NCBI RefSeq assembly: GCF_902652985.1
Contig: NC_047028.1
Span: 24,924,001-24,988,000, forward strand
Direction of reading: 5' to 3'
Origin: Pecten maximus
Lineage: Eukaryota
Length of the DNA: 64,000 nt
The translations under genes were made by a program, and so were the position numbers. Below are positions 1 to 64,000 of the stretch, one piece after another. The notes beneath the pieces were generated by a model. That model was given only the letters and a program-made list of their open reading frames with translations. It ran no database searches and had not been told where the DNA came from. The first letter of the stretch is position 1; the number at the start of each line of letters is the position of its first letter.

Positions 1-107
1 TTTGCAATTGACTTCAGTATATCGCCAAAACATCCGGGAACTGGAACATGTCATATGACGATCGTCACGGATAATAGTACTATCCAGAGAAAAATACTGC
101 AACTTAC

Positions 108-3100
108 TTGCCGTACAGTATACCGTGAACTGGAGCCCCAAAATAAGAGATGTTGTTGATACAGTCCCGCCATAAACATCTAGTATCTCCACGAAGAAAA
201 TTCCAAACGACTTCAATACTCCCGCGTATAGTATATTGATAACTGTGCTGGCTGAAAAACAAAAAAGAATACCATCATAGTAACAAAACCATAATTCCGA
301 CTGAAAATCGATGGAAATAAAAATGTTGTAGCATTGAATATTTATGACGGATAGAAACGTAATTTTTTTATGAAGATAATGAATAACTATCAAGTGGCAC
401 CAGCTGCTGAGGAAAAATACACCAGGTTATTTATGATAATACAGTAGCAACCAGCCAATATCTCTCAACTCCCTGGGGAGTATACAGCCGGGACAGCACT
501 TTGGTGTTAACAGATCACACACGGCATTTCTTGCACTGCCCTACCACGTACCCATTTACAGTTGAGTCGAATAGAACACAACGGAGTAAAGAATCTTGTT
601 CAAGGACACAACAGAGCCCGCGCCAGGAAGCTATAGACCATTCGGTCACGTAACCCTGGGCCCTACCACTAGACCACCGTGCCTTGAGATGTATGTGAAT
701 AACGTGTTAAATACTCATGGCAACTAGAAATATGACTATAAGACTCTATCATATGTGGTCATGTAGGATAGGGATATTCCACCCGAGGGGTCACAAAATG
801 TGGTAAAACCCGAGGCTCCGCCGAGGGTTTTACCACATTTTGTGACCCAGAGGGTGAAATATCCCTATCCTACATGAACCACATATGATTGAGTATTTTT
901 CTCTCATTCCCCAACCTAAAATATGCAAAAATAGGCACTATCTGTCGATAGCTTTCTCAGATAGACGCCATTTTTTCTCAATCCAAACTTTTTTTCTACT
1001 GCATATAATAAAAAAAGAACAGCGCCTACCGATTTACCATACTCCATATATGCAAACGACGTTTGCTGTTCTAAAAACGAAGGAAACCATTCATTTCCAC
1101 AGTCTAACGTTGTTTCAGCAGCCCTGTCATTGCAAGCGAAGCCAAATCACTTGATGTCGGCCAAGCTAGTGTGTCCTTTCGCGTGAAAATATAGTTCCAT
1201 GTTTTATTAATAAAAAACAATAAAAGAACGTGTTTTTTTTTTACATAATTTATATCATAAATAAAAAAAATTATTAGATCTGGCCTAGCACATGGAGCAG
1301 ACGATGTGTTTACAAATCTATAGATAGATCTACTTTCGGTTCGGCGACCTACTTTTGTATCATTGCGCGCGCGTGGCTATCCTACACCGGAAGCGAGGTA
1401 ATACACACACAGCAAGCATGGGTGTATTTACCTGGACAGACCAGTATGATACCGGTAGGGATGAGAGAAAATAAAATACATTCTACATTATCCAGCATTA
1501 CACATGATGAATACAAACAAAATGGTACGTAGTGCAACACAAAGCACCCCAAAAGCAAAAGACAATTATTTCCTACACCATATGTTGCAGACAATTGTTT
1601 TTTTTATAAAGTCAAGGCAATTTAATGGACCGTTAGAGATTTTAAAATACAGGCTTTAATTAAAGTGGCTTATTGATATTCAACACAGACACTAATGGCT
1701 CAAAGAAAGTGAATTAACATGTTAGATTACCAATATTGATACGATATGATGAGGAAATATCAGTAGATCTCACTAGATAATCCTGTTTGTATTTGAGAAA
1801 TAATCAGTTTACTATTTTTCTTCAAAGTATAGAAATAATATTTTCTATTTAATATAAATGAAATACATACGTACTGTTTTGTTTATCAGTTTCTACGAGT
1901 CTTTTTTCCTTCCGTTTACGCTATCACTCAGCTGAGTAAAATTCGCTCAGTATATGACATTGGGCATTCAAAACTTTCGTATCGTGTGTTTTCATTGGCC
2001 AACGAGAGAATTTTTGAATGTTGTGCAGCATGACATTTAACATTAAATATTCAGATTTTGAATGGCGTGTAGCGCGACATACGGCATTCAGATTTTTTGC
2101 ACTGCACAACATTCAAAATCTGAATGTAGAATGACGTATGTCGAGCCGCTGAACATTCAAAAGTCCCTCGTTGGCCAATGGCAACACAAAAGATGATTTT
2201 TTTTAAATGTTGAATGTCGTATGTTGAGCTTACTTCATACAGCCCTATCACTCTACATTTGTTAAATCATACTAATGAAGGGTTCGATAGAATTTGCGAT
2301 AACTCATGCTCTAGTTTAAATGTCATTTTAATATCGCGGCACGGAAAGCGAGCCGATAGTCACAGTTAGCTGTAAGAGCGCCTGCACAATGCTTTACTTA
2401 TCACAATGCATTCCTACTCATTATTGAGCCTGACAAAGCATACATGAACATGTCGATCGTGTCATAGCATCAGTTACTTTCTACAATATCAAATGATCAA
2501 ATTATCCTAATAATACCGGTTTAATATAGGATGAATTCGCTGTCTTCCTCGATAGTAACTTGAATATAACTGTTGTACAAGGATCGATGTGCAGGGTATT
2601 GGCAGGGCACATGTACTTGTCAGATCTCACAGATCAAGTATGATGTCATTGAAACAAATTTTAGTATGGCTTCAAAATCAATTACAAAATTGGCGTATGG
2701 AATAAAAAGTACAGCCTCCTCTCATTCAGTTTCTTACATGAATAACTTCTTCTGACTACGTTTAATGAAGACAATTATGTATTTCTCGTAATAGGAAGTA
2801 TCATGGTGCTTTTTACGAACTACAGTTGCCAGAATAGGATAGGATATTACTTATTTATTTAAGCAGAGTACATGACAATTGTATAACTTATTTACCAATC
2901 AATTCAAAATATATTATTTCACTATGAGCTTAAAACATAGTGAAGATAATGAATAAAAGGTGATGAAGTCCGTCTGAAGCTAACGTTTACTATCATATAT
3001 AAATGTACATTTACCTACCAGCGAGAACAACCCAAGCCCATCCTTGGTCGATTGGCAGCTCACAATGTTCATCCCCAAAACGTTCTCGTTGGTCCGGCAA

Positions 3101-3145
3101 GAAATGTGATGAATGATCCTCCTCTGTTTCTTCAGTTTCGGACAT
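108..3145 (-). CDS. SLC16/monocarboxylate transporter-like paralog A, 5' part only (coding exons 3145-3019, 251-108; gene continues beyond the left window edge)
   Basis: Exon 1 reads MSETEETEEDHSSHFLPDQRERFGDEHCELPIDQGWAWVVLA, carrying the SLC16 DxGWAWVV signature. Exon 2 reads ASTVINILYAGVLKSFGIFFVEILDVYGGTVSTTSLILGLQFTVYCTA. GT-AG junctions are phase 1/1, and both exons are close copies of paralog B. Confidence 0.9.
456..683 (-). mobile_element. tRNA-derived SINE (CORE-like central domain), in intron 1 of paralog A
   Basis: Minus strand begins GGCACGGTGGTCTAGTGG (A box), followed by TGTGTCCTTGAACAAG...CTCAACTGTAAATGGGTAC, which resembles the CORE domain. A homologous remnant with B box AGTTCGAGTCC lies at ~9257-9303 in the same intron of paralog B. 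Confidence 0.65.
748..1472. mobile_element. Non-autonomous element with a ~140-bp terminal palindrome (748-889) and an inverted repeat pair (~895-916 / ~1453-1472)
   Basis: ATCATATGTGGTCATGTAGGATAGGGATAT...GTCACAAAATGTGGTAAAACCC pairs with GGGTTTTACCACATTTTGTGAC...ATATCCCTATCCTACATGAACCACATATGAT. TATTTTTCTCTCATTCCC pairs approximately with GGGATGAGAGAAAATA. Confidence 0.6.
1930..2244. mobile_element. Fold-back MITE with 9-bp target-site duplication (Mutator-like)
   Basis: CTATCACTC is directly repeated at 1921-1929 and 2245-2253. The element is an imperfect palindrome along its length (CATTGGCCAACGAG / CTCGTTGGCCAATG; ATTCAGATTTTGAATG / CATTCAAAATCTGAAT). Confidence 0.7.
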
Positions 3146-5086
3146 GACGTTGTGGTCAGGTTCAGCTGTCCCAGGACTGAACGTAGGAAATTTTATTTAA
3201 TATATAGTGATGACTCACGTCTGCCACACGTGTTCAATAGAAGTCACATACATATATTTAAACTGGTACCATCAACAATCGAAATTTGCATCCCGTCCCT
3301 GTTGTATTTCGAAGAACATGCCGCTCCGTTTTCGCAGACACATTCGTTGTAACAGATAAAGTGAGTTATGCTACCTGTATCATATTCCATGCCTTTGAAG
3401 CGCCATGGCTAATTAGTAGTCTGAACAACAGGTGAGATAACAGCAGTCCAATGGCTAAGGTAAACACACAATGATGTCTTATAGAGCAGTTCATGCGCTA
3501 TACGGCGACACATTGTTTGGCAATAAAGACCGCTTTCTAGGTTAGGTTAGCTTTTTTTCAAGTCAATTCGGACACTATTAGGTGACTTAAACTGATCACA
3601 TTACACTGACCACGGGCCAACAAGTCTTTACAAGCAATTTCAATAGCTTGACGTTAAGCAGAGAGTAAAATGTATCAATGATACAGACTATGGTGAGAAA
3701 ATCTCTAGTTTTCCCCTTTTTATTCAGATAAAAATATTGCTTTTTTTTGGACTATCCTGCACCAGATAAGAATATTATTTTTCACTTATTTGTGTTAGGC
3801 ATATTTCGAATATTCAAATAGATAGTTTTTCCTTTAAATGACACCTAATCAGTTAGTAAAAAATGGGTCAAGTTACCTCTTTCCCCGAACAATTCTGCAC
3901 TAGATGGAGATATAATGTTTCATTCGTACATGTTCAGAACCAATATAATTGTCTGCAGGCGCCATTTATGATACTTCAGCTTGGAGGCGTCTTGAAATGA
4001 TGCTTCACTATAGCGGAATACCTCAGTAAGATAAGGACTGTATATGCTGTCCCCGTGGCGCGAATCGTAAGACCAAAACAATAGATTATGCTTTCTATTT
4101 ATTCCAACAAAGTTTTCCTTCCCCACCTGAGTTCACTGTTCGGACTTCTACGGTTGCTGCTTTGTTACCATGGTTACTATCTTCATTAAAATGACACTTC
4201 CTGTATCCAGCTTGAAACTAAGGATAGATGCCGAAGGAAATCTTACAATTACGACTCAAGAAAGTTGAAATGTCAATGTCCCTTTGGCATGATATGACAA
4301 CTAAAAAACACAGTAAATCTGTTCTTTAGTGGCACCACGGGGTCAGTAGTTGATTATATGTTTCGCTCCCTTTTTCGCAACCTCAATATGTCGAGAATAA
4401 GAGATCAATTACGGGCCAATAATCAAGTGGTTTAGTAACTATTATTGAAATATAATGTTTTAACATTGCTAACTTTGACCAATAGGTAAACTCATAATAT
4501 ATAAATCCACATCAGCTGAATTTTGAACGTTCTGACTGACGGCATGAAGTTACCATTCGTTAGTCAACTCAATCATCTTATAATTCAGCCGAGTGATTCT
4601 TTATAAAGAAACTTTATGGGCTGGTGTCTAGTGTAATTAATACCGATATATCCTACCTAGCAGGAACGATTGCTTATAAAGGATAACGAAAAAAAGAGAG
4701 AGTTTTTTGCAAAGAAGAGAAAAGATAAGATATCTTATTAAGTCGCCACTAACGAATCAGGCCATGCACACAGCAGGTACGATTCACTTTCATCTTACCG
4801 ACAGGGCAGGCATTTAACTGAATTTTTTTTTATGTCTAATAAATAAAGTAAATAACAACAATATTTATTGTAAAACATTTTTTTTTTTATTAAAATGGCT
4901 TATTCTAATTTCTTACATTATTACACTATATATATACAATGCTTTCCTTTAATGGCTAAAAAATCTATAAAAAATCGGGAACTGACATGTTATGATTGTA
5001 TGGTTCACACAATTTACTACTTAATTACAGTTTCGTAGTGGTTGTATGTATATGCACGAAGCAAAACAAACATCAATTGAATCTCT

Positions 5087-8000
5087 TTAAGAAGAATGTT
5101 TCGGAAAGACCACTCCAAACAAAATCAGTATACACACTGCTACACACGATGTTGCACCCATACAATGGAATGTCACATGATATGTACATGTTGCATCACG
5201 GAGGTAACCTGAAAGATAAAAGATTTGTAGAAATGAAACACACTTATGTATATAACTAAGTATCGGAGTATCATGCAGCTAATACAAACAGTACAGTCAG
5301 GTAAATTGCAGTATTATTGTTTAAACCGTTTGAAAACCATTGCAAAATGATATATATAAACTGATATTAAGTAGGCTTATTGGCCTGGATGGAAATGTGC
5401 AAGTAGTCTTAATGTGGAAGGAAGACAGGGCACCCTTTGAAAACCAACGTGTTCTTTCTGGTGACCCTAATACCTTCACGTCCGATCGTAGAATCGAACC
5501 CCCACCAAAGCGAAAGGAGAGCGTTATCACTGTGCCACTCCACCACCCATAGCACTCTACCTCAATATTATCAAACCGATGGCAACAAGAGACCACCCTT
5601 TTTTCAGAAGACCTTTTTACAGAACGTTCAACGCAAAGGCCAGAATTGTTTAGAGAGAAGAAAAAATAAATACGATCTCAACCAGTTCACTAGTAGTTGC
5701 ATTAAATAGTCAAAGAGAAGCAAAATGGTTTGAAATCTTATTCATACCAAATTCTCCAAAAAGACGAGAAGAACATGACACCTTTAAAATTTGATATATG
5801 ATGTATTATTTTTTAAATTTAGCGTGTTGTTTCCATGATAATGAACATATTAGCAATTGCTATGGTTTGAAAGAGAGAAGAATTAAAAAAAAGTAAAACA
5901 GGTTATAATGGACGTCTTACCTAGTAGTGGTACCATTACACACAGGACGACACTTTTTGTAAAGATTGCAATACCAATGGCAGCAGCGAAGTCTTCATCA
6001 CCAACTATTTCCTTTAGCAATGGATTGCTAATTGCAAAAAGTACACCTGACATCAATCCAAATAACGCTGAAAAAATTGAAAGCATCAAGAAAGAGTCGT
6101 AAAAATAATTGAACTGTGGTAGTATCGCAGTAAAGACTTGTGAAACCAGAATTAGATGGTGTTTCTTTATCCAATGAGTATCGGCAAGGTAACCACTTAA
6201 AAGTCTTCCGAGAAAATCACATATTGAATGTATTGAAATTAGCATTGCTATGTTTGAACGTTCGATTCCAGTTTCCTTCGCATATGGTGGTAGATACGTA
6301 GTTATTGTTTCGTTACTGATAGTTCCTGTAGTATAAAACCCAACAAAGATTAAAAACGACCTGTTTTTCAGAAGTGTGGTTCCACTCTTTTTGCATTGTG
6401 TAAGCATTAAACTTAACCAATGGCCGGGGGACCCAGATGCTTGTGATCCCATGTCAGATAGTTTTTCTTCAGTTGAAAAGTTTTGTTGTGAAAAAGATAT
6501 GCTGGAAACGTCTGCACATTCGAAAGCTGACATAGATGGAAAATGCTTTAAGTCTTTATCATCAGATGATACTCTATGGTGACGGACCTGGTTGTGATCT
6601 TTTTTACATCCCGAATGAAGTAAATTTGGCAGCGAATTCGTAGCCAATTGCAAATCCAGTTCTCCTCTCTTCATAATTTTATTGTTAAGTGCTATTGTTG
6701 ATAAAGTAGCTTCAGAGATTGACATTTTAGATTTCAGCTGGTTACCAGATTCACTGATAAGCGGTTGGTCCATTTTGTTATGATCGTTTGTGTCTTTTGA
6801 ATCGGAAGATATAATGTGTTGTAAACCACCCAGATGATCTTTTCGTTTTAATATTCGACGATAGAATTCTGGTGGACGCTGAAGAACTGCAGCCGGAAGT
6901 GCGTTGAAGATAATGCCGGATGTAAGTAGGAGAGCGCCATGCAGCGTGTATTCCCGAACTATAAATTGGATCATTGGGGGCATAACGAGTCCACCGAGGG
7001 AAAATCCAGCCATCAGTATTCCATTGGCCAGTCCAATACGTTTTCGGAAGTACTTACTGACCTGAACTATACTAGTAGGAACGATGAGTGCACAGCTCAG
7101 TCCTTAAACAAAAACATTTAACGATATAAAAGTCATGAAAATTTCTCCAAAAGTATTCATGCCATCCAGAAAATAGTTTTGTTTAGGATATATCGACTTA
7201 AAATGAAGTACATACGATTTATTAAAGATGCTCGTCGACAATGTATAGGCTAATTCTCGCATAAAATGCATATTTGGTACCCCTGATATATCTTACTAAT
7301 ACCATCTAATAACTCAATTCTATATCGGCATCCTAAAAATACTGATAAGATCAAAACTTACAAAGTACAAAGGCGAGGTTGGCTAAAGTGAAAAGTATGT
7401 AGCTTTCGGTCTTTCATCAAAATGTGCAATATAGGTAGTCAATGATTGGTAGATCATAGTTATTCTTTGTTGGCATTGTAGCTTATATAAGAAATTTATT
7501 GAAATACGTAATGTGTAGTGTTTTTGATTTCATTCATTAAAGGGGCATTCCTTTGTTTGAATAAAGTTTAAGTCTGCAAAGTTTTACACTTATGATAAAC
7601 CAAAGTTCTTCGAGTATTAAGTCCTGAAAATTCTTAATTCGACCCGAAGTATCACTAATTACCGCAAAGACATTTCATTATATGTTGGTGCAAACACTCA
7701 TTTTATCATCGTTTGGACATACATTTCATCAATTGAATTTGTGCATAGTTTTGATGTCCGAACGAAGGAATGCCCCTTGAAGGTATACTTTTACTTTGAT
7801 GTTCTGGTAAGTGACAGGCTTTTATATCTCACCATTAAGGACACTCTGGCAAAGGATAAGGAGCTCGAGTCGGTTAGTCAAACTGCTGAGGGCGTAGCCC
7901 AATGCACTAAGGATGATACCAACCAGCTGACATCTCCGCACGCTCTGGTACCGTAACAGGATCATCAGTACGGGGACATCTTGACAAACAGACATCATCA

Positions 8001-10257
8001 CGTGTAGTCAGAGACATTGATCAATAAATACATTGCTATCGAAAAATACGTAACCTTAAAAAATTACCATTTGATGAGGCTTTTATTTTCGCAGCCAATT
8101 TTTCTGTAAAATGCAAAGTTAATTGATTTTGCAACAATTGTGAAAAAGTTATATCAATATATATTAATCACTCTTGTGGTCTGAATGGAAACGCGGGAGG
8201 GATCTTAACATAGGAGGACACCGAATTACCAGGGAAAACCCCACGCACTCGGACATACCACGTCACCCCGGGATAGACCAACGCCGGTCATCGCGGTGAA
8301 AGGCGCGTGTATTTCTAACTGATGTTTCCATTTTCCACACTACTTGGTCGCTAGCATCACTAACGATTCATCCAAGGATGACTTTTCTCTAGTCAATGGA
8401 CTGCATTTTATTGTTCAATTTATATAAATTCAGGTGTTGTTCCATAGTGACTAATGTACAATGCGTAAAGAAACTGATACAAATACATACTGTCAACGTA
8501 CATATTTTAGAGGTAATTTATTTAAGCGGCATTCGCACTGGAAGCATCATGTTAAGTTATGATCATGATAATTGTAGTTTATCTACATTGGTTTCTATGG
8601 CATTCATTCCAGGTGCGCTAATTAATCAATCTGCTTATTTTTTTTTTTTTAAATTTAGCTTTCCACTTAAATTCGAGTGTTTCAAATCAAGTTGGTTGAC
8701 AATATTTAACGGAGTTATAAAATAAGTAATTGACTTAAGTATATCGACAAAACGTCCGGGAAATGGGACGTCACATATGGAACTGAGGAATGCCATGGAT
8801 AATAGAACAATCCAGCGGAAAGTACAGTAACTTACTTGCTATACAGTATACCGTGAACTGGAGCCCCAAAATAAGAGATGTTGTCGATACAGTCCCGCCA
8901 TAAACATCTAATATCTCGACGAAAAATATCCCAAAGGATTTCTTCAAAACTCCGGCATATATTGTATTGATAAATGTGCTTGCTGAAAAACAATAGCAAA
9001 TACCAACATAATAACTAAACCATAATTCCAACTAAAAGTCGATAATCTATAAATGTTGTGGAGTTGAATATTTATGACTGATAGAAATATATTCTTTTTA
9101 TGAAGATAATGAATAATTATCAAGTGGTATCAGCTGCTGAAACAAACTACATCAGATAATATTTTGAGATTTACATATAATTTTATCACAGCAACATATA
9201 GCCGTCTTAAAACGGTTCACACATTATTATCCCAGTATTAAAGGCTATAACATAGCGCCCATGCCGGGACTCGAACTAGAGACCCTTCGGTCACGTAGCC
9301 CTGTGATCAATATTCAACATAGGCGCTGAGTGATCGCAAATACAGTGTATTATTTAGATAATAAATGATGATGCATGATGTTATCTCAGTAAGTATTCAT
9401 GTTTGTTAAAATCTGTGTCGTATAAAGATATTTCAATTGTAATGTTAAATGCTATTTCTTTTTGTTTAATCTATTTTGGGTTATGCCCTTTTAGTATTAA
9501 CTTAAATAATACAAAAAATAATGAAATGTCAGTAGTTTTAATAACAAATTGAAATTAAATATGATATATATATATATATATAAAGACAAAAGACGTTCCA
9601 TATTATCATGACGAAATTAAAAGTTATGCCACACCACACAATTGTTGCTGTAGTTATGTGCGTGCAGAGCTAATACAGTTAAAGCGATAATGCAAAACGG
9701 TACAACTTCTTTGTCCATATATATATATATGATATATAAATTTCTTCTCTGATGTCGCTTGGAATGTCATTCATCCAAAACAGGTGATCTAATTAAGGAG
9801 TTATGGTATTTGATTTCTAACATGAATAACTTCTTTCGACTATAATTAAACAAGACCACAATGTATAAGTCGTGATAGGAAGTGTCATGGCTTTTTTTAA
9901 CCAACCACGTTGCCAGAAAAGGATTAAGGTATTGCGCTCAGTCTTTATCACTTGAATCTGTTTTTAGCAGAGTAGTTATCCAATGTATTACTTAGGTACC
10001 CCAAAAATCAACGTGAATTGTTTTATCCTATGGACTTGAGCTACAATGCAGGTAACGAACAAACGCTGATGAAGTCCGTATGAAGCTTATGTACATGTAT
10101 GCTATCAACTATAAATGTACATTTACCTACCAGCGAGAACAACCCAAGCCCATCCTTGGTCGATTGGCAGCTCACAATCTTCATCCCCAAAACGTTCTCG
10201 TCGATCCGGCAAGAAATGTGATAAATTATCCTCCTGTATTTCTTTGGGTTTAGACAT
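5087..10257 (-). CDS. SLC16/monocarboxylate transporter-like paralog B, complete, ~574 aa (exons 10257-10131, 8982-8836, 7979-7833, 7102-5921, 5208-5087)
   Basis: All junctions are GT-AG and phase-consistent (sum 1725 nt). Motifs: PIDQGWAWVVLA, KSFGIFF, KYFRKRIGLANGILMAG, YTLHGALLLTSG, a long hydrophilic TM6-7 loop, CDFLGRLLSG and GYLRDATCTY. Includes ORF-track 5883..7013 and 8771..9031. Confidence 0.93.
5370..5548 (-). mobile_element. Degenerate tRNA-derived SINE in the last intron of paralog B
   Basis: Minus strand shows a GGTGGTGGAGTGGCACAGTG head, a GGTTCGATTCT B box and a decayed GGTTTTC...GGGTGCCCTGTCTTCCTTCC domain like the SINE at 30342-30569. Confidence 0.55.
7541..7777. mobile_element. 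MITE with TTAA-type target site, Kolobok-like termini
   Basis: TIRs AGGGGCATTCCTTTGTTTG and CGAACGAAGGAATGCCCCT; TTAA on the left and TGAA on the right. Confidence 0.7.
8200..8320 (-). mobile_element. Degenerate SINE fragment
   Basis: GAGGACACCGAATTACCAGGGAAAACCCC resembles the GAGGAAAGCCGGAGTACCCGGAGAAAAACC domain of the SINE at 30342-30569. Confidence 0.45.
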
Positions 10258-11362
10258 GACGTTGGCGTCAGTTACAGCTGTTCCAGGAATGGGTTGTTAA
10301 ACGAAGTGATTTTTATATAATGTATGATGATGACTCACTACTATCATATGTGTTCAATATAAGTCAATATATTTAAATGAATATCCCATAAACCCCGGAA
10401 ATTGTGGCAATATACATCCCATCCTTTTAAGTATAACTAAGAACAAGCCGCTCGGTTTTGGCAAACACCTTTGTTTTAACAGAGAGTGTGAATTGTGGGA
10501 CTTGTTTCATATCCATACCTTTGTAGCGTAAAAGCACGTTAAAACATCTTAAGAACAGGTAGATAACAACTGTCCAATTGCAAACAGGTAAGCACACAAA
10601 GCGGTCTTACAGAACAGTACATGTCCCATACCGCGACACATTGCTTGGTAATAAAGACCATTTTCATATGGTTAAGCTTTGTGTCATGTTAATTCGGACA
10701 TTAATATGACACTGAAACAGAACACATTACACTGACCACAGGCTAACTAGTCTTTACAGATATATTTCAAAAGCTTGACGCTAAGCAGTGTGTAGATACA
10801 GTACCAATTTTACAAAAATGTCATGAGAAATAACCGCCTATTATCCCTTTTAAACTGATATCTTAACATAAGATAGATATAGACGGACATGAAATAAATT
10901 ATTACAATTGTTGCGAGCAGGAATTCCATGACAGCTGCTGGTCTGTCTGTCCAATTCTTGCACCTACATGCAAGGCGGGATCATTACGAAATTTGTTGTA
11001 AAATATTGTTTTCCCAGACCATCCTGCACCAGATGAAAAGATGATTTTTCGTTTGAATGTGTTTTGACATAATTTAATCATTTAAAATTGATATACTAAA
11101 TAAATATATAGTTGTTAATTAAATGACACTTGATAAGCACATATTTGGTCAACTTACGTCTCCATACTCTGTCGGCGCAATTTGTGATCTTTCAGCTTGG
11201 GGGTTTCTTTAAGTGATGTTTCAATATGGAGGCATACGTCTCAGCAAAACATCAGAATTGTATATACTGACCCTATTGCGCAAATCATAAACAAGAGTTT
11301 TTGTTTTTTCCTTATTCCTACACATTTTTCCTCTCTTCTTAATGTTTATACTCAATATTGCA

Positions 11363-11395
11363 CCCCCCCCCCGATACCCCCCCCCCCCCCCCGAT

Positions 11396-11436
<41 letters not shown>
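11363..11436 (+). repeat. Poly-C tract interrupted twice by GATA
   Basis: Direct reading; shorter poly-C runs occur at ~23556-23578, ~25878-25894 and ~29769-29788. Confidence 0.9.
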
Positions 11437-12222
11437 ATTAGTTAATTTTGACGGAAGGCTTCGGTTGCTGCTCTGCAACTAACTTAAGGGGTTAATTCCG
11501 TTGTCAATATAACAGCTCAATGTTCCTTGGGCATGCTATTACAGTGAGAAGGTACAGTAAACCCGTCCTTCGGTGTTTCGCCCAGGAAAGCACTGCCCTA
11601 AAGTGACATCAATGAACACATTCTTGAGATAGTTTGTTAACCATACTCCACGGAGACGGCGGTTGATTGTAAATTTCCAAGAATTTCTTGCAACTTCAGT
11701 ATGTCCAGAATGAGACAATCAATCACGGGTCAAAAATCACTTGGTTTAAGATTAAAATATGTTTTTTTTCTTCTAACCTTACTAACTTTAAGCTAGAGGT
11801 AGATTTTTAATATATAATTCCACATCAACTCTTTTTCATTTTGACTAAGATGATGTTATCACATGTGTGCTATTGAAGTATATTGAATGTTTCAGAAGGA
11901 CGGCATGAAGTAGCCATTCTGTAGTCAACTCTTGCATTGATGGAATAATCATCTGTGTGGTTGCTTTATAAGGGTTTTAAATCAAGGATTTAAAATATCG
12001 TTGTTTACATTGGTGATTGGTCGAAAACTATCATCATAATGTAACGTGAACTATTGCGTTCTTCAGGCGGTTGTTTCAGCAGCTCCAAGAAAAAAATCAA
12101 AAAGAGGTAAATACTTGAAGAACTAATCGCATTCAAACATAGAAGACCACACCTATTTTAATGCAGAAAACAATGTGTGTTCCGAAGAATTCCTGTACAG
12201 GTTATATCTTTCCGCGTCTTAA

Positions 12223-13068
12223 AGCCACATACTCCCAAAGAATTATTTACATTTCGAGCTCTTTACAGTTTTCAGACTTACTACATGTATATACCTAACA
12301 AATTATTGCAAATAAGAAACTAGAGGAAAATAAGTATTTATGAATGTATACGAGACATTCCCAAAACTAATAACTGGGGCCGACAAACCAAGTTTCTATG
12401 CGAACTAGTCCCATAATGCAACGGGCGGGTTATCAGTCTATACAAAATGGCGGAACGCCGAATGCATGAGCCTGCCAAAAAACAGACAGATTCTGCCAAA
12501 GAGAATCGTTAAAGGAACTGGAATTTGCAAAACCCAAGTATTTCCTTAGGAAAGGAAATGATTCGTTAGAACGTAGCGAGAAATGAAAAGGAAATAGACT
12601 CGAATTCCGATTTTTCCGGACGTCTATTGGATTGCTAGTTAGCTTTTGAACATTGTCAACTTGACCTATCTAAAATTTCATCGATGTTTTTGTTTTATGC
12701 ATATTGCTACATTTTAAAATTAAGTATTTAGATGTTTGTTTATTGTTTCAGTTATTTCGCGAATATTTTGTTAATATGTTTAAATGAAAGCATTATTATT
12801 CAAAGTTCACGTATACTCGGTATGTAAACAACGGTCATGTGTGTAGTTAATGCGCAGTGCATGTTGTTATAGCCTAGTTCTCGGCCCCGTGACAATTCTC
12901 GGGTTATAAATAAATGCGGCGATTATACACTGCTGTCCCAAGGACTGCCCCGGTCAAGCGTCAAGGCCAGTGGTAATTTAGATATTAGCATAGCGTGAAT
13001 GAGCATCTTGGATTGCCATTAATACATGTGTGCAACTAGAGTTTTAGGTTATTTGGGAGTATGTGGCT
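12223..13068. mobile_element. Non-autonomous DNA transposon (~846 bp) with TTAA TSD, Kolobok-like
   Basis: Perfect 17-bp TIR AGCCACATACTCCCAAA / TTTGGGAGTATGTGGCT, flanked by TTAA at 12219-12222 and 13069-13072. Confidence 0.85.
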
Positions 13069-14808
13069 TTAACACGTGAAAGAGTGGAGTAGTATACATA
13101 AGAACGGTAGAGTTTACTTGTTTTGTCGGCAGTTTGACTTGAAACACGGTAAATCATCCGCATGTTCACTTATATACTTTATTCAGTTCATTACAATAGC
13201 CGTACTCGAGAGTAGAAGTAAAAACAATAACACTGAAATAATTAATGTAGAGAAAACCCCATGTTTTGATACAAAGATAAACTATCTATTTCAAATCAAG
13301 ACACTATGAATAGTACTTAGTTATGGCCATACCCTGCTCTTATCAAATGCTTAATTGAGATTACACACGCATACACACACATACACACATATATATAATT
13401 ATAACAATATAAAAGATAACATTATGTCTTACAAGCAACAAGATGCCTCGCACAATTAATACATACATATCCAATAAGAAATTGTAAAAAAACATTTTAT
13501 ACTGGACACCATGCCCTGTTATACATCTGTCGTGTTCATATACATACAAACAGTTCTATCATGGGAAATTGTTAAACAATTTTATTGCATTTACCCCGAA
13601 TTTACTGCAGCCTTTGGATACTGTACTTTCCTCTAAGGAAGATTTCATAAGTTACCGCAAATTATTCCAATTGCTAGGAAGTACATGTCTACCAGAAACT
13701 CAAGTGTTCATTAAGCCAATTTTCTTCCATGGTTTATAAATTCTATCGCATGAACACATTCTGACAATAACATGATTTTGAATCACATTTTTCATGTTAT
13801 AGAATTTCACTTTATGTCCAGTTGTAAAATAATTTGTAGTTTTCACACAATAAACCTGATTAAACCGTACAGATACACGTAATTACGGTAGGTGTTATCT
13901 CCCTTTCCTAATGAATCAGCTACATATACGTCACCGTTACACAACAGTCTAGCACGCATCAAACATGAATAACATAATTGTTGTCATTACTCTTGATCAA
14001 TCTCATTCAATGTGCTCAAAGGGCCTGTATCCACCACCTGGGTATTGCGGCAATCATGGTTATACATGGTAAGTATTTATTACCGTCTCGGGATCTACCT
14101 TTAATTTATTTTGCATTCTCACATTCAAAGTCGCTCCCCGATAAACGCAATTAAAAATCAAATTTAACATCAAATATTTATTTTCACAGAACGCGGGCGA
14201 TTAATGAATTATACTTTGGTGGTGTATATTTATTTATGTATGTATTTTTGGAATGACAGCACGTTTTTGCGTCAATATCTCTCGAACCAAGGGAGATCAA
14301 ACCTCCTCTGATTATATACAAAATATATTATTCCTATTTACCAAATGATGATATAAACCAAAATTAATCAAGATCCAAGTACATGAACAATTATTATATA
14401 TAGTATTTTTCTGATAAAACTCCTCTAGGCAAAGGTAAAATTCCACCATTAGTTATAATATCGTTGTAACCAATTGAGTAAAAAATGAGGTAGCTTCATG
14501 ATAAACAAATGCTATTTAGGACATATAAACACATTGTCAAAATAGTTTCACATTTTGCGATAGAAGAGTAATGCTTCTCGGGTACATGTGTTACATTTTT
14601 AACAAGGTGCAATGATGATTTAATGTAGGTATGACAAGTTTTTTTAATTGGCGGCGAATATAGCTGCCAGTAAACCAAAGGAATCGCTGATGCATTCCAC
14701 AAGGATATTGGATGAGTATGGAGGACGGACATCGTGTCATGACATAAGCATAGTGGTCCTTTGGACCACGTGAGCTTAAAGCAATCAGAATATAAAATCT
14801 TGTGTTCA

Positions 14809-17800
14809 TTAAATGGCAGTAGAAGTTGTTTCTTTTTTAACGTAAGCCTTATCAAACAGTATTAATAAGATGGCCGATGCTAATGACGTTGCACCCATGA
14901 AGTGGAATGTGGCGTGGTATTCGCTGGTACAGTCTCGGAGATAACCTGAAATGAAACATACACATATGTAAATTGGATAACACATATCGGGACATGCTTT
15001 TAAATTGTATGAAAAAAGCAAATCAGGTGATCAAAATGTAGATAACCCGTAAACAAATTAATCTACCAGTACCAGGCAGCTGCCCAACGTGGATTTCGAT
15101 CTTAGCGTAACAATATGGATACGGTAGTCATATTCTCACTTGAAGAATGACTCTTGTATCAGTTTATACCAGAATCTCAAAGAGAAGCACTACCAGAAAG
15201 GAAACTAAAGCTGAGAGAGTACGTTATACTAGCATTTTAAGAAACTGTATAGCGGAAAGCTATCAAAGCTAATCTATTAGGGTGAAAAGTGAAATAAAAC
15301 AAATGTTGTCGTCTCCTATAATCGTGTAGTGAGACAAAGGTATTTGACCATATTTTTGTACATATAAAAACAACAATTAGCTATGTTTGGCTGTCTTGTA
15401 TATTCCATAGTCTTTATTATACTGATAAAATGTGGAACATCTTCTTACCTAATATTGGAATTATTCCAGAAACGAAAGATCCTTTTATTAATATCATGAC
15501 GGCCATACCAGCAGGAAACATGTCTCGACCAATGGCAGTTGATAGAATTGGTGGAAACAATACAAATATGATACCCGCGGTAAGTCCATAGCCAGTTGAG
15601 AAAAGGGCAAGTGACCAATAGGTTTTAAACAATGGGGTCATCTGCATTATTATACCGGCTATCATCTGGGTAACCATTACGATTTGCTGTCGTCTAATCC
15701 ATGGGAGATCTGCTATATAGCCATTGAAGACACGACCTTAAACACAAAATTATAAGTGTCATTATGCTAATGCGTGATAAAAGTTATGTCCATTGATATA
15801 AAATAAGTAAGTAATAGTTAACCCATGCAGGTTCAGCGGTCGATAATTCCGTAAATGAATAATAGATGGAAATAAGAGGCGAAGGACTATATGAAGATGA
15901 ATATACCCTGTATTGTTGTAAGTTTTTTTTTAAAGATATTCATTACAAATCTTCAACTGGGTTAACTATATTTTGTTCGTATCCTGGTATTACTGATTTT
16001 AGAATTATGGTTTTGTTTATGATTATGTTGATATTCTCTGTTGTTATATGATTAAATAGTAGGGTTTTCAGTATTTCGGTACTTTAATTTTGTGTTAAAA
16101 GTTTCAAATAGTAGGACTTTCAGTACTTTGATTTTTTTGTCATAAAGATAGTAGGACTTCAGCTATGTTCAGTTCAGTTATGTTTTTATCAACTCTCCTA
16201 CCAAGGAGATAAGAATAGAGAAGAATAACGTCTAGATAATTTGTGTCATTGACAATGGTACAATATGTCTTCCTATCTCATACTGATACATCACAAGATG
16301 ATCCATTTTGTGCTAGTATACAATATCATGTACCATTCCTTTTGACCTTAAATGGATATTGATCGAAAATATAGCTTGGTGATGTGAAAAAGAGTTATCA
16401 CCAAAATAGATATAGGAAAAGTTCAGTTTTACTCACCGACGAAATCACACATACACTGAATGGAGACAAGAATTGCTATCTTAGAGTTTGACACTCCCCT
16501 GTCCTTCGCGAAAGAAGGTGTAAAGAGATGAGACGTTTCTGGTCCAACACTTGATAAACAATATATTGGAATAAGTATCAGAAACTGTTTATTTTTCCAC
16601 AATTTCGGGCTGAACATTTGCCAGGATTTACATTCGTTAAACAAACGTTTCATCCAACACGACAAGGAAGAAGATTTTGACGAATCATTATCTTTCGGTG
16701 CATTCCTTACTATCTCTTGCGATAGATTTGTAAATTCTCCTATACTGAAGTATTTATTAATACGCCCTGAATACACAGTATTACACTGTACTGCTAATGT
16801 TTCAATATGGCTCTCACTGTTATTTTTCTCTTTTGTTGATACACGATTTGGTATGAATTTAGGCGAAGAGAGATTAGGAGCCGAAGCACTTGCGTTGGTT
16901 GCATCTTGATTATATCCTGAAAGCAGGGCCAACGATTGATACGTCGGGTGAGAGTCATTAAATGCTGTAGAAATGCCATTAATTGTATCTGATTTTACAC
17001 AAATGTTTGGTGGTATTGTAGTGCTTTCTTGTGTAGATTGCTTAAATTCATTCACAACAAAACTCCCTTCCTTCGGTCGTCTGTTTGTTGTCGCTTGTGT
17101 CTTTTTATAAAAATCCATCGATCGTAGTAAGCAGGCTGGCGGGAGACAGTTCAGTATGATCCCTGCTGTCAGTAGCAAAGCCCCCTCCAGTCTGTACTCA
17201 TCTAGAATATATCGTACAAGGGGCGGTAACGCGACGCCCCCAAGAGCATACCCTGACATCAGGACGCCATTAGCTAACCCAATACGTCCCTGAAAATATT
17301 TACCGACCAAGACGATGGCTGTTGGGTACACTAGCGCCATTCCTAATCCTGAAACAAGTAAAAAGGAATTACTTGTAATTTGCAGTTGTACATGTCACGA
17401 ATGACGGACGTTTTTAAAGGAATATCTCTCTAAAATACATATTAGGCACGATAAAAAAACCGCCCCACATATCATATCACATTATATCGAAAATGAATGT
17501 GAACTGGTCTTTACCATTAGAATATCACAGAAAACGTAAAAGGACTCTAACCCAAGTTAAGATGTAGCAACTGTGAATTGGGCAGTAATGAAATGAACAT
17601 GCATATAAGATGAAGATATTTACGACTACTTGTGACTTCGTCAGGAGAAATAAAACTTCTTATATAACAGGGTGTCAGTATAGTAATACACGTAATAATA
17701 AGATGATCCAATTTCCAATTAGGGTTTCCTTACTATCAAGAATGTGTATTGCTGTAGCATATTAGATGATATTGTAGCTTACCACTGAGAATGCTCTGTG

Positions 17801-20638
17801 TGAGGATAAGAAGTTCCAAGCTGTGGACCAGAGAGCTCAGACCGAATCCCGCAACCGTAACCAGGATACCTGCTATCTGGCATGTCCTGATACTGCAATG
17901 ACGCAGCAGTGACGTCATGATAGGAACAGCTTGAAAAGACAATCAGGTAGTTACCAAGATTTCGGGAAAATGCGCATACTCAAGTAATACAATACTTTTA
18001 AATGTTTATGCTCCCCCTAAAAATGTTCATACAACGTTCGCTGCTTTGTCCGACCGTCCGTCCGTCAATTCGCCCGAATTGTTTTCTTAGACCATAACTT
18101 CTGAATAATTTAATTGATTGTACATTAAATACAGATGGGAGTTAATGAAATTACATAGATAAATCTAAGCTTACAGATTGGCGTGTTGCGTACAGCTTTT
18201 ATATGTCTAAGGTGAAGGTCCTGATTGTGTTTAAAGGTCAAGATTCATATCGGACCATACGTTACTACATGGAACTGAATATAGATGAATAAAATTGTAT
18301 AGGAGTATCTAGAATCGCGTTAGGATAGTGTAACGTAATTGATATCCTTTGCCTCATATAGAGGTCACGGGATCAAATCCCAGTGGGGAACGTTTTTTTT
18401 CATTATTGAGGAAATGAAAGGCATGTATTCAAGTTTAAACTTACTCGCAACATAAAAAATACCTAAGCGGATGCTTGTCTCAGCGATGAACAAAAGTTGT
18501 GGAAAACCTGAAGAGAAACTAAGCCAATCAGAATGGGCCTAAAATTCCCTCCCTATTACCTTTGGAATTTCGAAAGCATTATCACACCAAAACTTTCTGG
18601 GATCTGATAAATGGTGTCGAAATGGTTTGGTTTTTGATTTCCATTTTTTCATAACCAAATCAACATATATGGTCATTTTAAGACTGCCTCCCATGTGTGT
18701 CGAGATACTCAACCTAAGGCGAAAAGCGAGGCAGTGTCAAGAGATATATAACGAAGAAGGAAGAAGAAAAGGAAGAAGAGAACAGATAAGGTTTCAAATT
18801 TAGTCGTCTCTTCCGAATCATGAAATGGGACCGGAGATATACATCCTACGTACCTACAGGCCAGTTATCCAGATGATATTCTTGTATATCCCTAAGCACA
18901 ACCCGGTAGAACTTTGTCAAAATAATGTCGTCGAATGGGTCACCATTCTTCCATATTCCAATTAGGTCTCTTTAAGAGGCACTTAACAGTTTTCTCGAAT
19001 GGCCCGCATCATTTATAGACACTGGCTCCCTACGGCCTTAACCTGTTTTCCGTATAATGTGACCAGTTTGAGTGTCATATAACCACCTCAATTTGTGGTA
19101 TAATCTGTCGATGACCTTGACATTCGTGTTCATCCTCTTTATATAACCTTAGTTGTTACGTGGACGCAACATGACAAAATAATATTCTTGGTTATCACTT
19201 TTTTAAAACATACAAACAAGCATACGTACTTGTGACACAATAGACTGCAAATTGTAGTGAGGATATCAAAGACGTAGTGGACACATTTCCGTCATAAACC
19301 TCCAGGATTTCCACGTAGAATATCCCGAAACTTTTAAAAAGTCCGGCGTACAGCGTGGTGATAAGTGTAGAGGCTGCGTGTAACAAATATAAAATATATA
19401 GTTAACATGTGTTTGTATTCTTTATACAATACCACCTCATACTCATAGCTCTAATTGATTTTATATATGTTATACGTGATTAAAAAGATAAAAGACTATT
19501 CCTTTGTTTGAAGCATGTTTTTTTAGAGACGGCCGCCATCTTGGAAACTCGCTTTTCATTCATTTCCGTTCTATCATATAAAAGAATGCCTATTTGGTAC
19601 AACTGGTACGGACCTGATAAAAAACCGAACGATATCTTTCATGTAAACAATGTAGAATCATAACCCTTTGAGTATTTGATCGCTCCTACCTCATCATACC
19701 TTGCAGCGTCGCCAGTCATGTTCCCTATATACATTTGTATCACGATGCTATCATTTTCATCACAGTTATCAACCATATTACTTCGACCATATTACTTTCT
19801 TAACAGCCAAACGCAATTGATAAAAAAACATGTCACCTTTACCAAAGTCATAACCATTCTATCACACCACTCTATCGAGGCGCCTCCTTCACAGAAAGAG
19901 TAACGTCAACCCCCACACCTGTCGCTTTCATCAACGTCATTGGCTATTTATAGAAATACCCTATCACGTTCTTAATAGACAGTTTATCCCGCAACCCCCC
20001 AAAACATCATCGTCTAAAAATAGCTATCACCGAATCGCCGCACTGCCTTCTCACTCCTATAGTTTTCCCAAATACCAACCTTTATATAGATAAGATAAAC
20101 GTTCATTTTCGAGTATATTATAATCATTGCAAAGTCATTTGTTTAATAGATATTAGAATTGTAGTAGTTCCATGAATAAATATGTTTGCTCGTTATATTT
20201 TTGATATTTGATTTTCTTCCGAGTTTCGATTGAACATGATTGCTTATGGATTACTTTTAAAGTATGAAAAGAAAAAAATCCCTTCTAATTGAAAATCATT
20301 TGCCTGCAATGCTTTTCATCTTTAATAACAAAATCGTAAGATGATAGGTTTATTTCATAACTTTTGCGTCATAATATATGCAATAATTCCTATTAATACT
20401 ATTAGCGCATGGTGAGGAGGTTACATCAAATTGCGAAGCTCCCAATTTAAAGAGATGGATAGAGATGTGACAGTTGAAGCCAACCTCAAATTTGAATAAA
20501 TGTTTCGTTATAAAACTACATACCTACTAGGACGACCCAAGCCCATCCTCGGTCAACCGGAAGTTCGTAGATAATATCGTCTTCAGTGTCGTCTGGTGTA
20601 GGTGGCGCCCCCATGTTGTCAGGATCAGTGTCCGTCAT
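14809..20638 (-). CDS. SLC16/monocarboxylate transporter-like paralog C, complete, ~580 aa (exons 20638-20524, 19373-19230, 17929-17783, 17348-16437, 15736-15449, 14945-14809)
   Basis: All junctions are GT-AG and phase-consistent (sum 1743 nt). Motifs: PVDRGWAWVVLV, FKSFGIFY, KYFQGRIGLANG, CDFVG/RVFNG and GYLRDCTSEYHATF. An acceptor near 20688 implies an upstream non-coding exon. Confidence 0.93.
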
Positions 20639-23600
20639 ATTGATGGTAGTGGACCAGTGGGAAACTGTGGTCCCTGTGTGTTATCACCTGAATATAATGA
20701 AAAAGTACAGTAAGAGATATTGTCCAGTGTCATTCGACTAAGTTGGTGTATCGCTACAGTATTAAGGTAAATCATCTAAACGCGATAGCATTATTAAAGC
20801 ATCCTTCAGTGGTCAGTGGAATAAACGTCCTCACAAAGGTCATTTGGTGGCGATAATTCTAGATTCAATCTGTTAACACCGTCATCACATGACCTTTGCG
20901 AGAACGCAATAAGAAAAACCCCTTATCCTGTCAGTTACAACCCGGCCATCTTATTGATAAGCATTGACGCTATTCACTGTGCCACATGAGGCAAAATATT
21001 TAATTGTCCATGAGATGGTTTCATCCTTATCCTCCTACCAATCAATAAATTCTGATAAAAGTTTATCACCTATTCAGCGAAAGCATAAATCTTTAATATT
21101 ACCTGTCTAAGAAAGTGTGTGTCTTTTTTGTAATGACGGTATGATAATAAAACTCTATTGCATAATACACAAACATGTACAAAGCCTGGTGTATATCATA
21201 GAATTAATAAAACACATACAATATACATGTATCTGCTATGCTTTCGAGCTTGCCAATATCAATATAGAATCCAAACAATTAGAATAACCCAGGTCCAAAC
21301 AATACAAGAAGTAGACGATTTCCGTACGAAATAAACCAAATAGAATTTAAAAGGTTGAACGAACTGACCGTAAAACAGAAACTTATGTCAAACGTCAATC
21401 TGTTTGAAGCATCTAATCATAGAAAGGCTGACCTTGGCATCCTGAAGAATATCCTCCATACTCTAGGTGTAACGTTCACTTACGTTCTCTGCATTCCTCG
21501 ACTATGAAGGCTCACTCTCAGCTTAAATGTCAATCAAAATAAAAAGACTCATTTGATCCATTAATGTTCAACAAACGAATCTCGGGATTGCCATGCCGTT
21601 AAAAAGACTGACATGGAATTTGAGGTCCTTTGTAACCAAATAAACGCAACGCCATTGCGATGTTTAAGGGGTTATACTAACACAAGCCTAATAGCTAGAT
21701 GTGTGCCTTCAATTTCAATTGATACATAGAGCGAATGTGATCGTAGTCTATAGAGTATAGAGGATGCACAGTGAAATACGTAGCCAATTGACCATCAATA
21801 CTAACAAAGACAAAAACAAACAAATGATACTGAAATCACAACGAGAACATGAATCTAAAACGAGGGGGAAATATGAACGAAAATATAGATTTGTATGTCA
21901 ACCAAGACAACGGACCAAGTGTTCCTAAAACGTAAGCGTCTTCAACTTCATCGACAACTCGCCATGCATGTCTAGGTCAATTGCGGGTTAAGTCACATTC
22001 TCACATCGAGAACTAGGGTGGTGACAATGGCATGTCAACGAGCATCGAGCACCTGCTTTCATGTTTCACATTACAGTATAGCATTTCCAATTGAGATCAT
22101 GATGTTGCTCATAAAACTTCGTCACAGTAATCATCAACTTGAGTCTCTCGAAACATTGTCTTGTTAGTTTCTCCGCCAGTAACCGATATCTGTCATAGAA
22201 ATCATGAAAATAGGAACTATCCATAGATTAGATTCCCGACAATACTGCCTTCCGTATGAACTGAAACTCCTAAATGTACTGTATACTTTCATTTCAAAGA
22301 AATAATATGTTTGTTTGTCTGTAGTCTGAGTGTTCATACAGTATACTGTTTAGTTGATAATATTCGTGGGGGTTTAATTTTGTTATATTGTAGGTCATTA
22401 TATATAACGCGAAAATAAATTTACAACGAAAATGTGTTTATGCATACTCATGCGTAAAGAAATTTTCAATGCAGAATATTTGCAAGGCAGTTTTGCAAGA
22501 AATGCCCGCGAACTAGTTCCGTTCAGGACAACCGTGAGTATAAGTCTCGTGAAAAACAATTATGCAGTCATACATTATGTCCTCTTAGTATAAACCATGC
22601 AGGGTCAGAGTACATACAATTGTCAGTGCCTGAATCGCAATAAGCGACCTAATGTGGAATCGCCATTTCCTCATTTCTTTCTTAATATTGTTTTTTCTTA
22701 ATCTTCTCCGTGACAGAGCCACGAATTTTGACCATTAGCCGAGCGTACTCCCTGCTTGGAAGGTTACTGGCTCAACTGGTAGTTGCAGATATCTAATTGA
22801 GGTTTAGCAGACTTGTTAGACTACTGTCGGTATAATTTGACAGGTAGGGTGCCACGGAAGCGAAGTTGGGTGCCACGCCGCCGCGTCCAGGATAGGCTGT
22901 CAGTATGATTGTGACAAGAGGCCAATGGCCTCGTAGGTCACAGGCAAATTGATTTCTATCATTGGAGAAGGTATCACATTTTCATATGTTCATAATGCAA
23001 ATAATGCGTGCCATAAAGTGCACAACAACTTTAAAAATGCATTTTGTAGACTTACCCAAATGGAGTGATTGAGCACTATATAAATGCTTGTTAGATGCAG
23101 CTAATCTGGTAAGGAGGAGGTAACATGTCCTGCCAGGCTTTCCCGTTACATCTTGTATTATTCATGTAACCACACGTGCATGTTTATGTGTATTAAAAAA
23201 AAAATCAGACCTTAGCCATGCTATGTATTGTCACGTAATATCATCCTGTATTAATCTTCTTATTACATGCTCAATTTTATATTACATCATAGCAAGGAAA
23301 ATCGAAGCAGACAACAGATAGTCTATCTGTCCTACAAAATTGCGTGCCTTACTCTGTCCAGTAAAAACCAACAGAAAACTGACCAAATGATACATGTCGA
23401 TCCGTATAAAAATCTAGACAGCGCAAACATGAAAAATTCATGAAAGAACCGACTTTGTAAATAAATAACACAATTCTCTTGTAGTGGGGGTGTTGTTATA
23501 TTCATAAACTGACAATTACCACCTAGCAATATAAAATGTATTTGTCAGCAGGAAACCCCCCCCCCCCCCCCCCCCCCCATCTCTCTCTCTCTCTCCGACT

Positions 23601-24067
23601 CAGTGCAAAAGATGTTATAGCATCTTGCCAGAAGGGTCATTTTGAGCGTTACAAAATAACCTCCGAACCCACCCGCCCCCATTCAAAAGTACATACAATG
23701 TAGATATGTATATGCGCATATTTCTTAGCAATGAATACATTGATGAATAGCTTATAAAATACATCCCGCTTCAGGGATTACAATAAATATAAAAATAGAT
23801 TGCCCTATGTTGACAGAATCTGTCTAAACACTAAATGATCCCACGATCGTCTCGGTACGCGAGGTTTTGCTTTTTCGGTTAATTTAAGCAAAAAGATCTC
23901 GCGATCAACCCTTATGAAGTTCATGATTATTGAATAAATAGTATGGAAGTTTATAAATACATATATTGTGTACAGTGTGTGTATGTTATCAGGTTAGCGG
24001 CGTGTCCATCAACATCTGAGTAAATGGTCTATGTCAAGTATGTACAACAACTTCAAAAAGTAAGATG

Positions 24068-24992
24068 TGTACAACAACTTCATAGAGTAATTTGTCACGT
24101 ACACTTTGTCAAGTTAATGTGTATAACAATTTCATAGAGTAATTTGTCACGTACACTTTGTCAAGTTCATGTGTATAACAATTTCATAGAGTAATTTGTC
24201 ACGTACACTTTGTCAAGTTCATGTGTATAACAATTTTATAGAGTAATTTGTCACGTACACTTTGTCAAGTTAATGTGTACAACAATTTCATAGAGTAATT
24301 TGTCACGTACACTTTGTCAAGTTAATGTGTTTAACAACTTTATAGAGTAATTTGTCACGTACACTTTGTCAAGTTAATGTGTACAACAACTTCATAGAGT
24401 AATTTGTCACGTACACTTTGTCAAGTTAATGTGTATAACAACTTCATAGAGTAATTTGTCACGTACACTTTGTCAAGTTCATGTGTATAACAATTTCATA
24501 GAGTAATTTGTCACGTACACTTTGTCAAGTTAATGTGTACAACAATTTCATAGAGTAATTTGTCACGTACACTTTGTCAAGTTAATGTGTTTAACTTCAT
24601 AGAGTAATTTGTCACGTACACTTTGTCAAGTTAATGTGTATAACGATTTCATAGAGTAATTTGTCACGTACACTTTGTCAAGTTAATGTGTACAACAACT
24701 TCATAGAGTAATTTGTCACGTACACTTTGTCAAGTTAATGTGTTTAACAATTCCATAGAGTAATTTGTCACGTACACTTTGTCAAGTTAATGTGTACAAC
24801 AACTTCATAGAGTAATTTGTCACGTACACTTTGTCAAGTTTATGTGTATAACAACTTCAGAGAGTAATTTGTCACGTACACTTTGTCAAGTTAATGTGTA
24901 TTACAACTTCATAGAGTAATTTGTCACGTACACTTTGTCAAGTTAATGTGTATTACAACTTCATAGAGTAGGTTATCGTGTACACTTTGTCA
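24068..24992 (+). repeat. 52-bp tandem minisatellite, ~17-18 copies
   Basis: Unit CATAGAGTAATTTGTCACGTACACTTTGTCAAGTTAATGTGTATAACAATTT, highly homogeneous. Confidence 0.95.
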
Positions 24993-25911
24993 ATTGATAT
25001 AAAAATCTCTCTTTCCTTTTAAAGAGCTATTGATCTAAAGTGTCCAAATGTAATAATTTATTATAGTACTTACCTCTAGTTCTGGCGTTGTATATTAAAG
25101 AGATCCCACAATATATAAGTATCATCGACCTTGACAAAATAAAGTTTCAGCGGCACATATATGATATGAAAGTCGTCGCCATCAGATATACATATCAACG
25201 TATCATTTATATACATGTATGCTTGAGACACAACCTTTCCATTGACCTTTGACCTTGGTTATCATTATTTCCACACAGCAATATGATCCTATCCTCTAGA
25301 TTAGAAGAAAATAAATACTGTCAGTGTTGCTTATTTTGATTGTTCAAAGACCTCAAACAGTTGGAGCGAACGGGAATAACTTTCGGGGATGTTATGAAAC
25401 GGACTATATTTTCAATACAGTTAAGCTGGGTTTGAAACGAATTATTATGGAGCAAGGGAAATGTTTGTTTTTTTCTCTCCAAAATAAGATCTGGTAGAGC
25501 GGAATTCGGAGATATTAAACTTCGTAAACAGCAGAAATTATGTTTGTGTTAGGTAAGTTTGGCTGTATTGATTTCATTTCAGCTGTATATATTGTTGGAA
25601 TATTCCTTTTATCCGCGAAAATGCGAATGAAATAGGGATCCTTTAAGATAACTTTTGACTGGTAATAATCATGCCGTTAACTGCTGAACTGTTTCATGAT
25701 CGAACGCTCACATCAAACACTTTTAAGTCGAGCTTTCTAGCTCTATAGTTTTACCCACACCATAACTAAATTTCACATTATATCCCAGCTCAATACACGT
25801 TGGCCTGTTTAACCAACAAACCAATCAAACATTGTAAATGTGAATATTAAATGTAAACACTATTTTTTCACAACAATCCCCCCCCCCCCCCCCCTTTCAA
25901 CTCTAAATTAA

Positions 25912-26082
25912 TCGTTTAAGCGTGCCTTGGATCTGTCTGTTGGAGGAATCCGAAGCACCCAAAGAAAACCCATATGATCTGGTAGGTGACCCCATCTCCA
26001 TTTTCACTCCCGATCGTCGAATCGAACTCCAGTCGTCTAGGTGTAAGGCAAGTGTGTTACCGCTGTGTCCATCCGACCACCC
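25912..26082 (-). mobile_element. tRNA-derived SINE (V/Meta-type domain), degenerate
   Basis: Minus strand: GGTCGGATGGACACAGCGG head, GAGTTCGATTC B box, GGGTTTTCTTTGGGTGCTTCGGATTCCTCC domain. Confidence 0.6.
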
Positions 26083-27218
26083 TATCGCAATTAGGTCGTA
26101 AAACAACGCCGACTCAAACCTTACTCAATCAATCGCATTGATTCCTTCTAACTTGGAAGGTGTATCTTAAAGTTTCCCCGTGTCACTCCAGGACATGACG
26201 GGGGATTCCATAGTCATAATATTGTACGTATGACGTCACGGCAATTTCAAACCAGACAATGTACAACTCATCGAGTTGACCTCTTGACCCACACTGCCAA
26301 AGGAGCGAATGTTCTATCAATCTCCACAGGAGGTCATTTTGAGCGTTACGAAATTAGACATTGTATATAAAATGCATTACTCATAATGGGAGTGAAAACA
26401 ATATAAAACAGAGTGTCGTGTCTGTATTAATTAAGTAGACACACACTAAATGATCACACGATCGACTCGGTACGCGGGGTTTTTGTTTTTCTTAAGAGCT
26501 GCCTGTAAAGTGCACAAATGTATTATTTAATTATTTTTGTATTAGAGTCTGTACATGCATTAAAGTGTATTCAAATTGTGGTTTCTACATATAAAACACT
26601 TCCGAAGGCTCTAGATGGCGCTGCCGGTGTGTCAATGACATCAACAATAAACAAGTTAGTTCGAAGAGAAAATCATTTCAGTAATATGACCCGACGTTGA
26701 ATGTTAGAGAGGCCGCATGTCAAGATCGGCAGACTCTAAAAATGCCATTTCAATATCAATATACTCCCCGACACTCAGTTCAGTGAAAGCCTTCATGTTT
26801 CCATTAATATGTTCCGGGTCAGCCCGGCTAACTTTGAAAATCTTTAAGGAATCGACTAATGGATTCATGAAATCAATATATAGATTGCAGACGACAAAAC
26901 TCCTATTTCGCACTTTTATTTTTAAGCTTATTTTTATTTTCCCTAGAGCCGGAATTGTTTATAACTATTTTGAATATGCTTTCTTATAATTCATGTTCCA
27001 AGCGCTAGTGATTTAAGGCAAGAATTACAATGGTCTCTGGTATTCTTACGCGAGCCTAATCACCACGCGTAAACACCAATACTTATAAATACATTCAATT
27101 TGGTTAGCTTCATCCAAAGACAATGTATAGCAAGTGTTAATATTTAAAAGTATATTGGCTTTTCTTAAAGGATATAATGATATCAAAATTTGTCTGTAAA
27201 ACATTGGTAAACATGTAT

Positions 27219-27354
27219 CTAGCAAGCCTTTCCTCTGGCCCTGACACCCTGCTTGAACATTTTGACACAAGATGTTGGTGTAAGCTCTTATACCATATAA
27301 TTATCTGTTAGAATGTTCCAGTCTGGTGTTAGGGCCAAATGAAACTCCGGCTAT
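27219..27354. mobile_element. Short inverted-repeat element, same family as 43148-43215
   Basis: TTTCCTCTGGCCCTGACACC ... GGTGTTAGGGCCAAATGAAACTCCGGCTA arms. Confidence 0.5.
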
Positions 27355-27819
27355 CACGGATCTTGCAAAACCTTCATCAAGTTAATAAAGTACATAAATG
27401 ATTTTTGTTGAATACTTGAGTACGAACCTTTAGCTGTGGTACACCAAGGAGTTCATCACCCACTTAATTCCGGCCTTTATCATGCACTGAACAGTTTTAA
27501 CCTTACGTATAGCTTGATATGAAGGTTGTTGCCCTAAGATATCAATATCAAGGTATCCACAGTGCACATGTCTGTTCAGAAATTTAAATATGTCATGCTG
27601 TAGACACATTTTCATTGACAGTTGACCTAGGTTTTATCATTGTTTTCACACAGCAGTATGATTCTATCCTTCAGGTTACAGGAAAGAGATACTATCGAGG
27701 TTGCTTATAAGCGAACAGGAGTAGCTTTAGTGGATATTGGGTATAAGTTCAGCCAACACGAGTGTACACTTTGTCAAGTTTTTATGTATAGCGACATCAG
27801 AGAGAAGTTGTGTAGGGTT

Positions 27820-28907
27820 TGTCAAGTAAGTGTGTACATTGTCAAGTAAGTGTGTACATTGTCAAGTAAGTGTGTACATTGTCAAGTAAGTGTGTACATT
27901 GTCAGGTTAGTGTGTACATTGTCAAGTAAATGTGTACATTGTCGAGTTAGTGTTTAAATTGTCAAGTTAGTGTGTACATTATCAAGTTAGTGTGTACATT
28001 GTCAAGTTAGTGTGTACACTGTCAGGTTAATGTGTACAATGTCGAGTAGCGATTACATTGTCCAGTTAGTGTGTACATTGTCGAGTTAGTGTGTACATTG
28101 TCAAGTTAATGTGTACATTGTCCGAGTTAGTGTGTACATTGTCAAGTTAGTGTGTACATTGTCGAGTTAGTGTTTAAATTGTCAAGTTAGTGTGTACATT
28201 GTCGAGTTAGTGTGTACATTGTCGAGTTAGTGTGTACATTGTCAAGTTAGTGTTTAAATTGTCAAGTTAGTGTGTACATTGTCGAGTTAGTGTGTACATT
28301 ATCAAGTTAGTGTGTACACTGTCAGGTTAGTGTTTAAATTGTCAAGTAAGTGTGTTCATTGTCGAGTAAGTGTTTACATTATCAAGTTAATGTGTACATT
28401 TTCAAGTAAGTGTGTACATTGTCAAGTTTGTGTGTACATTGTCCTAGATAGTGTGTACATTGTCCGAGGGAGTGTGTACATGAGTTAGTGTGTACATTGT
28501 CGAGTTAGTGTGTACACTTTCGAGTTAGTGTGTACATTGTCAGGTTAGTGTGTACATTGTCAAGTAAGTGTGTACATGTCAAGTTAGTGTGTACATTGTC
28601 AGGTTAGCATGTACATTGTCCGAGATAGTGTGTACATTGTCGAGTTAGTGTGTACATGTCAAGTTAGTGTGTACATTGTCAGGTTAGTATGTACATTGTC
28701 CGAGATAGTGTGTACATTGTCGAGTTAGTGTGTACATGTCAGGTTAATGTGTACAATGTCGAGTAGTGATTACATTGTCCAGTTATTGTGTACATTGTCG
28801 AGTTAGTGTGTACATTGTCAAGTTAATCTGTACATTGTCCGAGTTAGTGTGTACATTGTCAGGTTAATGTGTACATTGTCAGGTTAATGTGTACATTGTC
28901 AGGTTAG
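27820..28907 (+). repeat. 20-bp tandem minisatellite, ~54 copies
   Basis: Unit GTCAAGTTAGTGTGTACATT with variants; shares TGTCAAGTTA-TGTGTAC with the 52-bp array. Confidence 0.95.
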
Positions 28908-30182
28908 CTTTTCTATCAACATCAGAGTAAATGGTCTTTGTCAAGTTAGTATTTACAACAACTTCAAAGAGTAAGTTGTCGTGTACACTTTGTTAAGTTA
29001 ATATGTACAAGTGGGTAGAATGAGTTATCATGGCCACGTCATCCACTAAGGAGATTTGACGGTCGATAAGGGTCATCGTACTAGTCTGACGAAGGTGACA
29101 GAGTGTAGTTACCCTTAAAACCAATTCTGGCTGTGATATGGCAAAATCTTCACACTCTTTCCAAACACTGTAGGTACGTTAGAACCATGGGATAAGTACT
29201 ATACTGATATACATGTACGTTTATTTGGTAAGTCTAACTCTCATTTTACGGTATTTATGACACTGCAGTGAAATATTATACAATTGTTGATTCGGTTGAT
29301 ACGGTGATATATCAATCGAAATAAAGTGGCATAACTAGCTGATTAAATTTCGGTATGATCACATGTCATTAAGTTTGCATCTTATTCCATAATATTCACC
29401 ACGGCGTCATAAACTAAACGTCGCATTGCATAGCAGATTCCCAGGATGAATATCTTACCCATACATATATGTGTTGTGTTGGTGATCCGAAGATACAGAT
29501 TTGAAATTCCTGTCGTAGTTGTACTGTGATGAATATGTATAATATGTGTACAATTCGCGTCCATATACATATATGTAAATATATTTCGATCTGGGTATTC
29601 ACGACCACGACTATGTCAGGATATCTGGCCGACAATCATTGCGCCATATTGAAATGTTTTTTTTTTTGTTTTTTTTTAAAGTATGAAGATTCCATCTCAA
29701 CTAAAATGGCGAAAAGAAGAAACTATTTATCTCAATGTAAACGAAGCCGTAATTATAACTCAAAATTACCCCCCCCCCCCCCCCCCCCACCTCCCTAAAA
29801 ACATAACCAAAAGAGTGATTAACACAAACCTTATAAGGCAAAAAACATACAGGTGTTCAGGAAGGCTAAGCGTCTCTTATCGTATAAATCAAAGTCAAAG
29901 CCTAGTAGTGTAGGATTTTCACGATCAGAAGAATTGAGATGATGACGATGAAATTTCTAGATAGATTGGTGAATATCGAACACGTTAATTCAAATACCTT
30001 TACAGGATGTATAAGTTATCTAATCTTAATTAGGATCACGTATCCTTCAAAAAGCAAGTGCTTGCATTTTTGCTACAGAAATCTTTATATTGACAATAAG
30101 TTCGTGAGTATAGAATCAGGAACATGCACGTCAATAGCCGTTGCTTGTGAATTTGGACATAATGGTGTAAAAGATTTTTAAT

Positions 30183-30335
30183 GGGTGGTCAGGTGGCCCA
30201 GTTGTTACAAACTCGCCGTTCACGTAGGTGGCCGAGGTTCGATTCCCGATTGGGCAGGGACAGGTATGGGGTCAACTGTCCGACCGCCTAGGTTTTCTCC
30301 AGGTAGTCTGGCCTCCCCACTCAGTCGCGCGCTTC
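30183..30335 (+). mobile_element. tRNA-derived SINE, 3'-truncated, tail-to-tail with the next SINE
   Basis: GGTGGCCCAGTTG A box, GGTTCGATTCCC B box, GGTTTTCTCCAGGTAGTCTGGCCTCCCC domain. Confidence 0.65.
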
Positions 30336-30341
30336 AAACCA

Positions 30342-30569
30342 TTTGGTTTGTTTGGTTTGTTTTTGTTTAACGTCCTATTAACAGCCAGGGTCATTTTAGG
30401 ACGTGCCAGGTTTTGGAGGTGGAGGAAAGCCGGAGTACCCGGAGAAAAACCACCGGCCTACAGTCAGTACCTGGCAACTGCCCAACGTAGGTTTCGAACT
30501 CGCAACCCAGAGGTGGAGGGCTAGTGTTAAAGTGTCGGGACACCTTAACCACTCGGCCAGCGCGGCCCC
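30342..30569 (-). mobile_element. Full-length tRNA-derived SINE (V/Meta-type central domain)
   Basis: Minus strand: GGGGCCGCGCTGGCCGAGTGGTTAAGG (A box), GAGTTCGAAACC (B box), GGTTTTTCTCCGGGTACTCCGGCTTTCCTCC domain, and a 3' tail GACGTTAAAC(AAAC/CAAA)n. Confidence 0.85.
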
Positions 30570-33411
30570 TGCTTCAAACCAACAAGAGGAATTATTATAT
30601 AAGGTAGTATAACAGTTTTGTTTCGCAGCTGTTGCAAAATAAAATTAATTTTTGCCAAGGAGATAATATGTAATATATACATGTAGGTATGTAGATACCT
30701 ATCCGAACAGCTGTTAAATTGAGCTTTACTCTCCAAGATTATCAGTACAAGATAATCTTCCAATATATTTTTTATTTAATTAATTACTTTGAATCCGTAT
30801 CTGTCGAGCACAGGTAAAACGGCAGGTAATACCGACCGATGACAAAGCCATGGATGACGTCACAAACATCTTCTCGAACATGGACTTTTCTATAGTTACA
30901 CTTAGTTTTATTTATAATTCAACATTCAATTCTTATCAGATCAAGTCTTTATAAATCGTCGGTAAAACAATATAGCATTACCTTATTGAGTTTTGAAAAC
31001 CGCTACAACGTTATAGGAAGATGGATTTCCTCTCACTATATTCAGTAATTTTAAGGGAAAAATAGCCAGTAATTTTTTTTATATTTTTTTTTTGAGCCGA
31101 GCGAAGTGGCCTCATCATAAGTCAAAATATACAAGCAATGACACTTCAAGGTCATGGCCGTGTGATGTACAAGTTACAAAAACTATTATCACGCAGTAGT
31201 ATGAAGTAAATCATGAAAAGGCTATTTCTTACATGTGTTAAATTAAGTAAATGGATACATTATGATGTATAGGGACAGATATATCCTATCAACGTTTATA
31301 GTATTATGAACTACAACTTCATACAACCCATTGATTTTACATTTACTTAAGGTGCATACATCATGAAATGTTGAATCAGTACACATGTAATTAGAGAACT
31401 GGGTCATATATAGTTGCTTTGTCCTTCGCGGACAGGTCGGTTATTATAGCAGCCAAAATCGAGGAAAGCCAGAGCGGAAGTCAGGATATTCAAAACGAGT
31501 CTAAACAGATGTTTAAACATAGAATATCTTAAGTATTCCTTGAAAACGAACCTGACAAACATATCTCTCTAGATGGCCCAGCTGATTGTCCAGTGAATAC
31601 GTATTTAAATAAAACAGAACTTAATGATCCTTTGGTTGTTGGTGTCACAGGGGCTCCAGTGCACAATGTGTACATTAGCGCCAAATCCCTGTGTTCGGCG
31701 TTAAACCCTCATGTTTTCGTGCGAAATTTCAACGTTTTACTCGTCATACTTATGTTTTCCCAATATCATATTATTTATCGCTCATAAATAGCATTTCCGA
31801 CAAACTGTAACTAAAACAATAAAATAAAATACAATAAAATGGCGTGTGTACTGTATTGATCTAGTCAACAATCACGTGTATTGATTTCTATCCCGACACA
31901 CAACATCACCAACACATATACCCACCGCCTGTGGAATCTCCGGAACAACACCGAGCACAGCAAGTCTCCGCGTCAGTCAGCCATGATGGATGTGCTGGAC
32001 TGTATATAAAATCAGCTTACATCCACCCAAGATGTGATGCAGTTAAACTATCTGTTGCCGGATATGTCACAAACACATGTGTTGAACATATGGCAATGAA
32101 TCTCTATACACCATGTATTTAAAATGTGTAAAACCAAAAAATGTAAAGAGTTGTACAACCTATAGCTAGTGTTCATAACACTGAACAGTGAGCACGCCGT
32201 GCTTGTGATTAATATTTGAGAGGTTCACCACCACAGCACACCACCCCAGGGACCAGGGAATTGGTTACAGTTTACGTGTATTTGGACATTTCCAGAAGTT
32301 TTCGTGGACTATAATGAATACCGAGGAGTGTTATAAATGTAATCTTGGTGAAATATATATAGATAATGTAGCCCGTTATATATTTTGGATTTCATATTTG
32401 TATGGTTAAAATGACTGCATATATGCGTGTCTCAATATATTCTTTGTTGTTCGAATTTTGGATGAATTTTACGAATAATTTTATTTTGTAATATCAATAA
32501 AAATGCCTCAATTTTGATATATTGTTTTGCCACTTAACCATCCCAGCCAAAAATCAAACAAAACAGCTAAGGTACATATATTTTGATAGAATATCAAGTC
32601 CACTATCACTAGGATTTCTCTCAAGATTATCTCAATTGATTTCTGCCTGAGGATGTCGAAGTAGTCAAATCTTTTGCAAAAGAAACATATTTTTATTGAC
32701 ATTAGTGATTTATCCCTTTGTGGGATACATATTGTAGTTGAGATATTCACCAATTGAAAATAGACTATCCTAGTTTTAAACAATACCAGTCAATAACACA
32801 TACGATATGTATTAAATAAATTCATATTTAAATCATTCCATTCAGTAACACTGTCATCGAAGGAAACGATCTTCATAATATATTGTATTGAGATAATCCG
32901 CGTCGTTCAAAAGAGTGTCAACTTCATACCTAGTTTGATAAAAACATATGATGTACTGTAAATTTGGCTCTCTGATTTGCATAATTATTTTAAACAAAAG
33001 AGAGATGACACAAATCTACGATGGAATTTCCTTATCATCAGTGTTGATATCAATGAAAATCGGTTTGGACTAAATCATTATTATTTAATTGGTCAATTTG
33101 TACTTCATGGTTAAACATGCATGTAAATTATGACTTTCATGTATTAAGTCTAATAAAACTGGCACATTCACGAAAGCTATGTATGAAACGCACTCTTTTT
33201 AAGGCCAAAGATGTCCTACTCGAATTGAATCGGGACAAAGAGATTAATTGTTATAACTAAATTAATATGAACTACAATTAATGTACTAGTCCATTAGAGT
33301 ATGGCACTAGAGGTGTAGCCTAAAATATTGCGACGTTTAACCGACGCCAGACCGATATGAAGAACGTCGCACTAAGATTAGGGTTACAATCTACCGTGTT
33401 AATTTTCAGGA

Positions 33412-33745
33412 GATTTAATGATGTAGAAAAGATTAATGACAGTTTGGTTCGAGATTATGTAGAATATATTAATGATATTTTGGTTCGAGATAATGTTGAA
33501 AAGGTTAATGATATTTTGGTTTTAGATTATGTAGAAAAGATTAATGATAGTTTGTTTCGAGATTATGTAGAAAAGATTAATGCTAGTTTGGTTGGAGATT
33601 ATGTAGAAAAAGATTAATGATAGTTTGGTTCGAGATATATAGAACAGATTAATGATAGTTTGGTTCGAGATTATGTAGAAAAAGATTAATGATAGTTTGT
33701 TTCGAGATTATGTAGAAAAGATTAATGAGTGTTTGGTTTGAGATT
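33412..33745 (+). repeat. 36-bp tandem repeat, ~9 copies
   Basis: Unit GATTATGTAGAAAAGATTAATGATAGTTTGGTTCGA; explains the periodic ORF at 33357..33617. Confidence 0.9.
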
Positions 33746-34959
33746 TATATATAATATGGTGAACTATGTAGAAACGGCACAGTTCCACTATATAATATTC
33801 TGTAATATTTACATTTGCCTGGCAATACCACTTAATAAACTAACCAAAACAAAGTGTTGTCTATGAGAGTATAACTAACACCCAAAGCATGCCATGATTC
33901 CAGTGCGTAAGAATACATGTACAATGTAAACAAAGATGGCGGCCAATGTGAATCGAACTCTGAACTCCTGAGTGACCAAACACAAGAAATTTGAAACAAC
34001 TAAACTAAATGGTATAATATCGACAAAAACACATCAAATAAAGAAAATATGATAATAAATAAAACATTGTGAAAACCAATTTCATTATTTTTATCGTTTT
34101 TGTATGCACTATTTTGTGTGGCAATCTGCACGTGAGAAGAAAGGCTGTTCCAGTTTTGAAACAAGGGATTTCTGCCATCATTCATTAAAGTAATGAAATT
34201 CAAATAAAATGCTACACATAAACAAATATTAAATATAACGTCGAGCCACGTCTCTTATCAACTAAAATATAAACTTGCACGCGCGTACCAGCTTGTACTT
34301 ACACGCCAAATATAGCAATAAAAAAAATCTTACCAGACCCAAGCATGGCGCTGGAACTCATCTGTGTACGTCTCCTCGTAAGAATATTTATGTGACATCC
34401 GTTTTGTTCATTTATTGTACACTGTCTTCTCATATTCACACGGAAGCTAATAGCCTGTATCGGCATGCAAAGTACACAATAATCACATCCCATTTATACA
34501 AACTGTATATTACATCTCATTTTGTATGATCCACTTAATATGCTCTTTGATTTTAAAGAGAAGAGATACATATCTTCAACGGGGCATTAGTTTATAAAGT
34601 GTAATTTTAAATGTAATTGAATCTATTAGCATCTAATTTTAATGTCTAAGGCAAATCTAATGTAATTTATGCACGATGAAATACTTTACTTCATTGACGC
34701 AAAATTCCGGAGTTGACAAATAACTTGAATTGTTATTTAATGTCTGGAATATTTTGAGTTGACACTTTTAATCTAATTTAGCAAGGCTACAACATCAGAT
34801 ATAACAACAGCATTTAAAGTACTTTTTCGTATCAGAAATTATTTCTGACTACAACTTCCATTTTGAGAAAAGAAAAAAAATGCGACAATATAAAGGGATT
34901 TTCGCTAGCCAAGGGTTACACTCAACATATAGCTAAAGCTACTCCTCTAAGCAAAATAT

Positions 34960-37900
34960 ACAGTCCGCCTACTCTACCTCTAAGTCAATGGTTACAATCC
35001 GCCTACTCCTCTTAATCATTTTTTTATCCGCTACTTCTCTTAGACAATGATTACGACCCGTCTACTCCTCTTAGACAATGATTACGACCCGCTTACTCCT
35101 CTTAGACAATGATTACGACCCGCTTACTCCTCTTAGTCAATGGTTACGACCCGCTTACTCCTCTTAGCCAATGATTACGACCCGCTTACTCCTCTTAGCC
35201 AATGGTTACGACCCGCTTACTCATCTTAGCCAATGGTTACGACCCGCCTACTCCTCTTAGCCAATGGTTACGACCCGCTTACTCCTCTTAGCCAATGTTT
35301 ACGACCCGCCGACTCCTCTTAGCCAATGGTTACGACCCGCTTACTCCTCTTAGTCAATGGTTACGACCCGCTTACTCCTCTTAGCCAATGGTTACGACCC
35401 GCCTACTCATCTTAGTTAATGGTTACGACCCGCTTACTCCTCTGAGCCAATGGTTACGACTCGCCTACTCATCTTAGTCAATGGTTACGACCCGCCTTCT
35501 CATCTTAGTCAATGGTTACGACCCGCTTACTCCTCTTAGCCAATGGTTACGACTCGCCTACTCCTCTTAGTCAATGGTTACGACCCGTCTACTCCTATTA
35601 GTCAATGGTTACGACTCGCCTACTTCTCTTAGCTCTTTCAGTACCGTTGTCGACTATAGTCGACATAAAAGTGTGCTCCCTCTTCCCCGATGTCGACTAT
35701 AGTCGACAGGCTTAGTTGACGTTATTTAAGTGTTGATTTTTTGAAACCATCACCCGATATATACAATCATCCGATGCAATGACAAATATAACGTGTCAAA
35801 ACTTTTAAAACAGACATTTTTGATGACATATTCGTTTTTTTATTTCGTTTGAGTTACGTGTTTTTCCTTTAGAGCAATATGTAATATTTTCTCTACGTTG
35901 TTAATGTAAACAATATGGCGGCTTGCTACATTTGCATTTTAGATATCACTGTCTAGGACGTTTCAGATTTTTCAATCTGACATCTAGATCTTATTTAGTT
36001 AAATATTTCTTAATTATGTACAAATATTACACTAACCTTTGTGTTTCTATATGAAAAAAACAACACACCAAATACCCACATGTACAAATGTAGTCTGCCA
36101 TTTTGTTTAAACTTCTGGGGGGCGAGGCTTACTCCTCTTAGTCAATGGTTACGACCCGCTTACTCCTCTTAGTCAATGGTTACGACTCGCCTACTCCTCT
36201 TAGTCAATGGTTACGACCCGCTTACTCCTCTTAGCCAATGTTTACGACCTGCCTACTCCTCTTAGTCAATGATTACGACCCGCTTACTCCTTTTAGTCAA
36301 TGGTTACGACCCGTCTACTCATCTTAGTCAATGATTACGACCCGTCTACTCCTCTTAGTCAATAGTAACGACCCGTCTACTCCTCTTAGTCAATGGTTAC
36401 GACCCGTCTACTCCTCTTAGTCAATGGCTACGACCTGCCTACTCCTCTTTGTCAATGATTACGACCCGCTTACTCCTCTTAGTCAGTGATTACGACCCGC
36501 CTACTACTCTTAGTCAATGATTACGACCCGCCTACTACTCTTAGTCAATGGTTACGACCCGCTTACTCATCTTAGTCAATGGTTACGACCCGTCTACTCC
36601 TCTTAGTCAATGGTTACGACCCGCCGACTCCTCTTAGTAAATGGTTACGACCCGCTTACCCCTCTTAGTAAATGGTTACCACCCGTCTACTCCTCTTAGT
36701 CAATGGTTACGACCCGCCTACTCCTCTTAGTCAATAGTTACGACCCGCTTACCCCTCTTAGTCAATGGTTACGACCCGCCTACTACTCTTAGTCAATGGT
36801 TACGACCCGCTTACTCATCTTAGTCAATGGTTACGACCCGTCTACTCCTCTTAGTCAATGGTTACGACACGCCTACTCCTCTTAGTCAATGGTTACGACC
36901 CGTCTACTCCTCTTAGTCAATGGTTACGACCCGCCGACGCCTCTTAGTCAATGGTTACGACCCGCTTACTCCTCTTAGTCAATGGTTACGACCCGCTTAC
37001 CCCTCTTAGTCAATGGTTACCACCCGTCTACTCCTCTTAGTCAATGGTTACGACCCGCCTACTCCTCTTAGTCAATAGTTACGACCCGCTTACCCCTCTT
37101 AGTCAATAGTTACGACCCGCTTACCCCTCTTAGTCAATGGTTACGACCCGCTTACTCATCTTAGTCAATGGTTACGACCCGTCTACTCCTCTTAGTCAAT
37201 GGTTACGACCCGCTTACTCCTCTTAGTCAATGGTTACGACCCGCCTACTCCTCTTAGTCAATAGTTACGACCCGCTTACCCCTCTTAGTCAATAGTTACG
37301 ACCCGCTTACCCCTCTTAGTCAATGGTTACGACCCGCTTACTCATCTTAGTCAATGGTTACGACCCGTCTACTCCTCTTAGTCAATGGTTACGACCCGCT
37401 TACTCCTCTTAGTCAATGGTTACGACCCGCTGACCCCTCTTAGTCAATGGTTACGACCCGCTTACTCCTCTTAGTCAATGGTTACGACCCGTCTACTCCT
37501 CTTAGTCAATGATTACGACCCGCCTACTACTCTTAGTCAATGATTACGACCCGTCTACTCCTCTTAGTCAATGGTTACGACCCGCTTACCCCTCTTAGTC
37601 AATGGTTACGACCCGCTTACCCCTCTTAGTCAATGGTTACGACCCGCTTACTCCTCTTAGTCAATGGTTACGACCCGCTGACCCCTCTTAGTCAATGGTT
37701 ACGACCCGCTTACTCCTCTTAGTCAATGGTTACGACCCGCTTACTCCTCTTAGTCAATGGTTACGACCCGCCTACTCCTCTCAGTCAATGATTACGACCC
37801 GTCTACTCCTCTTAGTCAATGGTTACGACCCGTCTACTCCTCTCAGTCAATGGTTACGACCCGCTTACCCCTCTTAGTCAATGGTTACCACCCGTCTACT

Positions 37901-38785
37901 CCTCTTAGTCAATGGTTACGACCCGCCTACTACTCTTAGTCAATGGTTACGACCCGCTTACTCCTCTTAGACAATGATTACGACCCGCTTACTCCTCTTA
38001 ATCAGTGGTTACGACCCGCTTACTCCTCTTAGTCAATGGTTACGACCCGTCTACTACTCTTAGTCAATGGTTACGACCCGCTTACTCATCTTAGTCAATG
38101 GTTACGACCCGCTTACTCCTCTAAGTCAATGATTACGACCCGCCTACTCCTCTTAGTCAATGGTTACGACCCGCCTACTACTCTTAGTCAATGGTTACGA
38201 CCCGTCTACTCCTCTCAGTCAATGGTTACGACCCGCTTACTCATCTTTGTCAATGGTTATACGACCCGCCTAGTCCTCTTAGTCAATAGTTACGACCCGC
38301 TTACTCCTCTTAGCCAATGGTTACGACCCGTCTAATCCTCTTAGTCAATGGTTACGACCCGCTTACTCCTCTTAGCCAATGGTTACGACCCGCTTACTCC
38401 TCTTAGCCAATGGTTACGACCCACTTACTCCTCTTAGCCAATGGTAACGACCCACTTACTCCTCTTAGCCAATGGTTACGACCCGTCTACTCCTCTTAGT
38501 CAATGGTTACGACCCGCTTACTCCTCTTAGTCAATGGTTACGACCCGCTTACTCCTCTTAGTCAATGGTTACGACCCGCTTACTCATCTTTGTCAATGGT
38601 TACGACCCGCCTACTCCTCTTAGTCAATGGTTTCGACCCGCTTACTCCTCTGAGCCAATGGTTACGACCCGTCTACTCCTCTGAGCCAATGGTTACGACC
38701 CGTCTACTCCTCTGAGCCAATGGTTACGACCCGTCTACTCCTCTGAGCCAATGGTTACGACCCGCCCACTCCTCTTAGTCAATGT
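34960..38785 (+). repeat. 31-bp tandem satellite, roughly 100-110 copies, split by a ~490-bp insertion
   Basis: Unit TTAGTCAATGGTTACGACCCGCTTACTCCTC; degenerate copies at the left edge; interrupted at 35633-36126. Confidence 0.95.
35633..36126 (+). mobile_element. Truncated DNA-transposon end (piggyBac-like non-autonomous) within the 31-bp satellite
   Basis: Begins CTCTTTCAGTACCG after TTAG. Two copies of the perfect 18-bp palindrome TGTCGACTATAGTCGACA at 35648-35665 and 35691-35708. No matching right TIR. Confidence 0.5.
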
Positions 38786-40149
38786 TACATTTCCACCTAC
38801 CCCTATACAATTATTATTGGCTTCATTTTGATTTCATCTATTCGTCCATACATATAGTTTAATATTAACTTGTTTATTATAGATAATTGTTATTAGATTA
38901 TATCAATTGTTAACACAGATGAAAACCATGCGGATGTAATTCGGAGATTAATTCATTTGGCCCCACTTTTTCTAACCCTAAATTTGTTTTGAAAGGTGTC
39001 GATATCCTGTGTGTCTTTTGTATTATCCTTAGAGATTACAGGTGGCACACATTGCTGGTGGACTTTAATCTCCGAGGTTTTCGATAGCCTGTATGTCATG
39101 GTTTAAGTCATTTGATACGGTTCAGAAGATACACATGTACATATATTGTTTATCTGGGGTCCAAACGGCGTGCATTCAAAGTCCAAACGGAGTAACCTTT
39201 AGTCTACACTCAACTGTACATCACGTTTTCAATATTTGAAATAATGAAGTATATAGAATTATGGATCAAAAGTTGCACCTTCCCATTCAGATTCTGATAT
39301 TCGGCATATTTTGTGTGGGACTTGATTTGTTTTAAAAAAAGCTAACAAATTGTGTATGTTTTGTATCGAATTGTGGGAATCATTTTTAAATTTTTTATTT
39401 CGTTGGCGTATCATTAACAATCATTTACAAGTTGTTTACTTTCACTAGCGAAGATGGAATGATTGCTATACGTACATGATTTGCTGGATTATATTTCACA
39501 CAAATATCTTAAAGTTTACTGTAGATCTTGTTCATGAATTGTAGTTTTGTCTAATTATAAACCACAGACAAATGTTTAGGTATATGGAAGGGTCATATGG
39601 AGTATATCAGATAAGAAATATCGTGTACATTGTAATGTGTCTGTTCCTTAAGCACTAAATACATGTAACTAGATAATTCTATATTTATGATTAATTATAG
39701 AAATGTTTTTCATTTCATTTGATGTGAACCATTTATTAATGTGGATCAATTATTGTCTGTGCTGCATATATTGATATGATAATCTATTCTCTGTAATATA
39801 AATAACTTGTAACTTATACCATACCTAAAGATGATCGACAGCCAATCAACTACATTGTATATTACAATTAGTGGTACATGTGCAATGTGGCCTCTGAAAA
39901 TTACTCTAAAATGATATGTATAATCCTACTATTGTCTATGAGCCTGTTTCTGGTTCTATAACAATTCTAAATATCACTAATACCATTCGTGTATAACACC
40001 AACAATTGTAAGTGGAGACAAGATTTAGTCATTTTTTCATTATTTTGCCTCGGACATATCATTGATCATGAAATAAATCTGATTCAAGTTATACCAATTT
40101 ATAATACTAATAACTCTTGTTGGTCCAAATGGAATTGTTTGAGGAGTCT

Positions 40150-40295
40150 TGCTGTGGGAGGAAACTGGAGTTCGATGGACAACCCACGTGGTCGGGAAGG
40201 TGACCTTAGACCGTTCCATGTCCCAGCAGGGAATCAAGCCCAAGCCGCCTTGGTGAAATGCAAGTGTGTCACCACTGTGTCAACTGATCACCCAA
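40150..40295 (-). mobile_element. Degenerate SINE
   Basis: GGGAGGAAACTGGAGTTCGATGGACAACCCACG domain plus GGGAATCAAGCCC (reverse B box) and ACCACTGTGTCAAC (reverse A box). Confidence 0.55.
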
Positions 40296-40614
40296 TATCC
40301 AATATCTTGGATGTCATTGATTATGAAATAAAACTGAATAAACCTGACATTTACTTTGATAATATCATAACAACTAGCCTCATATATACATGTATACATG
40401 TACATTGTACATGAACGTCCATGTCGTATTTGAATAAAAAAAAACAACGTTTATCAGTTCATTGAATACCGACAATGTATGTGCTCCTTATATATGATCT
40501 GTAAAGAATTTCCAAAAGTCATAGCTAGAAAAACATTTGATTTATTTCACAATTGACAAAATAAATGTTGATGTGATGATTTGCATGATTTGAGAATGTT
40601 CTTATATATTGACA

Positions 40615-43600
40615 TCAATCATACACACTGGAGCCAAACTTATGGTAGAGGACAGCAACATGTCGTTTGAATGGATCCACAACTAAATAAGAAAATGTCT
40701 GTTCATGGCGTTTGTCTGCTGGATAGTACATATGGCCGTCATCCTAAACAAAACAAATATGAATGTATAAATTGAAACTGATTTATTTTATATTTATCTT
40801 TAAAATTTATGTTTAGGTGAATGGACACTTTAAAATGTTTGATTAAAAAATACACTTTAGAAACATTAAATCATGAAACATCTATGAAGAATGATTAAAG
40901 ACTTTTGTGTTTAACCTTTTCAATATACTACACTTCATTATTTTAGCATAATATACTATCTTTATCAGTAAATAAGCCTCTTGGCCACAAATAAGCTATC
41001 TTTTTCATTTTTGCATAATTATCAATTTCGAAACAGAAAGTGGTTCACAACAGCCCATCCTAACTTTAATACTAATTTTTTACACTCGATAAGAGGTTCA
41101 TTGGAGGATAAATACCGTACTATTTTGAAATTGTCTATTTTACAAAAGAAGGGAAATGTTTTATTATACATCTGTATAAATAACATAAATAATGCACTTA
41201 CTGAAGCTTCCACTTTGAACACACTTGATATAATGTTTAACTCCTTGGTTTCTGAGTTCTTCTGCACACTTTAAAAAAGAAATTATTTCATGAATAAAAC
41301 GTTTTCTAAAAATGCATTCAATATGACGTTTGTTGATGAAAATAGAAAAAATTAGATCCTGAAGGGAAATAAGTCTCCGCTAGAAAACTAAGATGGTATA
41401 ATGTCTTCAATACACTGGCAGTTTCTACAACCGTATTCGAAATTTTGGACCATAAATACATGTATAAACATGAATCATCTGTAATACTTCATTACTTTTG
41501 ATAACTTTTTAAAAAGCAGACAAATTTTGTTGTTTTAAGGTATTTGATGTATTATTATAAAGGCTGAATAGAAAAATCACAACTATAAATCAATTTCTCA
41601 TGGAAATGCAGAAAATTAAAAAAATATTGAGAAAAGAAAATTACTGGTTTGTTATCGTAATATTTCAAGGGGACTCTTCTTACCCCCCCCACCCCCATCA
41701 AGTGAAATCAATAGAACAAAACTATTCTGTGCATGCCAAAGAGACATAACGTACCTCAAAACTGGACTAACTCGCTTATAAATTTAACACAGTAAAATGG
41801 CGCTCATATGGAATTTACCTAACTCTTTGTATAAAAATACTCGGGTACTTGTACATTTGTTAATTGGTTTTGCATGAAAATCCAAAATGTTTGTATAAAC
41901 ATGTACAGACATATACTGTGACAGGTGTTAGTGTTCTCACCTGATAAGGTCCTTGTACATCTGTTTTGTAATATCTAAATATGGGTCAATGATATCCTCA
42001 TATTGACAGATCTTCCCTCCCAGACAGATGTGCTGGAACAGTCGAAACAGGAATTCTTCTCTCTCGCTGTCATTGTATAAACAATAGTTGTCGGAGTCAT
42101 CAATCAGCAGCAGCTACAACAGAAAATTATTGTCATGTGACTTTTCGACAAACGTCAATCATCAAAATATAAAACATGTGATGGATGTACAGTGTGGAAG
42201 CACTTGTATGTAAAAAATATAAAAATCTTCTCTCAGGTGAAAATGTAAATACCTTCCTCAGTTCATCAGAAATCGTGAAATCTTGATAAAACTCATCAAA
42301 GCATTTGCGAATGGCACCATTTTCTCTAACAATATCATTGTCTGTGAGTCGGTCAAACAGCGTCATAGACAACACCGTGCAGGGTACAGGTTCAACTGTC
42401 ACACTAGTTGCAGACACACCTATAAAAACAAATATACGCTTATAAATGTAACCAGTACCAGCAATACAGCATTGGTTAAAATAACACGAAAAACAACATT
42501 TTCTGCTCTTTGAAAACAAAGTATCTTGACAAAAAACAAAAAATACCCTGTATTGGGATATCAATATAGAAGTTTATAAGTAACCAGTACTCACCTACTG
42601 GTGACCAGGTGCAGTTTTCTGATACGGTTTGCAGAGTTGAAACCACATTAGGGTCCTTTAGAAAATCCTACAATAACAGCACACATTTTTATGATTTCAG
42701 AAGTAATAGGTGGAGTAGCCTCCCTTAGATGGTGATAAAATCATTTCATGTAAAACATATTAAAACAGTAGACCACAATTGTAATATAAAACCTTACCTG
42801 ATTGTTACACCTAAATATCAAACAGTGTTGTCATAATTTTAGATACGCACATGCTAGTTCCTGCAAAGCTACAGCATTTAAATTGAAAGAGGTGGAAAAT
42901 TACAATTTCAAAGCTATATTCAACTTTTCATGCAGGTGACTCCTATTTATTTATTTATATTTTTTTTGGAAAATCAAATACTGGTTGGCAGCTAATATTC
43001 ACTATGTTGCTTGTGACAAAACCACACTTTACACCACAAGCACTTTCTAATGCTTTGGATTTGCAGATATTTTCAGATTTTGGGCTGTTTCCATTTGCTA
43101 TATGGGACTTGAATATAGGGCGGAACAATAACGCTCCTATCGAAGCGTAGCCAGAGTTTCCTCTTGCCCTGCCATCATGAGGCATGGCGTTAGGGCCAGA
43201 GGAAACTCAGGCTAACCTAAGTGATTAGCTAATGGGGATCAACATACTAGACTTCCTCTTCAGGTGCATAGTTCTAAAAGCAGAGAGTATAATGTCATTT
43301 TACTAGCTCAGACTAGTGGGATTTCCCCTTTAGCCTTATGGTAGGATAATTGATTGCCTTGAGAGAGAAAGGTTGCTTGTTCTAAGCCTGGCAAGAGTAT
43401 TTTTCATTAAAATCCTTCCTATCATATTGTTATAACAATGCGGACAAGTTGGTCCTGTTCCATCAAATGATATTAATGATACCATGTCTTACATGTTCAT
43501 TGTATTTCCTGACAATATTGACAATTAATTTTTGACATGTAGGCCTAATAACTTATGAAGTAAACTAGCAAATTAAAACAGAACATGTACAAGGGAAAGC

Positions 43601-44124
43601 CCTGATGTATAAATACACTTACTGCAACAAAATCATCTTTCTGGTAAGCCTGGAATGGTTGGTCAAAACTATACATTTGGCATTTTATCCTCCCGTGCAT
43701 AGACCTACACAAATGTAAGATATAAGATTAAAAGAATATTCTAGAAACCGATATTATATCCGACAAATGTACGTTATTTACGATAAATTGTTGCTTTGAG
43801 TAAATGCCGAGCAGAAAATGCGTCCATAATTTTGTATCCAAATGCCGATACCGAGATTAAATCACTTTTATATATAAGGTAACTCTGGGATTAACATCAA
43901 CTTTACATGTCTGGATGCGTCTATGGCAACGACACACGCCAATGACATGTTTTACATTCTAATTTTCATATTTCCTCATCAAAAGTATGAAAAATGTAAA
44001 TTCAACACATAATTATGATCCTTTACCATTTCATAAAGAATTCTTTGTGTTCTTTCCCCTCAATCGATTCAAATTTCTTTCCTTTCAGCTCCTGGAATGT
44101 AAATTTTGCTCCTTTCGCGTCCAT
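40615..44124 (-). CDS. CFAP300: Cilia- and flagella-associated protein 300 (C11orf70 ortholog), ~262 aa (exons 44124-44027, 43704-43623, 42667-42595, 42419-42253, 42113-41941, 41268-41202, 40743-40615)
   Basis: The spliced translation contains [94 protein letters not shown] and HEQTFSYLVVDPFKRHVAVLYH, which I recognise as C11orf70/CFAP300. All introns are GT-AG and in frame (789 nt). AATAAA lies on the minus strand at ~40541-40546. Confidence 0.95.
43148..43215. mobile_element. Short hairpin MITE in CFAP300 intron 2
   Basis: TAGCCAGAGTTTCCTCTTGCCCT ... AGGGCCAGAGGAAACTCAGGCTA inverted arms. Confidence 0.6.
43917..43930. promoter_or_regulatory. Candidate RFX X-box in CFAP300 intron 1
   Basis: GCGTCTATGGCAAC (reverse GTTGCCATAGACGC), ~200 bp from the start codon of a motile-cilia gene; RFX factors are the established regulators of ciliary genes. 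Confidence 0.5.
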
Positions 44125-44777
44125 GTTGAATCTTGGTTAAACAGACGCTTAAACAGACAGTCTTTGTTATCTCGACGCTTATTAATTAAATGCGCCAAGT
44201 TATATTGGGTGCAACAAAAACCGCTCAGTATCACAATATTCTGCTTAGTGATAACATATATATACCTTCAAGAAAGTTTGATAATTTTGATACAATTTTT
44301 AATAAGATAGGGATGTTATAAAATAGATGAAAGCAGATTATTTAGAAGTTTCCGCTGCATGTAAGTTGCTTTTTGATGTCATCTTTCTGTGTATAGGCGT
44401 ACATCCATTGATAATTATTAGTTTTGCAGTCACCAAAAACAGTTTAATCTGTCTTTTTATTTTTATTTTATTCATTTATTGTTTTCATTTTCTTATTGGC
44501 GATTATATATAACTCTTCCATGAAACAGTTATCTCCCCTGGGACGCCACTGAAATGACAAATCGGTCTGTTTCTAAATGTAATATTTCAGGCATTATGTC
44601 TTGACGGAACTGCAGATGTTTATGCAGGCATTGAAAGTAAGTCTTTTTCAAGGTCGTCTAAAAACAACAAAAAATCACCAGGTCCGTCTTTATTACATAA
44701 GCGCTATGTGTACTCTGGTCCAACAGGTCCAACCGTTTGGACCGAGATAAACGAAAACGGCCCTATATACATGTATA

Positions 44778-45332
44778 TGGGGCACCGTTTTACAATTTAT
44801 TCCCATTTGGTGATATCACCTATTCAAATGAGTGATATCACCTATTCGAATAGGTGATATCACTTAAGAACTTTTTAAAGTGATATCACCTATTCGAATA
44901 TGTGATATAACCTATTCGAATGAGTGATATCACCTATTCGAATAAGTGATATCACCTACTCGTTTCATTAAGTGATATCACCCATTCATATAGGTATCAC
45001 TCATTCGAACAGGTGATATCACTTATTGAAACGAATAGGTGATATCACCAATTCGAATAGATGATATCACTCATTCGAATATGTGATATCACTTAATGAA
45101 ACGAATAGGTGATATCACCAATTCGACTAGGTGATATCACTTATACAATTTCATAAGTGATATCACCTTTTCCAATTGGTGATATCACCTATTCGAATGA
45201 GTGATATCACCTATTCGAATAAGTGATATCACCTATTCGTTTCATTAAGTGATATCACTATTCGAATAGGTGATATCACTGATTGAATAGGTGATATCAC
45301 CAAATGGGAATAAATAGTAAAACGGCGCCCCA
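44778..45332. mobile_element. MITE with TA TSD, ~45-bp TIRs and an internal array of palindromic GTGATATCAC repeats
   Basis: TGGGGCACCGTTTTACAATTTATTCCCATTTGGTGATATCACCTATTC pairs with GAATAGGTGATATCACCAAATGGGAATAAATAGTAAAACGGCGCCCCA; flanked by TA; interior built from GTGATATCACCTATTCGAATAG units. Confidence 0.85.
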
Positions 45333-45809
45333 TATATATATACATGTAGTTACTCTACGAGTCTTGTAAAAGTTTCCTTAACGATCGCGACTGGATAACA
45401 CGAATCGGTGATATTTTGGTGCATGTATTTTTTATATCAGTCATCAAATCTTTGAAAATACACCAATTATCCTAATTTTTAGTGTAATTTGATTTCTAAT
45501 TTTCTTCGGTGACAAATGCAGCGCATCATATTTTCACGGGATGAATTGCACAATAGTTGATTTTTAAATGTCGAATAGTTAAATTGCAGCAAAATGACTA
45601 TGGATATTTTTGTTTTGATATTTAATGCATAAAAGACAAAATGAACATATGTAAGACAATACAAAAAATGTTATTTTTATCATGTATCATTCTATATGAG
45701 CGGTCAAATTTTTGGACATAAAGAACATGAAAATGATTATTAACATGCATTTGCATCTGTCATTCTTTCTTACATTGAACACAAGAGAACAAACTGGATA
45801 AAAATATAC

Positions 45810-45995
45810 AGGGATTGGGTTGGAGCATCCCGGGACTTGCATCTTCGTTAGTCAAGGCTTTTGATTACCTTTCATCCAAAGTTCCCGGCATCCCTTTTTG
45901 ACTCGTGCCCCGACAGGGCCTCGAACTCACGATCTACGGCACCCAATCGCCTAGCCAGAAATACCCGCAGCTTATACCGCTGCGCCACATCGGCG
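45810..45995 (-). mobile_element. tRNA-derived SINE-like element with a different body
   Basis: Minus strand: GCCGATGTGGCGCAGCGG (A box) and GAGTTCGAGGCCC (B box), with extended A-B spacing; no clean cloverleaf. Confidence 0.5.
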
Positions 45996-47886
45996 TTCTT
46001 AAAAAGAACGTTTCAATGGCGCAGTGATGGTCGGCCCGATACCCTGACATGATCATTGTGGAAGTCGTCTATAAGATGATAGGAATACCTGGATCGCAAT
46101 GCATTTACATACATGGATACGAATTGTACATATAGTCTTATTTTCCCCAAGGTCTCGTTTTAGCACATTACGTGAAGTTAACAGACTAAGTAAGGTCCAT
46201 ATGACTTGTATTGAAAAGCTTCTCGATAAATGCAGCCTCTATACATAAAAAGATAGGCCCGCCACAAGAGTGACACGCCATATCAGCCACCATAAAAAGC
46301 CTTTTGGAAGATCTTACCTCCAAACGCGTTCACTACTAGATTTTTCGAAACATTTTCATCCTCTGAAAATCTTTATTATTCACAGATAAACTTAAACGTG
46401 TACCAGGAGGGCACATGCATATAGAGCCTGCATGGTTTGTAACAGTTTTGTTGAGAACTGTACCTGTTGGTTCTTTGTGTTACAAAACTGAGGCTGAGGA
46501 GGGAGAGTCTGTAATGTCCGTGATTTAAATTCCTCATTGAATATTCGACTAGCATGGTCAATACTGGTTTATTATATATCTGAAAGTGAAATCGAAAGAC
46601 ATGCAAGGTCTTGGGTTGCCTCTGCCATGCACGAAAACAACAATATGTCGGCCAAAAGGGATATGTCCTTCGCCGCTCCTACCCGTGGCACTTTGTGTTT
46701 CTGGGGAAGGTGAGAGACGGGTCGGTCTATGGGCAAGACATTTTTCCCTTATTGCTTTTATATGACGTGCAATGGGCATCCTGTATGTTGTTCAGCGGGG
46801 TAGCCACCAACTACTACAAGGGGACACCCCTTCACAATAGCCTTGGAAATCCCAAACAATGTCGATAACTATCACGACTCTATTCTTGCTATGTCCCGCC
46901 ATGGACGTAATTTTGGTTTGTATCATATGTCTTCCATTGCGGACCCTGAACCTTTATAAATAATAATAATGATAAAGAACTGCTGCAGAAGAAAATGTGA
47001 AGCGTCAGTTTGGGTAAGGATGCTGTTCAGAGTGAAAACGATAGACAGTAGTTCACGAAACAACAAAAAATATGAACTTTATTATTTATAGTTTTGCAAT
47101 TGATAAATGCATGTCAATTATTGATAAAAACGTTTTTGAGGAAATGATCGTATGGATTTATCGAAAACTGTGAAAGCCATCTGTGATAGAACATTATTCA
47201 AACAATTTTCTCGACTTTGTAAAGTTTGGTAATCTAATGCAATATGGTCTGATTCGTATTATTTTAGGTATTCTAAAAGAGAATGATCAGTTTGTATTTC
47301 ATCAGTTTGGAAATGGGTTAAAGTGTAGGTAGGGTTTACATGTTTATCGAGAAAGTCGAGATTCTCCCCAAAACAGTAATATAACTGTATGTAGATCCAA
47401 AGATAAAGCCAAAGATTAGCATCTTAATTGTTTTTCATATTAAATTCAATAAATAAAAGTACCTGTTTACTTTTCCATGTTTTTTGTTATCGAAACTGCT
47501 GATTTCTATCAAAATAATAACAGTTTTGCTCACTCAATGCTCGTTTCTGAAGGAAGAAAATAAACTCGTGCAACAAATTCGATATCATATCATCACTTTT
47601 ATCAAGTCATCCGTATTTCATGTATACGAAATTATTCTTTAAAATCGTCTCCATTTAAGTCCAATAGCTGTTCCAGTTGAACGTCCTAACGGCACATAAA
47701 GGTCATTTTAAGAAAAGAGAAGCACGGAATATCCATGATTTAAATAGCACAAGGTATCTTTTTTTATTTGTATTGATTTCACTAAAATGTCTTTTGTTGA
47801 GAAATTCAGAAGAATTATTTCATATCGTAATCAATAAAAGTCTTTGATCAAATCACTTTGTTGCTAGATTCCGGATTTTCTCCACG

Positions 47887-50800
47887 TCATAACGTCGTCT
47901 TTGAACGTAGAAAAGCTTCCAACTTCGGGGGTTCGTTAAGCGCCTGTGAAAACGAGAGAAAAGATGATAAAAATAACGGTACAATTTTATGATCTAGTTG
48001 AACAATGACATATGTAATATTTAGCCACAGGTCAGACTACTAACAATTGTCTGATTGATTGGTTTAACTACGCATCACCACACATAGCACATGCAGCGTC
48101 AAGAAAATGGCAAAACTCAAGAACCTTGTACATGCAATATATATATATATATATATAAAACTGTATAGGGATCCTGCTCTTATGATACCAATCTTTTATC
48201 CCTGTGTCGATGCTTACGTTAATATCTCGTTTAATTTATCTCTAAAAAGTAATGACGTCACACGAACTTAATTTTTCCTTTTGCGTCAAAATAATGTATC
48301 TTACAAACATAACATATTAAATTGGACGTAGAAAATCCAATGTGATGTAAGTAAATGTTTAGATTCGCGCTGAAGGGGATTTTTTTTTTATCTCGGTTAA
48401 TATGTACTCAAAAATGTTTCTGACGGTTAATATGTACTCAAAAATGTTTCTGACTATCTAGCCGCTTTAATATACTGTAGAGCTACTTATATCTTATATA
48501 TAACGGAACGATAATCAGAATCATTCGGAGTAGATCTGATAAATATAAGTACAACATATCACACCTCAAAATATCTCGGAACCAACCATCAATAGGTAAC
48601 CGATTATAATGAATAAATATCAAACAGGAAAAAGAGAACCCAGAGCAGTCTTCCATTTTCCATAACCTGTACCAATGTATGCTTTCTTATCTTAATTCTT
48701 CAGGCATTATTATTTTGTTTGATAATAAAAGAATGGTGAAGTCTTTGCGACAAACATAAGAAACTTTTTCAATATTGTACCTCTACAAGATATCTCTTCT
48801 GTCTTGTGCCGTTTCTGGCAGTCTGTGCCCTCCGCTTGGGTAGCGTTTCTTTTGAGTCTCCCTCTGTTCCATCTCCTCCACGGCTTCTATGTATCCACTC
48901 CTTCATCTGTTTATCGAGTTCCATCAGTACCCTAGTACTAGTTTCCAACTCTGGAAGATAACTATCCAGACCCATATAGTGTATGTCCAGCACTTTCATT
49001 AACTTCACTAGACCTTGGTCATGCTTTTCCAGTCTTGTGTATTCATAGAATCCATAATAAAGAAATTCCTTGTCACTGTTCGCCGTACGTCGTTTGTGCT
49101 TAGATTTCAAGAGTTTCAGTGACTCCGTGTCACGTAGTTTGATTGTCAGGTATTTCAGAAAAGGTGCGTACGCATCCGAGAGTTGCGCGCGGTGAATGTA
49201 TAAAAACAGTCTCATGCACAATGTGTGTTTGAGCATGTCCACAGCGCGTGATGCCGAACGCCGGTGGAATAAACGCTGGTAGTTTGCCTTGCTGAGAACA
49301 AGTATTTCGGAACTTCTCGTCACCGTACATGTCTCTATGAAGGTAGGCAGTCCAACGACAAGTTCCAAAGCTCCTGCAGAAAATCAATACATCAATGTAA
49401 AAACATCAATAAAAAACACCGATGATAACAGGTAATTTTACGTCGTATGAACTAATCAGCCCTTCGATGTCTATATGAGGGGTAATAAAATTAGCTATAG
49501 GTTCAGCATATAACTTTGCATATATATATCAGCACCGTCCAGCTGACGTGAATGTATCATTATCATTATAATCAATATAAATGTATACACATAACACACT
49601 TTTCTATGATACAGGATAGCAAAACTAAAGCATTGAATAACAATATCCTGTCTCGCTGTGGGTAACAAGAGAAACACTTATTAATTACAGCTATATTTAG
49701 TTATTTTAGTTCAATCCTGTTTTGTTGTGATTAAATGATCAAATAGGTAATATGTTGAGGCACCCACTAAAAATATTCTTTTTGGTTTTTAGCGGCTGAA
49801 TGGATCCATCCTACAGCAATCCACGGTGAGCTGTATGTGTATAAAACTGAGTAACTTACCGACCATTTCATTGGCTCCAAGCAGACACATAGGGAACTGT
49901 TTGTGAGCAATTCGTTTCCTTTTCAGTGTTTCGTATGGCGTATAATTCATTCCATAGTTTCTGAAATAATGACAAATAAGATTAATGAAGAGCAAAGTTA
50001 AGCAATACTCCATTCGGGTGTAGACATTGCCTCCCTTCAGTACCAACATCTTGTTTCATTTCAAACTACTTCTAGACTTTTCTACCATATTATTTTTTGA
50101 AACTCACTGACATAACGTTACATAACAAACGATGTATAGAGACTATATATAGACATAATTTCATCGCCAAGCTTATGTTGCGTTTAACGTCATCAGAACA
50201 GGCAGGGTAATGTGAGGACGGTTGTCATGGAGACATAAGGAAAAAATCCCGATTTTTTTATAGGCCTACTTTTTTGTCACCTCCAACAGCATGTACTCCT
50301 TTACGGGTTACAATGAAACAAATAGTAAAATCTCAAAGGTCCATCAATAGATCTTAGGACATATGGCATGCTCGATGATTTAGAGTTAGAGAAAATGATC
50401 TATATATTAATATAATGATAGGTAAGGCTGTTATATTAAGATAAAGACGGTGGTCTGGATCTAAATAATAATCAGCAACGTCAAGTAGGATATTAGTGGC
50501 ATGAGGATATTAGTGGCATGGTGCTTTAGGCAGTTTTAATTATATTTTTCCAAAAATTGCATGATGTCTAAGACAATTTGATTATTGTTTCAAAAGCGAG
50601 ATTCTTTACAGCAGGTCTGACTAGTTATATGTACAGCTATTTCCAAAAGTGAGATTATGTACAACAGATCTGACAAGTTACATGTACAGCTATTTCCAAA
50701 AGTGAGATTCTGTACAGCAGGTCTGACTAGTTATATGTACAGCTATTTCCAAAAGTGAGATTCTGTACAGCAGGTCTGACAAGTTATATGTACAGCTATT

Positions 50801-53800
50801 TCCAAAAGTGAGATTCTGTACAGCAGGTCTGACTAGTTATATGTACAGCTATTTCCAAAAGTGAGATTATGTACAACATGTCTGACTAGTTATATGTACA
50901 GCTATTTCCAAAAGTGAGATTCTGTACAGCAGGTCTGACTAGTTATATGTACAGCTATTTCCAAAAGTGAGATTCTGTACAGCAGGTCCGACTAGTTATA
51001 TGTACAGCTATTTCCAAAAGTGAGATTCTCTACAACAGATCTGACAAGTTATATACTAGTAGCTATACTATATAACAGCTTTAGGGTTATCTCCAGGACA
51101 TATTGGGTCAGAAGATCGTCTTACAAAGGGTCAAACCTTATACTACTTACAACATGGTAGATACAATGAAATCGTGGTATCATTGTCACACCGGTATGAT
51201 GACTAGGGCTATTATAAGTATCTCGATTCTGAACAATTTTCACGTATTGTTCACTAATGGTCGATGGTGTTAAAAGGGTGGTCGATCGAATATCGGGTGA
51301 TACAACACTACACTATTATTTTAATATATGACCATCGAATCTTTCTGTTATGCCCTACGGATGGACGACCCAAGCATGACCTCACTTTTAATCCAGTTTT
51401 ATTTCCGAAAACATGTTTTATATAGGTCGATCCGACAAAGACATTTGTTCGATAAATGTATTAAACTTCCTTTAAATATTCTAACAAATAACGAAATACC
51501 GTATAAAATTGGACATCAAAAAGATAAGAGGTTTCTATATCCGAAATCCAAATTGGGTTTGAGAATTTACGAGTTATGCGTTTATGTGTGAGTGCGTGTT
51601 TCAGATTAGGACTGGTCAGTCTTGGCTGACCACTGGTCTGATTTATCGACTGTACTTACGGTGGTAAAAGTTCTGGTAATAACCTGACCATCTCAGCCCA
51701 AAGATCTGGATATTGACTTCGATGCTTTCCCTGATCGACCATCACTTCGGCCTCTCCGCTGAAAATAGATAAATGCTTACACTCATTTTCAAGCTTGATA
51801 TTGACATTTATAATTAAATAAGGATATTTGGAAAGTATGCATTGGTTAAATAACACAATGCAGGCATTTGTTTTTAAAACGTTACAATCTTTAAACATGC
51901 TATAAAACATTTTTTCATAACAAATTTCAGTGACAGAGAGGAAGAAAGTGTTTATTATATCCAAAATTCGTTAAATAATAGGATTGATCATAACTCGGGA
52001 TTTTCTTTTCTTTTTTCGTAATAAGCGGAAATTTTAACCAAGCTTGTTCGCCTTCAGAAAGTTTTACTGTATTATCTAAATTGTAAAACTGATATTTTAT
52101 TTGTTGAAGGTTTGAAATACGGTGTACATTATAATACACCAGATTTAGAAAATAAACACAAGTTTATATATAAATAAATATAAATATTTCAAGTATATAC
52201 AACAATATATGACTATGAATTACAGGGCGATATTGATTATGGAACAAAAAGTTTGCGATTCAAATCCATTATTTTGTTTTGTATGCTACAAATTGAAAAG
52301 GAATGAATATAATAAAAATAATTATATAAATTTCTTATAAAAGCCTTTCGCTTTTTGTATTTGAAATGATTTTTCGATAATTTAGCAGTGGGATATAAAT
52401 TTGTTTGGCATTACAGCTTGTCATTTTGCCTACAGACTATAGTCTCAGTATCTACTATGTAAGAATAAGAATACCTATTAATTGTCGTGTAGAATGCTCT
52501 TTATCAAACTCTTTTCTTATATCGCTTATCGCTCGCACGATTGTGAGAAACAATTTTTTTTAATCACATTGAAATATTTCAACACTACAGTTGTACAAAC
52601 TGTTTCTAATCAAACCTTCTTATGAAGTAGACGTTGTCAATTTCCTGTCCTTGTTTTGTTAGCCGACATCCGTAGTGGAATGTGTCCCTTTTTAAAGATA
52701 TCGCCATTGATTTTTTCTGTCGAGATGTCCATTGTTCAAATAGTGGATTATTTTCTACAAATTCTGTCTTTTCTCTGAACTCTCTTTCTAACACGTCGCG
52801 GACTGAGCGATTGTACAGCGCTCTGTCTATGACAAGTAGTTCTGAGTTCGAGTCTACTACCACACTGGCTGTTCGTATGCAGTCTTCCTTAATCAGGGCG
52901 ATCTCTCCGACAGTGTGTCCGTCTCCTTTATTGGTTCAACAATAGGAATAATGACCAACACAGAAAATTTTTTAACAATTAACAATTTGTACCATTTTAA
53001 ACATTGTTCCTTTTTTCTTTTCTTTTTTGAAACAAAAATACTTTGACAAGCCGTTGTGTAGAGAGGTAATGAGCACAATCGTCACGTGGAATGAAAGTCA
53101 GTTCCTTCAAATTTAACGTTGCAAAAAAGTGGTCAACTATAGTAATCGTTTCTTTATTAAATTGTTCATTTTCTTGTTATTAATGAGCATACGGTATTTT
53201 TCGAAATACTTCAAAAATAAATTGAAAACAGACCTGATGTCCATACGTGTTGTCCGAGCGCTGACCTCTCCAGCTTCCCCCTAGAACACACTTTTTCAAC
53301 ATGTTGTCGTACTTCCTGTTCATTTTCCTTATCATGGTAGACATATATTGACAATTTCCCTTTTAAAATAATGTATAACCTGAAATTGAAAAGGTTCAAG
53401 TTCTGAGAAGCAACTTTCAAATACGACAATACATTACTCTAAAACAAAAAAGTCTAACAAGACAAATATGCAACTTGTATACAAAATTTTGATAAACACA
53501 GTTTTATATTGAATAAGATTTGATCAGAGCGACAGAACAAACCTTTGTAAAATAGTATTGTTACAATACTGTTATTAGACTTTTGTATTATTCGTTTCTC
53601 AATCTCACTTTTGTTCAGATCATCTACATTGTAACTAATTGATTCCTGGGTAATGTCACACGGCTACATATGAGATTAAGTCCCTCATAAGAATGATTTA
53701 AATGACATAAATCAGGAAGATCACTTTAGCAAATCACTTAAATTTAACACGACGATGAATAAAGACTAAGACAGTTATAATATAGGCTTCCAATTAAAGC

Positions 53801-56800
53801 TAGAATCGAAAATATATAAAAAAACAAATATGAGCAAATGTGAAAATATGTTTCATTTATATACTGTTCTTCTATAAAGTCCTACATTTGTAGCTAGATT
53901 ATTACTGTCAACGTACATATATTAACGGTAATCTTACTTTACCGATTTTCGCGTTGTAAACCTATCGATAAATAATGGTGGTTCTGTACATTGTTTTCTA
54001 TGGCTGCGCTTCTTCATCATTGTTCGAATGTGTTTTAATTCTGTTATCCGCTAAATTATGTGTACGCTAAAATGTGAACTTTTACAGTAAACAAAGATTT
54101 AAAACATGCCTGTCTCCATTCTCTCCTTGTTTAATTATGACGTCATCCCGCACCTTCTTCTCGAACACACAATGACGTATGACGTCCTTGACGATATCTG
54201 GAATGAAACATTGTAATAAAATAAACTGCCAACATGATTTCTTTAATTGGGAGATTGAAAAAAAAATCATTCCAAACTGACATGATCTACCCACGCGTCG
54301 ATTAGTTTTCTGTATATAGTTCACAAACTGATTTCGCAAACATTCGTGTCAAATTTCTTTGTCAAGCCATTTCTATACTTATGAAGTATATATAGAATTG
54401 TTATATTTAAGGAGAAACCATTAAAGTTTCTATTTCATTAAAAAAATACTTTTTTCGTTTTCTTTTTGCTGACGTGATTGAATAAAAGAATTAATCTATC
54501 TTCGCTTTATTTGCATCTGAATAGAAAATTCTGCAGGTATTGATGAGTAGATACATCATATTCTTATCGGTCTGTAAGCATCATTACCTCATATACAAAA
54601 AGTATTAAGTTTCAATATTGATGATTTTGATATTGCACTGCTAAAAACCAGTTATTTTTACTTTCATAGATCATACACTAGTATTATTTCAACCGTACAA
54701 CTAGAAAATAACCAGAGAATCGCAGTGAACATTAAGTTGATATCAGATACCAGCTGAACGTGGATATATACACATTCAACTAGATGTTAAAATGAGTAAT
54801 ACATCTGATATTGTATAAAATGTTTCTGATGAATGTTAAAGGTTGTGTAGTTCTTTTCATATGCTCCCAGAATGAGGTGTGGTTGTCAATTTGTGATAAA
54901 CATGTCAACAACACCATATGTATTCAATAGCGATCGAATTCAAACATTTTGATAATGTAAATGTATTTTGCATTTATAGTAGAAATCAACATGTAGTGAA
55001 TGGGCTGTTGGTTTGATTAAGTCTTTGAATGGAAGGCTCTGCAAGGTATGTCGCCGCAACCTCAGAAATAACGGATTAACAAGACACATGATTATTAAAG
55101 AACGATTTTACATTTGCTAGCAAAATACGTACAGTGTAGAAGTTCTATTCCTCAACGTATTATGTAATTCTGACATTTTAATTGATTTTCTAATACCAAC
55201 ACTTCATTTTAGCAATAGGTGCATGTGTATATGATATTAATTTGAAAAGTGGGCTCAATGGATCATTCTAACGAACTTTAATCCAATATCAATTTCAGTT
55301 TTGATATGCGTTAACTCGGCAATATTATATGAGTCTTCCATGAGATATATTCATCAGCCGTATGTCAGCGAAGGAAATAAAGATGCAGTGTTTAAATAAT
55401 GACGTCAATCTCTTTTCTTATATGGTTACAACACGGAAGCTTCAAGTGGCCTATTATTATGTCTATAATATATAAACATCATTTTACGTCATTTTCGTTC
55501 AATGAACAGCTCAGAAATAGCTATGATTTACACATGTGTTTGATACCCTTCTTTATTTTGACAAAATATGATAAGTCCCTCACCATGGAAAGTCTTCGTT
55601 AAGTAACCAAGGTACCAAACGCATATTAAGTGATCGCTACACTGCTAACAGATGGTGACATGCAAGATTTCAAGGGTTTAAAGATTTAGAAAAGATATGA
55701 AAGGGAATACCAACTTTTAATATGAATTAGATAACAGATACAGTAAATGTAGATTACTGGACATCACATAGGTGTGTCATTATTCGAAGACTCATCCTTA
55801 ACGTAGAGGCTAACGCTGAGAGAAGCTAGATAAATCGAAATCACTTTAAAAGAAATTAAAACATAGACAGATGTTTTAACCCCATAATTCGATCAATTTG
55901 GATAAAATTTAGGATTAGTTTCATAGTTAGATGTATAAGTGTCTGCTGGATCTCAACATGTTAGTGGGTTTGAGAATCATATGTCTCAACATAAATGCTA
56001 TTCCATGAACATCTCAACGTCATCTAAGTGATGGCTTCTTACAATCGTCATTATTTTTTCGAAGTGATGCGCTGGAAAATATTTAAAGAAAAATACATCA
56101 GAGAAGTATAAGCAAAACAATCAATTGATGAGACGGATGGAAAGATTGATGCCAATTATAGTGTAAGGGTGAAATGATAATTTGATAATCGTGGCCTTGG
56201 CCGTTTTATCGATGTATGAGCAGATAGACGTCTAAACGTGTGACGGAGGGACAGGACGAAATAAACTGTCTTGATCCCATTTTCATCCAATTCCTTTTAG
56301 TTAAGGGCGTATCTCATTGGCGGAGACGTCGCCGCGATTGCCGCGACTGTACGGCGACACGGGAGAAAACAAATGTCGTGCACTCTCACCAAGACGACAT
56401 CAAGGCGACTTCCGAGAAGTTGACGATCAATTTGCACGAAAAGTCGCCGGGATGTCGCGGAAACGTCGCTGAGACGTCTCCTTAGTCGCGGCAGTATCGG
56501 CGATGTGAGCTTGGGTTGTGTCACGTGGTCTCTGAAATACGTCAAGCAGCGTCGCGGACACGTTGCGGTGACGTCGCGAAGACGTCGCGGCAACGTCGCC
56601 GCAACGTCTCCTCAGTCTTATTAGTCTTTATTAGGTCTTGGAGACGTCACGGAGACGTCTCCGCGACGTCGCGAAAACGTCTCTCTAGTCGCGGACAAAC
56701 TAATCTCCATCAGTTGCGCGACGTTGCAGGGACGTCTCGGAGACGTCGTCGAGACTTGCTGGAGACCTACTGGAGACTAAAAAAAGTCTCCTAAAAAATC

Positions 56801-58313
56801 GAACATGTTCGATTCTCCCGCGACTCCACGGAGACTCGGTTAGTCTCCAGGAGACGTCGCAGCGACGGCGCCGCGACTAGCGGAGACTCGAGTCGCCAGT
56901 AGGTCGCCAGTTAGTCTCCAAGCCAGTGAGATACGCACTTAAGGAAAGTCCTTAACTGAACATTTTTCATAGGAAATATACAGAACTTAAGAGAATAATA
57001 TTAATTAAGTTCAAATTTTATGTTAAGGAATATTGGTGAAGCTGTCCCCTGCTTACATTAACTGGATGCCATGAATACATATATACCTTAGGTAACAGAG
57101 TATGGTATCGATACTCCGTCTTAGTGACTTTACCTAATCAAAATCTAACACGTGACCTACCCAGTAGCATTACTGTGTCAAAGACTTATATATACGCAAA
57201 AGGCTCATGTAAAGGAAGGTCAGTATGTACTAATAGAATGTTTATTTGCAAGTCTTATTTAACTCTCGTTTCGATTTGACACAGATAGATATACATCTAA
57301 CCCGTGTCAAAACCCTGGAACATCTATGGACAATTTCTGACTTTAAACTGTCGAACTGACAAACCATTGATCTCAAAGTCAATCGAGCATTAAGACCTGT
57401 ATTATATATAAATACAATACACTATTTGGTAATCAACTATTGATGGGATCGACACAATAAGATGAAAAAATGACTGATACTTTATATATATGCACTGAGA
57501 TTCTACAAAAGAACTGTAGATTTCATCTTGATTATTGATAATCATAACGTTTGTTCATTATAAAGACACACGCTGTATCTAATTGTTAGTAACAGTTCCG
57601 AGACGAAATGAATTAAAACATGCTATTGATAATCATGACTTGCTAGTGTTTCCAATATCTCATACACATGGACATGCGAATTCCCTTCCCATGGTTCATA
57701 TACATGCATAGCGATACATGAATGGTAACGGACAAACACTGACGTCAAAGAATTTTGACAAATATGAGTTCATGAGGTCAATGAATAATGCTTGCCATAA
57801 TGATTAAAAACTCTTGCCTTTAGCAGCATAATGAGATGTGGTCGTCAGTATACATGGTATTATCATATCACTTCTTTTGGGCAACGTTTACATGCAGAAG
57901 ACGCTCATTCTTCTTAAACACCTGGCCATTACCTTTTTAGCCGTAACCTTACTTTAACGATTTAGATTACAATCAAGAAATATGTTTAACGTAGATTCGT
58001 TAAAGAACATGTCTAACATGTAAAATTGGAATTCATAAGCAATTATCGCAAAAAAATCTACAAAATACCATATGCTAAAAATATAAAAGCATTAAAATAT
58101 TCATGAAACCGACCCTTTGATATTATCATTTTCTATGTTTTCTATGGGGAAAAATTAAATATAATTTAATGATAGATACTTACCCGGCTTGAGAGACAGG
58201 AATAGTGGGGATTTGTTCCGGAACCATCCTATAAGTTCCTGACAATCAAAATCTGTTCTTTGATCAGGATTTTTCTCAATCACCGAAACTACCTTCTCAT
58301 ACAATGATGGCAT
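47887..58313 (-). CDS. Cyclic nucleotide-binding domain protein (CNBD2-like, two CNB domains), ~507 aa (exons 58313-58184, 54197-54110, 53379-53234, 52925-52616, 51758-51660, 49960-49860, 49373-48781, 47943-47887)
   Basis: CNB domain 1: VIIKQGENGDRLYIILKG ... GEIALIKEDCIRTASV ... LLVIDRALY. CNB domain 2: LTKQGQEIDNVYFIRSGE ... GANEMVGALE ... EILVLSK. Phases are consistent (1524 nt) if intron 2 uses a GC donor. The last exon and the start codon are less certain. Confidence 0.85.
50588..51055 (+). repeat. 53-bp tandem repeat, ~8-9 copies, in intron 5 of the CNBD gene
   Basis: Unit CAGCTATTTCCAAAAGTGAGATTCTGTACAGCAGGTCTGACTAGTTATATGTA. Confidence 0.93.
56305..56938. mobile_element. GC/CpG-rich non-autonomous DNA transposon with TTAA TSD
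   Basis: TIRs GGGCGTATCTCATTGGC and GCCAGTGAGATACGCAC; TTAA at 56301-56304 and 56939-56942; interior rich in GAGACGTC and GTCGCG motifs. Confidence 0.85.
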
Positions 58314-61300
58314 ATTGCCTTGTGATGTATTCCAAACAATACCGAATAATTGCACCTGTCGACCCAATCTTAATTGGAAAGATGATAATTGATGTGACGT
58401 ATACTGAGCTTATTCAATATGTTGTCGACTATTGTTTTCGTTTCCATTGTCATCCAAGTTACATTCGTTATATACAGATATCACGCAGTCAGATTATAAT
58501 TGTAACATTATTTTCTGATAACACAGACACTATAGTTTAGGTAGGTAGTTAACGTTGATATGGACCCGGCCTAGGGTAAGGTAGATTACCGAGTCCGTTA
58601 TTGTCACAGCCTCCTCACGCTACAGTGGGCCACTATGGGAATGTCTCTAAGTGTCCCCTTGTCTTGTGAGAGTTGAACATGACATGTCACAATAAATCAC
58701 CAACGACGACGTCTCGACCGATGAACTACAACATCAAATGAAATACTAGTAAATTTATATTGATCTATTGTCATTACACTAACATATATGCAGCTATTTA
58801 AAATTATTTCATCTCCATACATTACACAGTATTGGTGACGAATTGTTGCGTAAAAATAACGTTTAAAATATACTGTATGTATTTCCCTGTTACTGCTTTC
58901 ATTAATGAGATTATTTATAAACAAATCATTCACATATGTTAACACTGGGCATATGCTGATATAAGTATGCGGAAATATCATTTGAAAGAGGTGGAAAAAT
59001 ATTTATGAATAACCAAAAAATATCAGTTATATACAAAAATTCGATCCCGATAATAGTTAGTACAAACCTGCCTTTAAACCAGCGAAAACATCTTTTACTT
59101 ACGTTTCAATATAGAGCTTAGCAATGGTTGCGTCAGTTGAAGTCACTTGCTCGAACGTTCTCTATCGTTAATAAATAGCATCAGAACTCTATGGATACAA
59201 ATACACATCACTTAGCGGAATAAATCTTTATAAAACCTATATAAATCAATAACCAATCACATCCGTCCATCCGAAACTGTTATATACACCGCAACTCACA
59301 GAGCCTTTTATAATCATCTATAACATACACTGTTATACCACAGGAGGCAGTGTTGTCCTCTGAATACTAACACTTAATCCCCACGCACGTCCGTCAATAC
59401 ACAAAATACCACCAACACTGTATCAGTGGCTAGCTAAATCTGAAAGGCTCACCACATACAAATGTACTCTGAATAATTAATAGAATTCTGATACATTCGT
59501 AACTGTACCTTTGGTGCCGGATGGCAACCAACTTGGGGACTAGGTGCTTTACATGGCCCATGAACCTTATTGTGATATATATATATATATGTATTCAAAA
59601 TGTCTCCAGCGTGTTGAAACCTTTTTTTGCATTTTGTTAAATTGTTAGTGTGTTATATCCGAAAACGGTTCTTAAGGTACTGTATTATGAAACATAAAAG
59701 ATTCAAAAACTCTGGGTGGTTAAGATGACGACGGTTACTACACTGACAGATGCTGAGGTATATTTATCCTCTGTATCTATATCCAAATTTCTATTGAACA
59801 TTGATTATGTTACAGTCATGTTGCTGTCGTCATTGAAGGTTCTATAAGAGGCAACCCCTGCAGAGTTTTTGTTTCTCTTTGAACACTAAATTAGAAATAC
59901 TCTACCCGCCTGAAAGCCTCGGAATCAAGCTATTGATCTAAAAAGAATAGTCAGCTTGACGTAAACAAACAAGAGGATGTAACAATACCGAGGTTTCTTG
60001 ACTTTCGACTTATCCGTGGCAGATAAAGCTTGTCGCTCTTTCCAGCCTCAGTATTCGCATTATTCTATTTCCTTTCTTCTATGTGTCAATTATATATAAA
60101 CAATCTGATAGACACTTGATGTATATTATATAATATGTATACTTTGAAGTTTACATCATAAATCATATTGCTATATTTCCTTTGAGAAGTGCCGACAGCT
60201 TATGACTTTTCCATGACATGCATTGTAGCACCACACGCAGAAGAATTCGTCATAAATCGACCTCAATAACTCTATACAATAATAATTATTGGATACTTAT
60301 ATAATTACCAACACTATAGATATTCGATATAGGAGTATTTGACCATTACTATGCCTAATATAAGCAGTAAATACAATGTAATATAATGATAATGGCCGTA
60401 ATGTTTGACCAATCCAGATCATTATCTACCTGTAAATTACCTGTAAGCGTTTGGAAAGGAAAAGCAACATGTAAATGGGCACATCGACATACGTAACTTG
60501 ACAACGCTTGCGTCAATAAATTGTACTTACCTTCGTGGCCTTAGCAATGAATCAATATCATGATATCTCTAGCCTTTTAAAGGAATTAATCCGAAATCTA
60601 ACTAATGAATATGCTTGTAGTTAAATAAAAATTCAAAGTTAACTGTTTACCATACCGATCAAACGTTCGTGGTGTCAAATGTTGTGAAAGTAAATCTTCT
60701 GTTGACTATCACAATATATATGCAAGTAACGCCATCCCATACAAGTCGATTTGATCCGATTGCACTTTGAATAACGGAAGATATATGGAAAACTTTGACG
60801 AAATAAACTGTTATAACGATCACTAACAGCTCTCATAGGTACACCACGATACACACAAAGCCATTGATGATAGATTTCCCAAAGGTAGTTTAATCGAGCC
60901 GACTTTAATGATATATATTTTCCCTCTGATTTTCTCATAAACGTTGATAATGAAATCAACGAGGCTTTAAATTTGTTCGGTTGACCGGTTCTTGTGATAT
61001 GGCATAAAGAACTTATGCCGAGTTCAATCGAAAGTTCGAATGTACGGTAAATAGGTAAATAAAACAGACATCCATTCTTTAAATAGGTGTCCTATTACAG
61101 TAGCCACAAATCCAAATAACTTAATTCTGTATAGATATCCCTGCTCGTATTCATCACATGTACAATAGTAATTGTCAGTGGGAGTCAGCTATACCATAAA
61201 TAAGAAAAGATAAATTATTTCTTATCTAAAATATATCATTTGTCACGCATGAGTGCATTTCTTCATTTTGAGATGTTATTAACTATTTTATTACGCTATC

Positions 61301-63527
61301 TTATATTTTTGCAGAATATTTTCTATATGTTTTATTTTTATGATTTTTAATATTTACCACTATGAAACGAAACATTAACGACTTTTTAATATGATTTATT
61401 TCAAATACATCCAAACTGGCACAAACTTGCACAATAATCGCAGCAGGGAGCAATTAGGGCTTGTTTCGAGTCAAATCAAGCACAATAAAACACACTAACC
61501 CCTTTGTTTTAAGTATATATATATTTGTTTCTTTAACATTTCACTGTTGAACCTTAAATGTCAACCTTAACAAGCAAGGTACGATCCAATGTCTCTATAG
61601 TCACGAATAATCTGTTTACATAATCCAAGGTTAACCGGGATGTATTGTTTATTAACATTACCACCATTGTCTTGCGTCTTTGTAGACGGAAGCTAGTAGC
61701 TTTATCACTTTACCACACACTAGGGTTGAGGACACGTTTTTGTTCTTTTTTAATCCATCAAGATTTATTGATACCCATGCAGTTTTGTCTGTTGTCAACC
61801 AAAGTTGAACAGTTTTAATGGTTTTATGTTCCCACAACATCTAAGGCTATATTCGTGGGTGACTGCATGTTAGGTAACGACTTAGGGTCAGTTTAGAGTG
61901 TTATCATACTGACATATCATAACCTGGATAAATTAACATTATATTCAATAAGGTCATTTTCTAACGAAAACAGTCAACCTTCTAGTGACTATCAACTAAC
62001 AAAACTAAATGTCAAGAAGAGAAAAGTATTTTTGGGTCAAAGGTCAGAACAAATAACATTCCTTGTTTGAATGGACGTTAAACATCACGGTAAAGTTGAA
62101 ATATTTCCAATTTACAGGTAGATTGGAACAAATCAGATAATTAGTCCGTAAACTGTTGCGATAAATGGAGTTGATAGACGTTTTAGACCTTTTGGAGAAA
62201 ACAAATTCAAATGCTTGATTCTTGTGCAAATTTGTTTTCAAATTAGTCGACTCTGACATGTGTACTGGTAATACCGGATGTAAGAAGCGGACGGATATAT
62301 CGATCTGCTTCCATTTCTAGGTACAAAATTATTCTCTCTGTAGTTTCTGGACTTTAGAATACAATTGCTTTCAATTCTTTTAATGAACACCACAAGTTTA
62401 GTCTTCTACAGTGTAGTTCTGCAAGTATAATGAGTTCGGCATATGGAAATAGATATTGATTGGAATTAACGAAAAATAAACAAATAAATAGACCAAACAT
62501 TCCGGTTGATATAGTTATAATTGTTATACTATAATCTTATTCCATTTTTTAAAATGCTTCTTCCTATACTATTAAAAAAAAAACAAAAGTTAACAAGGGA
62601 CATTTCTGCATATCTTGCTGTGGATATTATTTATCACACAAAGCTTATCGATTGCAGAAGTTTGCTGCCACTAACATCTTTTATCGCTGTAAGATTTACA
62701 TACCTTTGAAGATGTTGTTGATAGATACTCCTATGGCAAAGAAAGCGCTTACCTTTTTGTAGTATGTATTATTGTATTGTCAGCACTGTGACCGGCCTAT
62801 AGATACATTGCCAAGTTCCAATATTAGTTCCTCGTTATATGGCATACACAGGTGTGCATGGTACAGCATTATTGCATTCAACAGACGCAAACAACGCTAT
62901 GACAGATTTTTTTTTCTTAAATATTATTTTCTCATTTTACTATTAATGATATACACACACGTACTGAAACAGACACTCCCTATAAGTTGTATACCTTACC
63001 AATGACGTGAAGGTGTTAAAAATCAAAGTGTTATTTTGTAATTCCAAGTTCTCTTTTATCCTGTTACATAAACTGTAATGTAATGGGTTTGTATCGTTAC
63101 GCCTTCAACATTTACAAAGGCAGATTGTGTAATACTTGTTGATGTATTTAAGGTTCAATTTTGATGCATTTCTCACGGGACTTCACCTTGAGATGTATAA
63201 TAGCACACCTTTGTTTGTATAACAATATATCTTCTGTATGATGAGTGGTACCGGGAGCCATTTTAATTAGTACTAGGTAAAACATTTAATCAACGGCATT
63301 GATTGCATTTTTGTGTTTTTCAGATGTATCAAAGTGATGGATCAAAATTAGATTTCATATATTAAATTGTTTAGGACTTTAGTTCTTTTGAAATACAAAA
63401 TTGTAAATTATTCAAATCTGGTATTGTAAATTATGAGACTTATTGAATTATTTGATTGATTGTTTAACCTCCTGATTTCTGACAACTGTTTTGGCCTATG
63501 TCGTGGTTTTTTGGTCGACTCCATTCA

Positions 63528-64000
63528 CATCACTGGCGAGTTCTGAACGACGAAACAGTCATATGATATCCCTATCATCACAGACGAGGCCTGGAACAAC
63601 GAAACAACTGTATACTGTCCTAAACATCACTGACGAGTCCTGAAAAGACGAAATAGCTATATGATGTCCCTATCATCACAGACCGAAACAGCTGTATGAC
63701 GTCCCTAGCATCACTGACAAGTCCTGAAAAGACGAAATAGCTATATGATGTCCCTAGCATCACAAACCAATCCTGAAAAGACGAAATAACTATATGATGT
63801 CACTAGAATCAAAGAACGAAACAGCTGTATGACGTCCCTAGCATCACTAACAAGTCCTGAAAAGACGAAATAGCTATATGATGTCCCTAGCATCACAAAC
63901 CAATCCTGAAAAGACGAAATAGCTATATGATGTCCCTACCATCACAGAACGAAACAGCTGTATGACGTCCCTAGCATCACTGACATGTCCTGAAAAGACG
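63528..64000 (+). ncRNA. Tandem array of minimal hammerhead-ribozyme motifs (49-bp monomer, 35-bp deleted monomer, 133-bp higher-order repeat); runs off the window
   Basis: Intact unit at 63625-63666: CATCA-CTGACGA-GTC(ctgaaaa)GAC-GAAA-TAGCTA-TA-TGATG. This reads as helix I, core CUGANGA, helix II, GAAA, palindromic helix III, NUH site (AUA, cleavage after 63661), helix I'. About 11 units are visible; the others have core substitutions or a helix II deletion. Confidence 0.8.

What the first reader, a model, noticed from the sequence alone, without database searches (positions are those of the whole stretch)
63528..64000. Satellite made of minimal hammerhead ribozymes (49-nt monomer)
Seen in sequence: the monomer is CATCA-CTGACGA-GTC-ctgaaaa-GAC-GAAA-TAGCTA-TA-TGATG-tccctag. 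Established knowledge: CUGANGA + helix II + GAAA + helix III + NUH + helix I is the hammerhead catalytic core. Minimal type I hammerheads with a loop-less palindromic helix III are known from Penelope-like retroelements and amphibian satellite RNAs, where they cleave as dimers. Here nearly the whole repeat unit is the ribozyme, far shorter than the few-hundred-nt monomers described for metazoan retrozymes. The unit at 63625-63666 has every core nucleotide, with predicted cleavage after A63661. Inference: this is a self-cleaving, possibly retro-amplified micro-retrozyme or ribozyme satellite whose transcripts could be cut to unit-length RNAs.
Basis: partly seen in the sequence, partly recalled or inferred. 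Interest (0 to 1): 0.93.

Follow-up and report, generated by a model that had tools for sequence, protein, structure and literature searches.

The report
Decayed hammerhead ribozyme tandem array
The 49-base repeat at the end of this window is a worn-out copy of a repeat family scattered through this (probably king scallop) genome. Each unit of the family is one self-cutting hammerhead RNA motif, multiplied out of the ribozyme part of a small mobile element, and here only one of 21 units still has all the essential bases.

Summary
Unit 63624-63667 has every hammerhead core base, with the predicted cut after A63661 (Rfam Hammerhead_1, 26.8 bits, below the 34-bit cut-off).

The array is only 891 bp (63527-64417) and 21 units long. 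Twenty units are dead: CpG-type core mutations, and seven 35-nt units lacking CUGANGA. It grew by DNA-level duplication of 133/84-nt blocks of already dead units.

It belongs to a genome-wide family. There are at least 1,941 exact ribozyme-core matches at roughly 500 loci, in arrays of 2-31 units. The consensus is a complete hammerhead. In tandem, each junction reads as a cis type III hammerhead (Rfam 43-47 bits; the predicted minimum-energy fold agrees), so no intermolecular dimer is needed.

Many arrays lie between conserved left and right arms, and solo arm-ribozyme-arm copies exist. The 49-nt unit is the ribozyme of a roughly 270-350-nt retrozyme-like element without its body.

No Penelope ORF lies nearby. 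There is no helix covariation beyond chance and no RNA evidence for this locus.

Verdict: a compact new variant of a known kind, dead here. This scan has already noted the same family on other pieces of this genome.

The parts
63383..63526 (+). Left arm of the carrier element. Its first 68 nt are the conserved head, and its last bases (…CCATTC) run into helix I of the first unit.
   Evidence: Positions 63383-63450/52 match other loci at 78-85% identity. The same arm precedes solo ribozyme copies at L002, L047 and L049. Related left arms precede arrays at L018, L032, L039, L043 and others.
63527..64000 (+). The in-window part of the tandem array. The whole array runs to about window coordinate 64417 (L004:1017) and holds 21 units: 13 of 49 nt, 7 of 35 nt and 1 partial.
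   Evidence: Tandem Repeats Finder periods of 49, 35, 84 and 133; wrap-around alignment to the family consensus; per-unit table.
63624..63667 (+). The only unit with a complete hammerhead core (type I reading). Helix I is ACATCA/TGATGT; the core is CTGACGA; helix II is GTC/GAC; then GAAA, palindrome TAGCTA and TA. The predicted cleavage site lies between 63661 and 63662.
   Evidence: Rfam RF00163 at 26.8 bits, E 8e-4, model positions 1-45. The motif scan gives helix I 6/6, helix III palindrome 6/6 and helix II 3/4. The unit has 0 core mismatches.
63662..63696 (+). A 35-nt deletion unit (TGATGT CCCTATCATCACAGACCGAAA CAGCTG TA). It lacks CUGANGA and the 5' strand of helix II, so it is dead. Further copies lie at 63795-63829 and 63928-63962, with four more beyond the window end.
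   Evidence: Per-unit table. The exact 26-mer of this unit type occurs only in this array in the whole genome (4 hits).
63697..63829 (+). One 133-nt higher-order block (49+49+35). It is repeated at 63830-63962, and partly repeated after that. The copies share the inactivating changes CTGACAA/CTAACAA and CAAACCA and the 35-nt unit.
   Evidence: Tandem Repeats Finder period 133 with 3.4-3.6 copies at 87-88% matches, and period 84. Shared mutations are listed.

Best explanation
The feature is a decayed, 3'-truncated copy of a dispersed non-coding element of this mollusc genome. The genome is probably the king scallop: the assembly size and contig count match my recollection, and this was not verified with a tool.

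**The parent element.** It is about 270-350 nt long: left arm, one minimal hammerhead, right arm. In one lineage the ribozyme plus the last ~6 nt of the left arm became a 49-nt tandem unit, TGATGT-CCCTA-ACATCA-CTGACGA-GTCC-TAGAA-GGAC-GAAA-CAGCTG-TA. This equals a tandem or circular parent monomer with the whole body in the helix I loop deleted. Array-bearing elements with this same junction then spread to roughly 500 loci.

**Predicted action in an intact array (inferred from sequence and folding, not assayed).**
- The palindrome ACAGCUGU of unit n pairs with that of unit n+1 to form helix III.
- UGAUGU/ACAUCA closed by CCCUA forms helix I.
- GUCC/GGAC closed by UAGAA forms helix II.
- Every junction is therefore a complete cis type III hammerhead. 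It would cut after GUA and release 49-nt RNAs with 5'-OH and 2',3'-cyclic phosphate ends.

**At this locus.** That capacity is gone, because 20 of 21 units carry disabling changes. The array reached its present length by DNA-level duplication (unequal exchange or slippage) of 84- and 133-nt blocks made of already dead units.
For: **Shown by tools**
- Array anatomy and the single intact unit.
- Higher-order periods of 133 and 84 with shared inactivating mutations.
- Genome-wide family: 73 scored Rfam Hammerhead_1 hits, 21 over the cut-off, many spaced 49 nt apart.
- 1,941 exact matches to CTGANGAG-N11-CGAAACAGCTGTA against 0 for the reversed control.
- 2,260 exact 20-mers of the 3' half, including 34 loci on one 60-Mb chromosome.
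- Forty-four arrays of 2-31 units were aligned in register, with the same CCCTA junction throughout.
- Intact array L020: Hammerhead_3 at 43-47 bits (E about 1e-8) and Hammerhead_1 up to 36.5 bits.
- A 57-nt junction segment has the type III three-way junction as its minimum-energy fold (-18.7 kcal/mol, z -2.5). A lone 49-mer does not fold this way (z -0.6).
- Conserved right arm of about 85-90 nt ending TTTGTACAATCC, starting directly after TGATG in 21 of the sampled arrays.
- Left arm with a sharp 5' boundary.
- Solo arm-ribozyme-arm copies at L002, L047 and L049, loci that were picked by arm similarity alone.
- The window copy has the left arm at 63383-63526.
- Decay signature: CpG transitions make up 25% of core substitutions.
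Against: - The arms were recognised at only about half of the sampled arrays, and the window copy has no right arm.
- No target-site duplications could be defined, and no autonomous partner element was found. The way the element moves is therefore unknown.
- The 'body deletion' origin of the 49-nt unit is inferred from junction positions only.
- No tandem full-length monomers were seen, apart from one right-arm-end to left-arm junction at L016.
- Ribozyme activity is untested, and no loop-loop tertiary contacts were examined.
- Core positions are only slightly better kept than the rest (0.86-0.97 against 0.65-0.97), and the sample was chosen for having an intact motif.
- Paired fractions in all three helices equal the independence expectation.
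Confidence: 0.78

Rival explanations
1. One reading: this locus is an active self-cleaving micro-retrozyme or ribozyme satellite whose transcripts are cut to unit-length RNAs.
For: One unit (63624-63667) keeps every core base and a perfect helix I. Identical palindromes ATAGCTAT in nearby units could supply helix III. Family sequences occur in contigs of RNA-labelled runs of the same species.
Against: - Twenty of 21 units lack essential bases, and seven lack the whole CUGANGA box.
- The segment around the intact unit folds no better than shuffles (z +0.55).
- No listed run holds this locus, and no contig covers its unique flanks.
- At most one cut per transcript is possible, so unit-length RNAs cannot arise here.
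Confidence: 0.04
2. Family-level rival on origin: the 49-nt arrays were made at the RNA level. A reverse transcriptase would have copied tiny 49- or 98-nt circular RNAs by rolling circle (a true 'micro-retrozyme'), followed by integration. On this view they did not arise from a DNA deletion plus unequal exchange.
For: - The unit equals a circular or tandem monomer minus its body.
- The same junction occurs at more than 40 loci on many chromosomes.
- Array length varies from 2 to 31 units.
- Metazoan retrozymes are proposed to spread in this way (PMC7229834; 10.64898/2026.07.22.740005).
- Inverted head-to-head arrays (L015) and an inverted second copy next to the window array recall Penelope-type insertions (PMC8557442).
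Against: - Arrays have fixed flanking arms and a preferred end phase at TGATG|CAGTTT. This fits transposition of a linear arm-array-arm element.
- Local higher-order repeats show that DNA-level growth happens.
- A 49-nt circle cannot form helix III on its own.
- No reverse transcriptase partner was found, and there are no circular-RNA data.
Confidence: 0.2
3. The arms belong to a DNA transposon (a Helitron/Helentron- or MITE-type element, as known for bivalve tandem-repeat carriers). The hammerhead array would then be mere internal cargo with no RNA-level role.
For: The layout of short conserved arms around an internal tandem repeat resembles bivalve MITE/Helentron-associated satellites (my own knowledge, not tested). 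The family shows neutral decay and no covariation.
Against: - No terminal inverted repeats are seen between the left-arm start and the right-arm end.
- There is no Helitron-type 3' hairpin-CTRR end (by eye).
- The arms abut the two strands of helix I exactly, as expected if they are the loop-1 body of a type I hammerhead monomer.
- The hammerhead is integral to solo copies.
Confidence: 0.1
4. It is an ordinary minisatellite whose likeness to a hammerhead is accidental.
For: Most units here fail the motif, and the Rfam score in the window is below the gathering score.
Against: - The family consensus has all invariant bases and three helices.
- It scores up to 42.1 bits against Hammerhead_1 (cut-off 34) and 46.6 bits against Hammerhead_3.
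- There are 1,941 exact motif hits against 0 for the reversed control.
- Helix II and the core (CUGAcGAGUCC…GGACGAAAC) match the Rfam metazoan consensus base for base.
Confidence: 0.02

Closest known systems
Metazoan non-LTR retrozymes (type I hammerhead tandem repeats of cnidarians, mussels and amphibians; Cervera & de la Peña 2020, PMC7229834; Li et al. 2026 preprint 10.64898/2026.07.22.740005)
   Same: - It is a non-coding, AT-rich, dispersed short tandem array carrying a type I hammerhead of the usual metazoan sequence type.
- Solo 'monomer' copies occur beside multimers.
- The parent arm-ribozyme-arm element (about 270-350 nt) falls in the published monomer range of roughly 170-400 nt.
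- A mussel, another bivalve, has thousands of such ribozymes.
   Different: - The repeated unit is 49 nt (sometimes 51): the ribozyme plus a 5-nt loop, with no body.
- It is embedded between single-copy arms, where published retrozymes are whole-monomer repeats.
- Target-site duplications, circular RNA and a PLE partner were not shown here.
Minimal hammerheads of Penelope-like elements (Cervera & de la Peña 2014, PMC4209133; Lünse et al. 2016/2017, which I could not read)
   Same: Helix III is reduced to a short palindrome without a loop, so a second copy is needed to build it. There are many decaying copies per genome.
   Different: - PLE min-hammerheads sit in pLTRs about 3 kb apart around an RT/GIY-YIG ORF. 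They have a long helix II (6-8 bp) and often a bulged base.
- Here helix II is the canonical 4 bp and no PLE ORF is near.
- The partner palindrome is supplied 49 nt away in cis, which gives an ordinary type III fold.
Hammerhead satellites and SINE-like repeats: newt satellite 2 (about 330 bp), the Schistosoma Sm-alpha SINE-like element (about 335 bp) and the cave-cricket pDo500 (my own knowledge; reviewed in PMC6765202)
   Same: They are tandem or dispersed repeats whose transcripts carry a type I hammerhead with a weak helix III. That ribozyme becomes active when two copies are present ('double hammerhead', Forster 1988, as cited in PMC4209133).
   Different: The unit is 6-10 times shorter. 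No tRNA-like Pol III head was found in the arms. Activity and transcripts of defined length have not been shown.
Type III hammerheads of viroid-like RNAs (Rfam RF00008)
   Same: The junction-spanning 55-57-nt segment aligns end to end with the type III model. Helices I and II are closed by loops and helix III is open, at 43-47 bits.
   Different: The score is just under the 48.5-bit cut-off. The two strands of helix III are the same palindrome from successive repeat units, so each palindrome can serve either neighbour.

Membership tests
Hammerhead ribozyme (Rfam clan CL00010: RF00163 type I, RF00008 type III) | Invariant core: CUGANGA, GAAA, and U16.1-H17 at the cleavage site | tested here: met
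   Met by unit 63624-63667 and by the family consensus. It is not met by the other 20 units of this array.
Hammerhead ribozyme (Rfam clan CL00010: RF00163 type I, RF00008 type III) | Three helices radiating from the core, with the G10.1-C11.1 pair | tested here: met
   The consensus has helix I 6 bp and helix II 4 bp starting G-C, and helix III 8 bp formed between the palindromes of adjacent units. This is the minimum-energy fold of L020:5254-5310 and appears in the Rfam alignments. The window segment itself does not fold this way (z +0.55).
Hammerhead ribozyme (Rfam clan CL00010: RF00163 type I, RF00008 type III) | Score at or above the curated Rfam gathering threshold | tested here: inconclusive
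   The window unit scores 26.8 bits against 34, so it does not reach the threshold. Family members elsewhere score 34-42.1 bits on RF00163, so they do. On RF00008 they score 43-46.6 bits against 48.5, just under.
Hammerhead ribozyme (Rfam clan CL00010: RF00163 type I, RF00008 type III) | Mg-dependent self-cleavage at the predicted site | not testable with these tools
   This needs in-vitro transcription of 1-, 2- and 3-unit constructs.
Metazoan non-LTR retrozyme | Type I hammerhead inside short tandem repeats with no coding capacity | tested here: met
   No ORF other than a spurious frame across the array.
Metazoan non-LTR retrozyme | Repeat monomer of about 170-400 nt containing the ribozyme plus a body | tested here: not met
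   The repeated unit is 49 nt (35 nt in the deletion form). Only the non-repeated carrier (arms plus one ribozyme, about 270-350 nt) is in that range, and it was seen as solo copies.
Metazoan non-LTR retrozyme | Flanking target-site duplications | tested here: inconclusive
   The element ends are only roughly defined. No convincing duplication was seen by eye at L002, L047 or the window. At L016 the motif TTGTACAATCC flanks both sides, but this motif is itself the conserved right-arm end.
Metazoan non-LTR retrozyme | [quoted passage not shown] | not testable with these tools
   Only assembled contigs were available. Family-like contigs (82-95% alike) are present in RNA-labelled runs, but ends and circularity cannot be read from contigs, and this locus is not covered.
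Penelope-like element pLTR hammerhead | Location in repeats flanking an RT plus GIY-YIG ORF | tested here: not met
   There is no such ORF in the window, in the 20 kb downstream, or beside 44 arrays. The one RT found (L021) is LINE-like and is inserted into an array.
Sm-alpha-type SINE with hammerhead | tRNA-derived head with Pol III A and B boxes | tested here: not met
   ARAGORN finds no tRNA-like gene in the window arm or in seven element-bearing loci. This detects whole tRNA folds only, so a degenerate promoter cannot be excluded.

The most novel reading that the evidence does not exclude
In intact arrays of this family, transcripts are cut at every junction into 49-nt RNAs that religate into 49- or 98-nt circles and are copied back into DNA. 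This would be the smallest known retrozyme: a mobile element that is nothing but a hammerhead ribozyme. The dual type I/type III topology would act as the switch between cleavage in multimers and stability in monomers.
Probability: 0.12. Interest if true: 0.8.

Novelty: new variant of a known kind. Interest (0 to 1): 0.4.

Why it matters
Hammerhead ribozymes in animal genomes are known from satellites, Penelope-like elements and 170-400-nt retrozymes. Here the repeated unit has shrunk to the ribozyme itself plus a 5-nt loop.

The family shows in one genome how a ribozyme module can escape from its carrier and become a minisatellite. It also gives a natural case in which the same sequence reads as a weak type I or a complete type III hammerhead, depending on copy number.

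It offers a compact substrate for testing whether tandem context alone switches self-cleavage on, and how small a retrozyme-like RNA can be.

For genome annotation, these arrays (roughly 500 loci, of the order of 10,000 units) should be masked as one repeat family. They should not be taken for locus-specific regulatory ribozymes. The copy in this window is a dead relic.

Tried and rejected
1. **Penelope ORF search.** ORF lists and Pfam on the window, the next 20 kb and the array flanks gave only host exons (MFS transporter, CFAP300), a kinase gene and one LINE-like RT inserted into another array.
2. **Covariation.** In 295 unique units the paired fractions equal the independence expectation in all helices. 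The genome-wide 2x2 count for the outer helix III pair (CG 2044, TG 113, CA 80, TA 23 against 6.2 expected; odds ratio 5.2) looks positive. However, it counts units within arrays, and single and double variants share arrays, so I do not take it as proof of selection.
3. **The 35-nt unit as a spreading subfamily.** Rejected: its 26-mer occurs only in this array.
4. **RNA evidence.** No run holds the locus. Laying contigs at 82% likeness shows family-like sequences in RNA-labelled runs, but none bridges the unique flanks, and contigs cannot show ends.
5. **Metagenome scan** for the consensus core: 0 hits.
6. **tRNA-like head** in the arms: none. The bacterial-type promoter scan is irrelevant here and was unremarkable.
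Only five such loci could be read.
8. **Lünse et al.** (PMC5785218) could not be opened.
9. **Literature searches** for hammerhead with scallop, bivalve satellite or minisatellite found no description of this family. The library is open-access only.

Full report
**1. The observation.**
Tandem Repeats Finder reports periods of 49, 35, 84 and 133. The 133-nt period scores best, with 3.4 copies at 87% matches.

The window is G000:C14:24924001-24988000 of a 918,306,378-base, 3,983-contig genome with about 36% GC. That size and contig count match my recollection of the king scallop assembly. Earlier notes of this scan also call it king scallop. I did not verify the species.

Reading on past the window end (L004) shows that the array stops at about window coordinate 64417. 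It is 891 bp long, so it is not a large satellite.

**2. How intact is it?**
Rfam gives one hit in the window: Hammerhead_1 at 63624-63667, 26.8 bits, E 8e-4. That is below the 34-bit gathering score, and nothing in the 64 kb reaches a gathering score. The 24-nt core pattern has 3 hits with up to 3 mismatches, against 0.00 expected.

A wrap-around alignment to the family consensus resolves 21 units.
- Thirteen are 49 nt.
- Seven are 35-nt derivatives. A 14-nt deletion has removed CUGANGA and the 5' strand of helix II.
- One is partial.

The other units carry CTGACAA, CAAACCA, CTAACAA, CTGACAT, CGGACGA or AAAA in place of GAAA.

The same disabling changes recur at 133- and 84-nt spacing. The array therefore grew by duplication of multi-unit blocks after the units had died. 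That is a DNA-level process which does not need ribozyme activity.

The RNA fold of 63605-63710 is no better than shuffles (z +0.55).

**3. The family.**
- A whole-genome Rfam Hammerhead_1 search scored 73 candidates. Twenty-one are over the cut-off (up to 42.1 bits), and many lie at 49-nt spacing.
- The strict pattern CTGANGAG-N11-CGAAACAGCTGTA occurs 1,941 times, against 0 for the reversed control.
- The 20-mer GACGAAA-YAGCTR-TATGATG occurs 2,260 times.
- Listed hits fall in 34 separate places on the 60-Mb contig C1. This extrapolates to roughly 500 loci.
- In my sample, 21% of units carry the exact 15-mer, so the genome holds of the order of 10,000 units. That is a rough inference.

I aligned 44 arrays (538 units) of 2-31 units. 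One array has a 51-nt period. The consensus is TGATGT CCCTA ACATCA CTGACGA GTCC TAGAA GGAC GAAA CAGCTG TA.

In this sample, which was chosen for holding at least one intact motif, 33% of units keep the whole core. The window array, at 5%, is among the most decayed.

**4. Topology.**
The spacer between ribozymes is only 5 nt. Each junction can therefore be read in two ways.
- The type III reading is a complete ribozyme. Helix I (UGAUGU/ACAUCA) is closed by CCCUA, and helix II (GUCC/GGAC) by UAGAA. Helix III is formed by the palindromes ACAGCUGU of units n and n+1.

Rfam supports both readings on the intact array L020: Hammerhead_3 at 43.5-46.6 bits (E about 1e-8, cut-off 48.5) and Hammerhead_1 up to 36.5 bits. 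RNAfold gives exactly the type III three-way junction as the minimum-energy structure of the 57-nt junction segment (-18.7 kcal/mol, z -2.5). A lone 49-mer does not form it (z -0.6).

'Cleaves as a dimer' thus becomes 'needs 1.16 units in cis'. This is the known double-hammerhead principle (PMC4209133) in its most compact form. Catalysis itself is inferred, not shown.

**5. The arrays sit inside a small element.**
In hammerhead-sense orientation, many arrays end at phase TGATG. A conserved arm of about 85-90 nt follows: CAGTTTAATTCATTTTGGCTCT…TTTGTACAATCC. It was recognised in 21 of the sampled arrays. A genome search with this arm gives hits that stop at the same 3' boundary.

Upstream lies a left arm ending …CACTTTAGGCCCTTA|ACATCA, with a sharp 5' boundary.

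The window copy has this left arm at 63383-63526. Its first 68 nt match other loci at 78-85% identity. Five loci were picked by that arm alone. Three of them (L002, L047, L049) are solo elements: left arm, one degenerate or partial hammerhead, right arm. In that subfamily similarity extends about 70 nt further upstream.

The arms abut the two strands of helix I. In a tandem or circular form they would therefore be the 'loop 1' body of an ordinary type I hammerhead monomer of about 270-350 nt, which is the published retrozyme size range (PMC7229834).

The 49-nt unit is that monomer with the body deleted down to the last ~6 nt of the left arm. All sampled arrays share this junction (positions 6-10 are 79-94% conserved). 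I therefore infer a single origin followed by dispersal of array-bearing elements.

The window copy ends out of phase (…CACTGA|tatgg) and has no right arm. About 110 nt further on, on the minus strand, lies a second copy with a hammerhead remnant and a full right arm (L004:1126-1247).

**6. Tests of function and mobility.**
- Per-position identity is 0.86-0.97 in the core, 0.65-0.97 in the helices and 0.76-0.94 in the loops. This is only a faint preference.
- Paired fractions in helices I, II and III equal the independence expectation.
- The window's TAGCTA palindrome is a double change from CAGCTG. Genome-wide it occurs 23 times at 11 loci, against 6.2 expected from the single changes (odds ratio 5.2). 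Units within arrays are not independent, and singles and doubles share arrays, so this is suggestive at best.
- CpG transitions are enriched among core substitutions (25%), as expected for neutral decay of methylated repeats.
- No Penelope RT/GIY-YIG ORF was found in the window, the next 20 kb or the array flanks. The RT at L021 is LINE-like and interrupts an array.
- The arms hold no tRNA-like head.

**7. RNA.**
No listed run holds the locus's own words. I laid contigs of four runs of the same species label on L004:1-1400 at 82% likeness or more. One run is explicitly RNA-Seq; the other three are guessed to be RNA. This placed 135-564 contigs per run on the array. Most are under 90% alike, and their loose ends read the family consensus. 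The unique flanks had no cover.

Members of the family are therefore present in transcriptome-type assemblies, often inside longer contigs and on both strands. Nothing shows transcription of this locus. Contigs cannot show cleavage ends or circles, and DNA carry-over is not excluded.

**8. Comparison and novelty.**
The closest known things are:
- metazoan non-LTR retrozymes (PMC7229834; 10.64898/2026.07.22.740005);
- PLE minimal hammerheads (PMC4209133);
- the classical hammerhead satellites and SINE-like repeats (PMC6765202).

The family works like these but fails the retrozyme monomer-size criterion and the PLE location criterion. Target-site duplications and circular RNAs could not be tested.

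Open-access literature searches found no description of a 49-nt hammerhead array in scallops or other bivalves. Lünse et al. could not be read.

This scan has already noted the same family on other pieces of this genome, with the same type III and mobile-element readings. I reached my reading before seeing those notes and re-tested it here.

**Verdict.** This is a real hammerhead-derived repeat and a compact new variant of a known kind at the family level. At this locus it is a dead, truncated relic that grew by ordinary DNA duplication.

Noticed in passing
L004:1126-1247 (minus strand; window coordinates about 64526-64647, just beyond the window end): A second copy of the carrier element in inverted orientation, with a hammerhead remnant (L004:1208-1247) and a full-length right arm (L004:1126-1205). 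It lies about 110 nt from the end of the array, so the two copies are tail to tail.
   Followed up: partly
L015:893-1604 (G000:C5, around 37226000): Two 49-nt hammerhead arrays abut head to head on opposite strands (about 7 and 8 units). This inverted arrangement recalls Penelope-type insertions.
   Followed up: no
L021:6770-8516 (G000:C2, around 13124000): A LINE-like reverse transcriptase ORF (Pfam RVT_1, E 9e-31, YADD motif) is inserted between two parts of a hammerhead array on the opposite strand. It is not a Penelope element.
   Followed up: partly
L019:5296-6639 (G000:C1, around 15817300-15818640): An array of about 27 units with a 51-nt period instead of 49, and helix II variant GTCA…GGAC. 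This is a length variant of the family.
   Followed up: no
L004:4251-4558 (about 4.3 kb beyond the array, outside the window): Inverted blocks of a 22-nt tandem repeat (TATCTCGTTAAAACGCGATAAT and its complement) form a long hairpin. There are weak Rfam hits to plant MIR4371/MIR4372 models (65 and 40 bits, well under the cut-offs). It is probably a MITE-like palindromic repeat.
   Followed up: no
L004:6539-6606 and L004:8306-8355: Short 18-nt tandem repeats built on the palindrome TGACGTCA (ATGACGTCATAGTAACTG). Their sequence resembles a cAMP-response element.
   Followed up: no
window 5883-7013 (-), 16429-17340 (-), 42133-42564 (-): Stop-free frames with Pfam hits to the Major Facilitator Superfamily (E 1e-16 and 1e-7) and to CFAP300 (E 2e-20). 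These are exons of host genes on the minus strand, far from the array.
   Followed up: partly
L044 (G000:C1, around 55544000), sequence just upstream of the larger array in its sense orientation: A stretch with a tRNA T-arm-like motif (GGGAATCGAACCCCG) lies directly next to a hammerhead array. ARAGORN calls no tRNA there. It may be a tRNA-derived SINE fragment.
   Followed up: no
L007:2249-3044 and L007:734-826 (G000:C15, around 18199300-18201600): Unrelated 31/60-nt and 21-nt tandem repeats flank the 20-unit hammerhead array. This suggests a repeat-rich neighbourhood.
   Followed up: no
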